Below are positions 1-31,175 of a DNA stretch of 31,175 nucleotides, one piece after another. The stretch is from a virus. Taxonomy: Duplodnaviria > Heunggongvirae > Uroviricota > Caudoviricetes. Every line of letters begins with the position of its first letter. Within the stretch, counting starts at the first letter, position 1. The stretch is from the IMG/VR virus record IMGVR_UViG_2565956711_000006, positions 1 to 31,175 of that record; one strand, 5' to 3'. The position numbers were made by a program, and so were the translations under genes. Below the pieces are notes generated by a model. That model saw only the letters and a program-made list of their open reading frames with translations, had not been told where the DNA came from and made no database searches.

Positions 1-648
1 ATGGAAACAATCATCACCGTTATCGCCGCTGTTGCTGGGATCGCTTTTTGGGTTGGGCTAATCAATCCCAAATGGGTTTTTATGCCAAATCGAAAGCGCT
101 CATCTGCTATATACTTCGGGGTGTGCCTCTTGGCAGCAATCATAGGTTCAATGGTTGCACCAGTCGCGCCGAAAGCTGTTGCTGAAAATAAACCCCAGCC
201 AGCAGTGACAAACACAGAACAAACACAACCCGCGGCTAAACCCAAAGAACAATTAACAACCACTATCGACTTTTCAGAAGCGACTAATCAACTTCCCCTT
301 GCCTTATCCAAGGCGCTCGGAGATCTGAATCTCACAGTTAAACCAGTCATTTACAACAAAGCCTTAGTAGTTGCATTCAATTTTGACAGCATAGAAGAAC
401 TACAGGCGAAAAGTGCCGTTCAGTCCGTATGCATCAGCTATTTCAATCACGGGGAATCTAACAGGGCTTGGAAGGCTGGTTTATTCGATCATATTTATGT
501 GACTAACGACATTTTAACCAAAGGCTACGTTTTTCAGGGCGGTGAATCTTCGTGTGATATCTGGGGCAAAAAGGCCGGGGATAGTGGCGATCAATATTTA
601 AGTGAAAACCTTACACGATCAAGGTTTGTAGCCATAAACATGAAATAA
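1..648 (+). CDS. hypothetical membrane-anchored protein (two N-terminal hydrophobic helices, Pro/Gln/Thr-rich linker, C-terminal globular domain)
   Basis: ORF from ATG at position 1 to TAA 646-648; hydrophobic segments IITVIAAVAGIAFWVGL and IYFGVCLLAAIIGSMVA; no family recognised; visibly more AT-rich than adjacent phage genes; 5' end may be cut by the window edge. Confidence 0.5.
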   Translation: METIITVIAAVAGIAFWVGLINPKWVFMPNRKRSSAIYFGVCLLAAIIGSMVAPVAPKAVAENKPQPAVTNTEQTQPAAKPKEQLTTTIDFSEATNQLPLALSKALGDLNLTVKPVIYNKALVVAFNFDSIEELQAKSAVQSVCISYFNHGESNRAWKAGLFDHIYVTNDILTKGYVFQGGESSCDIWGKKAGDSGDQYLSENLTRSRFVAINMK

Positions 649-651
649 ATA

Positions 652-678
652 AAGGCCCCATTTAGGGGCCGCTTTTAT
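652..678. terminator. bidirectional intrinsic terminator shared by the convergent ORF 1..648 and ogr
   Basis: GC stem GGCCCC (654-659) / GGGGCC (665-670) with 5-nt loop, followed by a T-run on the plus strand (gcttttat) and on the minus strand (tttatttattt). Confidence 0.6.
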
Positions 679-917
679 AATGCCAGCGATAACTGATCTT
701 CGCCGTGGTGACTTCTTGGAAAAGCTTCTTGTGGCACCATCGCGCCGGGCGCTGGCTGGGTCTGGTTTAGTGAACCGTCTATTTCCGTCATGCTGGTGAA
801 ACAGTACCCGCACAACATATTTTGACACTGGTGATAGCTGCGCCGCACAAGCAAACTCAGCTCAACACTGGTTCTGGTTTTTGCTATTGCACGGCAGCGA
901 GGACAGCGCATTGCCAT
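675..917 (-). CDS. ogr: late-gene transcriptional activator, Ogr/Delta zinc-finger family
   Basis: 80-aa product MAMRCPRCRAIAKTRTSV...YHQCQNMLCGYCF with C-X2-C-X22-C-X4-C spacing as in P2 Ogr (recalled); AGGAGG 7 nt upstream of ATG at 917; lies directly downstream of D as in P2. Confidence 0.8.
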   Translation of the reverse strand: MAMRCPRCRAIAKTRTSVELSLLVRRSYHQCQNMLCGYCFTSMTEIDGSLNQTQPAPGAMVPQEAFPRSHHGEDQLSLAL

Positions 918-965
918 ACGCGGGCCTCCTTTCAGGATTGGTTAATATCAACGCAAGTATAACGC

Positions 966-2084
966 TTAAGACGTTGAATCGTCACTCTCCGCTGTCCAGT
1001 CGTCGATTTTTACTTCCAGTTCCAGCGACGTGGTAAACCCTCCCCCGCCAATATCGTGAACGCACCGCGTTATCGTCCAGTTCCCACTGTCGATCGTGGA
1101 CTTAAAGCCGTAGACGCTGGCGGGCTGTTCCGGGTACAAATCTGCGCGGCCACGCGCCAGGGTGATACTGAACGTCGCCGCTCCACGCTGCAACTCCCGC
1201 CACTTAGCCGCAGCGGCACGCTTCGCCGCCTTTTCCGTCTTGAAGGTTTTACGGATAACAAAAACGTTACCTTCGGCCCCGGCCAGATAATCACCCTCTT
1301 TTTTGCTGGATGCAGGCTCTTTCTTTTTGGCCTGGCTGGTTCGTCGCCTGCGGGTGGTTTTCTTCACGGTAGTGGATGGTTTTTTGCCAAAGTTGAGATC
1401 AAGCCAGTATGCAGTTACGCCTGTGTACGCGTCGCGGTCAGCTACGTTAAACCGATGTTTATCACCGCTTGACCGGACGATCTCGATTACCGGCAGCGGC
1501 TTGCCACTCTGCGTCACTCCCTTGCCCGGCGTGATAAACAGAAGCATACCGTTTTTAATGGTTGCCACCGCGCCCAGCATTTCGGCCATGCGCGTTAAGA
1601 AGCTGATATCTGATTCACTCGTCTGATCAGCGTGGTCTATCTCAATCTTCGCCAGTTCTTCGCTGACGCCCGCACGCAGATCGTAGCGGCTGGCAATGCT
1701 GGCGACCACATCCCCCACGGTAATATCGTGCCAGCTATATTCCCTCTTCACGTTGAAGGTATCGCGGAAATCTGCGCTTCTGGCACTGATCGTTAGCTGG
1801 TCAGGCGGGCCAGCGTGTCCGATTTCGTCAACCGTATACACTCCCTTAAAAACCAATGGATCATTATCCCAGCCCAGCGCCACCGATATCTTTGCGCCGC
1901 GTGATGGTAATGCTACCTGCCCGTCAGCATCATCCAGAGTCAGATCCAGCGTGTCCGCTTCAAAGCCCCGGTTATCTGTCAGAGAAAGGGAGATCAGCCG
2001 GTTATCCAGCGCCGTAAGCTGCTTACCCTCAATCTCAATACTGAACGCCGGGCGCGGCGAATATCGGTTTTCTGTCGTGTCCAT
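966..2084 (-). CDS. D: tail protein gpD (late control gene D family)
   Basis: 372-aa ORF; N-terminus MDTTENRYSPRPAFSIEIEGKQLTALDNRL matches remembered P2 gpD/Mu N-type tail proteins; SD GAAGGAG upstream of ATG 2084; D-ogr order as in P2. Confidence 0.88.
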   Translation of the reverse strand: MDTTENRYSPRPAFSIEIEGKQLTALDNRLISLSLTDNRGFEADTLDLTLDDADGQVALPSRGAKISVALGWDNDPLVFKGVYTVDEIGHAGPPDQLTISARSADFRDTFNVKREYSWHDITVGDVVASIASRYDLRAGVSEELAKIEIDHADQTSESDISFLTRMAEMLGAVATIKNGMLLFITPGKGVTQSGKPLPVIEIVRSSGDKHRFNVADRDAYTGVTAYWLDLNFGKKPSTTVKKTTRRRRTSQAKKKEPASSKKEGDYLAGAEGNVFVIRKTFKTEKAAKRAAAAKWRELQRGAATFSITLARGRADLYPEQPASVYGFKSTIDSGNWTITRCVHDIGGGGFTTSLELEVKIDDWTAESDDSTS

Positions 2085-2151
2085 ATCAACTCCTTCATCA
2101 TGATGGGGTACATCGTCGCCACGCGCGCGCGCATGAACAACGCCCCGTCAT

Positions 2152-2169
2152 TGTTGCAGGTTGCTGACA
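2152..2169. promoter_or_regulatory. TGT-N12-ACA dyad, candidate Ogr-dependent late-promoter activator site, between divergent D and FI
   Basis: tgt tgcaggttgctg aca read directly; centre 2160.5; candidate -10 gatatt at 2207-2212 (FI side) and gatgta on the minus strand at 2109-2114 (D side), each 46.5 bp from the dyad centre. Confidence 0.55.
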
Positions 2170-2241
2170 ACCCTTATTCATCGCATCGGCCTGCCATTGC
2201 CGCAATGATATTCGCAGTCATTAAACTGGCGAGGCAAATAC

Positions 2242-3435
2242 ATGGCCACTAACTACCATCACGGTGTAACCGTCACGGAAACCACCGACCTTAGCACGAT
2301 GATCACCGACATTGATTCGGCGGTGATCGGCGTTGTCTGCACCGCTGATGATGCGGACGAAACAGCGTTCCCGCTGGATACCCCTGTACTGATCACCCGC
2401 GTGGCTAACATGCTGGGCAAGGCAGGTAAAACCGGCACCCTGTTTACCACCCTGAAAGCGATTTCAGACCAGACCAGCCCGCAAACCATTGTGATCCGCG
2501 TTGCTGATGCTGCAAATATCGAACCGCCAGAAGGCGGCACCGCACAGACACAGGATCAACTGGTTATTGGCGGCACCGATGCAAACGGACGCTTTACCGG
2601 CATGTACGCGCTGCTGTCTGCCGAAATGCGCGTAGGCGTGCGCCCGCGTGTGCTGGCTGTTCCCGGTCTTGATACGGAAGCGGTGGCCGCACAACTCGGC
2701 GTCATTGCCGAAAAGCTGCGCGCGTTTGCTTACGTGGCAGCGAACGGCTGCAACAGCATCGCCGAAGTGAAGGAATACCGCGAACAGTTCTCCCAGCGTG
2801 AAATGATGGTTATCTGGCCTAATTTCATCTGCTACGACACCAACGCCGGAGCGAATGCCACCGTGCCCGTGGGTGCCCATGCGGTTGGGATGCGCGCCAA
2901 AATCGACGCAACGCAGGGCTGGCATAAAACCATTTCCAACGTGCCCGTTAATAACGTGCTGGGGATGGATCGGGATATCTATTTCACGTTGCAGGGCACC
3001 GATACCGACGCCGACGAACTGAACGCAGCAGGCGTTACCACGCTGATCAAGCAGGACGGCTACCGCATCTGGGGATCGCGTACCTGCGACGCGGAAACGT
3101 ATATCTTCGAAAGCTATACCCGAACCGCGCAGATCGTTGCGGATACCGTCGCCGAAGCACATTTCGCCTATGTTGATAAACCGCTTACCCCGTCGCTGGT
3201 AAAGGACATTGTGGACGGTATCAATAAGAAGCTGACCTCATATGTGACGGCTGGCAAGCTGCTGGGCGCCCGCTGCTGGTATGACCCGGAACCGAATACC
3301 TCGGAAACCCTGCGCAATGGTCAACTGACCATTAAGTACAACTACACCCCTGTTCCACCGCTGGAAAATCTCAGCCTGGTACAGGAGTTCACCGACGAAT
3401 ATTTCGCTACGTTTTCCAGCGCAGTGAATAACTAA
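2242..3435 (+). CDS. FI: contractile tail sheath protein gpFI
   Basis: 397-aa ORF; MATNYHHGVTVTETTDLSTMI... resembles P2 FI; followed by tube and E/E' genes. Confidence 0.92.
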   Translation: MATNYHHGVTVTETTDLSTMITDIDSAVIGVVCTADDADETAFPLDTPVLITRVANMLGKAGKTGTLFTTLKAISDQTSPQTIVIRVADAANIEPPEGGTAQTQDQLVIGGTDANGRFTGMYALLSAEMRVGVRPRVLAVPGLDTEAVAAQLGVIAEKLRAFAYVAANGCNSIAEVKEYREQFSQREMMVIWPNFICYDTNAGANATVPVGAHAVGMRAKIDATQGWHKTISNVPVNNVLGMDRDIYFTLQGTDTDADELNAAGVTTLIKQDGYRIWGSRTCDAETYIFESYTRTAQIVADTVAEAHFAYVDKPLTPSLVKDIVDGINKKLTSYVTAGKLLGARCWYDPEPNTSETLRNGQLTIKYNYTPVPPLENLSLVQEFTDEYFATFSSAVNN

Positions 3436-3447
3436 CCGGGGGCGCTT

Positions 3448-3963
3448 ATGGCACTGCCTAAGAAACTCAAATATTTCAATATGTTCTTTGACGGGGATAA
3501 CTACTTCGGCATGGTGCCGGAAATCACCCCCGCCAAACTCACCAAAAAAACCGAAGACTACCAGGCGGGCGGTATGCCGGGTTCGGTTGCGGTGGATCTG
3601 GGCTTCGACGCTGGCGCCCTGGATATGGATATCACGCTGGGCGGCATGGATGCAGGGCTAATGAAAAAATGGGGCGTTACCACTGCGGACGGAATGCAGG
3701 TGCGCTTTGCTGGCTCTTACCAGGACGATGCGACCGGCGACGCCGTACCGTGCGAAATCCAGACGCGTGGCCGCTTCACTGAACTGGATCCCGGTTCGGC
3801 AAAGGTTGGGGATGATACTTCGCATAAGTACACCCTGAAAAACACCTATTACAAGCTGACCATCAATAGCGAAGAAATTATCGAAATTGATGTGCTCAAC
3901 ATGATCTACAAAGTTGCCGGTGTGGATGTGCTGGAAAAACACCGCGCTAACATCGGCTTATAA
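3448..3963 (+). CDS. FII: tail tube protein gpFII
   Basis: 171-aa ORF MALPKKLKYFNMFFDGDNYFGMVPEITPA..., P2 FII-like size and position. Confidence 0.9.
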   Translation: MALPKKLKYFNMFFDGDNYFGMVPEITPAKLTKKTEDYQAGGMPGSVAVDLGFDAGALDMDITLGGMDAGLMKKWGVTTADGMQVRFAGSYQDDATGDAVPCEIQTRGRFTELDPGSAKVGDDTSHKYTLKNTYYKLTINSEEIIEIDVLNMIYKVAGVDVLEKHRANIGL

Positions 3964-3977
3964 GGAAACCCGGCACC

Positions 3978-4313
3978 ATGAGCAAGACCAAAGAAAACAC
4001 CGTTATTCTTACCGCCCCTATTACGCGCGGTAAGACCAAAATCACCGAAGTGGCGATCACTTCCGTGCTTAAACAGGCTGGATCACTGCGCGGCTTAAAA
4101 GCCTATGACGTGCTGACGTCCAACTATGACGCGCTGGTTATTCTGCTGCCCCGCGTTACCGCTCCGGCACTAACCGCCGATGAGATTGCCCGAATGGATA
4201 CCTGGGATTTTTGCCAGTTAGCCAACGCGGTGGTTGATTTTTTGCAACCCTCTTCGGATCTGACCGCGACGGATACGGGCAACGAATCATCCGATGCCCC
4301 TGCGAACGCATAG
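3978..4313 (+). CDS. E: tail assembly chaperone gpE (zero-frame product)
   Basis: 111-aa ORF between tube and tape-measure genes; contains slippery TTTTTTG at 4238-4244. Confidence 0.8.
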   Translation: MSKTKENTVILTAPITRGKTKITEVAITSVLKQAGSLRGLKAYDVLTSNYDALVILLPRVTAPALTADEIARMDTWDFCQLANAVVDFLQPSSDLTATDTGNESSDAPANA

Positions 4314-4438
4314 AAGACCTGATGGCAGATATCGCCGTCATATTCCACTGGCGGCCGGTAGAGATGGACGCCATGACGGTACAGGAAATACTGTTATGGC
4401 GTGATCAGGCGGCTGCGCGCAGTGGTGGAGATCACTAA
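3978..4438 (+). CDS. E': tail assembly chaperone gpE+E', predicted programmed -1 frameshift product
   Basis: After T6G (4238-4244) the -1 frame stays open to TAA 4436-4438, encoding ...EDLMADIAVIFHWRPVEMDAMTVQEILLWRDQAAARSGGDH, and ends 1 nt before the tape-measure ATG (4439); canonical chaperone frameshift arrangement. Confidence 0.7.
4238..4244 (+). other. slippery heptamer T TTT TTG for -1 ribosomal frameshift
   Basis: ttttttg read in E frame as ..D-F-L..; the -1 frame is open downstream. Confidence 0.7.
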
Positions 4439-7372
4439 ATGGCAGACCGCAATTTAAATATCAGGGTGGCATTCAGCGCCCTGAATAATATGTCCCGCCC
4501 TGTCAACGCGGCGCGCCAGAGTGCCGCCGCGTTGGCGTCTCAAATCAATCAGACCAAAACCAGCATCAAAGGGCTTGAGCGTCAGGCAACCAGCTTCGAC
4601 CGCCTCACCGCAGCCAATAAAAAAACCACCGAACAACTGGCCCAGGCGAAAGAACAGGCCCGGCAAATGGCGGCGGCTTATGGCCCGTTACGCCAGCGCA
4701 GCGCCGAACAGGTTGCCGCCCTCAATCAGCAACGTGCAGCCATTCGCCAGTTAACCCAGCAGCAGAAAGGTGAGCAGACGCAGCTTAATCAGTTGCGCGC
4801 CAGCTTCTACAGCGAAGGCATTGCGATCCGCAGCGCCAGCCGGGCGACGGAACAGATCAACCAGCGCACTGCGCAATACAATCGCCAGCTTGCCGAACAG
4901 CAGCGACGGCTTGACGCTGTAAACCAGGCGCAGGCCCGTTACAGCCGCGCCAAAGAAACCGGCGAAAAGATGATGAGCGGGGGAATGAAAACCGCCGCAG
5001 TGGGTGCGGCAACCCTCGCACCTGTCGCCGCTGCGGTGAAATCCTACAGCAGTCTTGAAGACGCGATGAAGGGCGTAGCCAAACAGGTAAACGGCTTGCG
5101 TGACGACAGCGGCAACCGCACCCCGCAATATGAAGAAATGCAGCGGGCGATCATGGATGCCAGCGAAAAGCTGCCAATGGCAAACGGTGCTGTTGACTAT
5201 GCCGCCCTGGTCGAAGGCGGCGCACGTATGGGCGTCGCAAACAGCGATGATCCGTGGGAAAAACAAAAAGCCGATCTGCTGTCTTTCGCCAGCATGGCGG
5301 CAAAGGCTTCTGTTGCCTTCGAACTTCCCGCCGACCAGCTTTCTGAAAGTCTCGGTAAGATTGCCGGGCTGTATAAAATCCCAACCCAAAACATTGAACA
5401 GTTAGGCGACGCCATAAACTACCTGGACGATAACGCGAAGTCGAAAGGCTCCGATATTATCGACGTGCTCCAGCGCGTTGGCGGACTTGCCAGCCAACTG
5501 GATTACAAGCAAGCCGCCGCGCTGGGTTCCACCTTTCTGACGCTTGGATCACCTGCCGAAGTTGCCGCCAGCGCAACCAATGCAATGGTGCGCGAACTAT
5601 CGATCGCCACAGTACAAAGCGATAAATTTTTTGGTGCGCTGGATGAAATCGGCGTCAATGCTGAAAAAGTCCAGAAAAGCATGTCAGTGGACGCGATGGG
5701 CACAATCATTTCAGTGCTGGAAGCGTCCAAAAAACTTGCACCAGATAAGCAGGTAGCCAACCTTACTCAAATTTTCGGTAAAGAGTTCGGCGATGATGCG
5801 CAGAAACTTGCGAACAACCTGCCCGAACTACGCCGCCAAATAGAACTGACGCAGGGCGCAGCCGCCAAAGGTTCTATGAATCGGGAATCTGATATCAATA
5901 AAGATTCCCTTTCAGCTCAGTGGCAACTGACCAAAACCGGCGCGGTTAACGCATTGAGTTCAGCAGGGGAAACGCTCCGCGAACCGCTGATGGATATCAT
6001 GCTTACCGTCAGTAAGGTAGTTGGCAGCGTCCGCCGCTGGGTTGAGGCAAATCCGGCTCTGGTTGGCTCAATCATGAAAGTCACCGCAGCCATAGGCGCG
6101 TTGCTGGTTGTCGTGGGTGGCCTGATGCTGACCATCGGCGCAGTGCTCGGCCAGATGGCACTTGTTCGCCTCAGCTTCACCACGTTGGCCGGTGAAGGAG
6201 GAATAGCGCGGCTGACTGGTGGAGTAATGCGCCTGGGTGGTGCATTCCAGTGGCTTGCTGGCTCGCCTATGCAGGCATTGTTAAGCGCCGGTCGCATGGT
6301 ATTCTGCCCGCTTATCACGCTACTGGCTGGCATTTCTGCACCCGTCTGGGGGCTGATTGCTCTCTTTGCTGCGGCAGCAGTGGCCGTCATTAAATTCTGG
6401 GAACCAATACAGGCATTTTTCACTGGTTTCTTTAACGGCATCATGACGGGCTTACAACCTGTATTTGATGCTTTCAACGCTGTTTTCGCTCCATTAGCCC
6501 CAATCTTTGACGCGATAGGCTCCGCTATTAGCGGCGTTTGGGATTGGTTTACAAAATTGCTTGAACCGATCAAATTTTCCAGCGATGCGCTAGAAACTTG
6601 CACTACTGTTGGCGAAACATTTGGGAGGGTTCTGGGTACTGCAATAAGCGGTTTGCTTTGGCCGCTACAAAAACTGATGGAGGGTGTCGGCTGGGTACTG
6701 GAGAAACTTGATCTAATTCCTGCTGGACTTGATGCAGCAAACGCCAAAGCAGAAAGCCTTAAAAAAGATCCCGTTGTCTGGGAGTGGGATCCGCAGCAAA
6801 AGAAAATGGTTAAAAAGGATTGGCACTGGTCGCCGGATAAACCAAACCAACCTAAACCGCCAAAACCACCAATAACTCCGAAGCCAGTTGGCATCCCAGA
6901 CCTTATGGGAGCGCCAAACTTAACGCCGAAGATGAGCAAGAGTCTGGATAAAATCGCAGACAACACGGGAAAAATGGCGGCAAAAGACGGCCCCGGCGAA
7001 ATCGTCTTCAAGAATAAGCAGCCCTATATCCCGATCCGGGGCGGATATTCGGAACCGCTTAAGCAGGCGCAGCGCCAGCTACCATCCCTTACCGATTGGG
7101 TGACGCAGCAGACCGGATCGCTGATCGCTTCCGTTACACCGTGGCAGGTTGAGAAGCCCGCCGCACGGGTTCCCGTTTCGGCGTCGCCCTCTGCGGCTTC
7201 CGTCGCTGCGCTAATGCCTGCGCCGGGTGGCGATGTATATAACCTTAACTTCGACTTTAGCGGCCAGAAACTGGATGAAGAAACCATTATCAGGCGCGTG
7301 CGCGAAGAACTTGCGTTAGCGAAGCAGCAAGCCGACCGGCGCAAGCGTTCCCAACTGACCGATCACGTCTAA
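4439..7372 (+). CDS. T: tail tape measure protein gpT
   Basis: 977-aa ORF, coiled-coil-rich N-terminus, hydrophobic central region, Pro-rich segment; position after E/E'. Confidence 0.9.
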   Translation: MADRNLNIRVAFSALNNMSRPVNAARQSAAALASQINQTKTSIKGLERQATSFDRLTAANKKTTEQLAQAKEQARQMAAAYGPLRQRSAEQVAALNQQRAAIRQLTQQQKGEQTQLNQLRASFYSEGIAIRSASRATEQINQRTAQYNRQLAEQQRRLDAVNQAQARYSRAKETGEKMMSGGMKTAAVGAATLAPVAAAVKSYSSLEDAMKGVAKQVNGLRDDSGNRTPQYEEMQRAIMDASEKLPMANGAVDYAALVEGGARMGVANSDDPWEKQKADLLSFASMAAKASVAFELPADQLSESLGKIAGLYKIPTQNIEQLGDAINYLDDNAKSKGSDIIDVLQRVGGLASQLDYKQAAALGSTFLTLGSPAEVAASATNAMVRELSIATVQSDKFFGALDEIGVNAEKVQKSMSVDAMGTIISVLEASKKLAPDKQVANLTQIFGKEFGDDAQKLANNLPELRRQIELTQGAAAKGSMNRESDINKDSLSAQWQLTKTGAVNALSSAGETLREPLMDIMLTVSKVVGSVRRWVEANPALVGSIMKVTAAIGALLVVVGGLMLTIGAVLGQMALVRLSFTTLAGEGGIARLTGGVMRLGGAFQWLAGSPMQALLSAGRMVFCPLITLLAGISAPVWGLIALFAAAAVAVIKFWEPIQAFFTGFFNGIMTGLQPVFDAFNAVFAPLAPIFDAIGSAISGVWDWFTKLLEPIKFSSDALETCTTVGETFGRVLGTAISGLLWPLQKLMEGVGWVLEKLDLIPAGLDAANAKAESLKKDPVVWEWDPQQKKMVKKDWHWSPDKPNQPKPPKPPITPKPVGIPDLMGAPNLTPKMSKSLDKIADNTGKMAAKDGPGEIVFKNKQPYIPIRGGYSEPLKQAQRQLPSLTDWVTQQTGSLIASVTPWQVEKPAARVPVSASPSAASVAALMPAPGGDVYNLNFDFSGQKLDEETIIRRVREELALAKQQADRRKRSQLTDHV

Positions 7373-7382
7373 GGGCAATATC

Positions 7383-7832
7383 ATGATGATGATTCTGGGG
7401 ATGTTCCCCTTTTCACTGCAAACCACGCCTTACCAGAGTGCGAATAAAACCAACTCATGGCGGCACGTCAAAAACGATCGCGTGGGGAAATCCCCGCGCT
7501 ATCAGTTCATCGGCGCTGATGAAGAACCGTTCGTACTCAGCGGCACGCTGTACCCCGAAATAAGCGGCGGTGATGTGTCGCTTGTCATGCTGGAAACTAT
7601 GGCTTTTTCCGGGCGCCCGTGGCCCCTGATTGAAGGCACGGGCAGGATCTACGGCATGTATGTAATTGAGCAGATTACGCAAAACCGGACGGAATTTTTT
7701 AAGGACGGGAAGGCAAAGAAAATTGATTTTACGCTCAACCTGAAACGGGTAAGCGAGGACATACGGGAAAAGCTGGCGGAAATCACCAATGATGATGTGC
7801 TGTCTATGGTGAAAGCGGGGGTGAATTTCTAA
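7383..7832 (+). CDS. U: tail protein gpU
   Basis: 149-aa ORF MMMILGMFPFSLQTTPYQSANKTNSWRHV... immediately after T. Confidence 0.85.
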   Translation: MMMILGMFPFSLQTTPYQSANKTNSWRHVKNDRVGKSPRYQFIGADEEPFVLSGTLYPEISGGDVSLVMLETMAFSGRPWPLIEGTGRIYGMYVIEQITQNRTEFFKDGKAKKIDFTLNLKRVSEDIREKLAEITNDDVLSMVKAGVNF

Positions 7833-7943
7833 CTTTATTTTTTATGGCCAATACGTTCATTGTTGGCAGTGTGGTACCGAAATCTTCGGGCACCGTCACT
7901 TTTAACCGTGCTACAGCACGGTCATTTATGGCGGTGCTGTAGC

Positions 7944-7969
7944 TTCTATCAAAGGTTGGTTTGGGAGAA
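7944..7969. repeat. hix/gix-like 26-bp crossover site (left end of invertible tail-fibre segment)
   Basis: ttctatcaaagg tt ggtttgggagaa; inner 14 bp (7956-7969) is the exact reverse complement of 9791-9804. Confidence 0.7.
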
Positions 7970-8290
7970 GCGGCAAAACGGAATGTGGGAACAGGGGAAA
8001 ATCAGATACCTGATATGTCATCATATGCATCAGGTTCAGGCTGGCGAAAAATGCCAGATGGTTCAATTGAACAGTGGGGACGAATTAGTTTTCCTGGTGA
8101 ACACGGGCCTGTATCCGCCAATGTTTCATTCCCGATTCCATTTACACAGACACCGGGCATTGTAATTGTGTGCGATGGTGGTTTCGGGGGCGGGAATATG
8201 TGGGGGGCGACCAACTGGAGCACTACCGGCTTCATAGCTCACTGCAATTATGGTCTTGAAGGTGGTGCGTTTTTCGCTAAGGGCTGGTAA
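7958..8290 (+). CDS. alternative tail-fibre C-terminal exon (Hv'), silent in this orientation, no start codon of its own
   Basis: Frame open from the crossover site: [16 protein letters not shown]...[20 protein letters not shown]; shares LGLGE junction with H; stop TAA 8288-8290 overlaps the G' ATG. Confidence 0.7.
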
Positions 8291-8733
8291 TGATGAAATA
8301 TCTGTACGTAAACAACCTGGCATATCCTTACGAACTTCAGTCTCTTTATGTTGAAAAAGGTGAATGGCCTGAAGAAAAAGGTGTTGATATAGACGAAGTA
8401 ATTTTCAGGGAATATTTCTATGACACACCACCAGAAGGAAAATACAGATGTGTTGGAGAAGATGGACTGCCTGCATGGGCAGATATTCCTCCACCAACAC
8501 GTGAAGAACAAATTGCATCAGCCGAAACTAAAAAGCAGCAATTGATTAACCAGGCCAACGAATACATCAACAGTAAACAATGGCCAGGTAAAGCATCAAT
8601 TGGTCGTCTGAAAGGTGAGGAACTGGCGCAATATAATTTGTGGCTGGATTATCTGGACGCACTGGAGCTGGTCGATACTTCCAGTGCGCCAGATATTGAA
8701 TGGCCTACGCCTCCGGCAGTTCAGGCCAGATGA
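8290..8733 (+). CDS. alternative tail-fibre assembly chaperone (G'/Tfa')
   Basis: 147 aa; C-terminal LDALELVDTSSAPDIEWP parallels IDAVTATDTSTAPDVIWP of the minus-strand G; converges with and overlaps the 3' end of G. Confidence 0.8.
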   Translation: MMKYLYVNNLAYPYELQSLYVEKGEWPEEKGVDIDEVIFREYFYDTPPEGKYRCVGEDGLPAWADIPPPTREEQIASAETKKQQLINQANEYINSKQWPGKASIGRLKGEELAQYNLWLDYLDALELVDTSSAPDIEWPTPPAVQAR

Positions 8734-9307
8734 CATCCGGCGCGGTGCTGGTATCTGTTGCCGTCACCGCGTCAATGTAATTCAGCACAGCGTTAAGTCG
8801 GGTGTTTTCTGTCTGCATCAGCTTCCGCCCGGCCTGTAATTTCAGTTGAATCAGACTAATGGAAGCCATTGCAGTATCAATCAGTGACTGACGCTGTGCT
8901 TCTGCCGCGCCTACTGCGGCGCTATGCTGTGCCTCGGTATCCGTCACCCATTTCTCACCATCCCATTCATCGTATGGCGTTAATGGGGCGATAGTGGTTG
9001 TATTTTCAGGGTAATCACCCGGAACTGTGATTTCTTTGGTATCTCCCGTTTCGGTACTATAGACAACTTCACCGCGATGGTCTGGCACATATTCCCATGA
9101 ATTTAAATCTACAGAGCGACAGATTGCATAACCAGCTTTATGTGTACCTGGTGCATCCAGACAGGAACATGCCGGGATACCGACGCCGACAGCGAGATAT
9201 TCAGTTGATGTAGAAATATATTCCCGCGTTTCGCCATCATAGTTATGTACGATGATTTCCCCATCATTTAAAGCGTAACCGTCTTTTCCCAAAATAGCCT
9301 GTTCCAT
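8705..9307 (-). CDS. G: tail-fibre assembly chaperone gpG (expressed orientation)
   Basis: 200-aa ORF starting immediately after the H stop; conserved Tfa C-terminal motif. Confidence 0.85.
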   Translation of the reverse strand: MEQAILGKDGYALNDGEIIVHNYDGETREYISTSTEYLAVGVGIPACSCLDAPGTHKAGYAICRSVDLNSWEYVPDHRGEVVYSTETGDTKEITVPGDYPENTTTIAPLTPYDEWDGEKWVTDTEAQHSAAVGAAEAQRQSLIDTAMASISLIQLKLQAGRKLMQTENTRLNAVLNYIDAVTATDTSTAPDVIWPELPEA

Positions 9308-10852
9308 TTATGCAGCCCTCACAATGTAGTTAAATGCAATGTTTCGCGGGCTACCATCACCGGCGCCGGAACTGACATGATTGGTTCTATCCATTCGTTT
9401 ACTGTCATTTGTTGTTCCACTCCCATCCTTCCACGAATACAATAACCCGCCATCGCCAATGCTCAACTGCACCGCAAATACGGATGAACCGGATGAATAA
9501 ACATCTCCAGCCATGAGTGGGTTCCCTGTCCATCCATGCATTTCATGGTTATGTTCAAGGATAGATGCTGCCTGACTTGAAAGCAGCAGTCTCGCGGAAT
9601 CAACACCTCGCCCATCATCCCACCCGCGAATAAACTCACCGCGCAAATCCGGTAATTTTAACTTTGGGTAAGCCTTTGCCAGTTTTGGGTACTCTTCGGC
9701 AGAAAAAGGTGCACCGTTGCATTTCAGCCAGCCTGTTGGTGGTGTGGCTGAAGGCCACGGAACAGGCACACCAACGGGTAACGCTGAGCCTTCTCCCAAA
9801 CCAAGGTATTGGAGAATGCCGTTAACTGTCTTTCCCGATAAATCAGTTAAAGTGCTATCAAGCGGCTGCTTACCCGCCAGCGCATTCGTTACAGTGGTGG
9901 CAAAGTTTGGATCATTTCCCAGCGCTGCCGCCAATTCATTCAGCGTGTCCAGTGCAGCCGGGGATGATGCTACCAGTGCAGCAATTGCTGATTTCACAAA
10001 TTCCGTTGTGGCAATCTGCGTATTATTCACTGTCTGCGCCGCAGTAGGTGCGGTGGGTGTTCCGGTCATAGCTGGGCTTGCCAGCGGAGCTTTCAACGCA
10101 AGAGCGTTGTTAATGGTTGCACTGAAATTAGGATCATTGTTGATTGCAGTAGCAATTTCTTTCAGTGTATCCAACGTGGCGGGCGCACCTCCAATCACAG
10201 CAACCAACGCCGCCTGAACAAATGCGGTATTCGCCAGCTGTGTGGAGTTATTACCAGCCGTAGCAGTCGGCGCTGTAGGCGTTCCCGTCAGGGCCGGGCT
10301 TGCCTTTGGTGCATATTGTTTATGAGGGTCTGCCGCTGCGATGTGCGCCGCCAGTTGCTGATCTACGAAGGCTTTAACCTGGATTATCTGGTCATCAACA
10401 TACTGACGAGTCGCCAGTACTACCGAAGGGTCAATTTTCAGCGTCACGGCGGCGGTGCTGCTGACAATCAGGATCATGCGTACAACCTGTACGCGCCCGC
10501 TTCCCTCCTGTAACTGCGGCTTATACGTTTCCGCACAGTTGGCTACGGCAATCATATCGCCGTCTTTATCGAATAAACCGATTTCACGGATCCACCACCC
10601 GCCCTCGTCTTCAGGTATCACCTGCTCGGCAATAATCTGGTTGGCGTTATTCGGGTCAATGCTCAGACTATTAAGCGGCTTGCGGCGCAGCTCATGAACC
10701 AGCGCCGTTTGTGCCGGGTTCGGCGTCGGCAACACGCCGTTACCATCGCCTACAGCCATCTTGGTGATTTCAACCTGCGCACCCAATGCCGTGGCATTTG
10801 CCAGTTTCGCCGCGCCCACATTGGTTAGCACGGCATAATATTTAGTCGCCAC
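9308..10852 (-). CDS. H: tail fibre protein gpH (constant N-terminal part plus currently joined variable tip Hv)
   Basis: N-terminal region resembles P2 H (..AVLTNVGAAKLANATALGAQVEITKMAVGDG..); C-terminal tip has tail-collar-like motifs (PWP..GWLKCNGAPFS..LPDLRGEFIRGWDDGRGVD); the track starts at TTG 10873, but GTG at 10852 with GGAG upstream aligns better with the P2 H start. Confidence 0.85.
   Translation of the reverse strand: MATKYYAVLTNVGAAKLANATALGAQVEITKMAVGDGNGVLPTPNPAQTALVHELRRKPLNSLSIDPNNANQIIAEQVIPEDEGGWWIREIGLFDKDGDMIAVANCAETYKPQLQEGSGRVQVVRMILIVSSTAAVTLKIDPSVVLATRQYVDDQIIQVKAFVDQQLAAHIAAADPHKQYAPKASPALTGTPTAPTATAGNNSTQLANTAFVQAALVAVIGGAPATLDTLKEIATAINNDPNFSATINNALALKAPLASPAMTGTPTAPTAAQTVNNTQIATTEFVKSAIAALVASSPAALDTLNELAAALGNDPNFATTVTNALAGKQPLDSTLTDLSGKTVNGILQYLGLGEGSALPVGVPVPWPSATPPTGWLKCNGAPFSAEEYPKLAKAYPKLKLPDLRGEFIRGWDDGRGVDSARLLLSSQAASILEHNHEMHGWTGNPLMAGDVYSSGSSVFAVQLSIGDGGLLYSWKDGSGTTNDSKRMDRTNHVSSGAGDGSPRNIAFNYIVRAA
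9791..9816. repeat. hix/gix-like 26-bp crossover site inside H (right end of invertible segment)
   Basis: ttctcccaaacc aa ggtattggagaa, near-perfect palindrome; encodes ILQYLGLGE in the H frame; resembles remembered hixL/gix sites. Confidence 0.7.
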
Positions 10853-11456
10853 TTGCGATCTCCACGGTGTCAATTAAATGGATTGCCGCCCCGGTGTAAT
10901 CATCACCGCCCACGGCTATGGTTTCAGGAAAATACGGGTACACGGTTAGCGTATCGCCGGAATAACTGCCCGCGCCGATATACAGATCGCCGGTTGTTTG
11001 CAGGTGAAGAGACATTCCCAGCATATGACGGCTGCACGGCTTCACATCGGCGATCAGGCGTTCAAGTTCCTGATAGGTTTCTTCACTAATGCCCTGGTCT
11101 TCCACGCCAATATCCAGCGTGAAGGTGCCCGGTGCGGTGTCGATGTTCCACCACTCGTTAACCCGGATGAAGAAGCCGAACGGCTCCACAACCCGGCGCA
11201 TGGCGCCCGTTGTACCCTTGTACTTATGCAGGTAAAACGCATCGGCCACCGCCTTTCGTTTTGTGTTTATCGGCCAGGCCTCATCCCAGCGATCAACGGA
11301 GAAGGCCCACGCCAGATAGGGCAACAGATCAGCCCGACACGTCCACGGGTTCCACAACTGGCGCAGCGGCACGGGCACTTCACCCAACGACGCACAGACG
11401 CGCGCGGCGACGCGCTCCATTCGGCTGGCGCTGGGTGGTAACAGGTCATTACTCAT
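10842..11456 (-). CDS. I: baseplate assembly protein gpI
   Basis: ORF after J; ATG at 11456 (MSNDLLPP...) overlaps the J stop; position and size fit P2 I. Confidence 0.8.
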   Translation of the reverse strand: MSNDLLPPSASRMERVAARVCASLGEVPVPLRQLWNPWTCRADLLPYLAWAFSVDRWDEAWPINTKRKAVADAFYLHKYKGTTGAMRRVVEPFGFFIRVNEWWNIDTAPGTFTLDIGVEDQGISEETYQELERLIADVKPCSRHMLGMSLHLQTTGDLYIGAGSYSGDTLTVYPYFPETIAVGGDDYTGAAIHLIDTVEIASGD

Positions 11457-12360
11457 CGTAACCACCCACCGTTATGGTGTATTCGGTGCAGTGCGATGCC
11501 TGGTAGTCACTCAGCACAATATCCGCAACAGGCTGCGCCAGTTCCACGCGCTGGACGCCTTCGACGTGCAGGGCGGCGTAGATAGCTGAAAGACGGATAT
11601 CGCGCCCTAAGCGATTCTGCGCGGCAATATACGCCTGTAACTGCTGTTCCGATGCCTGCCGGACGGGTTCAGCTTCCGGCCCCGGATAGATGTAAAGCGT
11701 TGCATCAATCTGATACGGCACGATCTCCGCAGACTGCACCGTTACCCTGTCGGCCACCGGGCGCACTTCTTCATCGTTCAGGGCAGCAGCGACCACGGAA
11801 AGCAGATCATCGCTGGCCGTTCCGTCACCTTCGCGCGACAGCACCGAAATGGTGACGCAGGCAGGCGTAGGACTCACCGCCGAAATATCAGCTACGCGCC
11901 CGTCTGCTGAACGCCCCCAAAATTCATACGCCGCAGTTGGCCCGGCCACGCTCAGACCTTCAAAAGCCTGCTGGGTACGCGTGCGTAAATCTGGGTCTGA
12001 CTCCATCACGGCTTCAATTGGCGGTGTAACGCTGTCGTCTTCTTCCTGAATGGTCAGACGTTCAACGTTGAAATTGACCGCCAGATTATCCAGATCGCTA
12101 TCCGTGGAATAAGCCAGCATCACCGCGCGGGCTGCTTCATTCACCCGCTGGCGCAACAGCAATTCGCGATAGCAATTCTCTTCCAGCAGCATGGTGATCG
12201 GCTCCGATTCAAGCTCAAGCGTGCGGGCGATCTCTTCCTGCTCGTCTTCCGGGTACATCGCAATAAATGCCGCCTTGCGCTGCGCGAAAAGCGTTTCGAA
12301 GTCCAGCGGTTCAACCACCACGGGCGGCGGTAGCTGCGATAAATCGATCGTGCCGCTCAT
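11449..12360 (-). CDS. J: baseplate assembly protein gpJ
   Basis: 303-aa ORF MSGTIDLSQLPPPVVVEPLDFETLFAQRKAAF...; ATGA overlap with W stop. Confidence 0.88.
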   Translation of the reverse strand: MSGTIDLSQLPPPVVVEPLDFETLFAQRKAAFIAMYPEDEQEEIARTLELESEPITMLLEENCYRELLLRQRVNEAARAVMLAYSTDSDLDNLAVNFNVERLTIQEEDDSVTPPIEAVMESDPDLRTRTQQAFEGLSVAGPTAAYEFWGRSADGRVADISAVSPTPACVTISVLSREGDGTASDDLLSVVAAALNDEEVRPVADRVTVQSAEIVPYQIDATLYIYPGPEAEPVRQASEQQLQAYIAAQNRLGRDIRLSAIYAALHVEGVQRVELAQPVADIVLSDYQASHCTEYTITVGGYDE

Positions 12361-12719
12361 GCCTGGCCCCTCAATGTAATATCAGCGTTAAATGGCGTCT
12401 GATTGTCGGTGCGATTGGCCTGGATAGTGGCAACCAGCCGACCGGCACCCGGCGCGCTCAGGGTGATACTGGTCAGAGAGATCCGCGGTTCCCATAAATA
12501 CAGGGCGCTGTAGATGGCAGACATAACGCGCAGCTTCGTTATGGCGTTATCGACCGGCTGATCTATCAGGTTGAAAAGCTGTGAACCGTAAGCGCGGCGC
12601 ATTACACGGGAACCGATCGGCGTTAACAGAATATCGCCGATAGACTGCGCTATATGCTCGTTGTCGGTGATGGCATGGCCTGAACTGGCATTCATGCCGC
12701 TGTAACGGACTGTACTCAT
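12357..12719 (-). CDS. W: baseplate protein gpW
   Basis: 120-aa ORF, ATGA overlap with V stop; W-like position and size. Confidence 0.82.
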   Translation of the reverse strand: MSTVRYSGMNASSGHAITDNEHIAQSIGDILLTPIGSRVMRRAYGSQLFNLIDQPVDNAITKLRVMSAIYSALYLWEPRISLTSITLSAPGAGRLVATIQANRTDNQTPFNADITLRGQA

Positions 12720-13345
12720 ACCGGGCCACCTGTATTACTACCACCGGACTGGACGCCGCTATGTTTGTGAGAATGGACAACGACACCATTAGACGAAAGC
12801 GATCCACCTGAATGGGTAATATTGCCCTTCATTTCCCCGCCCTTTTGCACTTCCAGCGTGGCGGTGATCAGCTTGTTGGTGCAGACCACTTCCGGCGTGT
12901 CCAGGGTAACGCGCGTATCTGCCTTGACCGTTACCACCGGCACGGTGGCGGTAATGGATTCCGACGCGGTGACGCTTGCCGTTTTCACCCCGCTGACAAC
13001 CAGCGCGCTGGCCTCCGGGTCATATGAGATACGGGCGCCATCCGGGTGCAGGATCACGCAGGTGGTAGCGCCAGCATCTGGCGGCGGTGCGTCTTCGCTG
13101 TAAAGGCTTCCGGCAATGAATGCCGTTTCCATCTCACCGCAGGGGCACAAAATATAAACCTGTTCGCCCACTGTCGGCGCCCACCACGTCACGGCTTCAC
13201 CGGCGCGCGGCACTGCCCAGCGGATCCAGTCGGTTTTGTTCTCGCCGGTTTCGACGCGTGCAAGATACTTTTTCGTGTCCACTTCCAGCACGGTGCCAAT
13301 GCGGGCGAGATTGCAGATAAGGCGATAGAGTTCGTTTAAATTCAT
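12716..13345 (-). CDS. V: baseplate spike/central hub protein gpV
   Basis: 209-aa ORF MNLNELYRLICNLARIGTVLEVD...; first gene of V-W-J-I-H-G operon. Confidence 0.85.
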   Translation of the reverse strand: MNLNELYRLICNLARIGTVLEVDTKKYLARVETGENKTDWIRWAVPRAGEAVTWWAPTVGEQVYILCPCGEMETAFIAGSLYSEDAPPPDAGATTCVILHPDGARISYDPEASALVVSGVKTASVTASESITATVPVVTVKADTRVTLDTPEVVCTNKLITATLEVQKGGEMKGNITHSGGSLSSNGVVVHSHKHSGVQSGGSNTGGPV

Positions 13346-13483
13346 AGTGCTGACTGTTTCCCGTGGTGCCGGTTACGCTGTCCGGCGTCGCTTCCGCCCG
13401 GTAGCAGGCTTTACGACCGTTTCGGCTTTTGGGTTATGCAGTCAGTATCAGGAGTCGCGCGCGCGCAAACAACGCGGCGCCAT

Positions 13484-13501
13484 TGTGGCAGGTTGGTGAC
13501 A
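13484..13501. promoter_or_regulatory. TGT-N12-ACA dyad, candidate Ogr box for the V-operon late promoter
   Basis: tgt ggcaggttggtg aca; 20 of 22 nt identical to the FI-proximal element (cattgtNgcaggttgNtgacaa); candidate -10 gatact on the minus strand at 13444-13449. Confidence 0.55.
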
Positions 13502-13502
13502 A

Positions 13503-14147
13503 TCAAATCTCTTGCATGAAGGCGACAACAGTATCGGCCAGCCAGTCTAAATCACCCTCGGTCATGCCCAGGAGTTCACGCACCGGGTAGCGTGCACGGG
13601 CACCCGGCACCACGTTATCGACTTCACCGTACTGGTGAACGCTGGCGATTTCGGCGGTATGCCCCTGAAAGCCAACCACTGCCATGCCGCCCGTACCGTA
13701 AGCCTTAAGAAAGCGTGCGGTGCGCAGCTTGCGGAACATCGGATCCTTTCTGGTGCGGTTCTGCTTGGACTGGTTGAGATTGATTTCAATATAGCGCTGG
13801 ATATCGCGCTTATAGAACGTGCGCAGGGCACCGCGATCCACGTCATAGCCGGTGATTGCGCGGTGCTCACCCCTGCCCGTGGTTCGCCAGTTGCGTAACT
13901 CCCTGGCCTCATCATTCCATATGAACTTTATCCCGCCCTGGGTGCGCAGGATTTTGCGGCGGCGGGCCGGATAGCTTTCACCGCTGGGGTTCTTCTGGCT
14001 GGCGATACGCTTTTGCTGGCGCTTACGCAGCCCGATCGCAACGTCGCGCGTCAGCTTGCGACGGTGCCCCGGCGAAAGCTGCGCGGCCACGCTGGCTAGC
14101 CAGTCGTCTAACTGCTGGAAGAGGGGATCGGTTTGTTGTCCTGCCAT
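13503..14147 (-). CDS. S: tail completion / virion morphogenesis protein (gpS-like)
   Basis: 214-aa ORF in the P2 S position between R and V; assignment by position and general resemblance, not a firm match. Confidence 0.65.
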   Translation of the reverse strand: MAGQQTDPLFQQLDDWLASVAAQLSPGHRRKLTRDVAIGLRKRQQKRIASQKNPSGESYPARRRKILRTQGGIKFIWNDEARELRNWRTTGRGEHRAITGYDVDRGALRTFYKRDIQRYIEINLNQSKQNRTRKDPMFRKLRTARFLKAYGTGGMAVVGFQGHTAEIASVHQYGEVDNVVPGARARYPVRELLGMTEGDLDWLADTVVAFMQEI

Positions 14148-14602
14148 GTTTCGCCGCTGACCTCATCAACAAATACCAGTGACCACGCGCCAATTTCTGG
14201 CCCCGGTGCAGGGTCAGCACGGTGACGGGTGACGATCTCGCCATCTTCACGGGTAACTATCACTGCTTCATCAGCCTGAATCTGGATCAGCACGTCCATC
14301 GTGCTGTTACTCAGAATATCGGCTTCAAATGTTATGCCGTTCTGCTGCCTGTCCGGGTTAAACAACAGATCAGGCTGATATAAGCGCGCCCATGCCAGCA
14401 CCGGCACGCTGATAGTATCCAGAGATTCAGGGTAATCCATCACCAGCACTTCCAGCGTATAGCGGTACTCAAACGCAGCAGCACGCTGGCCGGTGCTGAC
14501 CATACGACCTTTTCGCAGATAAACAGCCAGATTATCGGGATTCTCACGCAGCCAGGGCACATGCTGGCTTATCATCTGGCGCAGTAAATCGGGTTTAAGC
14601 AT
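14108..14602 (-). CDS. R: tail completion protein (gpR-like)
   Basis: 164-aa ORF in the P2 R position downstream of the lysis genes. Confidence 0.65.
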   Translation of the reverse strand: MLKPDLLRQMISQHVPWLRENPDNLAVYLRKGRMVSTGQRAAAFEYRYTLEVLVMDYPESLDTISVPVLAWARLYQPDLLFNPDRQQNGITFEADILSNSTMDVLIQIQADEAVIVTREDGEIVTRHRADPAPGPEIGAWSLVFVDEVSGETWQDNKPIPSSSS

Positions 14603-14606
14603 GGCA

Positions 14607-14789
14607 CTAACCCACTTTCGGCAATACTTCTACGCTAATAATCTGACAAATACGCTGCCTTGCCGCTTCGGCAACTTCCTGTCTTAATTCAGCGGTAAAT
14701 GGCCTGTCTGCATATTCGATCATGAGTTCAGCGTGAATACCGTTTAACTCTTCTTGCGTTGGACGACGAACACACAAAATAAAATCCAT
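14607..14789 (-). CDS. hypothetical small protein translationally coupled to the spanin gene
   Basis: 60-aa ORF; its ATG overlaps the i-spanin stop (TAATG); no family recognised. Confidence 0.45.
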   Translation of the reverse strand: MDFILCVRRPTQEELNGIHAELMIEYADRPFTAELRQEVAEAARQRICQIISVEVLPKVG

Positions 14790-15313
14790 TATTTCCCCCT
14801 GCTAATTGAATAATAAGCAGCTTCACAGGCTAACCCTCTGGCTCTTGCCTCGTCAGCATCTTTTGCCAGTTGTCCCGCTCGATCGTCAGCGCGGCGGAAC
14901 AGGTCGGCGAGCAGTACGGCGCCGCTGGTTTCTGCCTCGCTTCTGCCGGGAGTTCCGGCACCGCAGGCGCGTTCACGGTCTGCCAGTCGCCTGGCGAGTT
15001 TGTCGGCCCTGTCGTGCAGCCCACGAGAAGCAGCACGGGCACGATCGGCATCAGCCTGTACGCCAGCAAGCTGCTGGCTGGCTTGTTTTCTGATCGCATC
15101 AATTTCACCTTGTCGGCGTTGTTCTTCTGCCCTGGCCTCAGCCTGCCTTTGCGCCAGCGCGGTGGCGTCGCGTGCATCACGTTGCGCCCACTCTCCACGC
15201 CAGTGCTGATCGGCATCACCATAACCGGCGCTGTAACGCCAGTGGCTAAAACCCCAAACAGCAGCAGCGGCCAGCACAAGACAAACGATCACTTTCCAGC
15301 GTGACAACCCCAT
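14789..15313 (-). CDS. i-spanin (Rz/LysB-like)
   Basis: 174 aa; N-terminal TM helix (WKVIVCLVLAAAAVW) then Arg/Ala/Gln-rich coiled-coil; SD GAGAGG upstream. Confidence 0.8.
   Translation of the reverse strand: MGLSRWKVIVCLVLAAAAVWGFSHWRYSAGYGDADQHWRGEWAQRDARDATALAQRQAEARAEEQRRQGEIDAIRKQASQQLAGVQADADRARAASRGLHDRADKLARRLADRERACGAGTPGRSEAETSGAVLLADLFRRADDRAGQLAKDADEARARGLACEAAYYSISRGK
14830..15051 (-). CDS. o-spanin (Rz1-like lipoprotein) fully embedded in the i-spanin gene in another frame
   Basis: MPIVPVLLLVGC lipobox-like signal then Pro-rich periplasmic segment; start could instead be the upstream MRSENK Met (15099). Confidence 0.65.
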   Translation of the reverse strand: MPIVPVLLLVGCTTGPTNSPGDWQTVNAPAVPELPAEARQKPAAPYCSPTCSAALTIERDNWQKMLTRQEPEG

Positions 15314-15413
15314 CTCTAAACCTCTCGCCAGCTCGCACTGTCATTACCGGACGTGCTGGAGCACTGTCAAAAATGACCGCGCTCGATACGCACGGCCAGC
15401 ACAGTTAAAAATG

Positions 15414-15854
15414 TCAGGCCAGAAATAACGTGCGCTCGGCTTCCCGGCGCTTAACCAGACCCGTCAACACCTTGCCGCCTGCTTTATTCCATTTCGGAAA
15501 CTCAGCCGCAGCCCCGGCAAAATCGCCAGCATTCAGTTTTTTCAGCAGTGTGGAACCTTCCAGCGCCTTTACGCCCAGGTTGTAGGCAAAATCAACCAGC
15601 GCATCGAACTGATTTTGATTGATAGTGACTTTAACCAGCCCCGTAACGCCTTTTTCATACTGCACCAGACCGCTACGCAACAGGCTATCGGCAGTTTCCT
15701 GCGTGATGGTCATGCCCTTGCCAACCGGCACGCCGTTGACGGGTTGAGTCCATCCATAACCGATCGTCCAGACGCCTACAGAATCCTGATAAGCGGCCAG
15801 CCTGCACCCTTCAAAGCCTTTCAGCATGTTGATGCCGTTATTGCTCATCTCCAC
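15414..15854 (-). CDS. endolysin, T4/P22-type lysozyme
   Basis: 146 aa; MEMSNNGINMLKGFEGCRLAAYQDSVGVWTIGYGWT... closely parallels remembered P22 gp19 lysozyme with the catalytic E-8aa-D-5aa-T pattern. Confidence 0.88.
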   Translation of the reverse strand: MEMSNNGINMLKGFEGCRLAAYQDSVGVWTIGYGWTQPVNGVPVGKGMTITQETADSLLRSGLVQYEKGVTGLVKVTINQNQFDALVDFAYNLGVKALEGSTLLKKLNAGDFAGAAAEFPKWNKAGGKVLTGLVKRREAERTLFLA

Positions 15855-16173
15855 CTTTCATCCCTCCGATTCGGTTTTCGATAAACCCGGTAACTTTGTT
15901 GCGGACTTTATCCGCTCCCATAAATCCGATTGAGGCGCCCACGAACGTTACTGCGTTGGACGGAAGCCCCAGATATTCCAGCGAACCGGCCACAGCAAGC
16001 GTGACAATCCCACATACCAGCGATCCGGTGGCGGTTTTAAGCAAAGACTGCCCATCGTAAAGGCTCATTAGCGCCGAAATACTCAGCGCCGCACCAGCCG
16101 CAAACAGTGTCGGCAGACAAGTAGCGATCCATTTCATTGTTTGTTCGAGTAATCCCGGTGGTGTGTCGTGCAT
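15838..16173 (-). CDS. holin, lambda S-like class I
   Basis: Start taken at internal ATG 16173 (MHDTPPGLLEQTMKWIA...) with SD AAGGGGGAGGG upstream; three hydrophobic segments and charged C-terminal tail; the track's longer N-terminus has no SD. Confidence 0.78.
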   Translation of the reverse strand: MHDTPPGLLEQTMKWIATCLPTLFAAGAALSISALMSLYDGQSLLKTATGSLVCGIVTLAVAGSLEYLGLPSNAVTFVGASIGFMGADKVRNKVTGFIENRIGGMKGGDEQ

Positions 16174-16183
16174 ACCCTCCCCC

Positions 16184-16384
16184 TTAATCCCATAGCTGCA
16201 CGGTTTCCCGCTGGGCTGGCGGCTGGATCTCTGGCAGGTAGACAATCTGCCCGGCCTGCAACTCAGTGGCGGCGGAAATGCCCTTATTGGCATCGATCAC
16301 CGCCTCGGTAACGCCTGCTGTTCTGCCGTAATAGCGCCAGCAAAGCAGGTCGATCGTGTCGTTTTGCTGCGCCTGAACGTTCAT
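16184..16384 (-). CDS. X: tail protein X (gpX-like)
   Basis: 66-aa ORF between L and the holin, as in the P2 L-X-holin order; ATGA overlap with L stop. Confidence 0.75.
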   Translation of the reverse strand: MNVQAQQNDTIDLLCWRYYGRTAGVTEAVIDANKGISAATELQAGQIVYLPEIQPPAQRETVQLWD

Positions 16385-16872
16385 TACACCAACTCCGCCA
16401 GGCCCCGGCTTTCGTCCTGGATATCACGGATTGACCAGCGCACATCCCGCCACAGCGTATCGATCTGCGTGCTCAATGCCGCCGCGTGGTCTTCGCCTTT
16501 ACTGGTGGTGTCAATATCGCGGTAGCCTTCAATCAACAGCGCCTTAGTGAGTGAATACACGGCGTTTTTATAGCGCCATACCTTCACGGAAGTGCCATTC
16601 ACCGGACTGGCCGGAATTTCTGCCAATGACTCATAGCCCGCATCAATCTGCACCTGGCGCCACAGGAAAAGCTGATCATTAACATGGGCCACCGCTTCCA
16701 CCGTTCGCGACATCAGGCGATCGGTTGTCACCTGCCCATCAAGACGCATCGCGCGGCGTAGTTCAGCCAGCGAAATGACCGGCCAGAATGGCAGGCTTTC
16801 AACCTTCGCGCCGCCATCATCAGGCACTGGATCGGATGGTGGCCGTACTGGCTCAGTGGCTACCAGACTCAT
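16384..16872 (-). CDS. L: head completion/stabilisation protein gpL
   Basis: Start at ATG 16872 (MSLVATEPV...) with GGAG upstream; 162 aa; position after M. Confidence 0.8.
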   Translation of the reverse strand: MSLVATEPVRPPSDPVPDDGGAKVESLPFWPVISLAELRRAMRLDGQVTTDRLMSRTVEAVAHVNDQLFLWRQVQIDAGYESLAEIPASPVNGTSVKVWRYKNAVYSLTKALLIEGYRDIDTTSKGEDHAAALSTQIDTLWRDVRWSIRDIQDESRGLAELV

Positions 16873-16974
16873 GATCTCTACTCCGTATAAGTCAGGCGGT
16901 GGACGGCAGGACGAAGACGCGGCGTTGCCTGTTTTCGCCTGCCGTGCCGCCTGGGTGCGCGGGGGCACGTTCGG

Positions 16975-17823
16975 TTATGACGCCGCCTTCTGGCGGGCTG
17001 TCGTGGTTCTTTTCTTCGCTGCCGGCTTGCTTTTAGCGGCGGGCTTTTTGGTTTCCCGCTTCGCTTTTGGCTGGGCTGGCGGCGTTGCCGTCTGGGTTTC
17101 GGTGTTGTTTGCTTCTGGCTTGCCGTCTGCGCCCTCACCGTCAGCAGGTTGCCCGGACTTCTTAAGCGCACGTTGCAGAAGCTCAATATCACGGGTTACG
17201 CCTGCTTTTTTCGGGTTCAACACTGCCGCCTGGCGCAGGTATTCAACCGCAGCGGTAAGCGATTCAACGTTGTCAGTCAGGCGCAGCGTATACCCCAGCG
17301 CCTTAAGCAGCTTTGAGCGCACCTCATCCGGCATATCTTCGTTCAGGGTTAAGCCCCGTAACGCTTCCAGCAGGTCAGCGGCGACCGGCGCAACAGCCGG
17401 GTTAGCTTTGAATGCAGCCAGGACGGGATCGCAAATTTCTTCCACCAGTACGGTGGCAGTGGTGCGGCGATACTGATCCGGCATCGGCAACTTATGGCGC
17501 AAGACATACTGACCAATGCGCAGGGCTTCAGCGATGTTTCCGCAGTCACAGCACCAGATCATGACGGTGGTTAACACGTCGTCAGACTGGCCGGAATCTG
17601 CCGTAAGTACGCCTTCGATCCACGGCTGGTAGTCCGGCAGCAGTTCGCGTTTTAAATCCGCTTTAGCCTTCTGGGACTGGACACGGCTTAAACGGGCTTT
17701 ATCCAGTCGCAGGCGGTGAAGCATGGTTTCGTAGGCCGTCATTTCAAGCTGCGACGGCTCACGGCTGGCGTGGCGGCGTTCAGCCATCACGCGGTTAAAA
17801 TGTTGTTGAGCAGGTGTCAACAT
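16975..17823 (-). CDS. M: terminase small (endonuclease) subunit gpM
   Basis: 282 aa; P2 M-like position after N; SD GGGGG; long basic Lys/Ala/Pro-rich C-terminal tail. Confidence 0.82.
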   Translation of the reverse strand: MLTPAQQHFNRVMAERRHASREPSQLEMTAYETMLHRLRLDKARLSRVQSQKAKADLKRELLPDYQPWIEGVLTADSGQSDDVLTTVMIWCCDCGNIAEALRIGQYVLRHKLPMPDQYRRTTATVLVEEICDPVLAAFKANPAVAPVAADLLEALRGLTLNEDMPDEVRSKLLKALGYTLRLTDNVESLTAAVEYLRQAAVLNPKKAGVTRDIELLQRALKKSGQPADGEGADGKPEANNTETQTATPPAQPKAKRETKKPAAKSKPAAKKRTTTARQKAAS

Positions 17824-17865
17824 GATGCCCCCAAAGCGGCCAGCAGTTAGCTGGCCTGCGCTGAT

Positions 17866-18912
17866 TTATGGTGCCGGTGCTGGTTCGGCGGCGGTAATGC
17901 CTTCGATCAGACAGCCGAAGCCGTAATCTTCAACAACATAGGCATCATTTGACGAACTGTAAGTAGAGACGCGGTTATATTCCGGCTCTTCCACAATGCG
18001 GCGACGGTGCGCACCTTCCTGCCAGTAAATCGACAGGTTTTCCCACGAAGTGATAAACATGCTGCCATCAGGGAAGAAAGGCGCGATGAACGAAGGCAGG
18101 TTGCCGATCGTCTTACGCGATGCGATCAACTGACCGGCCAGCGCTTCGGAGTTCGGGTTATTGGTGCTGACAGCGTTGATGATCGGGAACGAACGGCTAA
18201 CCGTCAGGTTACGACCGGTGATCACCACCAGATTGGGCGAATCTTTGTACCACTCGTCCATCAGTGAGTTAACCGCGTCATAAACCAGCGAGTCGTAGTT
18301 ACCGTAATCACCTTTAGCGATCACCTGGTTGGAATCGTCGCGGCTGGTCACGGTGATATCTTTCATTACACGTTGCGGCGCGTTTGCGCGGTACTGTTGC
18401 AGCCAGCCGATGCCACAATCCTGCAAAAGCGGGTTGGCGTTGCGGTCTGACTTATCCGCGTAGCTGGTTCCGTTAAAGCCGATCATGATGCGATCAAGCG
18501 CGATACGCTGGATGATCTGATTGCTCAGACGCTGCTGGAAATCGTGGAATTTAGCCCAGGCATCAAGCTGCGCATAAGAGGCGAAAGTATCCGCGTTCAC
18601 CTTATTACAGGTGTACTTGTTTGAATCCAGCGCCGTGACGGAAACAGGCTGGCGGCGATCGGTGGTGGAATTGTTGGTGCTGGAGATCGGGCCGCTCACA
18701 CCCAGACCGATTTTTTCACCGGACTGATCGTTAACGCCGTAGATATTAATCTTCTTCAACATTTCGGAAGACTGCTGCACCTTGTCTTCAAGCGTCTGCT
18801 CAACGCTCGGATCAATGCTGAACGCCTTTGTTACGTGGGACTTATTGATGTGATTCAGTTCAGCTTGTCGCTCAAGATACGCATCAAACAATTCACGGGT
18901 AGAATTACGCAT
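17866..18912 (-). CDS. N: major capsid protein gpN
   Basis: 348 aa, P2 N-like size and position; SD AGGAAA upstream. Confidence 0.9.
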   Translation of the reverse strand: MRNSTRELFDAYLERQAELNHINKSHVTKAFSIDPSVEQTLEDKVQQSSEMLKKINIYGVNDQSGEKIGLGVSGPISSTNNSTTDRRQPVSVTALDSNKYTCNKVNADTFASYAQLDAWAKFHDFQQRLSNQIIQRIALDRIMIGFNGTSYADKSDRNANPLLQDCGIGWLQQYRANAPQRVMKDITVTSRDDSNQVIAKGDYGNYDSLVYDAVNSLMDEWYKDSPNLVVITGRNLTVSRSFPIINAVSTNNPNSEALAGQLIASRKTIGNLPSFIAPFFPDGSMFITSWENLSIYWQEGAHRRRIVEEPEYNRVSTYSSSNDAYVVEDYGFGCLIEGITAAEPAPAP

Positions 18913-18952
18913 AGTTATATTTCCTGTACTGTTCCTTCGTTACTGGCGGCGA

Positions 18953-19798
18953 TCAGCAGTCAGCAAGCTGGGCGTTAGAGTTTTCAGTTGCGCCGGTCGC
19001 TTCCGGGCGGCGGTATTTACTGGCGTCCTGGGTAGAAAGCTGCGCTTTCATCTCGTCGAACTCAGAGCGCAACTTATCCACCGCTTCGGCGGTCTGCTTG
19101 TTCTTAAGCTGCCCTGCGCTCAGTTTTTCCATCTTGTCCAGCAATTCACCCTGACTTTCCGCTACCAGTTCAACCGCCTGGCGGATATCGCCATTTTCAC
19201 GATCGAAGTGCTGGCGGGTTCCGGTCAGCATTTCCTTGATACGGGAAAAGAAATTCTTCCCGGTGTCGGACGCTGGCGGCTCTTCCTGCGCAAATTCGAG
19301 GGATGATTCCAGGGTTTCAGTGAAGAAGCATTCAGGTGCGTAGTGACGCGCAGCCAGTGGGTTGGCGCTGGCGTTCTGGGTGCAAAACTTCATCATTTCG
19401 GTGCCCAGGCTCGCCGGGTTATCGGTACAGGCCAGCCCCATAAGGTAGGCTTTTCCGGTGTCGGCAAAGGACGGATGCACCTCAATGCTATGGTAGATTT
19501 TCTGGCGTTTGCCTTTCAGTTCTACCAGTTCGTCCGTGGCGTCCACCTTCACCAGAAGCGCCAGTTTGCCCTTTAGCGGGCCCTCGGCAATCTCTTCTGC
19601 TTTGGCTTCAACCACGTCACCATACGCGCGGAAATCGCTTGTCGGCGACCAGCCTAAAATGTGCTCCAGATTGACGCGGGCGCCATATACCTGGGGATCG
19701 TACTGTTCGGCCATTTCGGTGATGTGCTGACGTTCCAGTACTCGACCGTCACAGGTTGCGCCCTCTACTGCGGCGCGGAAAAAATTTGTCATTGGCAT
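18953..19798 (-). CDS. O: capsid scaffolding protein gpO
   Basis: Start at ATG 19798 (MPMTNFFRAAVEGATCDGRVLERQHITEMAEQYDPQVYG...), which parallels the remembered P2 gpO N-terminus; the track's longer ORF extends upstream without support. Confidence 0.82.
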   Translation of the reverse strand: MPMTNFFRAAVEGATCDGRVLERQHITEMAEQYDPQVYGARVNLEHILGWSPTSDFRAYGDVVEAKAEEIAEGPLKGKLALLVKVDATDELVELKGKRQKIYHSIEVHPSFADTGKAYLMGLACTDNPASLGTEMMKFCTQNASANPLAARHYAPECFFTETLESSLEFAQEEPPASDTGKNFFSRIKEMLTGTRQHFDRENGDIRQAVELVAESQGELLDKMEKLSAGQLKNKQTAEAVDKLRSEFDEMKAQLSTQDASKYRRPEATGATENSNAQLADC

Positions 19799-19887
19799 GG
19801 TGACAAAGCTCCGGGTTGGTAAGCGATTGATATTAACCAGTGCCCCAATCATTCCCTTTGCGGCCGGAAGGCGCAAAGCCTTCACTT

Positions 19888-19905
19888 TGTCGGACTCAGG
19901 CGACA
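19888..19905. promoter_or_regulatory. TGT-N12-ACA dyad in the divergent O / P late-promoter region
   Basis: tgt cggactcaggcg aca; centre 19896.5, which is 98.5 bp from the O ATG and 55.5 bp from the P ATG. Confidence 0.5.
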
Positions 19906-19951
19906 ACCAGCGGCGATATTGTTGCGCGCGCGAGCGCGATAGCCTGTTGCC

Positions 19952-21664
19952 ATGAATACAGCCGAAGACCTCAGCACAAAAGCCAAAAGCCTCTACTGGC
20001 AGGCGTTTAGCATCACTCAGATTTCTAAGGAAATCGGGGTGAGCATTAACACGATCTACAGTTGGCGCCGCCGCTATGAATGGGATAAAGCTACCCCCAT
20101 GCAGCGGGTGCAGGATCGCACGCACGTTCGTTACCTGCGCCTGGTGGAAAAGGACGACAAAACCCCGAAGGACTTTAAAGAAATTGACCTGCTGGCGCGC
20201 CAGCTTGACCGCTTTGAACGGCATGAGCGACGCGACCAGGAGAAAGAGAAGAAGGCGAAGACCCCGAAAAACCATTTCACCGAAGAACAGATAACTCAGC
20301 TTCGCGCCCTGATCTTTGATTCGCTATACGAGCATCAAAAACGCTGGTTCAAACAGTGGAACCGGCGTAACCGCTTTATCCTCAAATCGCGCCAGATTGG
20401 TGCCACCTGGTACTTTGCCCGCGAAGCGCTGTTGCGTGCGCTGGAAACCGGAAATAATCAGATATTCCTGTCAGCCAGCCGCGCCCAGGCGTTCCAGTTC
20501 AAGCGGTTCATTCAGAAGCTGGCAAGGGAAATAGGAGTAGAACTTAAGGGCGGTGATGCCATTGAGTTAAGCAACGGTGCGATCCTGTATTTTCTCGGCA
20601 CCTCCGCCGCGACGGCCCAGAGCTACACCGGCGATCTGTACCTTGATGAAGCCTTCTGGATCAGTAATTTCATCAAACTGCGCTCGGTGGCCGCAGGCAT
20701 GGCGACACAAAAAGGACTGCGCCGCACCTACTTTTCGACGCCTTCCAGTGAAGAACATGAAGCCTATCCCTTCTGGACTGGCGATCAGTTCAATGAAAGC
20801 CGCCGCCGATCCGATCGGGTGGATATCGACACCAGTTATAAGGCACTGAAAAACGGCAAGCTATGCGGGGATAACATCTGGCGCCAGATAGTCACGCTGG
20901 AAGACGCCATGAAGCTCGGTTTCGATCTGGTTGATATTGATGAAATCCGTAGCGAAAACTCCCTTGACGAATACGCCAACCTGTACGGATGTACCTTCGT
21001 TAAAGCAGGGGAACGCGCCTTCGACTACAACACAATTTTGGGCTGCGGCGTTGATGGCTACATGCCGGACGCGTGGCCGGACTGGAACCCGTTTGCACCT
21101 CGCCCGCTGGGTAATCGCCCTGTCTGGGTTAGCTATGACCCCAACGGCAGCAGCGGCAAAGGCGACAGCGCCGGGCTGGTTGTGCTGGCCCCGCCAGCCG
21201 TGCCGGGTGGCAAGTTCCGCGCGGTAGAACGCCACCAGTTACGCGGCATGGAGTACGAAGAGCAGGCCAAATTTATTAAAGAGATCACCACCCGCTACAA
21301 CGTGCAGCACATTGCTATCGACGGCACAGGGATCGGCGATGCGGTTTATCAACTGGTGATCAAGTTCTTCCCGCAGGCGGTTAAATACAACTATTCACCG
21401 GTTCTTAAGCGGTCGATGGTGCTCAAAATGTTGATGGTCATTCGTGCCGGGCGCTTTGAGTTCGACGCCGGAATGATGGATCTCGCACAGTCGTTTATGA
21501 CCGTGCGTAAAGTCACCGCAGGCGGCGTTATTACCTACCAGTCCGATCGGGCCCGTGGCAGCAATCACGGCGATCTGGCATGGGCAACTATGCAGGGCAT
21601 TTACAACGAACCGATCGGCGCGGAAGTGACCGGCGATAACGGCAGTTTTGTGGAGGAGTTTTAA
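19952..21664 (+). CDS. P: terminase large (ATPase) subunit gpP
   Basis: 570 aa; N-terminal HTH-like segment then ATPase and nuclease regions; divergent from O as in P2. Confidence 0.9.
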   Translation: MNTAEDLSTKAKSLYWQAFSITQISKEIGVSINTIYSWRRRYEWDKATPMQRVQDRTHVRYLRLVEKDDKTPKDFKEIDLLARQLDRFERHERRDQEKEKKAKTPKNHFTEEQITQLRALIFDSLYEHQKRWFKQWNRRNRFILKSRQIGATWYFAREALLRALETGNNQIFLSASRAQAFQFKRFIQKLAREIGVELKGGDAIELSNGAILYFLGTSAATAQSYTGDLYLDEAFWISNFIKLRSVAAGMATQKGLRRTYFSTPSSEEHEAYPFWTGDQFNESRRRSDRVDIDTSYKALKNGKLCGDNIWRQIVTLEDAMKLGFDLVDIDEIRSENSLDEYANLYGCTFVKAGERAFDYNTILGCGVDGYMPDAWPDWNPFAPRPLGNRPVWVSYDPNGSSGKGDSAGLVVLAPPAVPGGKFRAVERHQLRGMEYEEQAKFIKEITTRYNVQHIAIDGTGIGDAVYQLVIKFFPQAVKYNYSPVLKRSMVLKMLMVIRAGRFEFDAGMMDLAQSFMTVRKVTAGGVITYQSDRARGSNHGDLAWATMQGIYNEPIGAEVTGDNGSFVEEF

Positions 21665-22714
21665 TTGAGCGGCAAAAAAAAATTCAGGGCGCCAACTGCT
21701 GCGCCAGCCAGCACGGCCAGCAACGCAGCCACCCCGCTGGAAAGCGTGGAATCTTTCAGCTTTGGCGACCCGATCGCAGTCAACGATCGCGCGTCTCTTA
21801 TGGAGTGCCTCGAATGCCATAACAATGGCCGCTGGTATGAACCACCGATCAGCCCCTACGGGCTGGCGCGCATGTTCGACGTTGCCGCCTATCACCAGTC
21901 ACCGCTGATATTTAAACGCAATGTTATCGCCAGTTGCTACATACCGCACCCGCTGTTGACCCGGCAGGAGTTCACCGCCTGGGTGCAGGATTATTTAATT
22001 TTCGGTAACTGTTACATGGAATGCCGCCGCAACCGACTCGGCCAGCCGATCGAGCTGCGGCACAGCCAGGCAAAATATACGCGGCGCGGCATAGACCCGG
22101 CGCAATTCTGGTTTGTTCCGCGCTACGTTGACGATCACGCGTTCGAACCGGGCAGCGTCTGCCAGATCAAGAACCCCAGCCCGCACCAGGAGATCTACGG
22201 TGCGCCGGAATATCTGGCCGCGCTACAAAGCGCCATGCTGAACGGTGAAGCAACGGTGTTCCGCCGCAACTACTACATTAACGGCAGTCATGCGGGTGTG
22301 ATCGTCTACCTCACTGACCCGGTGGCGAATAATAACGATGTGGAAAAGCTTAAGAAGTCGCTGAAAGATGCACGCGGCAACGGTGCTTTTAAAAACCTGT
22401 TTGTCTACGCGGCGGGCGGGAAAAAAGACGGCCTGCAAATTATGCCGTTCAGCCAGGTGGCGGCGAAGGATGAGTTTACCGGCATCAAAGACGCCACCCG
22501 CGACGACCTGTTAGCCGCGCACCGCGTGCCGCCCGTTCTGATGGGGGTAATGCCGAATAACTCCGGTGGCTTCGGCGACGTAGAGAAAGCGGCGAAGGTG
22601 TTTTCCATCAACGAACTGGCCCCGATACAAGAAAGCCTGAAAGAGTTAAACGACTGGCTGGGGATCGACGTGGTGCGCTTCAACCCTTACGCACTGTTGC
22701 AGGCAGCAATCTGA
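21665..22714 (+). CDS. Q: portal protein gpQ
   Basis: 349 aa; starts at TTG 21665 directly after the terminase TAA, with SD GGAGGAG 8 nt upstream. Confidence 0.88.
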   Translation: MSGKKKFRAPTAAPASTASNAATPLESVESFSFGDPIAVNDRASLMECLECHNNGRWYEPPISPYGLARMFDVAAYHQSPLIFKRNVIASCYIPHPLLTRQEFTAWVQDYLIFGNCYMECRRNRLGQPIELRHSQAKYTRRGIDPAQFWFVPRYVDDHAFEPGSVCQIKNPSPHQEIYGAPEYLAALQSAMLNGEATVFRRNYYINGSHAGVIVYLTDPVANNNDVEKLKKSLKDARGNGAFKNLFVYAAGGKKDGLQIMPFSQVAAKDEFTGIKDATRDDLLAAHRVPPVLMGVMPNNSGGFGDVEKAAKVFSINELAPIQESLKELNDWLGIDVVRFNPYALLQAAI

Positions 22715-22784
22715 CGCCAGCCCGGACACACCCACCACCACCGCGCAAAGGCCTACACGGCCATAACTGACCACACCGCACGTA

Positions 22785-22822
22785 AGCCCCTCAGCAGCCT
22801 GCTGGCAGGGGCTTTTCTTTTT
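22785..22822 (+). terminator. candidate intrinsic terminator after the P-Q operon
   Basis: GC-rich imperfect hairpin agcccctcagcagcctgctggcaggggc followed by ttttctttttcc. Confidence 0.45.
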
Positions 22823-22924
22823 CCTCAACCCACCACGGCGAACCGAAAACGACGTAGCAGCGAGGCGCAGCGGCGCGAAAATCGGCGCAGATAATACCGA
22901 CCCTATCCCACCCCTCAGCGCGCG

Positions 22925-22943
22925 CTCATTCCCCCGCCTCGCC
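22925..22943. other. candidate cos (cohesive end) site
   Basis: The minus strand reads GGCGAGGCGGGGGAATGAGC; the first 12 nt match my recollection of the P2 19-nt cohesive end (GGCGAGGCGGGGAAAGCAC); lies just past the Q 3' end as in P2. Confidence 0.5.
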
Positions 22944-23092
22944 CGCACGCAGAAACCCCGCTTTTTTGTGCAAATGTGCAGACCAGCGGAAGGCCCGCCC
23001 CGTCTGGTCTGCTCCTGAAAAATCACCATCATAAAATTTGTGCGGTTTTGCGCGAAATTTTGCACTGATTTTCAGCACTCCCGCAAAGCCAT

Positions 23093-23809
23093 TCACTGGC
23101 CTGCGTTAACCATGGCGGCGCGGCAGGCGTTCCATCCAATTTTTTGCTGAACGGTGCCGAATTGGCACAGCATTGCAGCGACCGCCATGAATGAGCCGAA
23201 CTCGTAATAGTTTGCCGGATCATTTCCCTGGTAATGACCCCCAACATGTTCAGCCCACTGCCCAAGTGTCCAGTTGAAGCGTTCGCTATGTTGCTCGTCC
23301 GGCAGCGATACCGGCGCTGGCTCAGTTTTCCAGCCGTGATACCACATAAATGCACAGTAAGCGGCAACATCCCGGGGGTCTCCCTTAGCTATATGCTGTT
23401 GAAAGTCTGCCTGGCATTGGCTTGGCCAACCATCTTGTTTCCAGTCCGCGTCATAGCCATATTTTAATTGAGCCTTGTACAACTTCTCAGCCAGGGCGGA
23501 GCTGAAGTCGGTCACCAGTTTCAGCGTATCAGGATGAAGCTCTGCCGGAACTACCGGCGCTGGCGTGGCGGAGTATAGCGGGGCGATATTTCTTTCCAGA
23601 TCGGTAATTACGCTCCATACAGGAATAGATTCAACACCCTGCTTAGCCATATCGCGGTAACTGTCTGCATAGGCCAGCACGGGATTTCGCCCTGACTCCT
23701 CCGCTTCGAGCGATGCCAGCGCGATACGCGCCAGCTCCTCCACCTCATCAAAGTTATATCCGCCGCCTGCTGCAATTTTTGCTGCGCGTTCTCTGGTAAT
23801 TTTGCTCAT
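23093..23809 (-). CDS. hypothetical protein, 238 aa, downstream of replication gene A
   Basis: Start at ATG 23809 (MSKITRERAAK...) with SD AGGAG; no family recognised; last gene before cos. Confidence 0.6.
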   Translation of the reverse strand: MSKITRERAAKIAAGGGYNFDEVEELARIALASLEAEESGRNPVLAYADSYRDMAKQGVESIPVWSVITDLERNIAPLYSATPAPVVPAELHPDTLKLVTDFSSALAEKLYKAQLKYGYDADWKQDGWPSQCQADFQQHIAKGDPRDVAAYCAFMWYHGWKTEPAPVSLPDEQHSERFNWTLGQWAEHVGGHYQGNDPANYYEFGSFMAVAAMLCQFGTVQQKIGWNACRAAMVNAGQ

Positions 23810-23861
23810 GCTGTCACTCCTGTTTCTTCTGAAAATGAATAAGCGAAGCCCCGGCACGCTG

Positions 23862-26219
23862 TTATGACGCACCGTTAAAGGCTTTTTTCATTCGGTTAAT
23901 AAGACTATTTGTCTGTTGCTTCGCCGCCATCACCTGCGACGGCAGCTTATCCAGCCCCGACGCGGCGCGGTTGCGCGATACCAGCCGCCCATCCTGCACT
24001 GTCATAACAAGATCGCCGCACGCCACTGACGCACCGGCCATCATCGATCTGACCATTCCGGCGCTGGCATCAATCCCACGCAGCGCCAGCAGTTCACTGA
24101 TCTGCTGCTCTTTCACGGATATCCCGGCCCCGTCTTCCCGTTCCGGTGGCCGTTTTTTCCGCTTACTTCGCACATCGTCACTTAGCCTCTGTGCCAGTTC
24201 CCGCTTTTCCTGCCGTGAAAGAGCATCAAAATTCACCGTCTCGCCCACTTCGTGATCGGCATGTTCAAGACCGTCAGCACCTGTCGCGGGATCCCGCGTA
24301 CAGTTATTGACAGAACTCCGAGGGGCGGCGTTGCCGCCTGAAAAACCAACGTCAACGGCCACACCGTCAGCGCTCTGGCGCTTCGGCACGATTTTGTATT
24401 GAGTGGTGCGGGTGAAGATCAAAGAGTCATTGCCCGTAATCGGGCAGTAAATACCAGTGATTCGCTGGACGTTATCGCCGTAGGCGTTGCCGTTTTCAGT
24501 GGTTTCATAATTCAGACGGATGCGCAGCTTATCGCGCTCAACCAACGGGCCACCCTGGGCTAATACGTAGTTATCCCATTCGCCACCGTTAGCGGCCTGC
24601 CGGGCGGTTTCCAGTTCAGGGTGTAACACCAGTTCGCGATCGCCCAAGCGGCGAAGTTCGCGATATACCGTGACCGGCGCACCGCCGATCTGCTGAAACT
24701 GACGAATAGCCCAGCGCGATGCCCACGCGCTAACGCGGAGTGACATTTCTTTCAGGTCTTCCCCGGTTTCGTCGTCCTTCTCACCATCCAGCGCGAAGCC
24801 GTCGATATTCTTCGAAATGTATTTCGCTATGTAGCCAGTTGCGCTGCCGTGGGCATCGTCGATCGGCACGACCTGAAAGCGGTTTTCCTGCGCTCCCGGT
24901 TCGTTGCCGTCTTCTTTCAGGGCATATTTACGGAAGATTTCGCGCGCCTGCTCGACGCATTCCGGGCGCATAAAAAGAAGCAAATGCCAGTGTGGCGTTG
25001 CATCGTGGTGCGGTTCGACCACGCGGAAACCAAAGACGCGGATCCCTTTTCTCTTCCATGCGGCGCGGGTTCTCGCCCAGACTTTGCAAAGATATTGCTG
25101 TGTCTCACGCGGCGACGCGCCACAGTATTTGTTATTACGGCGCCCGTTATGCTGCATAGCGTGATAGCGGGAAGGCGCTGTCAGCGTGTAGAAGTCACCG
25201 GCCAGCCCTTCCAGCTTCGCCAGATCTTCAAATCCGCGCATTCTCGTCATGAGTTCGCGGCGACGGTTGGCCGGATTGGCAACACTGCCGGCGACTTTAT
25301 CGATCAGCGAAATGCGCTCGCCCGTGTCCTGGTCTTCCAGTTCCATAGCCTTGAGGTATTCACGGTTAGCTTTTTTCTGGGCCAGCCATTCCGTAAGGCA
25401 CGGGGCGCTACTGTATGGGGAGGATTTTTTCTGGACGTATCCCGCTGCGATCATCAAATGCTCACGCCACCGGGCATGGATACGGCGCAGGCGGTTTAAC
25501 CACCACTGCGGTGACTCAAGACGGAGAACTGCGCGTAACGCGTCCTCCGCTTCAAGTTCTTCATTGCAATAAGCTGTCCAACCGGGGATCGGCGTTTTCA
25601 GATGCACTGCCAGCGATGCAATACGGCCATAGCCAGAAAGCGCCGCGAACTCAGGATCGCCGGTGCGCACCAACTGGTGATCGGACTCGCGTATAAACTC
25701 GCTCGTAAAGATATCGGCAAGCGTATAAGCCAGTCTTTTTAACTCTTTTTTCCCTGCCCAGAGCATACGGAAAAGCTGATCGCGAATTGGCAGCAGAATG
25801 CCGGGCATCACAGTATCAGGCTGGTAAACACTGTTCACGCTATCAATACGCGTTAATACGTGGCGCTCAAAGGTGTTAAGCAGCCAGTGATCTGCCGCTT
25901 TGCGGTCTTTCACATCCAGCGCATCAAGCTTCGCTGCAAAGTGGCGGCGGACATATTGCGGAAGAGAAGCCAGACGGCGACGCAGCAGCTTACTGCGTTC
26001 CGGCTTTTCGTCCTCCGCTACCAGTTCACTGAACGCAATATGCTTACGCGTGCCGTCCGGCATGAGATAGTCGAAACCATCCAGCCCCGGCGCTACATCA
26101 ACGCCAATCGGCTGGTATGATTTGTTCCCGCCATAAGCGTAAGGGATAGCATTGTCAGTGCTACCCGGATACGGTGGAGGTGGAGAAGGGGCGCGACGGC
26201 CACGGGTTGCCGTGGTCAT
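23862..26219 (-). CDS. A: replication initiation protein gpA (rolling-circle nicking endonuclease)
   Basis: 785 aa; contains ATPHWHLLLF (HUH-type) and GYIAKYISKN (catalytic Tyr) motifs typical of P2 A family. Confidence 0.92.
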   Translation of the reverse strand: MTTATRGRRAPSPPPPYPGSTDNAIPYAYGGNKSYQPIGVDVAPGLDGFDYLMPDGTRKHIAFSELVAEDEKPERSKLLRRRLASLPQYVRRHFAAKLDALDVKDRKAADHWLLNTFERHVLTRIDSVNSVYQPDTVMPGILLPIRDQLFRMLWAGKKELKRLAYTLADIFTSEFIRESDHQLVRTGDPEFAALSGYGRIASLAVHLKTPIPGWTAYCNEELEAEDALRAVLRLESPQWWLNRLRRIHARWREHLMIAAGYVQKKSSPYSSAPCLTEWLAQKKANREYLKAMELEDQDTGERISLIDKVAGSVANPANRRRELMTRMRGFEDLAKLEGLAGDFYTLTAPSRYHAMQHNGRRNNKYCGASPRETQQYLCKVWARTRAAWKRKGIRVFGFRVVEPHHDATPHWHLLLFMRPECVEQAREIFRKYALKEDGNEPGAQENRFQVVPIDDAHGSATGYIAKYISKNIDGFALDGEKDDETGEDLKEMSLRVSAWASRWAIRQFQQIGGAPVTVYRELRRLGDRELVLHPELETARQAANGGEWDNYVLAQGGPLVERDKLRIRLNYETTENGNAYGDNVQRITGIYCPITGNDSLIFTRTTQYKIVPKRQSADGVAVDVGFSGGNAAPRSSVNNCTRDPATGADGLEHADHEVGETVNFDALSRQEKRELAQRLSDDVRSKRKKRPPEREDGAGISVKEQQISELLALRGIDASAGMVRSMMAGASVACGDLVMTVQDGRLVSRNRAASGLDKLPSQVMAAKQQTNSLINRMKKAFNGAS

Positions 26220-26395
26220 ATTTGAACTACATCCCCTACTTTAACGGCTTTGGCTTCCTCTTCTGATTTCTTCAGAATTGTGGTTATTGACTCCCTTCCA
26301 TAAGCTGTTACTTTCGCCTCAACCAACCAATACGGCACAATCTCGCCACGACTCACGCTTATGATTTCAACGATCCAGGCGTCTACAAGATTCAT
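26216..26395 (-). CDS. hypothetical small protein (59 aa) coupled between dam and A
   Basis: Not in the ORF track (below cut-off); ATG overlaps dam stop (TAATG) and its TGA overlaps the A ATG (ATGA); MNLVDAWIVEIISVSRGEIVPYWLVEAKV... Confidence 0.45.
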   Translation of the reverse strand: MNLVDAWIVEIISVSRGEIVPYWLVEAKVTAYGRESITTILKKSEEEAKAVKVGDVVQI

Positions 26396-27366
26396 TAAAA
26401 CGCCTCCATATCGTCAAACGTGCCTGCCGCAACCATCGCGTTGTAAGTCGCATCACCCATCACGGCGCCACAATCAGGGCAACCGCCGCCGTAACGCCCG
26501 CAGCAGTCGCAGACAGGCAGCACGCCGATCACTTCTTTGGCCTTCTGGCGGTTGTCTTTGTCAGTGCTGACGGAACGTTGCACGCTGATTTCGTGCATCT
26601 TGAAAGGCTGATAAATCGCGCGGGTGGCTTCGGTGTCGCTGTTGGAAATGACAACCTTCACGCCATGCTTACGGTTAACTTCCAGCAGTGCCTGGACTAA
26701 CTGGCGGTGGTTGTCTTCCGTGAATGGTTCGGTGTGGTATTGGGTAAAATCGGCTGTTTTGCTTTCAGGCAGGTAAGGCGGATCGCAGTAAACGAGAACA
26801 TCGCCACCCGTGACGACCTGTAGAGAACGCTGGAACGGCGCGCAAAGAAATATTGCCTTTGTATCGTTGGCCTTTTCGGCAAACAGGCGGATTTCATTTT
26901 CAGGAAAGTAGACGCTCTTATACTTGCCAAACGGCACGTTAAAGCCGGTCTTACGGCTGTAACGGCATAAGCCGTTATAACCGTGGCGGTTCAGATACAG
27001 GAATTGAGCAGCACGCATGATGCGCGCCATTTCGACGCCATAACGCAACCCACAGCTTTTTACCGTACATACCTGCTTATTGAACGCGGCGCGGACTTCG
27101 TTGTACCCCTGCGGGCTGTTCTTGCTGTTGAACAGTTCGCGGGCCGCATCGATCACTAAGTCCGGGTAACGGGTGACTTTCCGATAAAGGTTAATAAGAT
27201 CCGGGTTGATATCAGCCAGCACATAGCGGCGGTACTCAGTCGCCAGAAATACCGATGCGCCGCCTACGAACGGTTCGATCAGGCAGTCGGCTTTAGGAAG
27301 GTGCGGCAGCAGGTCAGGAAGGACACGGGTTTTACCCCCTGCCCATTTGATGAACGGGCGGATCAT
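26395..27366 (-). CDS. dam: DNA adenine methyltransferase (Dam family) with Cys-rich C-terminal extension
   Basis: MIRPFIKWAGGK N-terminus, FVGGASV AdoMet motif, DPPY catalytic motif; extra C-terminal about 45 aa with CDCCGRYGGGCPDC. Confidence 0.85.
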   Translation of the reverse strand: MIRPFIKWAGGKTRVLPDLLPHLPKADCLIEPFVGGASVFLATEYRRYVLADINPDLINLYRKVTRYPDLVIDAARELFNSKNSPQGYNEVRAAFNKQVCTVKSCGLRYGVEMARIMRAAQFLYLNRHGYNGLCRYSRKTGFNVPFGKYKSVYFPENEIRLFAEKANDTKAIFLCAPFQRSLQVVTGGDVLVYCDPPYLPESKTADFTQYHTEPFTEDNHRQLVQALLEVNRKHGVKVVISNSDTEATRAIYQPFKMHEISVQRSVSTDKDNRQKAKEVIGVLPVCDCCGRYGGGCPDCGAVMGDATYNAMVAAGTFDDMEAF

Positions 27367-27367
27367 T

Positions 27368-27580
27368 TTACAGGACTCCGTAAGGGGAAGATGGAACAGC
27401 CGGACGCTGCAACGCCGTGGTAAGGCGCTGGCGCATGTCGTCGATAAAGCAGGAAACAGAGGGATCGTCAGAAGAAAGGGTTAACTCACCATCGCGGCGG
27501 GTTTTAATCGTCAGCCCTTCACGCTCAACAGCAGGTAAGAGAACGTGCAGGATGAAGTTATATTGATCGCGTTTAGTCAT
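27368..27580 (-). CDS. hypothetical protein (70 aa)
   Basis: ORF with SD GAGG 10 nt upstream; stop abuts the dam ATG; no family recognised. Confidence 0.5.
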   Translation of the reverse strand: MTKRDQYNFILHVLLPAVEREGLTIKTRRDGELTLSSDDPSVSCFIDDMRQRLTTALQRPAVPSSPYGVL

Positions 27581-27622
27581 GATTCGAAGCCTCAGAAATT
27601 GCCGGGTTTCCCCGGCAATCTG

Positions 27623-27805
27623 TTACTGGTGATCCGCTGATTGGTTAGCTGACTTGAGGGCAGGCCAGACAAGGAGAAGAAGAGCGCCAACGAAGAAGGC
27701 GTCGCCAATCACCGAAAGCAGGTAGCTGGTGAAATCCACTGCTACGACCATGAAGGCCAACAGCAGGGCCAGCGCCGGACGTAGTGAATCCAGCACGCGC
27801 AGCAT
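27623..27805 (-). CDS. small hydrophobic protein with two predicted TM helices (60 aa)
   Basis: MLRVLDSLRPALALLLAFMVVAVDFTSYLLSVIGDAFFVGALLLLVWPAL; ATG overlaps the TerB-like stop (TGATG). Confidence 0.55.
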   Translation of the reverse strand: MLRVLDSLRPALALLLAFMVVAVDFTSYLLSVIGDAFFVGALLLLVWPALKSANQSADHQ

Positions 27806-28239
27806 CAGAGATAATCCTCAACACGCAGCCCCAGACGGCGCCCGACCTCTTCCAGCACCTTCTGTTCTTCTGGTTCGATCTGGCCGTCCGCTTCGGCGAT
27901 AGTCAGCATGTTGACGAAGACTTCTTCGGCTTCTTTCGGATCGTTTTTGATGTCGTCGATTTCGCGCAAAATGTTCATGCGGCCAACGCGGAAGCCAGCT
28001 TCAAGCTGTTCCGTATAGCGGTTGATGGTGGATGTAATTTCATTGCCGAAATGCGCAAGGCGCGGGTTAGAGCGGATAAGCTGATCCAGCTTGCTGGTTT
28101 CTTCTTTTTCGATCTCGCCATCGGCGGCAGATACCAAAAGACAACCGCCGACAATAGCTTCCATAAGATCGCGATTTTCCACTTTCTTAAGTTCAACTTT
28201 TGCCGCTGCTACTTTTTTTCCAAACAGTTTATTAAACAT
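27805..28239 (-). CDS. TerB-like domain protein
   Basis: Start at ATG 28239 (MFNKLFGKK..); two repeats of the TerB-type helical motif (..GGCLLVSAADGEIEKEE.. and ..TIAEADGQIEPEEQKVL..) resembling remembered TerB; the plus-strand antisense ORF 27784..28257 is low-complexity. Confidence 0.65.
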   Translation of the reverse strand: MFNKLFGKKVAAAKVELKKVENRDLMEAIVGGCLLVSAADGEIEKEETSKLDQLIRSNPRLAHFGNEITSTINRYTEQLEAGFRVGRMNILREIDDIKNDPKEAEEVFVNMLTIAEADGQIEPEEQKVLEEVGRRLGLRVEDYL

Positions 28240-28274
28240 GCTATTTATCCTTTTTAGGATGAGTGAAAGCGCCA

Positions 28275-28290
28275 TCACTTAATTAAGTGA
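28275..28290. promoter_or_regulatory. 16-bp perfect palindrome, candidate operator
   Basis: tcacttaattaagtga is its own reverse complement; sits in the AT-rich gap 36-51 bp upstream of the TerB-like start. Confidence 0.4.
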
Positions 28291-28333
28291 CGACAGTGAA
28301 GACTGTTTTTTAATTACTATTTAACTGACGTTG

Positions 28334-28564
28334 TTAGCCGATTAAATCTCTCAAAGAATTAACAAGGTTAAAAAGCAATCCTTTGTTTATCTTCTTCGTA
28401 TAAACAAAGGGCTTACTCATTCCCTTAATAAATTGAACCTTGCTAGGCTCAGGTTTAAAGAATTGCCCGTCTGGTGTTTCCAGCCAGCCGCGTGAGTTTT
28501 TGAAGTGTGTAAACTGGCACCCGTGCTTAAGCAGGCTTGCCAGTGATGGGCCTTCATCGTGCAT
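28334..28564 (-). CDS. hypothetical protein (76 aa)
   Basis: ATG 28564 (MHDEGPSLASLLKHG...) with SD AGGGGG 6 nt upstream. Confidence 0.5.
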   Translation of the reverse strand: MHDEGPSLASLLKHGCQFTHFKNSRGWLETPDGQFFKPEPSKVQFIKGMSKPFVYTKKINKGLLFNLVNSLRDLIG

Positions 28565-28805
28565 TACTGCCCCCTTGCTTATACATCTGATCAACCGTGC
28601 GCATGGCTTCCGCTAAAGCAAAGTCACGCCCGTAATAATCGCCATTGCTGGAAATACGATAAGAGTGCTTAAACGTAAATGGATTACGCGGGCATTTCTG
28701 AATAGTGAAGCCACGATATAAATATGAATGACGACTTAACTGTATTAATTGCACAGCCACAAAAGCCCCCTCACATTCCCAATTTAAGCAATTCACCATC
28801 AACAT
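28554..28805 (-). CDS. hypothetical protein (83 aa), weakly supported
   Basis: Fills the gap between the flanking small genes but has no SD before either candidate ATG (28805/28799). Confidence 0.3.
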   Translation of the reverse strand: MLMVNCLNWECEGAFVAVQLIQLSRHSYLYRGFTIQKCPRNPFTFKHSYRISSNGDYYGRDFALAEAMRTVDQMYKQGGSNAR

Positions 28806-28974
28806 GGCGGGCCACGTCTTTGGTTATTTTCTTAATCAGCTTTTTATCCCTGATCATAAACTCGCCGCTATTGGTGCGAATCATGAAGCCCGTTTGCATA
28901 TCTTTTAAATGGGTGTCCAGAATGTCGTTGCATTCACGCACCCGGTTTTCGTGGTTGGCTGTTTTCTGGCTCAT
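28771..28974 (-). CDS. hypothetical protein (67 aa) immediately downstream of cox
   Basis: ATG 28974 (MSQKTANHENRVRECNDILD...) with SD GAGG; occupies the position of P2 orf78. Confidence 0.5.
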   Translation of the reverse strand: MSQKTANHENRVRECNDILDTHLKDMQTGFMIRTNSGEFMIRDKKLIKKITKDVARHVDGELLKLGM

Positions 28975-28984
28975 CGCGATAACC

Positions 28985-29266
28985 TCAAAGACCGATCCAC
29001 AGCAACCAAGCGTCGCGCTGCTCTCTCGGACGGTTGTAGTAGGCGTCACGCATTGCGCGGTTGAACTCAGGAATATAGATCCAGTTCTCAGCACGGGCGC
29101 CCAGGCTGTCCGGGTTCTTCCACGGGATGATCGGCAACTTACCGTCTTCAATCATGCTCTTAACCGTGGCGGGCTTCTTACCGATTAACTCGGCAAATTT
29201 AGGGTATGGAACCGCGTCAACGGCATGACGCACTTCAATGAACCCCTCTAACTCTTTGTCTGTCAT
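28985..29266 (-). CDS. cox: Cox/Apl-type excisionase and early-promoter regulator
   Basis: Start at ATG 29266 (MTDKELEGF..) with SD GAGAGGTGA; ..VPYPKFAELIGKKPATVKSMIEDGKLPII..RDAWLLWIGL resembles remembered P2 Cox. Confidence 0.72.
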   Translation of the reverse strand: MTDKELEGFIEVRHAVDAVPYPKFAELIGKKPATVKSMIEDGKLPIIPWKNPDSLGARAENWIYIPEFNRAMRDAYYNRPREQRDAWLLWIGL

Positions 29267-29362
29267 AGCGTTATCACCTCTCATTGAAGATATGCCGGGA
29301 TTTTTAGCCACGCCCGGCGCGTGGTATTCTGGAGTTTCCACACAACCAGAAAGGAGATCTTT

Positions 29363-29599
29363 ATGTCTCAGAAAGAAGTACCTATCTACATTCCTGCTGA
29401 ACTTGAATACCTCGTTGCTAATGACCTGGCTTGCTTACGCTTCCACTACCACTTAGCTACACCGACAAAACTGCCCGAAGCAGGCGAGTTGTTTACTGGT
29501 TTAACCATTGAGCAAGCAAAAGACACCGTAACCTTCCTCCAGCAATACATTGCTAAAGCTGAACTTGCTTCTTCACTGGCCCCGAAACGGAGCCACTAG
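29363..29599 (+). CDS. hypothetical protein (78 aa) between cox and C, on the C/int strand
   Basis: ATG 29363 with strong SD AAGGAG 6 nt upstream; MSQKEVPIYIPAELEYLVANDLACLRFHYHL...; no family recognised. Confidence 0.55.
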   Translation: MSQKEVPIYIPAELEYLVANDLACLRFHYHLATPTKLPEAGELFTGLTIEQAKDTVTFLQQYIAKAELASSLAPKRSH

Positions 29600-29804
29600 T
29601 TTTAACCGTCCCTGCATAACGTCCATTCCGGAAATAACTACGGCGGAATTCAGCAACATGGATTCCGTCACTTCTGTTGCCCCGCTCAAGTCTTCCACTC
29701 ATTTGTGCTAATCTCCGCATTAGCGCTAGGCGCTTATTTCGGCTTGTAACTGCTTATATTGGCGGTTGCTCATGGTAGAGATTACCACCCTTAAGGAGAA
29801 TGTT

Positions 29805-30125
29805 ATGGTAGAGATCCCTACCCCGTCAAGCGGCGTGGGTGAAAAAATCAGAGCTATCAGGGATGCGGAGGGGTTAACAAGGCAGCAATTCTTTGAATTA
29901 ACTGGAATACCTGCTGGCACGCAGAAGTATTACGAGACAGGAAGAGTGGAGAGTATTGGTAGCGATATCTTGCTTAAGATCACTCAGCATTCACGTTTCG
30001 CAAAATACACGCTCTGGCTTATGACTGATAAGACCGCCCCTCAAGCTGGTCAAATCGCACCGGCCCTCGCACACATTGGGCCAGAGTCAACTGGATCAGA
30101 CCGCTCCGAGAAACAAACTGGTTAA
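29805..30125 (+). CDS. C: immunity repressor, P2 C family
   Basis: ATG 29805 with SD AAGGAGA; C-terminal ..FAKYTLWLMTDKTAPQAGQIAPALAHIGPE..KQTG matches remembered P2 C (..FTKYTLWFMTNQIAPESGQIAPALAHFG..KTG). Confidence 0.75.
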   Translation: MVEIPTPSSGVGEKIRAIRDAEGLTRQQFFELTGIPAGTQKYYETGRVESIGSDILLKITQHSRFAKYTLWLMTDKTAPQAGQIAPALAHIGPESTGSDRSEKQTG

Positions 30126-30194
30126 CTGTTTATAAACATTACATTTTCACTATCTGTTATCAGGATGGGGAAATAAACGCCGGAGGGCTTTCTT

Positions 30195-31175
30195 ATGTCG
30201 ATTAAGAAGCTCGAAGGTGGTCAATATGAAGTGGACGTATGGCCGCGCGGACGTAACGGAAAACGTATCCGCAGGCGATTTGAGAAGAAACAAGAGGCAG
30301 TTCTTTTTGAGCGTTATGTATTAGCCAACGCCGACAAAAAAGAATGGCTGGGCGCGAGCGTTGACCGCCGCACCTTAAGCGAGTTGTTAGATACCTGGTG
30401 GCTGCTATATGGACAGACTCAGGAAAATGGCGAGATTGAAAAGCGGCACCTGAATAAAACAATCAGGGCGCTTGGTGATCCAGCCGTTAACCGACTGAAC
30501 AAGCGAATGATTGCACAGCACCGAAGCCAACGGCTGGAAGACGGTATCAGCGCAGCAACGATCAACCGGGATATTTACCGTTTGTCCGGGATGTTCAGCA
30601 CGTTGATAAAGCTGGAAGAGTTCAGAAAGGAAAACCCCTGTAAGGGTCTGGAACCACTGAAAGAAGCGCCGCCAGCTATGACTTATCTCGCCAAATCAGA
30701 GATCAGCAAATTGCTGGATACTCTGACCGGCGACGATCGACGTGTAGCACTGCTATGCCTCAGCACTGGCGCACGCTGGGGTGAAGGGAGCACGCTGCGA
30801 GGTGAGCAGGTTAATCACGGGCGTGTGACGTTCCTTAAGACCAAAAATGGGAAAAAGCGCACGGTGCCGATATCGGAAGAACTGGAGAAAGAGATCAAGA
30901 CCAGCGACACCGGGCCACTGTTCAAAGTTGACTATGAAAACTTCTGCGAACGGCTCAGGCTGGTTAAGCCTGACTTACCACGCGGGCAGGCCACGCATGT
31001 GCTTAGACATACGTTCGCAAGCTGGTTCATGATGAACGGGGGGAACATTATTGCGTTACAGCAAATTCTGGGGCACGCCAGCATACAACAGACGATGGTT
31101 TACGCTCACCTTGCACCTGATTACCTGCAACACGCAGTAACGTTAAACCCTCTTGGCGGCGGGCTGATGGTGTGA
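30195..31175 (+). CDS. int: tyrosine integrase, P2 Int family
   Basis: 326 aa; MSIKKLEGGQYEVDVWPRGRNGKRIRRRF.. and C-terminal ..HVLRHTFASWFMMNGGNIIALQQILGHASIQQTMVYAHLAPDYL with the R..H-X-X-R..Y catalytic pattern; SD GGAGGG; stop is the last codon of the window. Confidence 0.92.
   Translation: MSIKKLEGGQYEVDVWPRGRNGKRIRRRFEKKQEAVLFERYVLANADKKEWLGASVDRRTLSELLDTWWLLYGQTQENGEIEKRHLNKTIRALGDPAVNRLNKRMIAQHRSQRLEDGISAATINRDIYRLSGMFSTLIKLEEFRKENPCKGLEPLKEAPPAMTYLAKSEISKLLDTLTGDDRRVALLCLSTGARWGEGSTLRGEQVNHGRVTFLKTKNGKKRTVPISEELEKEIKTSDTGPLFKVDYENFCERLRLVKPDLPRGQATHVLRHTFASWFMMNGGNIIALQQILGHASIQQTMVYAHLAPDYLQHAVTLNPLGGGLMV

What the first reader, a model, noticed from the sequence alone, without database searches (positions are those of the whole stretch)
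27623..28333. TerB-like protein coupled to a small two-helix membrane protein in the early operon
A 145-aa TerB-like gene is translationally coupled (TGATG) to a 60-aa protein with two predicted TM helices, and is preceded by a visibly AT-rich spacer. TerB-like domains are not part of the P2 core gene set as I know it. This looks like inserted cargo with a possible membrane-stress, exclusion or defence role.
Basis: partly seen in the sequence, partly recalled or inferred. Interest (0 to 1): 0.6.

Follow-up and report, generated by a model that had tools for sequence, protein, structure and literature searches.

The report
Phage tciA–tciB (TerB) accessory cassette
The two genes are a copy, carried by a P2-like E. 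coli prophage, of the already named but never functionally tested phage cassette tciA–tciB (a TerB-fold protein plus a tiny membrane protein), so the finding is real but ordinary.

Summary
On the minus strand, a 144-aa TerB-family gene (28239..27805) overlaps by one base (TGATG) a 60-aa hydrophobic DUF3927 gene (27805..27623). A 94-bp spacer of 34% GC precedes them.

The pair is the tciA–tciB cassette named by homology in phage P1. RefSeq annotates it as "TerB family protein / DUF3927 family protein" in an E. coli chromosome that matches the 1.4 kb around the pair exactly.

It is accessory cargo. Phage phiT5282H has the same early-operon gene order without the pair. The pair recurs in P2-like, P1-like and lambdoid phages, and in about 5% of complete E. 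coli genomes. All 80 viral loci examined keep the DUF3927 gene directly after tciA.

The AT-rich spacer is not part of the insert; it is also present in relatives that lack the pair.

No function has been tested. I found no promoter consensus before tciA, no match to known defence-system models, and TerB genes also occur in phages described as virulent. These points favour expression with lytic genes over a lysogen defence role.

Phage TerB genes repeatedly sit next to membrane proteins, including a Na+/Ca2+-exchanger homologue. I therefore infer a membrane-bound complex that handles cations. Interest is low to moderate.

The parts
27805..28239 (-). tciA: 144-aa soluble TerB-fold protein. It has two conserved acidic motifs (AADGEIEKEE at residues 38-47, EADGQIEPEE at 116-125) and a basic N-terminal helix.
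27623..27805 (-). tciB: 60-aa hydrophobic DUF3927 protein. Its start codon shares one base with the tciA stop codon (TGATG).
   Evidence: Pfam DUF3927 33 bits, phrog_1470 E=5e-19. It is 47% identical to the reference P1 TciB. Invariant residues are R9, V23, D24, F25, S31 and D35. Hydropathy. AF2 gives a single helix, residues 2-58. A DUF3927 ORF directly follows tciA in 80 of 80 viral loci.
27596..27622 (-). GC-rich hairpin (AGAUUGCCGGG-GAAA-CCCGGCAAUUU) in the 42-nt gap between tciB and orf70. It lies in the inserted DNA and is followed by the ribosome-binding site (GAGG) of orf70. It has no proper U tract.
   Evidence: RNA fold -25 kcal/mol, z = -3.8. The terminator scan does not call it. 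The match to SEN5 ends at 27583.
28240..28333 (-). 94-nt AT-rich spacer (34% GC) between fil and tciA. It is backbone sequence, shared with relatives that lack tciAB.
   Evidence: Composition. Alignment with phiT5282H and SEN5.
28270..28295 (-). Conserved 11-bp hairpin or palindrome within the spacer. The core, TCACTTAATTAAGTGA, is at 28275-28290.
   Evidence: Unique in the window. Nine sequence variants keep the stem, with 2 compensatory pairs. Also present in phiT5282H and SEN5 upstream of orf70.
28247..28260 (-). Small hairpin (AUCCU-AAAA-AGGAU) that would sequester the Shine-Dalgarno sequence of tciA.
   Evidence: RNA fold. Read by eye and not tested: the CX12-type loci have CCC-AAAAAA-GGG at the same place.
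28334..28564 (-). Upstream neighbour: homologue of the phage 186 filamentation protein Fil (76 aa from the ATG).
   Evidence: Pfam Phage_186_Fil E=1.2e-21, phrog_816. Fil precedes tciA in nearly all P2-like loci.
27368..27580 (-). Downstream neighbour: orf70 (phrog_21140, function unknown). In phiT5282H and SEN5 it directly follows the fil spacer.

Best explanation
**What it is (shown).** This is a P2-like-prophage copy of the two-gene phage cassette tciA–tciB. It is a dispensable accessory insert in the early lytic operon, placed between the fil-downstream spacer and the start of orf70.
- TciA is a soluble, all-helical TerB-fold protein with two conserved acidic A-D-G-x-I-x-x-x-E motifs.
- TciB is a 60-aa inner-membrane protein. 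Its invariant D24, S31 and D35 fall on one face of a helix.

**How it most likely works (inferred).**
- The two products form a complex at the cytoplasmic face of the inner membrane.
- TciB supplies the membrane element, either as an anchor or as a small oligomeric cation-conducting pore.
- TciA supplies a cytoplasmic cation-binding sensor or regulator.
- The pair is transcribed together with the early lytic genes, so it acts in induced or infected cells rather than in the quiescent lysogen.
- It changes the ionic or membrane state of the cell. That could help phage development, block incoming phage DNA, or block pore-forming colicins.
- It is not needed for plaque formation.
For: **Identity**
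- Family and fold matches.
- 91% identity to the TciA/TerB proteins of records OP279344.1 (P1) and P7, and 90% to D6.
- The reference P1 record annotates tciA, tciB and tciC 'by homology'.
- RefSeq annotates the same two genes as TerB family / DUF3927 in E. coli EC09, whose chromosome matches the 1.4 kb around the pair exactly.

**Accessory insert**
- phiT5282H, SEN4 and SEN5 match both flanks but lack the pair.
- tciABC is a highly variable region in P1-like phage-plasmids (PMC9603915).
- It scored non-essential in a P1 CRISPRi screen (PMC10695390).

**Obligate partnership**
- The genes share a one-base overlap.
- A DUF3927 ORF directly follows tciA in 80 of 80 viral loci.
- The pairing survives TciA divergence to 33-35% identity.
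- It occurs in three phage types: P1-like, P2-like and lambdoid.

**Link to the membrane and to cations**
- In Pseudomonas prophages and in phage AF, TerB is followed by an unrelated 67-aa single-TM protein; in the prophages the called genes overlap.
- In one group of closely related Vibrio phages, TerB is followed by a 360-aa Na+/Ca2+-exchanger-family protein (PF01699, E=4e-28).
- From established knowledge: in canonical ter operons TerB accompanies the membrane protein TerC, and DjlA fuses a TM helix to a TerB-like domain.
- The invariant D24, S31 and D35 of TciB lie within 40 degrees of one another on a helical wheel.

**Lytic-phase expression**
- The pair is on the same strand as the early operon, between short gaps, with no sigma-70 consensus and no canonical terminator.
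- In lambdoid phages it sits between Q and the lysis genes.
- No promoter consensus was found before tciA in P1.
- tciA is listed among the differentially expressed genes in a P1vir infection time course.
- TerB genes occur in phages described as virulent or lacking a lysogeny module.
Against: - No experiment on TciA or TciB exists in the literature I could search. Every mechanistic step is inference.
- Metal binding by TerB is a published prediction, not something shown for this protein.
- AlphaFold gives TciB as one long helix. Neither a hairpin nor an oligomeric pore is demonstrated.
- The promoter scan is a crude consensus match. A weak or activator-dependent promoter in the conserved spacer would not have been detected.
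- In Pseudomonas prophages the pair lies between the repressor and the integrase, on the repressor's strand. That position is compatible with expression in the lysogen.
- The neighbour associations come from a handful of lineages.
Confidence: 0.5

Rival explanations
1. Lysogen-protecting defence or superinfection exclusion. The prophage expresses tciAB from its own promoter, and the pair blocks other phages or colicins, as the plasmid ter operon does (the Phi and PacB phenotypes).
For: - TerB domains occur in the experimentally validated defence systems Shango and Bunzi.
- The R478 ter cluster confers phage inhibition and colicin resistance (cited).
- The pair is variable cargo.
- In some P2-like lineages a terminator-like hairpin with a T run lies just upstream of tciA, which suggests a separate transcription unit.
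- In Pseudomonas prophages the pair is on the repressor side.
Against: - PADLOC gives only a non-significant hit (E=0.003, 14.7 bits).
- No helicase or ATPase partners are present.
- The pair is embedded in the repressed early operon with no promoter consensus.
- The spacer belongs to the backbone.
- TerB genes also occur in phages described as virulent, which have no lysogen to protect.
- The Phi and PacB phenotypes need several ter genes, not terB alone (established knowledge; also argued).
Confidence: 0.2
2. Host-takeover factor acting on cell division or on envelope-stress signalling, working alongside the adjacent Fil protein. This is the 'inhibition of cell division' reading of the tci name.
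For: - Fil precedes tciA in nearly all P2-like loci.
- fil, tciA and tciB align as one block at 76% identity in a divergent P2-like lineage whose flanks do not align.
- The TerB-like domain of DjlA sits in a membrane co-chaperone that influences Rcs signalling.
- A P1vir transcriptome preprint groups tciABC with cell-division control genes.
Against: - Fil occurs without tciAB (phiT5282H, SEN5).
- tciAB occurs with no fil detected beside it in P1-like and lambdoid phages and in a few P2-like loci.
- The 'cell division' label in P1 comes from homology with the whole ter cluster only.
Confidence: 0.13
3. Replication accessory: a membrane tether or organiser for phage DNA replication.
For: The pair lies next to replication or nucleotide-metabolism genes in several contexts:
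- dam and repA in P2-like phages;
- dmt and ban in P1;
- ThyX and DNA polymerase in PMBT3.
Against: - The pair is absent from the closest relatives, which have the same replication genes.
- It scored non-essential in P1.
- In lambdoid phages it sits between Q and the lysis genes.
- No DNA-binding domain was detected.
Confidence: 0.07
4. Lysogenic conversion to tellurite or oxidative-stress resistance.
For: The family name, and database annotations reading 'tellurite resistance'.
Against: - No terC, terD, terE or terZ is nearby.
- TerB alone is not expected to give resistance (established knowledge; argued).
- The operon position points to lytic expression.
Confidence: 0.04
5. Anti-defence decoy: a free TerB domain that interferes with host defence systems or sensors that use TerB domains (Shango, Bunzi).
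For: - TerB-only genes are widespread in phages described as virulent.
- TerB is a component of the defence systems Shango and Bunzi.
Against: - There is no direct evidence.
- It does not explain the strict coupling to a membrane partner.
- I made no test of whether the E. coli hosts of this prophage carry Shango or Bunzi.
Confidence: 0.05

Closest known systems
tciA–tciB–tciC operon of phage P1 and its relatives P7 and D6 (named by homology; function untested)
   Same: - A TerB-family first gene of about 142-144 aa, immediately followed by an overlapping DUF3927 gene of 54-60 aa.
- The window's TciA is 91% identical to the allele in records OP279344.1 (P1) and P7, and 90% to D6.
- TciB has the same invariant VDF(T/S)S…S…D core.
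- Dispensable and variable.
   Different: - There is no third gene. P1's tciC encodes a 35-aa single-TM protein; here tciB is followed after 42 nt by orf70.
- The setting is the early operon of an integrated P2-like prophage, not the tRNA/ban region of a phage-plasmid.
- The reference P1 allele is only 33% (TciA) and 47% (TciB) identical.
TerB of the terZABCDE(F) tellurite-resistance / phage-inhibition / colicin-resistance clusters (R478; K. pneumoniae KP-TerB, PDB 2jxu)
   Same: The same Pfam family and fold, with the same paired acidic motifs.
   Different: - About 25% identity only.
- No TerC, TerD, TerE or TerZ partners are present.
- The partner is instead a 60-aa DUF3927 protein.
- The genes are phage-borne and sit within a lytic operon.
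TerB-containing anti-phage systems Shango (TerB + ATPase + helicase) and Bunzi
   Same: They contain a TerB domain. In Bunzi the TerB protein itself carries TM helices, so TerB is associated with the membrane there too.
   Different: - No ATPase or helicase is present.
- No PADLOC model matches.
- The system has two small genes only.
DjlA (TM helix + TerB-like domain + J domain)
   Same: - A TM element plus a cytoplasmic TerB-like domain, here split over two genes.
- There is a weak NCBIfam hit to the DjlA model over the TerB region (E=2.4e-5, far below the cut-off).
   Different: There is no J domain, and the TM part is a separate and unrelated polypeptide.
Late-expressed cargo genes between Q and the lysis genes of lambdoid phages (for example stx)
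   Same: In Evi, JLK-2012 and Klebsiella phage 1 LV-2017, tciAB occupies exactly that slot. In Evi it is flanked by terminator-like sites.
   Different: In this window the cassette is in the early operon of a P2-like phage. It brings no detectable promoter and only a hairpin without a U tract.

Membership tests
TerB family (Pfam PF05099) | Profile match above the curated gathering score | tested here: met
   54 bits against a cut-off of 24.4, covering residues 27-143.
TerB family (Pfam PF05099) | TerB-like all-helical fold | tested here: met
TerB family (Pfam PF05099) | Duplicated acidic motif A-D-G-x-I-x-x-x-E, the predicted metal-chelating site | tested here: met
   Residues 38-47 (AADGEIEKEE) and 116-125 (EADGQIEPEE). 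A39, G41, E47, A115, G119 and E125 are invariant; D40 and D118 are conserved in at least 90% of 30-31 homologues. Metal binding itself was not tested.
Canonical ter (terZABCDE) tellurite-resistance system | Co-located terC, terD, terE and terZ genes | tested here: not met
   The neighbours are fil, DUF3927, orf70, dam and repA. No Ter-family hits were found among them.
Canonical ter (terZABCDE) tellurite-resistance system | Tellurite resistance, phage inhibition and colicin resistance phenotypes | not testable with these tools
   These require wet-lab assays.
Phage tciA–tciB(–tciC) cassette | TerB-family gene directly followed by an overlapping DUF3927 gene on a phage genome | tested here: met
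   One-base overlap. DUF3927 33 bits against a cut-off of 25, phrog_1470 E=5e-19. The same arrangement is seen in P1, in lambdoid phages and in 80 of 80 viral loci.
Phage tciA–tciB(–tciC) cassette | Third small TM gene, tciC | tested here: not met
   Only 42 nt separate tciB from orf70. tblastn with P1 TciC finds it only in P1-like loci. tciC is also absent from the D6 and lambdoid versions, so it is not universal.
Known anti-phage defence systems (PADLOC models, including Shango and Bunzi) | Match to a defence-system protein model and presence of the partner genes (ATPase, helicase) | tested here: not met
   The only hit is PDC-S48, at E=0.003 and 14.7 bits with no matched stretch. The neighbours give nothing.
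Moron (independently transcribed insert between genes that are adjacent in relatives) | Inserted between genes that are adjacent in related phages | tested here: met
   fil and orf70 are adjacent in phiT5282H, SEN4 and SEN5.
Moron (independently transcribed insert between genes that are adjacent in relatives) | Own promoter and own terminator | tested here: inconclusive
   No sigma-70 consensus lies upstream, and the upstream spacer is backbone sequence. The downstream hairpin is strong but has no U tract. Transcript mapping is needed.
Moron (independently transcribed insert between genes that are adjacent in relatives) | Deviant base composition | tested here: not met
   tciA is 49% GC and tciB 57% GC, against 54% for the window.

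The most novel reading that the evidence does not exclude
TciA–TciB is a minimal TerB-gated membrane switch. TciB oligomerises into a small cation-conducting pore lined by the invariant D24, S31 and D35, and the TerB protein senses a cytoplasmic cation or membrane signal and gates it. During lytic growth or induction this gives the phage a Rex- or Imm-like device that excludes other phages or collapses the membrane. It would be the first assigned mechanism for a stand-alone TerB domain and for DUF3927. It would also explain why phage TerB genes are paired with different membrane proteins (DUF3927, a 67-aa single-TM protein, a Na+/Ca2+ exchanger).
Probability: 0.12. Interest if true: 0.65.

Novelty: new member of a known kind. 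Interest (0 to 1): 0.27.

Why it matters
The locus itself adds little. The genes already have names (tciA, tciB), Pfam families and RefSeq annotations.

The residual value is that no function has ever been tested for a cassette that is common. It is present in about 5% of complete E. coli genomes and in three unrelated temperate phage types.

The TerB domain also appears in validated anti-phage systems, where its role is unknown. The comparison made here gives a concrete and cheap hypothesis to test: TerB is always next to a membrane protein, once a cation exchanger, and TciB has an invariant acidic stripe.

A positive result would give the first mechanism for TerB-only proteins.

Tried and rejected
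- **Defence-system models.** PADLOC gave no significant hit for the pair or its neighbours.
- **CI operator.** I tested whether the 16-bp palindrome in the spacer is a CI operator shared with the immunity region. It is unique in the window, so I rejected this.
- **Rfam.** A scan of 27000-30200 found nothing credible, only a chance snoRNA hit at E=0.33.
- **Apparent TerB–DUF3927 fusion.** Protein P0026 is a frameshifted metagenome artefact, not a natural fusion.
- **Search for DUF3927 loci in genomes.** The first alignment was too divergent to search with. A narrower one confirmed only 2 loci, probably because the query is short and hydrophobic. Both loci had a TerB gene upstream.
- **tblastn with TciB against phages.** Nothing was found, probably because of the low-complexity filter. 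HMM and ORF analysis were used instead.
- **Papers.** The P1 genome paper (PMC523184) and the Aravind-lab Ter paper (PMC4104200) are not held. What I say about them rests on GenBank notes, on citations in other papers, and on my own knowledge.
- **Correction of an early assumption.** The 91% match is not to the reference P1 sequence. That allele is only 33% identical.
- **C1 operator in P1.** The C1-operator-like sequence upstream of tciA in P1-like loci matches my remembered consensus at only about 11 of 17 positions, so I do not use it as evidence.

Full report
**Observation**

The region holds two genes on the minus strand.
- A 144-aa ORF lies at 28239..27805. It starts at an ATG that has AGGA 9 nt upstream.
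- A 60-aa ORF lies at 27805..27623.
- The junction reads CTC-TGA-TG, so the stop of the first gene and the start of the second share one base.
- A 94-nt spacer (28240-28333) of 34% GC separates the first gene from the upstream gene. The window average is 54% GC.

**Identity of the proteins**

The 144-aa protein is a TerB-family protein.
- It matches Pfam TerB (PF05099) at 54 bits against a cut-off of 24.4, and phrog_632 'tellurite resistance' at E=5e-62.
- A profile built from 31 homologues hits the solved K. pneumoniae TerB (2jxu) at E=3e-14.
- The two acidic motifs AADGEIEKEE and EADGQIEPEE are invariant or nearly so among homologues.

The 60-aa protein matches Pfam DUF3927 at 33 bits against a cut-off of 25, and phrog_1470 'TciB-like' at E=5e-19.

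**The cassette is already named**

- The window's TciA is 91% identical to the TciA/TerB proteins annotated in records OP279344.1 (P1) and P7, and 90% to D6. In the P1 record, tciA is followed by an overlapping tciB and by tciC.
- The reference P1 sequence (AF234172) carries a divergent allele: TciA is 33% identical and TciB 47% identical.
[quoted passage not shown] The names therefore rest on similarity only.
- RefSeq annotates the same two genes as 'tellurite resistance TerB family protein' and 'DUF3927 family protein' in E. coli EC09. The 1.4 kb around the pair matches that chromosome at 100%, in a prophage integrated next to cpxP.

**Context**

The window is a P2-like (Peduoviridae) prophage. 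The local gene order is:
- integrase and an HTH repressor on the plus strand;
- then, on the minus strand, the early operon: cox, a small ORF, DUF4761, fil, tciA, tciB, orf70, a Dam-type methylase, orf59 and the replication endonuclease.

**Cargo or core?**

- Enterobacter phage phiT5282H has exactly this gene order without the pair.
- Salmonella phages SEN4 and SEN5 match both flanks (95% and 89% identity) and also lack it. The pair is therefore accessory.
- An alignment of the fil-downstream spacers gave an unexpected result. The AT-rich spacer and its conserved core are present whether the next gene is tciA or orf70.
- The inserted DNA is therefore essentially the two ORFs plus 42 nt carrying a GC-rich hairpin and the orf70 ribosome-binding site. 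The AT-rich spacer is backbone sequence and says nothing about foreign origin.
- The base composition of the two genes (49% and 57% GC) is not deviant.

**Distribution**

| Data set | Result |
|---|---|
| 80 IMG/VR viral loci encoding a close TciA | All have a DUF3927 ORF immediately downstream. About 43 are P1-like (upl–tciABC–ban) and about 37 are P2-like (cox–DUF4761–fil–tciAB–…dam–repA). |
| A second P2-like lineage, 76% identical | Keeps fil–tciA–tciB as one aligned block while the flanks differ |
| Lambdoid phages Evi, JLK-2012, Klebsiella phage 1 LV-2017 | tciA–tciB lies between Q and the lysis genes. In LV-2017 the tciB ORF is unannotated. |
| 5426 complete E. coli genomes | 254 carry tciAB-like DNA, about half on plasmids and half on chromosomes |
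| Two loci found through TciB | Both have a TerB gene directly upstream. In one (Scandinavium sp.) TciA is only 35% identical to the window's. |

The partnership of the two genes is therefore strict and old, and the cassette moves between phage families.

**What the literature says**

- tciABC scored non-essential in a P1 CRISPRi screen (PMC10695390).
- It is one of eight highly variable regions of P1-like phage-plasmids (PMC9603915).
- It is regarded as an untested moron in D6-like elements (PMC6799933).
- TerB genes have been remarked on in Klebsiella prophages, and in Salmonella and Pseudomonas phages described as virulent, without functional work.
- TerB domains are components of the validated defence systems Shango and Bunzi, where their role is unknown and membrane surveillance has been suggested.

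**When is it expressed?**

Several observations point to the lytic programme rather than the lysogen.
- The pair is on the early-operon strand, between short gaps. The region has no sigma-70 consensus and no canonical terminator on the coding strand near the pair.
- The hairpin after tciB is strong (-25 kcal/mol, z = -3.8) but lacks a U tract.
- No promoter consensus precedes tciA in P1, and the reference P1 record annotates none for it. Evi has none between tR' and tciA, where the pair is bracketed by terminator-like sites downstream of Q.
- TerB genes also occur in Erwinia jumbo phages and in Salmonella, Pseudomonas and Vibrio phages. The authors of PMBT3 and of FSL SP-058/076 describe those phages as virulent.

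Two caveats apply.
- The promoter scan is crude.
- In Pseudomonas prophages the pair lies between the repressor and the integrase, on the repressor's strand. That position would allow expression in the lysogen.

**What could it do?**

The most consistent feature across phages is that TerB sits next to a membrane protein.
- In enterobacterial temperate phages the partner is DUF3927.
- In Pseudomonas prophages it is an unrelated 67-aa single-TM protein whose called gene overlaps the TerB gene. The same protein is encoded, unannotated, after TerB in phage AF.
- In one group of closely related Vibrio phages it is a 360-aa Na+/Ca2+-exchanger-family protein (PF01699, E=4e-28).
- From established knowledge, canonical TerB accompanies the membrane protein TerC, and DjlA fuses a TM helix to a TerB-like domain.
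- PMBT3 is an exception: there TerB stands alone beside ThyX.

TciB itself has invariant R9, V23, D24, F25, S31 and D35. D24, S31 and D35 fall within 40 degrees of one another on a helical wheel, so they form a polar, acidic stripe.

Its number of membrane spans is unsettled.
- Hydropathy shows two hydrophobic stretches split by VDFTS.
- AlphaFold gives one continuous helix.
- The first stretch is short for a span.

**Best explanation and rivals**

My best explanation is a small inner-membrane complex. TciB is the membrane element (an anchor or a small cation-conducting oligomer) and TciA is a cytoplasmic cation-binding regulator. It acts in induced or infected cells.

My confidence differs by step:
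- identity of the cassette, about 0.95;
- accessory insertion, about 0.9;
- the two products forming a membrane complex, about 0.6;
- a role in handling cations, about 0.35.

The biological pay-off is open. It could be exclusion of other phages or colicins during the lytic cycle, or support of phage development.

The rivals are listed with their tests in the Rival explanations section: lysogen defence, a cell-division or envelope effect together with Fil, a replication tether, tellurite resistance, and an anti-defence decoy.

**Verdict**

This is a real feature, correctly described, and correctly read as TerB-like cargo. It is also a member of an already named and widely annotated phage cassette whose function is simply untested. 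The suggestion of a defence role in the lysogen has no support from these analyses. Novelty: new member of a known kind. Interest: low to moderate.

Noticed in passing
window 28262-28300 (minus strand); also L089 1760-1800 and L002 about 3300-3345: The spacer downstream of fil holds a conserved structured element, an 11-bp stem with an AAUU or UAUU loop around the palindrome TCACTTAATTAAGTGA. Nine sequence variants keep the stem, with two compensatory pairs (for example TCATTT/AAATGA in L014). It is present whether the next gene is tciA or orf70, is unique in the window, and is not followed by a U tract. It could be an RNA processing or attenuation signal of the P2-like early operon, or a protein-binding palindrome. 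Its function is unknown.
   Followed up: partly
window 28247-28260 (minus strand): A small hairpin (AUCCU-AAAA-AGGAU) would sequester the tciA Shine-Dalgarno sequence. By eye, divergent lineages have CCC-A6-GGG at the same place, and the phages that lack tciAB have a comparable pairing around the orf70 Shine-Dalgarno sequence. This may be translational control of whichever gene follows the spacer.
   Followed up: no
L090-L094 (Pseudomonas prophages), about 4435-4644; L086 (phage AF), about 1950-2150: In Pseudomonas prophages the TerB gene is followed by an overlapping 67-aa gene with no Pfam match. The protein has one N-terminal TM helix and a conserved tail, C-x-WYGYQTER…VGCMV…GWVPR. The same ORF is present but unannotated after TerB in phage AF. 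It is a non-homologous counterpart of TciB, and in the prophages a CsrA homologue follows it.
   Followed up: partly
L087 1999-3081 (Vibrio phage D505 and close relatives): In one group of closely related Vibrio phages, TerB is directly followed by a 360-aa Na+/Ca2+-exchanger-family membrane protein (PF01699, E=4e-28). A phage-encoded cation exchanger beside TerB is unusual and bears on what TerB does.
   Followed up: partly
L098 (reference P1, AF234172) compared with L001 (record OP279344.1, labelled P1): Two records both labelled phage P1 carry very different tciA alleles. One is 33% and the other 91% identical to the window's protein, while the two TciB proteins are nearly the same. In a Scandinavium genome (L096) a 35%-identity TciA is paired with a 74%-identity P2-type TciB. 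The two genes therefore appear to have been reassorted between cassettes.
   Followed up: partly
L061, L062, L074, L077-L079; L066, L068, L082, L083 (about 140 nt upstream of tciA): Other P2-like lineages have quite different sequences upstream of tciA. These include terminator-like GC hairpins with T runs, and CCGGG…CCCGG hairpins that resemble the one downstream of tciB in the window. The cassette may be a separate transcription unit there.
   Followed up: no
window 23093-23872 (minus strand) and 22646-23370: Between the replication endonuclease and the portal gene lies a 259-aa ORF, with two smaller overlapping ORFs. This position corresponds, as I recall, to the tin/old cargo locus of P2. 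None has a Pfam or PADLOC match. RefSeq annotates a truncated hypothetical pseudogene at the corresponding place in E. coli EC09.
   Followed up: partly
window 26395-27366 (minus strand) compared with L095 19111-20067: The Dam-type methylase is an intact 323-aa ORF in the window. In E. coli EC09, which matches the tciAB region exactly, it is annotated as two pseudogene fragments. This is either a real difference between strains or an assembly error in that record.
   Followed up: no

Follow-up and report, generated by a model that had tools for sequence, protein, structure and literature searches.

The closest described counterparts of the region analysed here are the early operons of phages 186 and P2 and that of the Salmonella phages SEN4/SEN5. 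Phage 186 depends on host dnaC; P2 is not known to. According to the 186 record, Dhr inhibits the replication of host DNA, and overexpression of fil blocks cell division. P2 B, a protein of 166 aa (phrog_235), is among the listed replicative-helicase loaders (PMC12661323, where Odegrip et al. 2000 is cited), and SEN4/5 is an isolated, active, plaque-forming temperate phage (PMC5261728). Here we analysed a stretch of 31,175 nucleotides of viral DNA (IMG/VR record IMGVR_UViG_2565956711_000006, positions 1–31175; hereafter the window), centring on the interval 28334–28974. We consider it likely that the window is a Senquatrovirus (SEN4/SEN5)-type P2-family prophage and that the interval comprises genes 2, 3 and 4 of its early lytic operon.

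Organization of the early region

The window is a P2-family prophage terminating at the stop codon of int (30195–31175, + strand). Its early lytic operon lies on the minus strand, that is, leftward in window coordinates, and begins upstream of cox. The features from the immunity repressor to gene A are as follows.

29805–30125, + strand: P2 C-type immunity repressor, 106 aa; phrog_147, E = 4.7e-37; 321 bp in RefSeq; divergent from cox
28985–29266, − strand: cox, 93 aa; Pfam Phage_Cox, E = 5.8e-23; phrog_272; opens the early lytic operon
28771–28974, − strand: ORF1, 67 aa; orphan early protein; phrog_29148
28554–28760, − strand: ORF2, predicted DUF4761 protein, 68 aa; start almost certainly at GTG 28760
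28334–28564, − strand: ORF3, predicted Fil-family cell-division inhibitor homologue, 76 aa; Pfam Phage_186_Fil
28271–28294, − strand: 10-bp hairpin in the fil–TerB spacer; perfect 16-bp palindrome TCACTTAATTAAGTGA
27805–28239, − strand: TerB-family protein, 144 aa; Pfam TerB, E = 3e-14; phrog_632
27623–27805, − strand: DUF3927/TciB-like small membrane protein, 60 aa; Pfam DUF3927, E = 6e-8; phrog_1470
27598–27619, − strand: GC-rich terminator-like hairpin at the end of the TerB–DUF3927 cassette; −20.7 kcal/mol, z −4.0; followed by UUUCU
27368–27580, − strand: Dhr-like ORF, 70 aa; likely homologue of 186 Dhr
26395–27366, − strand: Dam-type DNA adenine methyltransferase of the early operon, 323 aa; phrog_56, E = 8.6e-102
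26216–26395, − strand: 59-aa ORF; phrog_8110, E = 2.7e-12; annotated in RefSeq; end overlaps the start of gene A
23862–26219, − strand: gpA-type rolling-circle replication endonuclease, 785 aa; 'replication endonuclease' in RefSeq

The conserved gene order is cox–(ORF1)–DUF4761–fil–(TerB–DUF3927)–dhr-like–dam–orf59–A; the related loci referred to throughout are 79 IMG/VR viral contigs encoding DUF4761. The nearest sequenced phages are Salmonella SEN4/SEN5 and Enterobacter phiT5282H, with ~94% nucleotide identity across 60% of the region. The window gpA shares 93% identity with the replication protein of SEN5 and 39% with A of L-413C, a close P2 relative. Among 5,426 complete Escherichia coli genomes, 43 matched the region, 13 of them with at least 80% coverage. 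The prophage of E. coli EC09, which adjoins cpxP, displayed zero nucleotide differences from the window in cox, ORF1, DUF4761, fil and the 70-aa gene; there, RefSeq annotates Cox (282 bp), a hypothetical protein (204 bp), DUF4761 (207 bp), a Fil family protein (231 bp), TerB (435 bp), DUF3927 and a hypothetical protein (213 bp). The small ORFs are annotated identically by RefSeq in E. coli prophages and in SEN4/SEN5. Public phage and E. coli genomes already contain this arrangement and these exact sequences, with annotation. An earlier note on this DNA had called the small genes after cox unrecognised; in fact, all three are annotated in RefSeq and two of them fall into Pfam families (Fil and DUF4761). 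Searches of NCBIfam and PADLOC returned no match for any small ORF.

The cox ATG is preceded by the Shine–Dalgarno (SD) sequence GAGAGG. A consensus scan for the early promoter yielded nothing above chance (two found against 3.5 expected; the only consensus match is at 29829–29800). Between cox and C, on the C/int strand, lies a 78-aa ORF (29363–29599, +) with a strong SD, AAAGGAG. It is a hypothetical protein in RefSeq, is present in 6 of the 79 related loci and has a weak match to BssS (E = 0.03) as its sole family match. This ORF widens the cox–C gap to ~540 bp, compared with ~115 bp in P2; the SEN5 gap contains three other ORFs. With a gap this wide, one may ask where the early and repressor promoters, which face each other, are positioned. 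Additionally, an inverted repeat, CCACGC-N5-GCGTGG, was found at 29308–29324, ~45 bp upstream of the cox start, and may serve as an operator or, in the early leader, fold into an RNA hairpin.

At the other end of the operon, the 59-aa ORF ends in a stop codon that overlaps the gene A start codon. P2 orf83 and 186 orf84 similarly overlap the start of A; according to the 186 record, translation through the end of orf84 is apparently required for translation of A. Just 3′ of gene A, a 238-aa ORF (23093–23809, −) occupies the accessory position of P2 orf91/tin/old. It matches only the function-less PHROGs phrog_16519 and phrog_4838, and nothing in PADLOC or NCBIfam.

Packing and coding potential of the small ORFs

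The earlier note had described tightly packed ORFs of 67, about 83 and 76 aa following cox. The packing and the 67- and 76-aa products were found as described, and the ORF read as 83 aa almost certainly encodes 68 aa (see below). The cox stop codon is separated by 10 nt from the start of ORF1 and ORF1 by 10 nt from ORF2, and ORF2 overlaps ORF3 by 11 nt. The stop codons of cox and ORF1 sit within the SD of the following gene (TTTGAGG and GTGAGGGGG). The tight spacing, the stops inside the next SD and the 11-nt overlap indicate that the ORFs are packed for translational coupling, and they mark cox–ORF1–DUF4761–fil as a predicted translationally coupled polycistronic block of the early operon.

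Selection on these genes was estimated from 33–62 distinct alleles per gene drawn from the 79 contigs. The median pairwise dN/dS was 0.087 for ORF1 (33 alleles), 0.097 for DUF4761 and 0.14 for Fil, indicating purifying selection; in the controls, it was 0.02 for cox and 0.28 for the 70-aa gene. The idea that the small ORFs arose by chance or form part of an untranslated leader, to which their shortness and the missing functional annotation of two of them lend some colour, has to contend with these ratios (0.09–0.14 over dozens of alleles), with an SD site at every true start, with order and length kept across genera and with membership in Pfam and PHROG families. We regard it as so improbable as to be negligible, and it is refuted as far as sequence analysis reaches. 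The earlier note had left room for the ORFs being untranslated; the SD sites and dN/dS values speak for coding ORFs instead. Judged from their sequences, the three small ORFs are clearly real, conserved, coding genes.

ORF2 encodes a DUF4761 protein with a corrected start

The longest reading of ORF2 spans 28554–28805 and gives 83 aa from ATG 28805. This ATG has no SD and entails a 35-nt overlap with ORF1, whereas GTG 28760 is preceded at the proper distance by a strong SD, GAGGGGG. Homologues of ORF2 are 64–70 aa in length and start just ahead of the conserved LIQLS motif, and ORF2 is annotated as 207 bp by RefSeq and in SEN5. Eight related loci carry the 'MLMVNCLSWECEG' prefix in front of another gene, an insertion of ~80 aa. 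Because a different gene follows it there, this reading is no more than an open frame running across the end of ORF1. The 83-aa reading was rejected on account of the lacking SD at ATG 28805, the lengths of the homologues and the 'MLMVNCLSWECEG' prefix before another gene; the true start is almost certainly GTG 28760, predicting a protein of 68 aa.

The ORF2 product scores 41.8 bits against Pfam DUF4761 (PF15958), above the cut-off of 27, and thus falls within the family, the conserved motifs of which are YRGFTI and GRDFALAEA. The predicted model is a simple sheet plus helix (pLDDT ~73) with no informative fold match. In 74 of the 79 loci, fil is the gene next to DUF4761; the preceding gene is ORF1 in 46 loci and a Cox- or Apl-type gene in the others. 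In Buttiauxella, Serratia and Kosakonia prophages and in P88, more distant members of DUF4761 likewise follow the excisionase/Cox gene directly, in early operons of P2-like type. This retained position argues that DUF4761 belongs to the early core of several Peduoviridae lineages that lack B. A 138-aa 'DUF4761–Fil fusion' in JGI data (P0040) appears to be a frameshifted metagenome read and no genuine fusion. Literature searches (DUF4761; 186 fil/dhr; 186 dnaC) retrieved no functional study in open-access papers.

ORF1 is a clade-restricted accessory gene candidate

ORF1 matches the function-less phrog_29148 at E = 6e-50 and gave no Pfam or NCBIfam match. Its family is small, comprising 37 clusters that, all but one fragment, are at least 81% identical, and occurs in Salmonella, Escherichia, Enterobacter, Citrobacter, Lelliottia and similar genera. 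A HMMER profile search of 1.84 billion representatives recovered the family itself and one remote relative, P0185 (40% identical), whose locus keeps the cox–X–DUF4761–fil order; two long repetitive proteins in the same search were taken as chance matches. ORF1 is present in 46 of the 79 related loci and absent from 33. Its distribution points to an optional accessory insertion restricted to one clade.

The predicted ORF1 model consists of a helix, a β-hairpin and a helix (pLDDT 72.8) and found no informative fold match. P2 Orf78, which occupies the same position, was dismissed as a homologue (hhalign probability 1.3%). Sequence searches of the PDB with ORF1, DUF4761 and Fil returned nothing significant; Acb4, at E = 0.82, was disregarded. 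In eight related contigs (L044–L047; for example, L044 1975–2217), an extra gene of ~80 aa (MFNPLNKSYTAVINPF...) lies between ORF1 and DUF4761. We interpret the cox–fil stretch, on comparison of these loci, as a hot spot of gene gain and loss.

Fil, a Dhr-like gene and the cassette between them

ORF3 scores 77 bits against Phage_186_Fil (PF10893; gathering score 25, E = 8.7e-22, residues 6–63), placing it within the family, and matches phrog_816, 'cell division inhibitor', at E = 1.3e-20. Its identity to 186 Fil itself is modest, 34% over the N-terminal 44 residues only. Its RefSeq name is 'phage filamentation protein Fil family protein'. The gene, preceded by the SD AAGGGGG, shares 11 nt with the end of DUF4761 and has the location of a Fil-family gene, in the early lytic operon downstream of cox/apl and upstream of the dhr-like gene. 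Family membership identifies ORF3 as a homologue of the Fil-family cell-division inhibitors. Compared with SEN5, ORF1 and DUF4761 differ by 4 nt each and fil by 54 nt (75% amino acid identity, dS ~1; window 28334–28564 against L001 3868–4098). Near-identical ORF1 and DUF4761 beside a divergent fil form a mosaic junction, which places the recombination breakpoint at the DUF4761/fil overlap.

Farther down the operon, the 70-aa protein showed 33% identity to 186 Dhr over 63 aa (BLASTP, E = 1e-7), which is most of its length. The profile of its family aligned with Dhr over 62 columns with an hhalign probability of 89.5%, the profiles being shallow (Neff 1.8), and the two proteins are placed in separate PHROGs (phrog_21140 and phrog_6069). 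In SEN5 and most related loci, the gene lies directly 3′ of fil, as dhr does in 186, and it was found in 62 of the 79 related loci. The family is widespread and is labelled 'hypothetical' in all public sources. The 70-aa protein is likely a homologue of 186 Dhr, of the host-replication depressor type. The earlier note had suggested that such small early proteins are often host take-over factors; this fits ORF3 through its Fil family, as well as the Dhr-like gene, and nothing shows it for ORF1 or DUF4761.

In the window, the TerB and DUF3927 genes lie between fil and the dhr-like gene as what the locus comparison identifies as an inserted two-gene cassette. The pair was found in 24 of the 79 related loci and also in Buttiauxella prophages, and is absent from SEN5. 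It looks like a moron with potential for lysogenic conversion or exclusion. A PADLOC match of TerB to PDC-S48 (E = 0.003) was disregarded, as no aligned stretch exceeded the threshold. The predicted RNA fold of 28240–28340 (minus strand), across the fil–TerB spacer, has an energy of −19.4 kcal/mol (z −2.7). The hairpins flanking the cassette, at 28271–28294 and 27598–27619, could be terminators or protein-binding sites according to these models.

Absence of a P2 B-type gene

The earlier note had seen no P2 B-type gene between cox and A, and this observation held in every search. With P2 B as query, tblastn of the whole window reached E = 0.11 at best, at a position in the late region. No match to phrog_235 or the other PHROGs of B (phrog_602, phrog_14551 and phrog_5349) was seen among the early ORFs, and the ORF1 and DUF4761 profiles, compared with B by hhalign, gave a probability of ~0.1%, so that homology searches place no small ORF in the B family. 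There is no gene of ~166 aa between cox and A, where the proteins are 67, 68, 76, 144, 60, 70, 323 and 59 aa in length and are all assigned to families other than that of B. A broader tblastn of the window with P2 B, orf78, orf80–83 and orf91 and with 186 cII, dhr and orf80–84 left Cox and Fil as the only matches.

P2 B was found in none of the 79 related loci. Across 50,697 phage records, B was detectable in 76, compared with 383 for a gpA-type replicase; identity to P2 B is 95% or higher for 75 of the 76 B proteins and 85% for the remaining one, implying that all carriers are close P2 relatives. The same test, with P2 as positive control, did not find B in the 186 early region, the P88 early region or the complete SEN5 genome. 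SEN4/5 has the same operon without B, and a B-less relative is thus viable. Judging from these comparisons, a missing B is the normal condition of the SEN4/SEN5-type group and no anomaly. With B confined to close relatives of P2, its absence from other P2-family prophages should not be flagged.

Proposed working of the operon and alternative explanations

On induction or infection, the early transcript would yield Cox, which would flip the switch and excise the prophage. Fil from the same transcript would stop the host from dividing, the activity annotated for 186 Fil, and host DNA synthesis would be depressed by the Dhr-like protein. Next, gpA would nick the origin and initiate rolling-circle replication. 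Since no phage-encoded loader is present, DnaB would presumably be loaded by host DnaC; by analogy with 186, the simplest reading is that the window phage presumably also uses the host protein. ORF1 and DUF4761 lack any enzymatic or DNA-binding signature, and so are most likely small non-enzymatic proteins that act in the same early programme by binding another protein.

More specific roles for the two proteins can be envisaged. A small protein, most plausibly the conserved DUF4761, might take over from B, to which it would not be homologous, in loading or recruiting DnaB: phages of the window type have a gpA replicase without B, several Peduoviridae genera that lack B, among them SEN4/5, P88 and Klebsiella phages, have DUF4761 among their core early genes, and phages often exchange a helicase loader for an unrelated one (PMC11087808). 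However, DUF4761 shares no sequence or profile similarity with B, measures 68 aa against 166 aa, has a sheet-plus-helix model with no loader-like fold match, and is placed with cox and fil, far from A. Moreover, 186 has neither B nor DUF4761, showing that a phage-encoded loader is not required in the P2 family. We consider such a replacement highly improbable. A wider version would cast DUF4761 as a core effector of B-less P2-family phages, either standing in for the B loader or controlling Fil toxicity, with ORF1 as a second host-directed factor. The position of DUF4761 after cox/apl and its coupling to fil in 74 of the 79 loci mean that it could be such an effector, and we judge this very unlikely.

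Position also suggests that DUF4761 or ORF1 fills the 186 cII slot, between the excisionase/repressor gene and fil, as a lysis–lysogeny regulator; the 186 order apl–cII–fil–dhr parallels cox–ORF1–DUF4761–fil–...–dhr-like of the window, and no CII homologue was found in the window (tblastn of 186 CII) or in the 79 related loci. Speaking against this, the ORF1 and DUF4761 models contain no helix-turn-helix, neither protein matches a regulator family or phrog_101, and ORF1 is dispensable in many relatives. In addition, P2-type C/Cox switches function without CII. A regulator in this slot is, in our estimate, unlikely. Quite unlikely is the proposal that ORF1 is a very divergent paralogue of Dhr, which would give the operon two Dhr-like proteins. 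BLASTP aligned 186 Dhr with ORF1 over 23 residues covering the GF-I-T--G motif (E = 4e-4), hhalign gave the same register, and the Dhr-like family motif EGLTIKT, on the Dhr side a match of sequence only, aligns with GFMIRT, the hairpin of the ORF1 model. Nevertheless, hhalign reaches a probability of only 16.6% with Dhr and 0.9% with the profile of the 70-aa family, and BLASTP of ORF1 against the Dhr-like protein of the window finds nothing.

Under the reading we prefer, a SEN4/SEN5-type early operon, the region would be a standard 186-style early operon on a P2-style switch, and its significance lies mostly in annotation. The gains are threefold: the start of the DUF4761 gene is corrected, a widespread 70-aa 'hypothetical protein' family can be assigned, by likely homology, to Dhr, and the counts show that only close P2 relatives carry the P2 B helicase loader. 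DUF4761 and the 67-aa orphan are cheap candidates for screens of host-acting small phage proteins.

Comparison with known systems

The early (pR) operon of 186, apl–cII–fil–dhr–...–A, shares with the window fil and a dhr-like gene downstream of an excisionase/repressor gene, a gpA-type replicase, the lack of B and a hairpin/terminator after the small-gene block. In contrast to the CI/Apl switch of 186, that of the window is P2-type, with a C repressor (phrog_147) and Cox. The window has no cII but carries ORF1 and DUF4761 in that position, and its fil and dhr-like gene are separated by the TerB–DUF3927 cassette.

The early (Pe) operon of P2, cox–orf78–B–orf80–83–A, shares Cox (48% identity by tblastn), a C-type repressor and int divergent from cox, and the gpA replicase. 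Unlike P2, the window has no B and no homologue of orf78, orf80, orf81, orf82 or orf83; instead, it has ORF1, DUF4761, fil, the dhr-like gene and dam. Taken together, the gene content suggests a 186-like early region (fil, dhr-like, no B) joined to a P2-type C/Cox switch.

P88 gp04 is a DUF4761 protein of the same family in the same position directly after cox. It is annotated as 116 aa, with a long N-terminal extension, and is followed by unrelated genes and no fil, unlike its counterpart in the window. SEN4/SEN5 and phiT5282H (Peduoviridae, Senquatrovirus) have the same cox–67aa–DUF4761–fil–70aa–methylase–A operon, with ORF1 and DUF4761 97–99% identical. SEN5 differs from the window in having no TerB–DUF3927 cassette, a fil allele only 75% identical and other ORFs between cox and C.

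Follow-up and report, generated by a model that had tools for sequence, protein, structure and literature searches.

The 538 bp between cox and the C immunity repressor gene of a P2-like phage probably hold a counter-oriented, lysogeny-only 'moron' cassette, which lies downstream of the early promoter Pe and would be silenced by early antisense RNA. We assign this reading a probability of about 60%. The cassette would have been inserted into the early operon between a compact Pe/Pc switch and cox, and would consist of a control element (29292–29362), the gene for a 78-aa protein (ORF78), a terminator-like hairpin and a short early-strand ORF with a basic product. All positions refer to the window, that is, the whole 31,175-nt stretch of viral DNA analyzed.

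The insertion between the immunity switch and cox

The features of the locus are as follows.

28985–29266, − strand: cox, 93 aa; its start codon is the CAT at 29264–29266 on the + strand
29267–29804: gap between cox and C, 538 bp
29363–29599, + strand: ORF78, 78 aa, with the SD AAAGGAGA at 29350–29357 and its start 96 bp from the cox start
29553–29702, − strand: candidate small basic early ORF, 49 aa, pI 11.3, overlapping the last 47 nt of ORF78
29642–29669, + strand: terminator-like hairpin downstream of ORF78, with the tail ACTTCTGTTG (terminator scan)
29669–29722, − strand: degenerate copy of the cox 5′ end and SD region (alignment to phiT5282H)
29723–29830: intact immunity switch (promoter scan, repeat search and near-identity to the phiT5282H spacer)
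29772–29790 and 29805–29823: two 19-nt direct repeats, 33 bp apart, candidate C half-sites
29829–29800, − strand: predicted Pe-like promoter (promoter scan), with TTGACG at 29829–29824, an 18-bp spacer and TAACAT at 29805–29800
29805–30125, + strand: C immunity repressor gene, 106 aa

The cox product matched Pfam Phage_Cox (2.9e-23) and phrog_272 (1.2e-38), and the C product matched phrog_147 (3.6e-37). C is preceded by an SD, AAGGAGA, at 29793–29799, and both genes have the same lengths as in phiT5282H. The preliminary description of this DNA had placed cox and C about 540 bp apart, in agreement with the 538 bp measured. In phiT5282H, the closest phage, the flanks are 98% identical to those of the window, but the C–cox spacer is only 100 bp long and contains no ORF78; the approximately 430 extra bp are therefore a cassette inserted downstream of Pe. 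Such an insertion displaces cox from the switch, and cox is indeed 436 nt farther from the early promoter than in phiT5282H. Alignment to that phage points to the degenerate copy of the cox 5′ end as the right-hand insertion junction; an ATG at 29702–29700 on the − strand stands where phiT5282H has its cox ATG. In SEN4 and SEN5, the identical site is occupied by another, different insert. Base composition was dropped as a mark of the cassette: its GC content is 0.48 and that of the window 0.54, but the adjoining early genes are similarly low (0.475).

The switch itself is not widened. The operators, the Pe-like promoter and the Pc region all lie within about 100 bp adjoining C, as compactly as in phiT5282H, and Pc must be confined to 29723–29795. 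This layout agrees with that of W-phi, in which one half-site is in the Pe spacer and the second follows about three helical turns downstream (PMC1904263). The hallmarks of a P2-type switch are all present, namely genes for a C repressor and for Cox and a Pe that faces C and has candidate operator half-sites in direct repeat, but cox is not the first gene after Pe at about 100 bp from C, its start being 538 bp away. Between Pe and cox, early transcription would pass a 49-codon ORF and then ORF78 in antisense. ORF78 is located downstream of Pe and upstream of Pc and runs antisense to early transcription; it is therefore outside the C/int operon and needs its own promoter.

Accessory genes of P2-like phages are known between A and Q and between G and FI, and they resemble ORF78 in being genes of a non-essential type with their own signals (predicted here) and a patchy distribution among close relatives (PMC3573123). 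The ORF78-type position, within the early operon, either between Pe and cox or after the first early genes, differs from both described sites and is new for P2-like accessory genes. In 18 surveyed 186-type phages, the cI–apl/cox spacers are 88–125 nt long (PMC3448106). The P2-type immunity region, usually regarded as a minimal two-gene switch, can here hold an accessory cassette between Pe and cox. With 436 nt and a convergent promoter between them, Cox expression should drop, and this change in Cox dosage should in turn alter lysogen stability and excision.

ORF78 and its convergent partner

The reported ORF, 78 codons with a strong SD on the C/int strand 96 bp from the cox start, was confirmed, and its standing as a real extra gene was upheld by comparison with its relatives. 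Homologues fall into 17 clusters with 58–95% identity, and the protein is under strong purifying selection, with a dN/dS of 0.04–0.1 across the first 66 codons. The family is rare, with 13 representatives among 1.8 billion proteins, and is restricted to Enterobacterales. That the gene is not standard for the P2 family also held, as it is missing from phiT5282H and tblastn found no homologue in 50,697 deposited phage genomes. The notion of a unique acquisition did not survive: some P2-like prophages, a minority, have a homologue, and among them it occupies three different junctions of the early operons. Every homologue was in the early region of a P2-like prophage and faced the early genes convergently, and at all three junctions ORF78, the upstream element and the small − strand ORF travel together. 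The unit is a recurrent mobile cassette, and ORF78 is a real, conserved accessory gene on a small, portable piece of DNA. As expected of a moron, the cassette has clean junctions and is carried by some genomes but missing from their close relatives. As for a promoter and terminator of its own, a conserved extended −10 was read from the sequence, although it was not called by the scan, and a terminator-like hairpin was called.

Of the 10 homologous loci read, 7 have such a hairpin, in which the conserved GGCGGAA forms the 5′ arm and pairs with a 3′ arm that varies to match; in another locus the 5′ arm of the hairpin is different, and in one no hairpin was evident. The E. coli and E. tracheiphila versions show a clear T-run after it.

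The small − strand ORF converges on ORF78 and is now the first ORF after Pe. At 9 of the 10 ORF78 loci, an open − strand frame carries the motif FRRxYFxNGxYAGxVK or a variant of it; the tenth, from Morganella, has a 61-aa ORF with partial resemblance only. Comparison of the window with E. coli revealed five synonymous and four non-synonymous changes in 17 codons. Some pipelines call this ORF as a gene, PGAP leaves it unannotated, and the protein database holds near-identical relatives only. A convergent, overlapping toxin–antitoxin pair was considered and dropped, as there were no family matches and the small ORF is conserved over just about 16 residues.

The ORF78 protein has a pI of 5.8 and no hydrophobic segment. 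Its AF2 model (pLDDT 73.6) consists of a beta-hairpin followed by a long helix. Foldseek with this model returned nothing at E ≤ 0.001 from PDB or BFVD, a sequence profile search of PDB nothing below E 0.2, and PHROGs, NCBIfam and PADLOC no meaningful match for either ORF78 or the small − strand ORF. The profile and structure search suggested at the outset thus led to an unnamed family with a sub-threshold resemblance to BssS, and to no function from any of these five resources.

The resemblance is to BssS/YceP (PF13991), an E. coli biofilm regulator. ORF78 scored 14.9 bits (E 0.03) against the Pfam model, below the gathering threshold of 27 bits; 7 of 18 family members matched, all sub-threshold (best E 0.0039), and the family's best score, 18.4 bits against the same cutoff, came from a distant relative, P0028. 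Alignment of the two families by hhalign covered 58 columns with an E of 0.0014, at a probability of only 13–18% (17.7% for this alignment). The two proteins are similar in length (84 aa for BssS and 78 aa for ORF78) and have collinear motifs, LRFHY in ORF78 for LRLHY in BssS and LT.EQAKD for LTTDVARQ. Both families have a C-terminal His, and both are predicted to form beta-strands and then one long helix, with secondary-structure elements coinciding at aligned positions, although the BssS model is of low confidence (pLDDT 60). By contrast, bssS is a core chromosomal gene, whereas ORF78 is rare and prophage-borne. ORF78 resembles BssS weakly, along its full length. The family is a conserved set of small proteins tied specifically to P2-like prophages, and its connection with BssS is testable.

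The control element and its relation to P22 sas

Upstream of ORF78 we recognized the following.

29292–29362: control element, about 70 nt, containing the palindrome
29308–29324: palindrome in the cox/ORF78 gap, composed of CCACGC (29308–29313), CCGGC (29314–29318) and GCGTGG (29319–29324)
29294–29324, − strand: sas-like structured element; S1 CCACG (29324–29320), L1 C (29319), S2 GCCGGG (29318–29313), S1′ CGUGG (29312–29308), L3 CUAAAAAU (29307–29300), S2′ CCCGGC (29299–29294)
29303–29330, + strand: predicted sigma-70 promoter of ORF78; −35-like TTTAGC (29303–29308), 16-bp spacer, extended −10 TG (29322–29323), −10 TATTCT (29325–29330), start at about 29337
29329–29349, − strand: hairpin CUGG-N13-CCAG, in the MFE fold of the − strand

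The near-palindrome noted earlier in the cox/ORF78 gap is present as described, but it is not specific to this gap, being one stem of a widely shared element. A motif based on it, CCAYG-N7-CRTGG-NTAAA, has a single copy in the window at up to one mismatch, where 0.04 copies are expected, and the palindrome is kept with compensatory changes in dozens of other prophages. Together with a second, overlapping inverted repeat, it is predicted to have the topology of an H-type pseudoknot on the early (−) strand. Among the variants, L1 spans 0–3 nt, L2 0–2 nt, and L3, which is A-rich, 6–10 nt. Because of these loop lengths, the pseudoknot fits the early strand only; on the + strand, the loop needed to cross S1 would have only 0–3 nt, and this version was dropped.

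Both stems are kept in 50 of 52 unique element variants, compared with 5% of shuffles, as counted on extracted arms, a procedure that biases the counts toward the proposed structure and was used because the MAFFT alignment misregistered the inner S2 pairs. Both stems covary, with a score of 0.487, against 0.128 for shuffles and 0.017–0.094 when the 3′ partners were slid, figures inflated both by the extraction of rows through a fit to the structure and by the common descent of the sequences. Wobble pairs gave no clear strand preference (three variants fit the − strand and two the + strand), and the MFE z-scores of the element, −1.3 and −2.0, were unremarkable. In the CUGG-N13-CCAG hairpin, the loop sequence complements the 5′ end predicted for the ORF78 mRNA.

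Elements of this kind, about 70 nt long, precede at least 17 unrelated small cargo gene families in more than 120 viral contigs; in over 120 contigs of IMG/VR, ahead of 17 cargo families, the leader-hairpin sequence (CTGGWRTTYYCACACARCCAG) hardly varies. Other carriers are e14 of K-12 (ymfI), Rac-SA53, SopE-phi and phiES15; in HK225, the element lies within the late operon, with no repressor gene downstream.

The distal half of the element precedes sieB in P22, a P22-like phage and the K-12 Rac prophage. P22 sas is a 127-nt RNA detected by RNA-seq, with its sequence given in Table 2 of the source (PMC13397905). Positions 29294–29324 of the window align with nt 80–110 of sas with both stems kept, and the 5′ two-thirds of sas has no homology; the window element is thus a homologue of the 3′ part of sas only. 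Rfam holds no family for the P22 sas region, and it gave no gathering-level match over the whole window, psbNH at a chance-level E of 3.9 being the only match in 29200–29850.

The placement is also that of sas, with the element directly upstream of the counter-oriented ORF78 and Pe to its right. Like ORF78, sieB of the sieB–esc–sas locus (P22; also lambda and Rac) is a prophage accessory gene counter to the early-left operon; the 3′ end of the gene overlaps a convergent early gene in both, and the two share the upstream sequence GCC.G(G)-T-rich-CCAC(G)-C.GGC-..GTGG. The loci differ in phage type (lambdoid P22 and P2-like here) and in cargo, the 192-aa SieB being unrelated to the soluble 78-aa product of ORF78. 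The sieB leader has two CCCCTACAG repeats, whereas that of ORF78 has a single CTGG..CCAG hairpin. SieB/Esc switching has no counterpart, as ORF78 contains no internal ATG or GTG; its sole internal start-type codon is a TTG at codon 43, without a good SD. Since the annotated PsieB of P22 is between the element and sieB, outside the element, the promoter part differs between the two types: the predicted promoter overlaps the element in the ORF78 type and is downstream of it in P22 sieB. The antisense RNA is likewise only predicted in the window.

The position of PsieB also bears on another interpretation of the inverted repeats, namely that they act not as RNA but as protein-binding operators of the ORF78 promoter, with a phage or host repressor dimer over the −35/−10 spacer and with compensatory changes that reflect co-evolving symmetric half-sites. 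The repeats sit exactly between the predicted −35 and −10, and diverging palindromic operators would also give symmetric changes in both arms. In P22, however, the element is upstream of PsieB and inside the detected RNA, and the stems have differing sequences in P2-like, lambdoid and P22-like phages, whose repressors are unrelated. Moreover, three variants pair solely through G–U on the − strand, and two interleaved palindromes with a fixed A-rich linker of 6–10 nt are atypical of an operator. We consider operators improbable and prefer the pseudoknot on the early strand.

The ORF78 promoter was not called by a simple promoter scan, but the arrangement TT.ACC/TT.GCC-N16-TGGTAT(A/G/T)CT also precedes all other cargo genes examined. 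Three other assignments for this region were dropped: a LexA box, as CTG-N15-CAG rather than CTG-N10-CAG was found; a sigma-54 promoter on the − strand, as the GG/GC spacing is wrong; and an intrinsic terminator at the palindrome, which is followed by no U-tract on either strand.

In phage 186, the promoter pE lies downstream of the lytic promoter and fires back toward the repressor and integrase genes. The predicted ORF78 promoter has the same position relative to Pe and the same aim toward C/int, and might be mainly a leftover or establishment-type promoter, whose read-through boosts C/int and whose convergent transcription hinders Pe, the protein being secondary. The poor T-tract of the window hairpin, ACTTCTGTTG, is consistent with such read-through. 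We regard this as very unlikely, given the strong purifying selection on ORF78 as a protein, the clear T-run terminators of the E. coli and E. tracheiphila versions, and the occurrence of the element in late operons as well, as in HK225. The window, unlike 186, has no homologue of the activator CII, encodes a conserved protein from this promoter and places a terminator-like hairpin before the switch.

Proposed lysogeny-only expression and possible roles of the ORF78 product

In the reading we prefer, C would repress Pe in the lysogen, and ORF78 would be transcribed from its own extended −10 promoter within the control element. Upon induction or infection, Pe would fire and early transcription would run antisense through the cassette. 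The early strand would then contain the complement of the ORF78 leader, followed by the hairpin and by the 3′ pseudoknot homologous to the 3′ part of sas, and this stretch is predicted to build up as a stable antisense RNA and, like sas with sieB, to block translation of ORF78. With ORF78 on in the lysogen and blocked by early antisense RNA, the cassette would be a lysogeny-only expression unit. As a hypothesis with a concrete structure, the 3′ pseudoknot could explain what stabilizes such antisense RNAs.

The preliminary description had proposed an accessory or exclusion gene expressed in the lysogen. Since prophage-expressed sieB genes are preceded by the distal half of the element, a role of this kind is plausible. 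We favor ORF78 as either a modulator of host physiology similar to BssS or a factor of the exclusion type that would harm the phage's own lytic growth.

The more specific proposal is that ORF78 is a superinfection-exclusion or abortive-infection factor, a functional analogue of SieB directed against other phages or P4-type satellites, with the antisense RNA preventing self-exclusion during lytic growth. This proposal concerns the role of the protein and is compatible with the cassette architecture. The shared distal half of the element, the equal slot, counter-oriented within the early operon, and the restriction of ORF78 to P2-like prophages all speak for it, and other accessory genes of P2, old, tin and fun, are defence genes. 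ORF78 has, however, no sequence or fold similarity to SieB, no membrane segment, no PADLOC match and no internal ATG for an Esc-like product. The element, moreover, is uninformative on cargo function because it drives 17 unrelated small proteins. SieB-like exclusion thus seems rather doubtful as the specific role, and we retain the broader view of the product given above.

A wider generalization, which we put forward tentatively as possible but short of probable, is that these elements of about 70 nt form a 'lysogeny-only switch' of general use that moves horizontally, with a compact promoter and leader on one strand and, on the other, a cis-antisense RNA protected at its 3′ end by an H-type pseudoknot. 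It would serve at least three phage lineages (P2-like, lambdoid and P22-like) and many unrelated small proteins; ORF78 would be a BssS-like cargo tuning host physiology or P2-type lysogeny stability, and P22 sas would represent a large, undescribed family of RNAs that Rfam lacks. If true, the element could be used as a sequence tag for lysogen-expressed accessory genes in prophages. The element connects at least 17 unrelated small prophage genes, including K-12 ymfI, with the well-studied sieB/sas locus of P22.

Two of these genes, ymfI of e14 and rac10 of Rac-SA53, have the full element of about 70 nt in common with ORF78, including the −10 region, the leader hairpin and the SD spacing. They are counter-oriented small genes in early-left operons and overlap the convergent genes ymfJ and rac11, respectively, as ORF78 also overlaps a convergent ORF; they differ from ORF78 in encoding unrelated proteins and in belonging to lambdoid rather than P2-like phages.

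The extra DNA between cox and the C repressor gene

The window ends in a P2-type immunity region, in which cox and the C repressor gene are separated by 538 bp (29267-29804). The coordinates given in the preliminary description for this gap, for a 78-codon gene inside it (ORF78) and for a palindrome were all correct on re-reading the sequence. The Shine-Dalgarno sequence (SD) of the gene is AAAGGAGA, 6-7 nt before the ATG. The features are:

28985-29266, minus strand: cox (Pfam Phage_Cox, 2.9e-23)
29308-29324: palindrome CCACGC-N5-GCGTGG
29363-29599, plus strand (C/int strand): ORF78, 78 codons, 96 bp from the cox start
29669-29722: degenerate copy of a cox 5' end and its SD, from the phiT5282H alignment
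29772-29790 and 29805-29823: two 19-nt direct repeats, 33 bp spacing
29829-29824 (TTGACG) and 29805-29800 (TAACAT), minus strand: sigma-70-like site with an 18-bp spacer, resembling the early promoter Pe
29805-30125, plus strand: C repressor gene (phrog_147, 3.6e-37)
from 30195, after C: integrase gene

On both flanks the window is 98% identical to Enterobacter phage phiT5282H, whose C-cox spacer is 100 bp and contains no ORF. Going left, the match begins at the cox ATG and, going right, at ~29723, indicating that the ~80 bp adjoining C is conserved. This stretch holds the Pe-like site and the direct repeats, which are arranged like the C half-sites of phage W-phi, where the Pe spacer contains one half-site and its partner lies roughly three helical turns downstream (PMC1904263). 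On this layout, Pe, its operators and Pc still abut C. The Pe/Pc switch region is thus not widened; the extra DNA (~29267-29722) lies downstream of Pe, with cox displaced from a compact switch and ORF78 antisense to the early transcript. The ATG of the degenerate cox copy (29702-29700) occupies the position of the cox ATG in phiT5282H. In Salmonella phages SEN4 and SEN5, this junction is taken up by another insert, ~880 bp long.

Accessory genes of P2-like phages have been described at the A-Q and G-FI positions (PMC3573123), and cI-apl/cox spacers measure 88-125 nt in the 18 186-type phages of a regulatory-region survey (PMC3448106); a position inside the early operon beside the switch is therefore new. 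In newly identified C-type prophages, the spacers were too variable in size and sequence for alignment (PMC3448106).

An 11-nt inverted repeat in the window (29705-29715/29778-29788, 91% complementary, 62 nt between the arms) could place the first early gene under translational control: in the leader RNA from Pe, sequence immediately following the start would base-pair with the SD that serves the first early ORF (ATG 29702). Relative to phiT5282H, which has an 86-bp gap only at the site, the window has a second extra gene, encoding a 157-aa TerB-domain protein (27805-28278, minus strand; Pfam TerB, 3e-14). It is co-oriented with the early operon, between a 70-aa gene (27368-27580) and fil (28334-28594).

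ORF78 and its portable cassette

The proposal of an extra gene between cox and C was borne out: ORF78 is a protein-coding gene under selection, with a dN/dS of 0.04-0.1 over the first 66 codons and relatives in 17 protein clusters (58-95% identity, 76-87 aa), all from Enterobacterales and all labelled 'hypothetical'. An ORF78 profile gave only 13 matches among 1.8 billion representatives, tblastn against 50,697 deposited phage genomes gave no homologue, and 2 of 5,426 complete genomes have the E. coli version. All loci examined belong to the early regions of P2-like prophages, and in each the gene shares the repressor/integrase strand and converges on the early genes. It stands between the switch and cox, as in the window, in Rahnella, Enterobacter, Erwinia and Yokenella; after cox and one further gene in Salmonella and Morganella; and after two early genes, before DUF4761, in E. 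coli. Given this low prevalence and these other loci, ORF78 is non-standard for the P2 family, as the preliminary description held, but not unique to the window. Sequences from the different contexts become similar at ~29292 and stay so across ORF78, as far as a block shortly after its stop codon, indicating that the gene belongs to a portable cassette downstream of Pe.

The Erwinia tracheiphila homologue (L019, 3001-3243) is interrupted in frame by a stop at codon 16, which makes it a probable pseudogene; its upstream control region and small minus-strand ORF are kept. In three E. coli P2-like prophages (L004, L006 and L007), the early operon carries, alongside the homologue, a gene for a 76-aa 'Derepression' protein (PF25738), which we take to be related to the P4 epsilon antirepressor.

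The cassette ends on the right with two features:

29642-29669: terminator-like hairpin downstream of ORF78, from a terminator scan
29702-29553, minus strand: small basic ORF, 49 aa, pI 11.3

The hairpin has the same 5' arm, GGCGGAA, with a matching variable 3' arm in 7 of the 10 homologous loci read; in the E. coli and E. tracheiphila loci it is succeeded by a clear T-run, the 5' arm being different in E. tracheiphila. In nine of the ten loci, a minus-strand frame that begins upstream of the hairpin and enters the ORF78 3' end stays open and encodes a basic motif, either FRRxYFxNGxYAGxVK itself or a variant; in the tenth, from Morganella, a 61-aa ORF resembles the motif only in part. Between the window and E. 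coli, 17 codons of this ORF show five synonymous and four non-synonymous changes, the motif decays in more distant loci, and PGAP makes no gene call. We give the ORF roughly one chance in two of being an early gene.

The ORF78 protein is mildly acidic (pI 5.8), with no hydrophobic segment and no internal ATG. Its AlphaFold2 model (pLDDT 73.6) has a beta-hairpin at 11-29 and a long helix at 49-72. The model had no Foldseek match in PDB or BFVD, and the protein had none in PADLOC, NCBIfam or PHROGs. The sole recurring signal was Pfam BssS, at 14.9 bits (below the cutoff of 27) over 57 of 72 profile positions. BssS matched 7 of 18 family members (best E, 0.0039) and a distant relative (E, 0.0025), and hhalign of the two families gave an E of 0.0014 with a probability of only 18%. 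The ORF78 family and BssS share collinear motifs (LRFHY/LRLHY and LT.EQAKD/LTTDVARQ, respectively), a C-terminal His, and strands and a helix at aligned positions, the BssS model being of low confidence (pLDDT 60). Homology is about evenly balanced, and since BssS has no known mechanism, it would leave the function of ORF78 unsettled. ORF78 is a new cargo family.

A control element shared by many small prophage genes

Upstream of ORF78 lies a control element of ~70 nt (29292-29362). By blastn, 29285-29365 matched unrelated temperate phages; the matches followed up lay beside counter-oriented small ORFs, in unannotated DNA or, in SEN5, under a single small ORF annotated as hypothetical. Each stood upstream of one of the following:

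SopE-phi: 91-aa ORF in the fil-cII interval
Cronobacter phiES15: YmfI-family ORF
Rac-SA53: rac10
HK225: gp66, in the interval from Q to the holin gene
SEN5: SEN5_34

In prophage e14 of E. coli K-12, the element likewise precedes ymfI. An exact-pattern scan of IMG/VR with the proximal half of the element gave at least 120 contigs, and the genes behind it represent at least 17 unrelated small-protein families of 40-124 aa, including ORF78. The distal half, with the palindrome, also precedes sieB in P22, a P22-like phage and K-12 Rac. These results indicate that small prophage genes in large number, sieB and ymfI among them, have the element in common, and that the palindrome is not a feature of the cox/ORF gap alone.

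Two features of the element lie ahead of the ORF78 start:

29303-29330, plus strand: predicted extended -10 promoter of ORF78 (TTTAGC, 16-bp spacer, TGgTATTCT)
29349-29329, early strand: conserved hairpin CUGG-N13-CCAG, its 5' arm and loop complementary to the ORF78 leader

The arrangement TT.ACC, N16, TGGTATACT or TGGTATGCT stands upstream of all cargo genes, and a leader of ~25 nt with a strong SD follows the predicted promoter, for which a simple promoter scan made no call at ORF78. Promoter, leader and antisense pairing at ORF78 are predictions from sequence. By analogy with pE of phage 186, the main role of this promoter could instead be read-through into C/int.

On the early strand, the hairpin is followed by CCACG-C-GCCGGG-CGUGG-CUAAAAAU-CCCGGC, two interleaved inverted repeats in the order S1-L1-S2-L2-S1'-L3-S2', which is an H-type pseudoknot topology. 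Loops across variants are 0-3 nt (L1), 0-2 nt (L2) and 6-10 nt and A-rich (L3). The pseudoknot fits the early strand only, because the plus-strand version leaves 0-3 nt to cross S1; wobble pairs gave no decision between the strands. Among 52 unique variants gathered without reference to the stems, 50 have at least four S1 and five S2 pairs, compared with 5% of shuffled sequences. S1 occurs as CCAC/GUGG, CCAU/AUGG, CCACG/CGUGG and CCACC/GGUGG, and S2 as GCCGGG/CCCGGC, GCCUG/CAGGC, GCCUU/AAGGC, GCCCGG/CCGGGC, CGCCC/GGGCG and CCGAU/AUCGG. Pairing in the extracted arms extends to 90% of cells, against 69% in shuffles and 23-41% with the 3' partners slid, and covariation scores 0.487 (shuffles, 0.128); these figures are for arms extracted by fitting the structure and for sequences related by descent. 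Both stems covary. MFE z-scores are ordinary, and the palindromes might alternatively be read as protein operators.

In SEN5, the insert (L002, 1868-2751) also has this pseudoknot element, in which compensatory changes give a CCATG/CATGG stem; its cargo, SEN5_34, is a 60-aa ORF, and the first early gene, SEN5_33 (158 aa), has a start resembling the cox N-terminus. Two pseudoknot elements (~1456 and ~2963) occur in the Trabulsiella guamensis locus (L018), one before the ORF78 homologue and the other before different small plus-strand ORFs; no cox gene was seen to the left, and the prophage may be a rearranged one with cassettes in tandem. In SEN5_34 and three more distant ORF78 homologues (L012, L017 and L019), an extra hairpin of ~40 nt (for example, CGCCCG..CGGGCG or GTTATGCCGC..GCGGCATAAC) lies between element and start codon. 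There it stands in for the short hairpin CTGG..CCAG, which makes the leader, too, an exchangeable module.

Relation to sas and proposed working

The P22 antisense RNA sas was printed as a 127-nt sequence in a 2026 RNA-seq study (PMC13397905); within it, CCACCGAGCCUGACGUGGUUAAAAGACAGGC (nt 80-110) corresponds to the element in reverse complement. In the annotated P22 record (AF527608), sas starts a little way into sieB, spans the annotated PsieB and reaches the element. A review describes sas as a 105-nt cis-antisense RNA that switches sieB translation and is required for proper working of the SieB exclusion system (PMC12197685). The 5' part of sas pairs with the sieB leader and its 3' part is structural, and the early-strand order at ORF78 parallels this. 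Rfam has no family for sas or the element. This kind of unit, a counter-oriented prophage gene with sas-type antisense control, is already known; in the sources searched, and to our knowledge, neither the wide spread of the element nor its occurrence in P2-like phages nor its reading as a pseudoknot has been described.

In the lysogen, Pe would be repressed by C and ORF78 made from its own promoter. Once Pe fires, early transcripts would run across the cassette, and the segment from ~29370 to ~29290 would persist as a stable antisense RNA, protected by its 3' pseudoknot, that stops ORF78 translation. The cassette would also set cox 436 nt further from Pe, behind a convergent promoter and sequence that is for the most part untranslated; this should reduce Cox output and favour stable lysogeny. 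Alternatively, ORF78 might act as an exclusion factor like SieB, a role compatible with the cassette architecture.

On the early strand downstream of the element, Rfam gave sub-threshold matches to DicF/STnc100 in Rac-SA53 (L027, 1168-1401, minus strand) and e14 (L029, 5193-5414, minus strand), ~100 nt and ~10 nt away, respectively. A lambdoid prophage early transcript would, on these predictions, carry several structured small RNAs in a row.

Follow-up and report, generated by a model that had tools for sequence, protein, structure and literature searches.

Immunity classes I-VII of the P2-like phages were reportedly defined by Karlsson et al. in 2006 and, to our knowledge, experimental mapping of operators has covered only three classes of the C repressor. 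The operators are spaced, centre to centre, by 22 bp in P2, by 26 bp in P2 Hy dis and by 34 bp in WPhi (PMC1904268). WPhi C binds a single repeat in vitro, while both repeats are needed for repression in vivo (PMC1904263). P2 C forms a symmetric dimer, which carries its recognition helices ~26 Å apart and superimposes on P22 c2, and its binding to the operator requires residue Tyr36, which is positioned to contact the DNA (PMC2995052). The cox-boxes of P2 are phased by 10-11 bp and overlap promoter Pc (PMC3936717). According to the GenBank record of P2, O1 resides between the -35 and -10 signals of the early promoter Pe and O2 follows the -10. In the WPhi record, by our own reading, GTCACCAATA occurs twice at a distance of 34 bp, with TGTCAA and a -10 falling within the annotated 37-bp promoter region.

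The locus studied here, the lysis-lysogeny switch of a P2-like prophage, is part of a 31,175-bp stretch of DNA (hereafter "the window"), which is 99.6% identical to the chromosome of E. coli O19:H7 and to which the Salmonella phages SEN4 and SEN5 and the Enterobacter phage phiT5282H are close. It shares with P2 the order C ATG / Pe -35 / O1 / Pe -10 / O2 / Pc / cox, including the -35 signal, which the P2 record places at the equivalent position, as well as a homologous repressor fold, and its predicted Pe and candidate Pc would be convergent as in P2 (Table 1; naming of O1 and O2 follows the P2 convention). The int gene is located downstream of C, starting at 30195. Using phmmer, C aligned over residues 8-106 with the P2 C structure (2XCJ/2L49; E = 6e-26), and by this homology it is a genuine P2 C homologue from the family of ~100-aa HTH repressors. 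The identity of C in tblastn amounted to 48% with P2 C and to 59.6% with WPhi C. Outside phiT5282H, SEN4/SEN5 and the subclass relatives described below, no phage C protein was more than ~63% identical. Judged by these identities, C forms a separate immunity class.

Table 1. Features of the region between cox and C, in coordinates of the window.
Feature	Position	Strand	Remarks
O1, core GGTAGAGATCCCTACC	29807-29822		Promoter-spacer copy of the putative C operator
O1 repeat unit	29805-29823		Opens with the C start codon
O2, core GGTAGAGATTACCACC	29774-29789		Second copy of the putative C operator
O2 repeat unit	29772-29790		Non-coding
Predicted Pe	29800-29829	minus, towards cox	TTGACG 29829-29824, 18-nt spacer, TAACAT 29805-29800
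C immunity repressor, 106 aa	29805-30125	+	SD AAGGAG 29793-29798
cox, 93 aa	28985-29266	minus	Pfam PF10743 Phage_Cox, E = 2.9e-23
Candidate Cox-binding region and Pc	29732-29767	+	GCTTAT, GCTTGT, GCTTAT, GCGGTT in exact 10-bp phasing
Accessory segment, 438 bp	29267-29704		Between cox and switch core; indel boundaries ambiguous by a few bases
First ATTCCG, within TTCCGGAA	29625-29630	+	Unconserved: ATTTGG in L008, ATTCTT in L009, GTTCCT in L018
Hairpin GGCGGAATTC-loop-GGATTCCGTC	29642-29669	+	Arms are the second and third ATTCCG; terminator-like in the scan

Two copies of ATGGTAGAGAT are present on the plus strand at 29772-29782 and 29805-29815, i.e. 33 bp apart, exactly where the original prediction had placed a direct repeat. 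We consider it probable, at roughly 0.85, that the units containing ATGGTAGAGAT constitute a bipartite operator at which the prophage C repressor shuts off Pe. By analogy with the operators of WPhi and P2, whose mode of action they would share, these repeats would represent the C operator at the Pe promoter of a hitherto uncharacterised P2-like immunity class. Throughout the window, no other exact direct repeat with a spacing of 12-40 bp reaches 11 nt, and shuffling the 150-bp core 20,000 times produced such a repeat on just 15-18 occasions (<0.1%). No further match to ATGGTAGAGAT with up to one mismatch was found in the entire 31,175-bp window (0.16 expected). The two units are alike over 19 nt (16/19 identical), where similarity ends; within the remainder of the 33-bp period only 2 of 14 nt match.

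The repeats are placed at a consensus-like promoter. In a promoter scan of positions 28900-30300, the predicted Pe was the sole sigma-70-like site called; it matches the consensus at 9 of 12 positions, although one such match in a region of this kind equals the level obtained with shuffled sequence. TTGAC at the position of the Pe -35 was shared by 113 of 115 sequences from all immunity classes (114 fetched loci and the window), and in every relative a gap of 2 nt separates the end of O1 from an invariant GTCAA. Of the 18 bases that separate the predicted -35 and -10 signals, 16 belong to the O1 core, while O2 resides just downstream of the -10, at approximately +4 to +19 of the transcript predicted to start from Pe, so that the predicted -10 is flanked by one copy on either side at 33 bp spacing. 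This resembles WPhi, in which two direct repeats likewise flank the Pe -10 about three helical turns apart (34 bp in WPhi, 33 bp here) and O1 is found in the -35/-10 spacer beside the C start. The two phages differ in the repeat itself (GTCACCAATA in WPhi, GGTAGAGAT... here) and should therefore be heteroimmune. Moreover, the ATG of WPhi C follows the -35, whereas O1 here is part of the C coding sequence and holds its start codon, and the unit is longer (16-19 bp) and visibly dyad-symmetric. In P2, the repeats measure 8 bp and are 22 bp apart, as opposed to the 33-bp spacing and longer units of the window; in addition, its C protein is only 48% identical and its O2 displays no dyad symmetry in our scan.

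These features suggest how the switch could operate. Since O1 occupies the spacer of Pe, which is read from the strand opposite to C, C bound there should exclude RNA polymerase. O2, three helical turns away, would be presented on the same face of the DNA and would cover the 5'-terminal ~20 nt of the Pe transcript together with the start of the convergent Pc transcript. Repression is expected to require occupation of both sites, as in P2 and WPhi, and binding of C to the two sites may be cooperative. Repression of Pe by C would in turn maintain lysogeny and confer immunity to superinfection. The ATG opening each unit would merely flank the binding site proper. In SEN4 and SEN5, a G-to-A change is found within O1 (GGTAGAAAT), and therefore at least this position should tolerate change.

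To relate the repeats to their cognate protein, we compared 114 related loci (L001-L114). Loci sharing the C architecture fell into eight subclasses (A-H) with differing repeat sequences. In every subclass both copies carried the same subclass-specific sequence at a spacing of 32-34 bp. At the ten inner positions, the copies agreed on average at 7.3 positions within a phage and at 4.0 positions between phages, the latter value rising to 5.2 when the offset was optimised for every pair. An exact permutation test with six distinct classes yielded 1/720, or 2/720 with the offset optimised for every pair, values which overstate independence because the subclasses are phylogenetically related. Operator positions 4-6 are tracked by the residue in helix 3 of C that aligns with Tyr36 of P2 C: tyrosine is found with GGTAG, histidine with GGTATC, glutamine with GGTGTC and phenylalanine with GGTTAC. 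In contrast, Cox is 96-99% identical across the loci of subclasses A-D despite their differing repeats. Thus, the repeats follow C rather than Cox and were assigned to C. The related immunity regions, to which the original prediction had pointed for comparison, strongly support its reading of these repeats, as both copies change together and in step with the repressor.

Other explanations for the repeats and the neighbouring motifs have to be weighed against this one. The pair could be a neutral small tandem duplication at the start of C without any regulatory role, an option already considered in the original prediction and compatible with copies that are direct, close and in frame. This alternative fails because the similarity is limited to the 19-nt unit rather than extending over the 33-bp period and because the copies co-evolve: subclass-specific changes appear in both of them together, whereas neutral copies would decay independently. 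Moreover, all fetched relatives whose operator is of the GGT-N10-ACC type have paired copies at this site, and we attach next to no probability to a neutral duplication. It is likewise conceivable that the ATG at 29772 serves as an alternative start, producing a C isoform longer by 11 residues, with the repeat being duplicated N-terminal coding sequence. The original prediction was right that both ATGs are in the frame of C; no stop codon intervenes and the ORF extends over 29766..30125. In accordance with such an isoform, the SEN5 record (L002, 1552-1905) annotates a 354-nt C gene from the equivalent ATG. However, the second ATG alone has an SD, as noticed before, which is positioned 6 nt upstream, and nothing comparable precedes the first. 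The upstream triplet is ACG in L010, L055, L067 and L071; a spacing of 34 bp puts the ATG of the L009 group out of frame, with a TAA following in that frame; and the L011/L068 group, in which C starts downstream of O1, lacks the upstream ATG altogether. All five substitutions that close relatives (L003/L004, L042, L048, L063) exhibit within 29783-29804 would be non-synonymous if this stretch were translated. RefSeq annotates a 321-nt gene in E. coli (730V1) and in phiT5282H. The 321-nt start of C is thus better supported than the 354-nt start, and a longer isoform is highly unlikely. The ATG at 29772 is a by-product of the repeat and part of the O2 flank, not a start codon; it is in frame with C because 33 is a multiple of 3. 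As the O1 copy doubles as C start codon, the operator determines the first six codons of C (codons 1-6), and the N-terminal peptide varies with it (MVEIPT, MVSNET, MVSYES, MVTTAT). Finally, operator half-sites for C or Cox could be provided by the ATTCCG/CGGAAT motifs (29625-29667), the second group of operator candidates in the original prediction. The hexamers are indeed present at 29625 (+), 29644 (-) and 29662 (+), i.e. three copies within 43 bp, two of them inverted. Yet, the hexamer is not enriched (18 found vs 19.2 expected in the whole window), the first copy is unconserved in the nearest relatives, and the second and third form a stable hairpin behind a conserved accessory gene, at a position where other cassettes hold hairpins with different stems. 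Moreover, the segment comprising all three motifs is missing from 16 of the fetched loci (phiT5282H and 15 others with the same C), in which the gap between cox and C measures 100 bp instead of 538 bp, C is 98-100% and Cox 96-98% identical, and the switch core is essentially the same. The segment is therefore no required part of the switch, and a role of these motifs as half-sites is most improbable. Hence, of the proposed operator candidates, the ATGGTAGAGAT repeats stand, strongly backed by the layout of the promoter and by covariation among relatives, whereas the ATTCCG motifs are part of an accessory segment that is dispensable.

Each unit of the proposed C operator can be read in two ways. 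The 16-mers are imperfect palindromes of the type GGT-N10-ACC, usually with a central AT, in which 7 of 8 pairs (O1) and 5 of 8 pairs (O2) are palindromic. GGTAG-N6-CTACC with up to one mismatch occurs in the whole window at the places of O1 and O2 only. We tentatively propose, at somewhat less than even odds, that what would be taken for a "half-site" is in fact a complete imperfect 16-bp palindrome GGTnnnnATnnnnACC bound by one symmetric C dimer, that this probably applies to several other P2-like classes as well, and that specificity is largely determined by the Tyr36-equivalent residue (Y/H/Q/F) reading positions 4-6 and their mirror positions. The operator would then consist of two dimer sites three helical turns apart. 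This would fit the symmetric P2 C dimer, which is built like palindrome binders (PMC2995052), and also the binding of WPhi C to a single repeat in vitro (PMC1904263). Alternatively, each repeat is a non-palindromic half-site that is specifically read by one monomer of the C dimer, and the dyad is incidental; this, too, is possible, although we would not rate its chances as high as even. P2-family operators have been published as non-palindromic direct repeats (PMC2995052), and in the window the GGTAGAGA half is identical between the copies at 8/8 positions as compared to 5/8 in the right halves. Consistent with half-sites, O2 is palindromic at just 5/8 pairs and the orientation of the asymmetry is always the same in both copies. 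On the other hand, nearly all of the 27 distinct sites collected share the GGT/ACC outer arms and the central AT, and their inner positions co-vary as mirror images: inner pairs were complementary in 58 of 108 cells, as compared to 39 +/- 4.3 following column shuffling (reached in 0/20,000 shuffles; 27 sites), and a stricter permutation at the level of groups, applied to this left/right covariation, yielded 142 of 5,040. Mirror covariation of the halves suggests one C dimer per unit. L062 carries a perfect 16-bp palindrome (GGTGTCAATTGACACC), and the sites of the L011/L068 group are the reverse complement of those in the window, while helix 3 of C is the same. When 40 operator clusters from all fetched C classes were considered, the mean best palindrome at both operator positions exceeded all 2,000 shuffles, whereas no dyad symmetry was found for P2 O2 in this palindrome scan. 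With symmetric outer arms separated by roughly one helical turn, each 16-bp unit is reminiscent of the operators of lambdoid HTH repressors such as 434 and P22 c2; in contrast to these, the symmetry observed here is imperfect (7/8 and 5/8), the units are direct copies with the same asymmetry, and two sites serve a single promoter pair rather than forming an array in the style of OR1-3.

A Dam site (GATC) marks the dyad centre of O1 (29813-29816) and is absent from O2. The same asymmetry distinguishes O1 from O2 in P2; the GATC is not kept in L063.

We also inspected the window for additional C sites. Allowing one mismatch, 11 matches to GGTAGAGAT were found in the whole window, as compared to 2.8 expected, including a direct pair at 4357-4365 and 4424-4432 (67 bp apart) in the tail E/E' region. 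This pair was rejected as secondary C sites, as both copies lack the ACC arm and phiT5282H, whose C is identical, has no homologous stretch. The extra GGTAGAGAT-like matches probably reflect chance or codon bias.

Upstream of O2, four phased GCTTAT-type repeats overlap a -10-like TATATT (29755-29760). The block they form is common to phages with the same Cox type but differing C operators, and by analogy with the cox-boxes of P2 these repeats are candidate Cox boxes over Pc. The promoter scan called no plus-strand promoter for Pc or for the accessory gene, and the candidates picked by hand are weak, namely TATATT at 29755 for Pc, which lacks a recognisable -35, and TGgTATTCT at 29322. With these promoter assignments, the transcripts from Pe and Pc would overlap by ~25-30 nt. 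At 29722-29734, TTATTT comes after a GC-rich dyad, AGCGC-TAG-GCGCT, whose fold is unexceptional (z = -0.6). The version in SEN5 differs but is likewise palindromic (TAGGCGC-AAA-GCGCCTA), and L007 has GCGCC-A-GGCGC.

The accessory segment that accounts for the wide gap between cox and C harbours, apart from the ATTCCG motifs, an ORF of 78 aa on the plus strand (29363-29599). In comparison with its homologue in a different immunity class, 33 codon differences are synonymous and 17 non-synonymous, and 43 of 64 base differences affect third codon positions. By this substitution pattern, the ORF is a real gene under purifying selection. Searches of Pfam and PHROGs with this and other cassette proteins provided no function, but only PHROGs of unknown function, and a scan of 29100-30000 against Rfam returned nothing at E <= 1. 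The hairpin formed by the second and third ATTCCG is located 43 nt past the stop codon of the 78-aa ORF. Its 11-bp stem is predicted to fold with -16.3 kcal/mol (z = -2.7) in the plus-strand RNA, as compared to -9.9 kcal/mol (z = +0.3) in the minus-strand RNA. The 3' tail ACUUCUGUUG has 5 U in 10 nt, i.e. a weak U-tract, and related cassettes show mixed strand preference. Analogous GGCGGA...TCCGCC hairpins are present in other cassettes. Conservation of the hairpin might be attributed to a minus-strand ORF (29702..29553) that contains it, but by eye the matching arms of L016 seem to use another frame, and it is the plus-strand 78-aa ORF that displays distinct signs of coding. Most likely, the hairpin acts as terminator or as a 3' end structure insulating the switch from the accessory gene.

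On the minus strand of the segment, a 49-aa ORF (29702..29553) with a good SD (GGAGA, 29716-29712) begins immediately past the Pe/Pc core. Homology links its initiation region CATttgtgctaatctcc to that of cox (CATgtgtcataatcccc) in phiT5282H, which lacks the cassette, and the N-terminus MVMKHEG recurs in other cassettes. A further hairpin (GCCGGG-N13-CCCGGC, 29294-29318) adjoins the cox start; it is kept in the cassette-bearing loci L002 and L004 and absent from phiT5282H, and its fold is unexceptional.

Among the 104 of 115 sequences with a recognisable cox (114 fetched loci and the window), the length of the cox-C gap is bimodal, ranging either from ~94 to 200 bp or from 529 to 1228 bp. Located in the early-operon leader, the long gaps contain differing small genes, often arranged as convergent plus/minus pairs. 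One cassette, shared by L009, L016, L072 and L114, encodes a protein of ~155-160 aa matching phrog_6315 of unknown function. In this regard, the 438-bp segment has the properties of a variable cassette with differing contents, similar to accessory-gene hotspots of P2-like phages, but its site is in the early-operon leader between Pe and cox. We did not find a cassette at this site described in the literature on P2-like phages that we examined.

Taken together, the analysis identifies the probable operator and the probable early promoter of a P2-like immunity class frequently encountered in E. coli, Salmonella and Enterobacter. It also settles the start of C, on which public annotations disagree (321 nt vs 354 nt). 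The early-operon leader from Pe to cox takes up cassettes of accessory genes, leaving the core of the switch undisturbed. The comparative set represents a natural series of matched repressor/operator variants, which makes the specificity determinants of P2 C-type repressors testable, and likewise the way in which direct repeats are recognised by a symmetric dimer. If each unit is indeed a palindrome, this would resolve the puzzle of a symmetric P2 C dimer acting on "non-palindromic direct repeats" and would provide a small natural recognition code, testable by swapping residues and sites.
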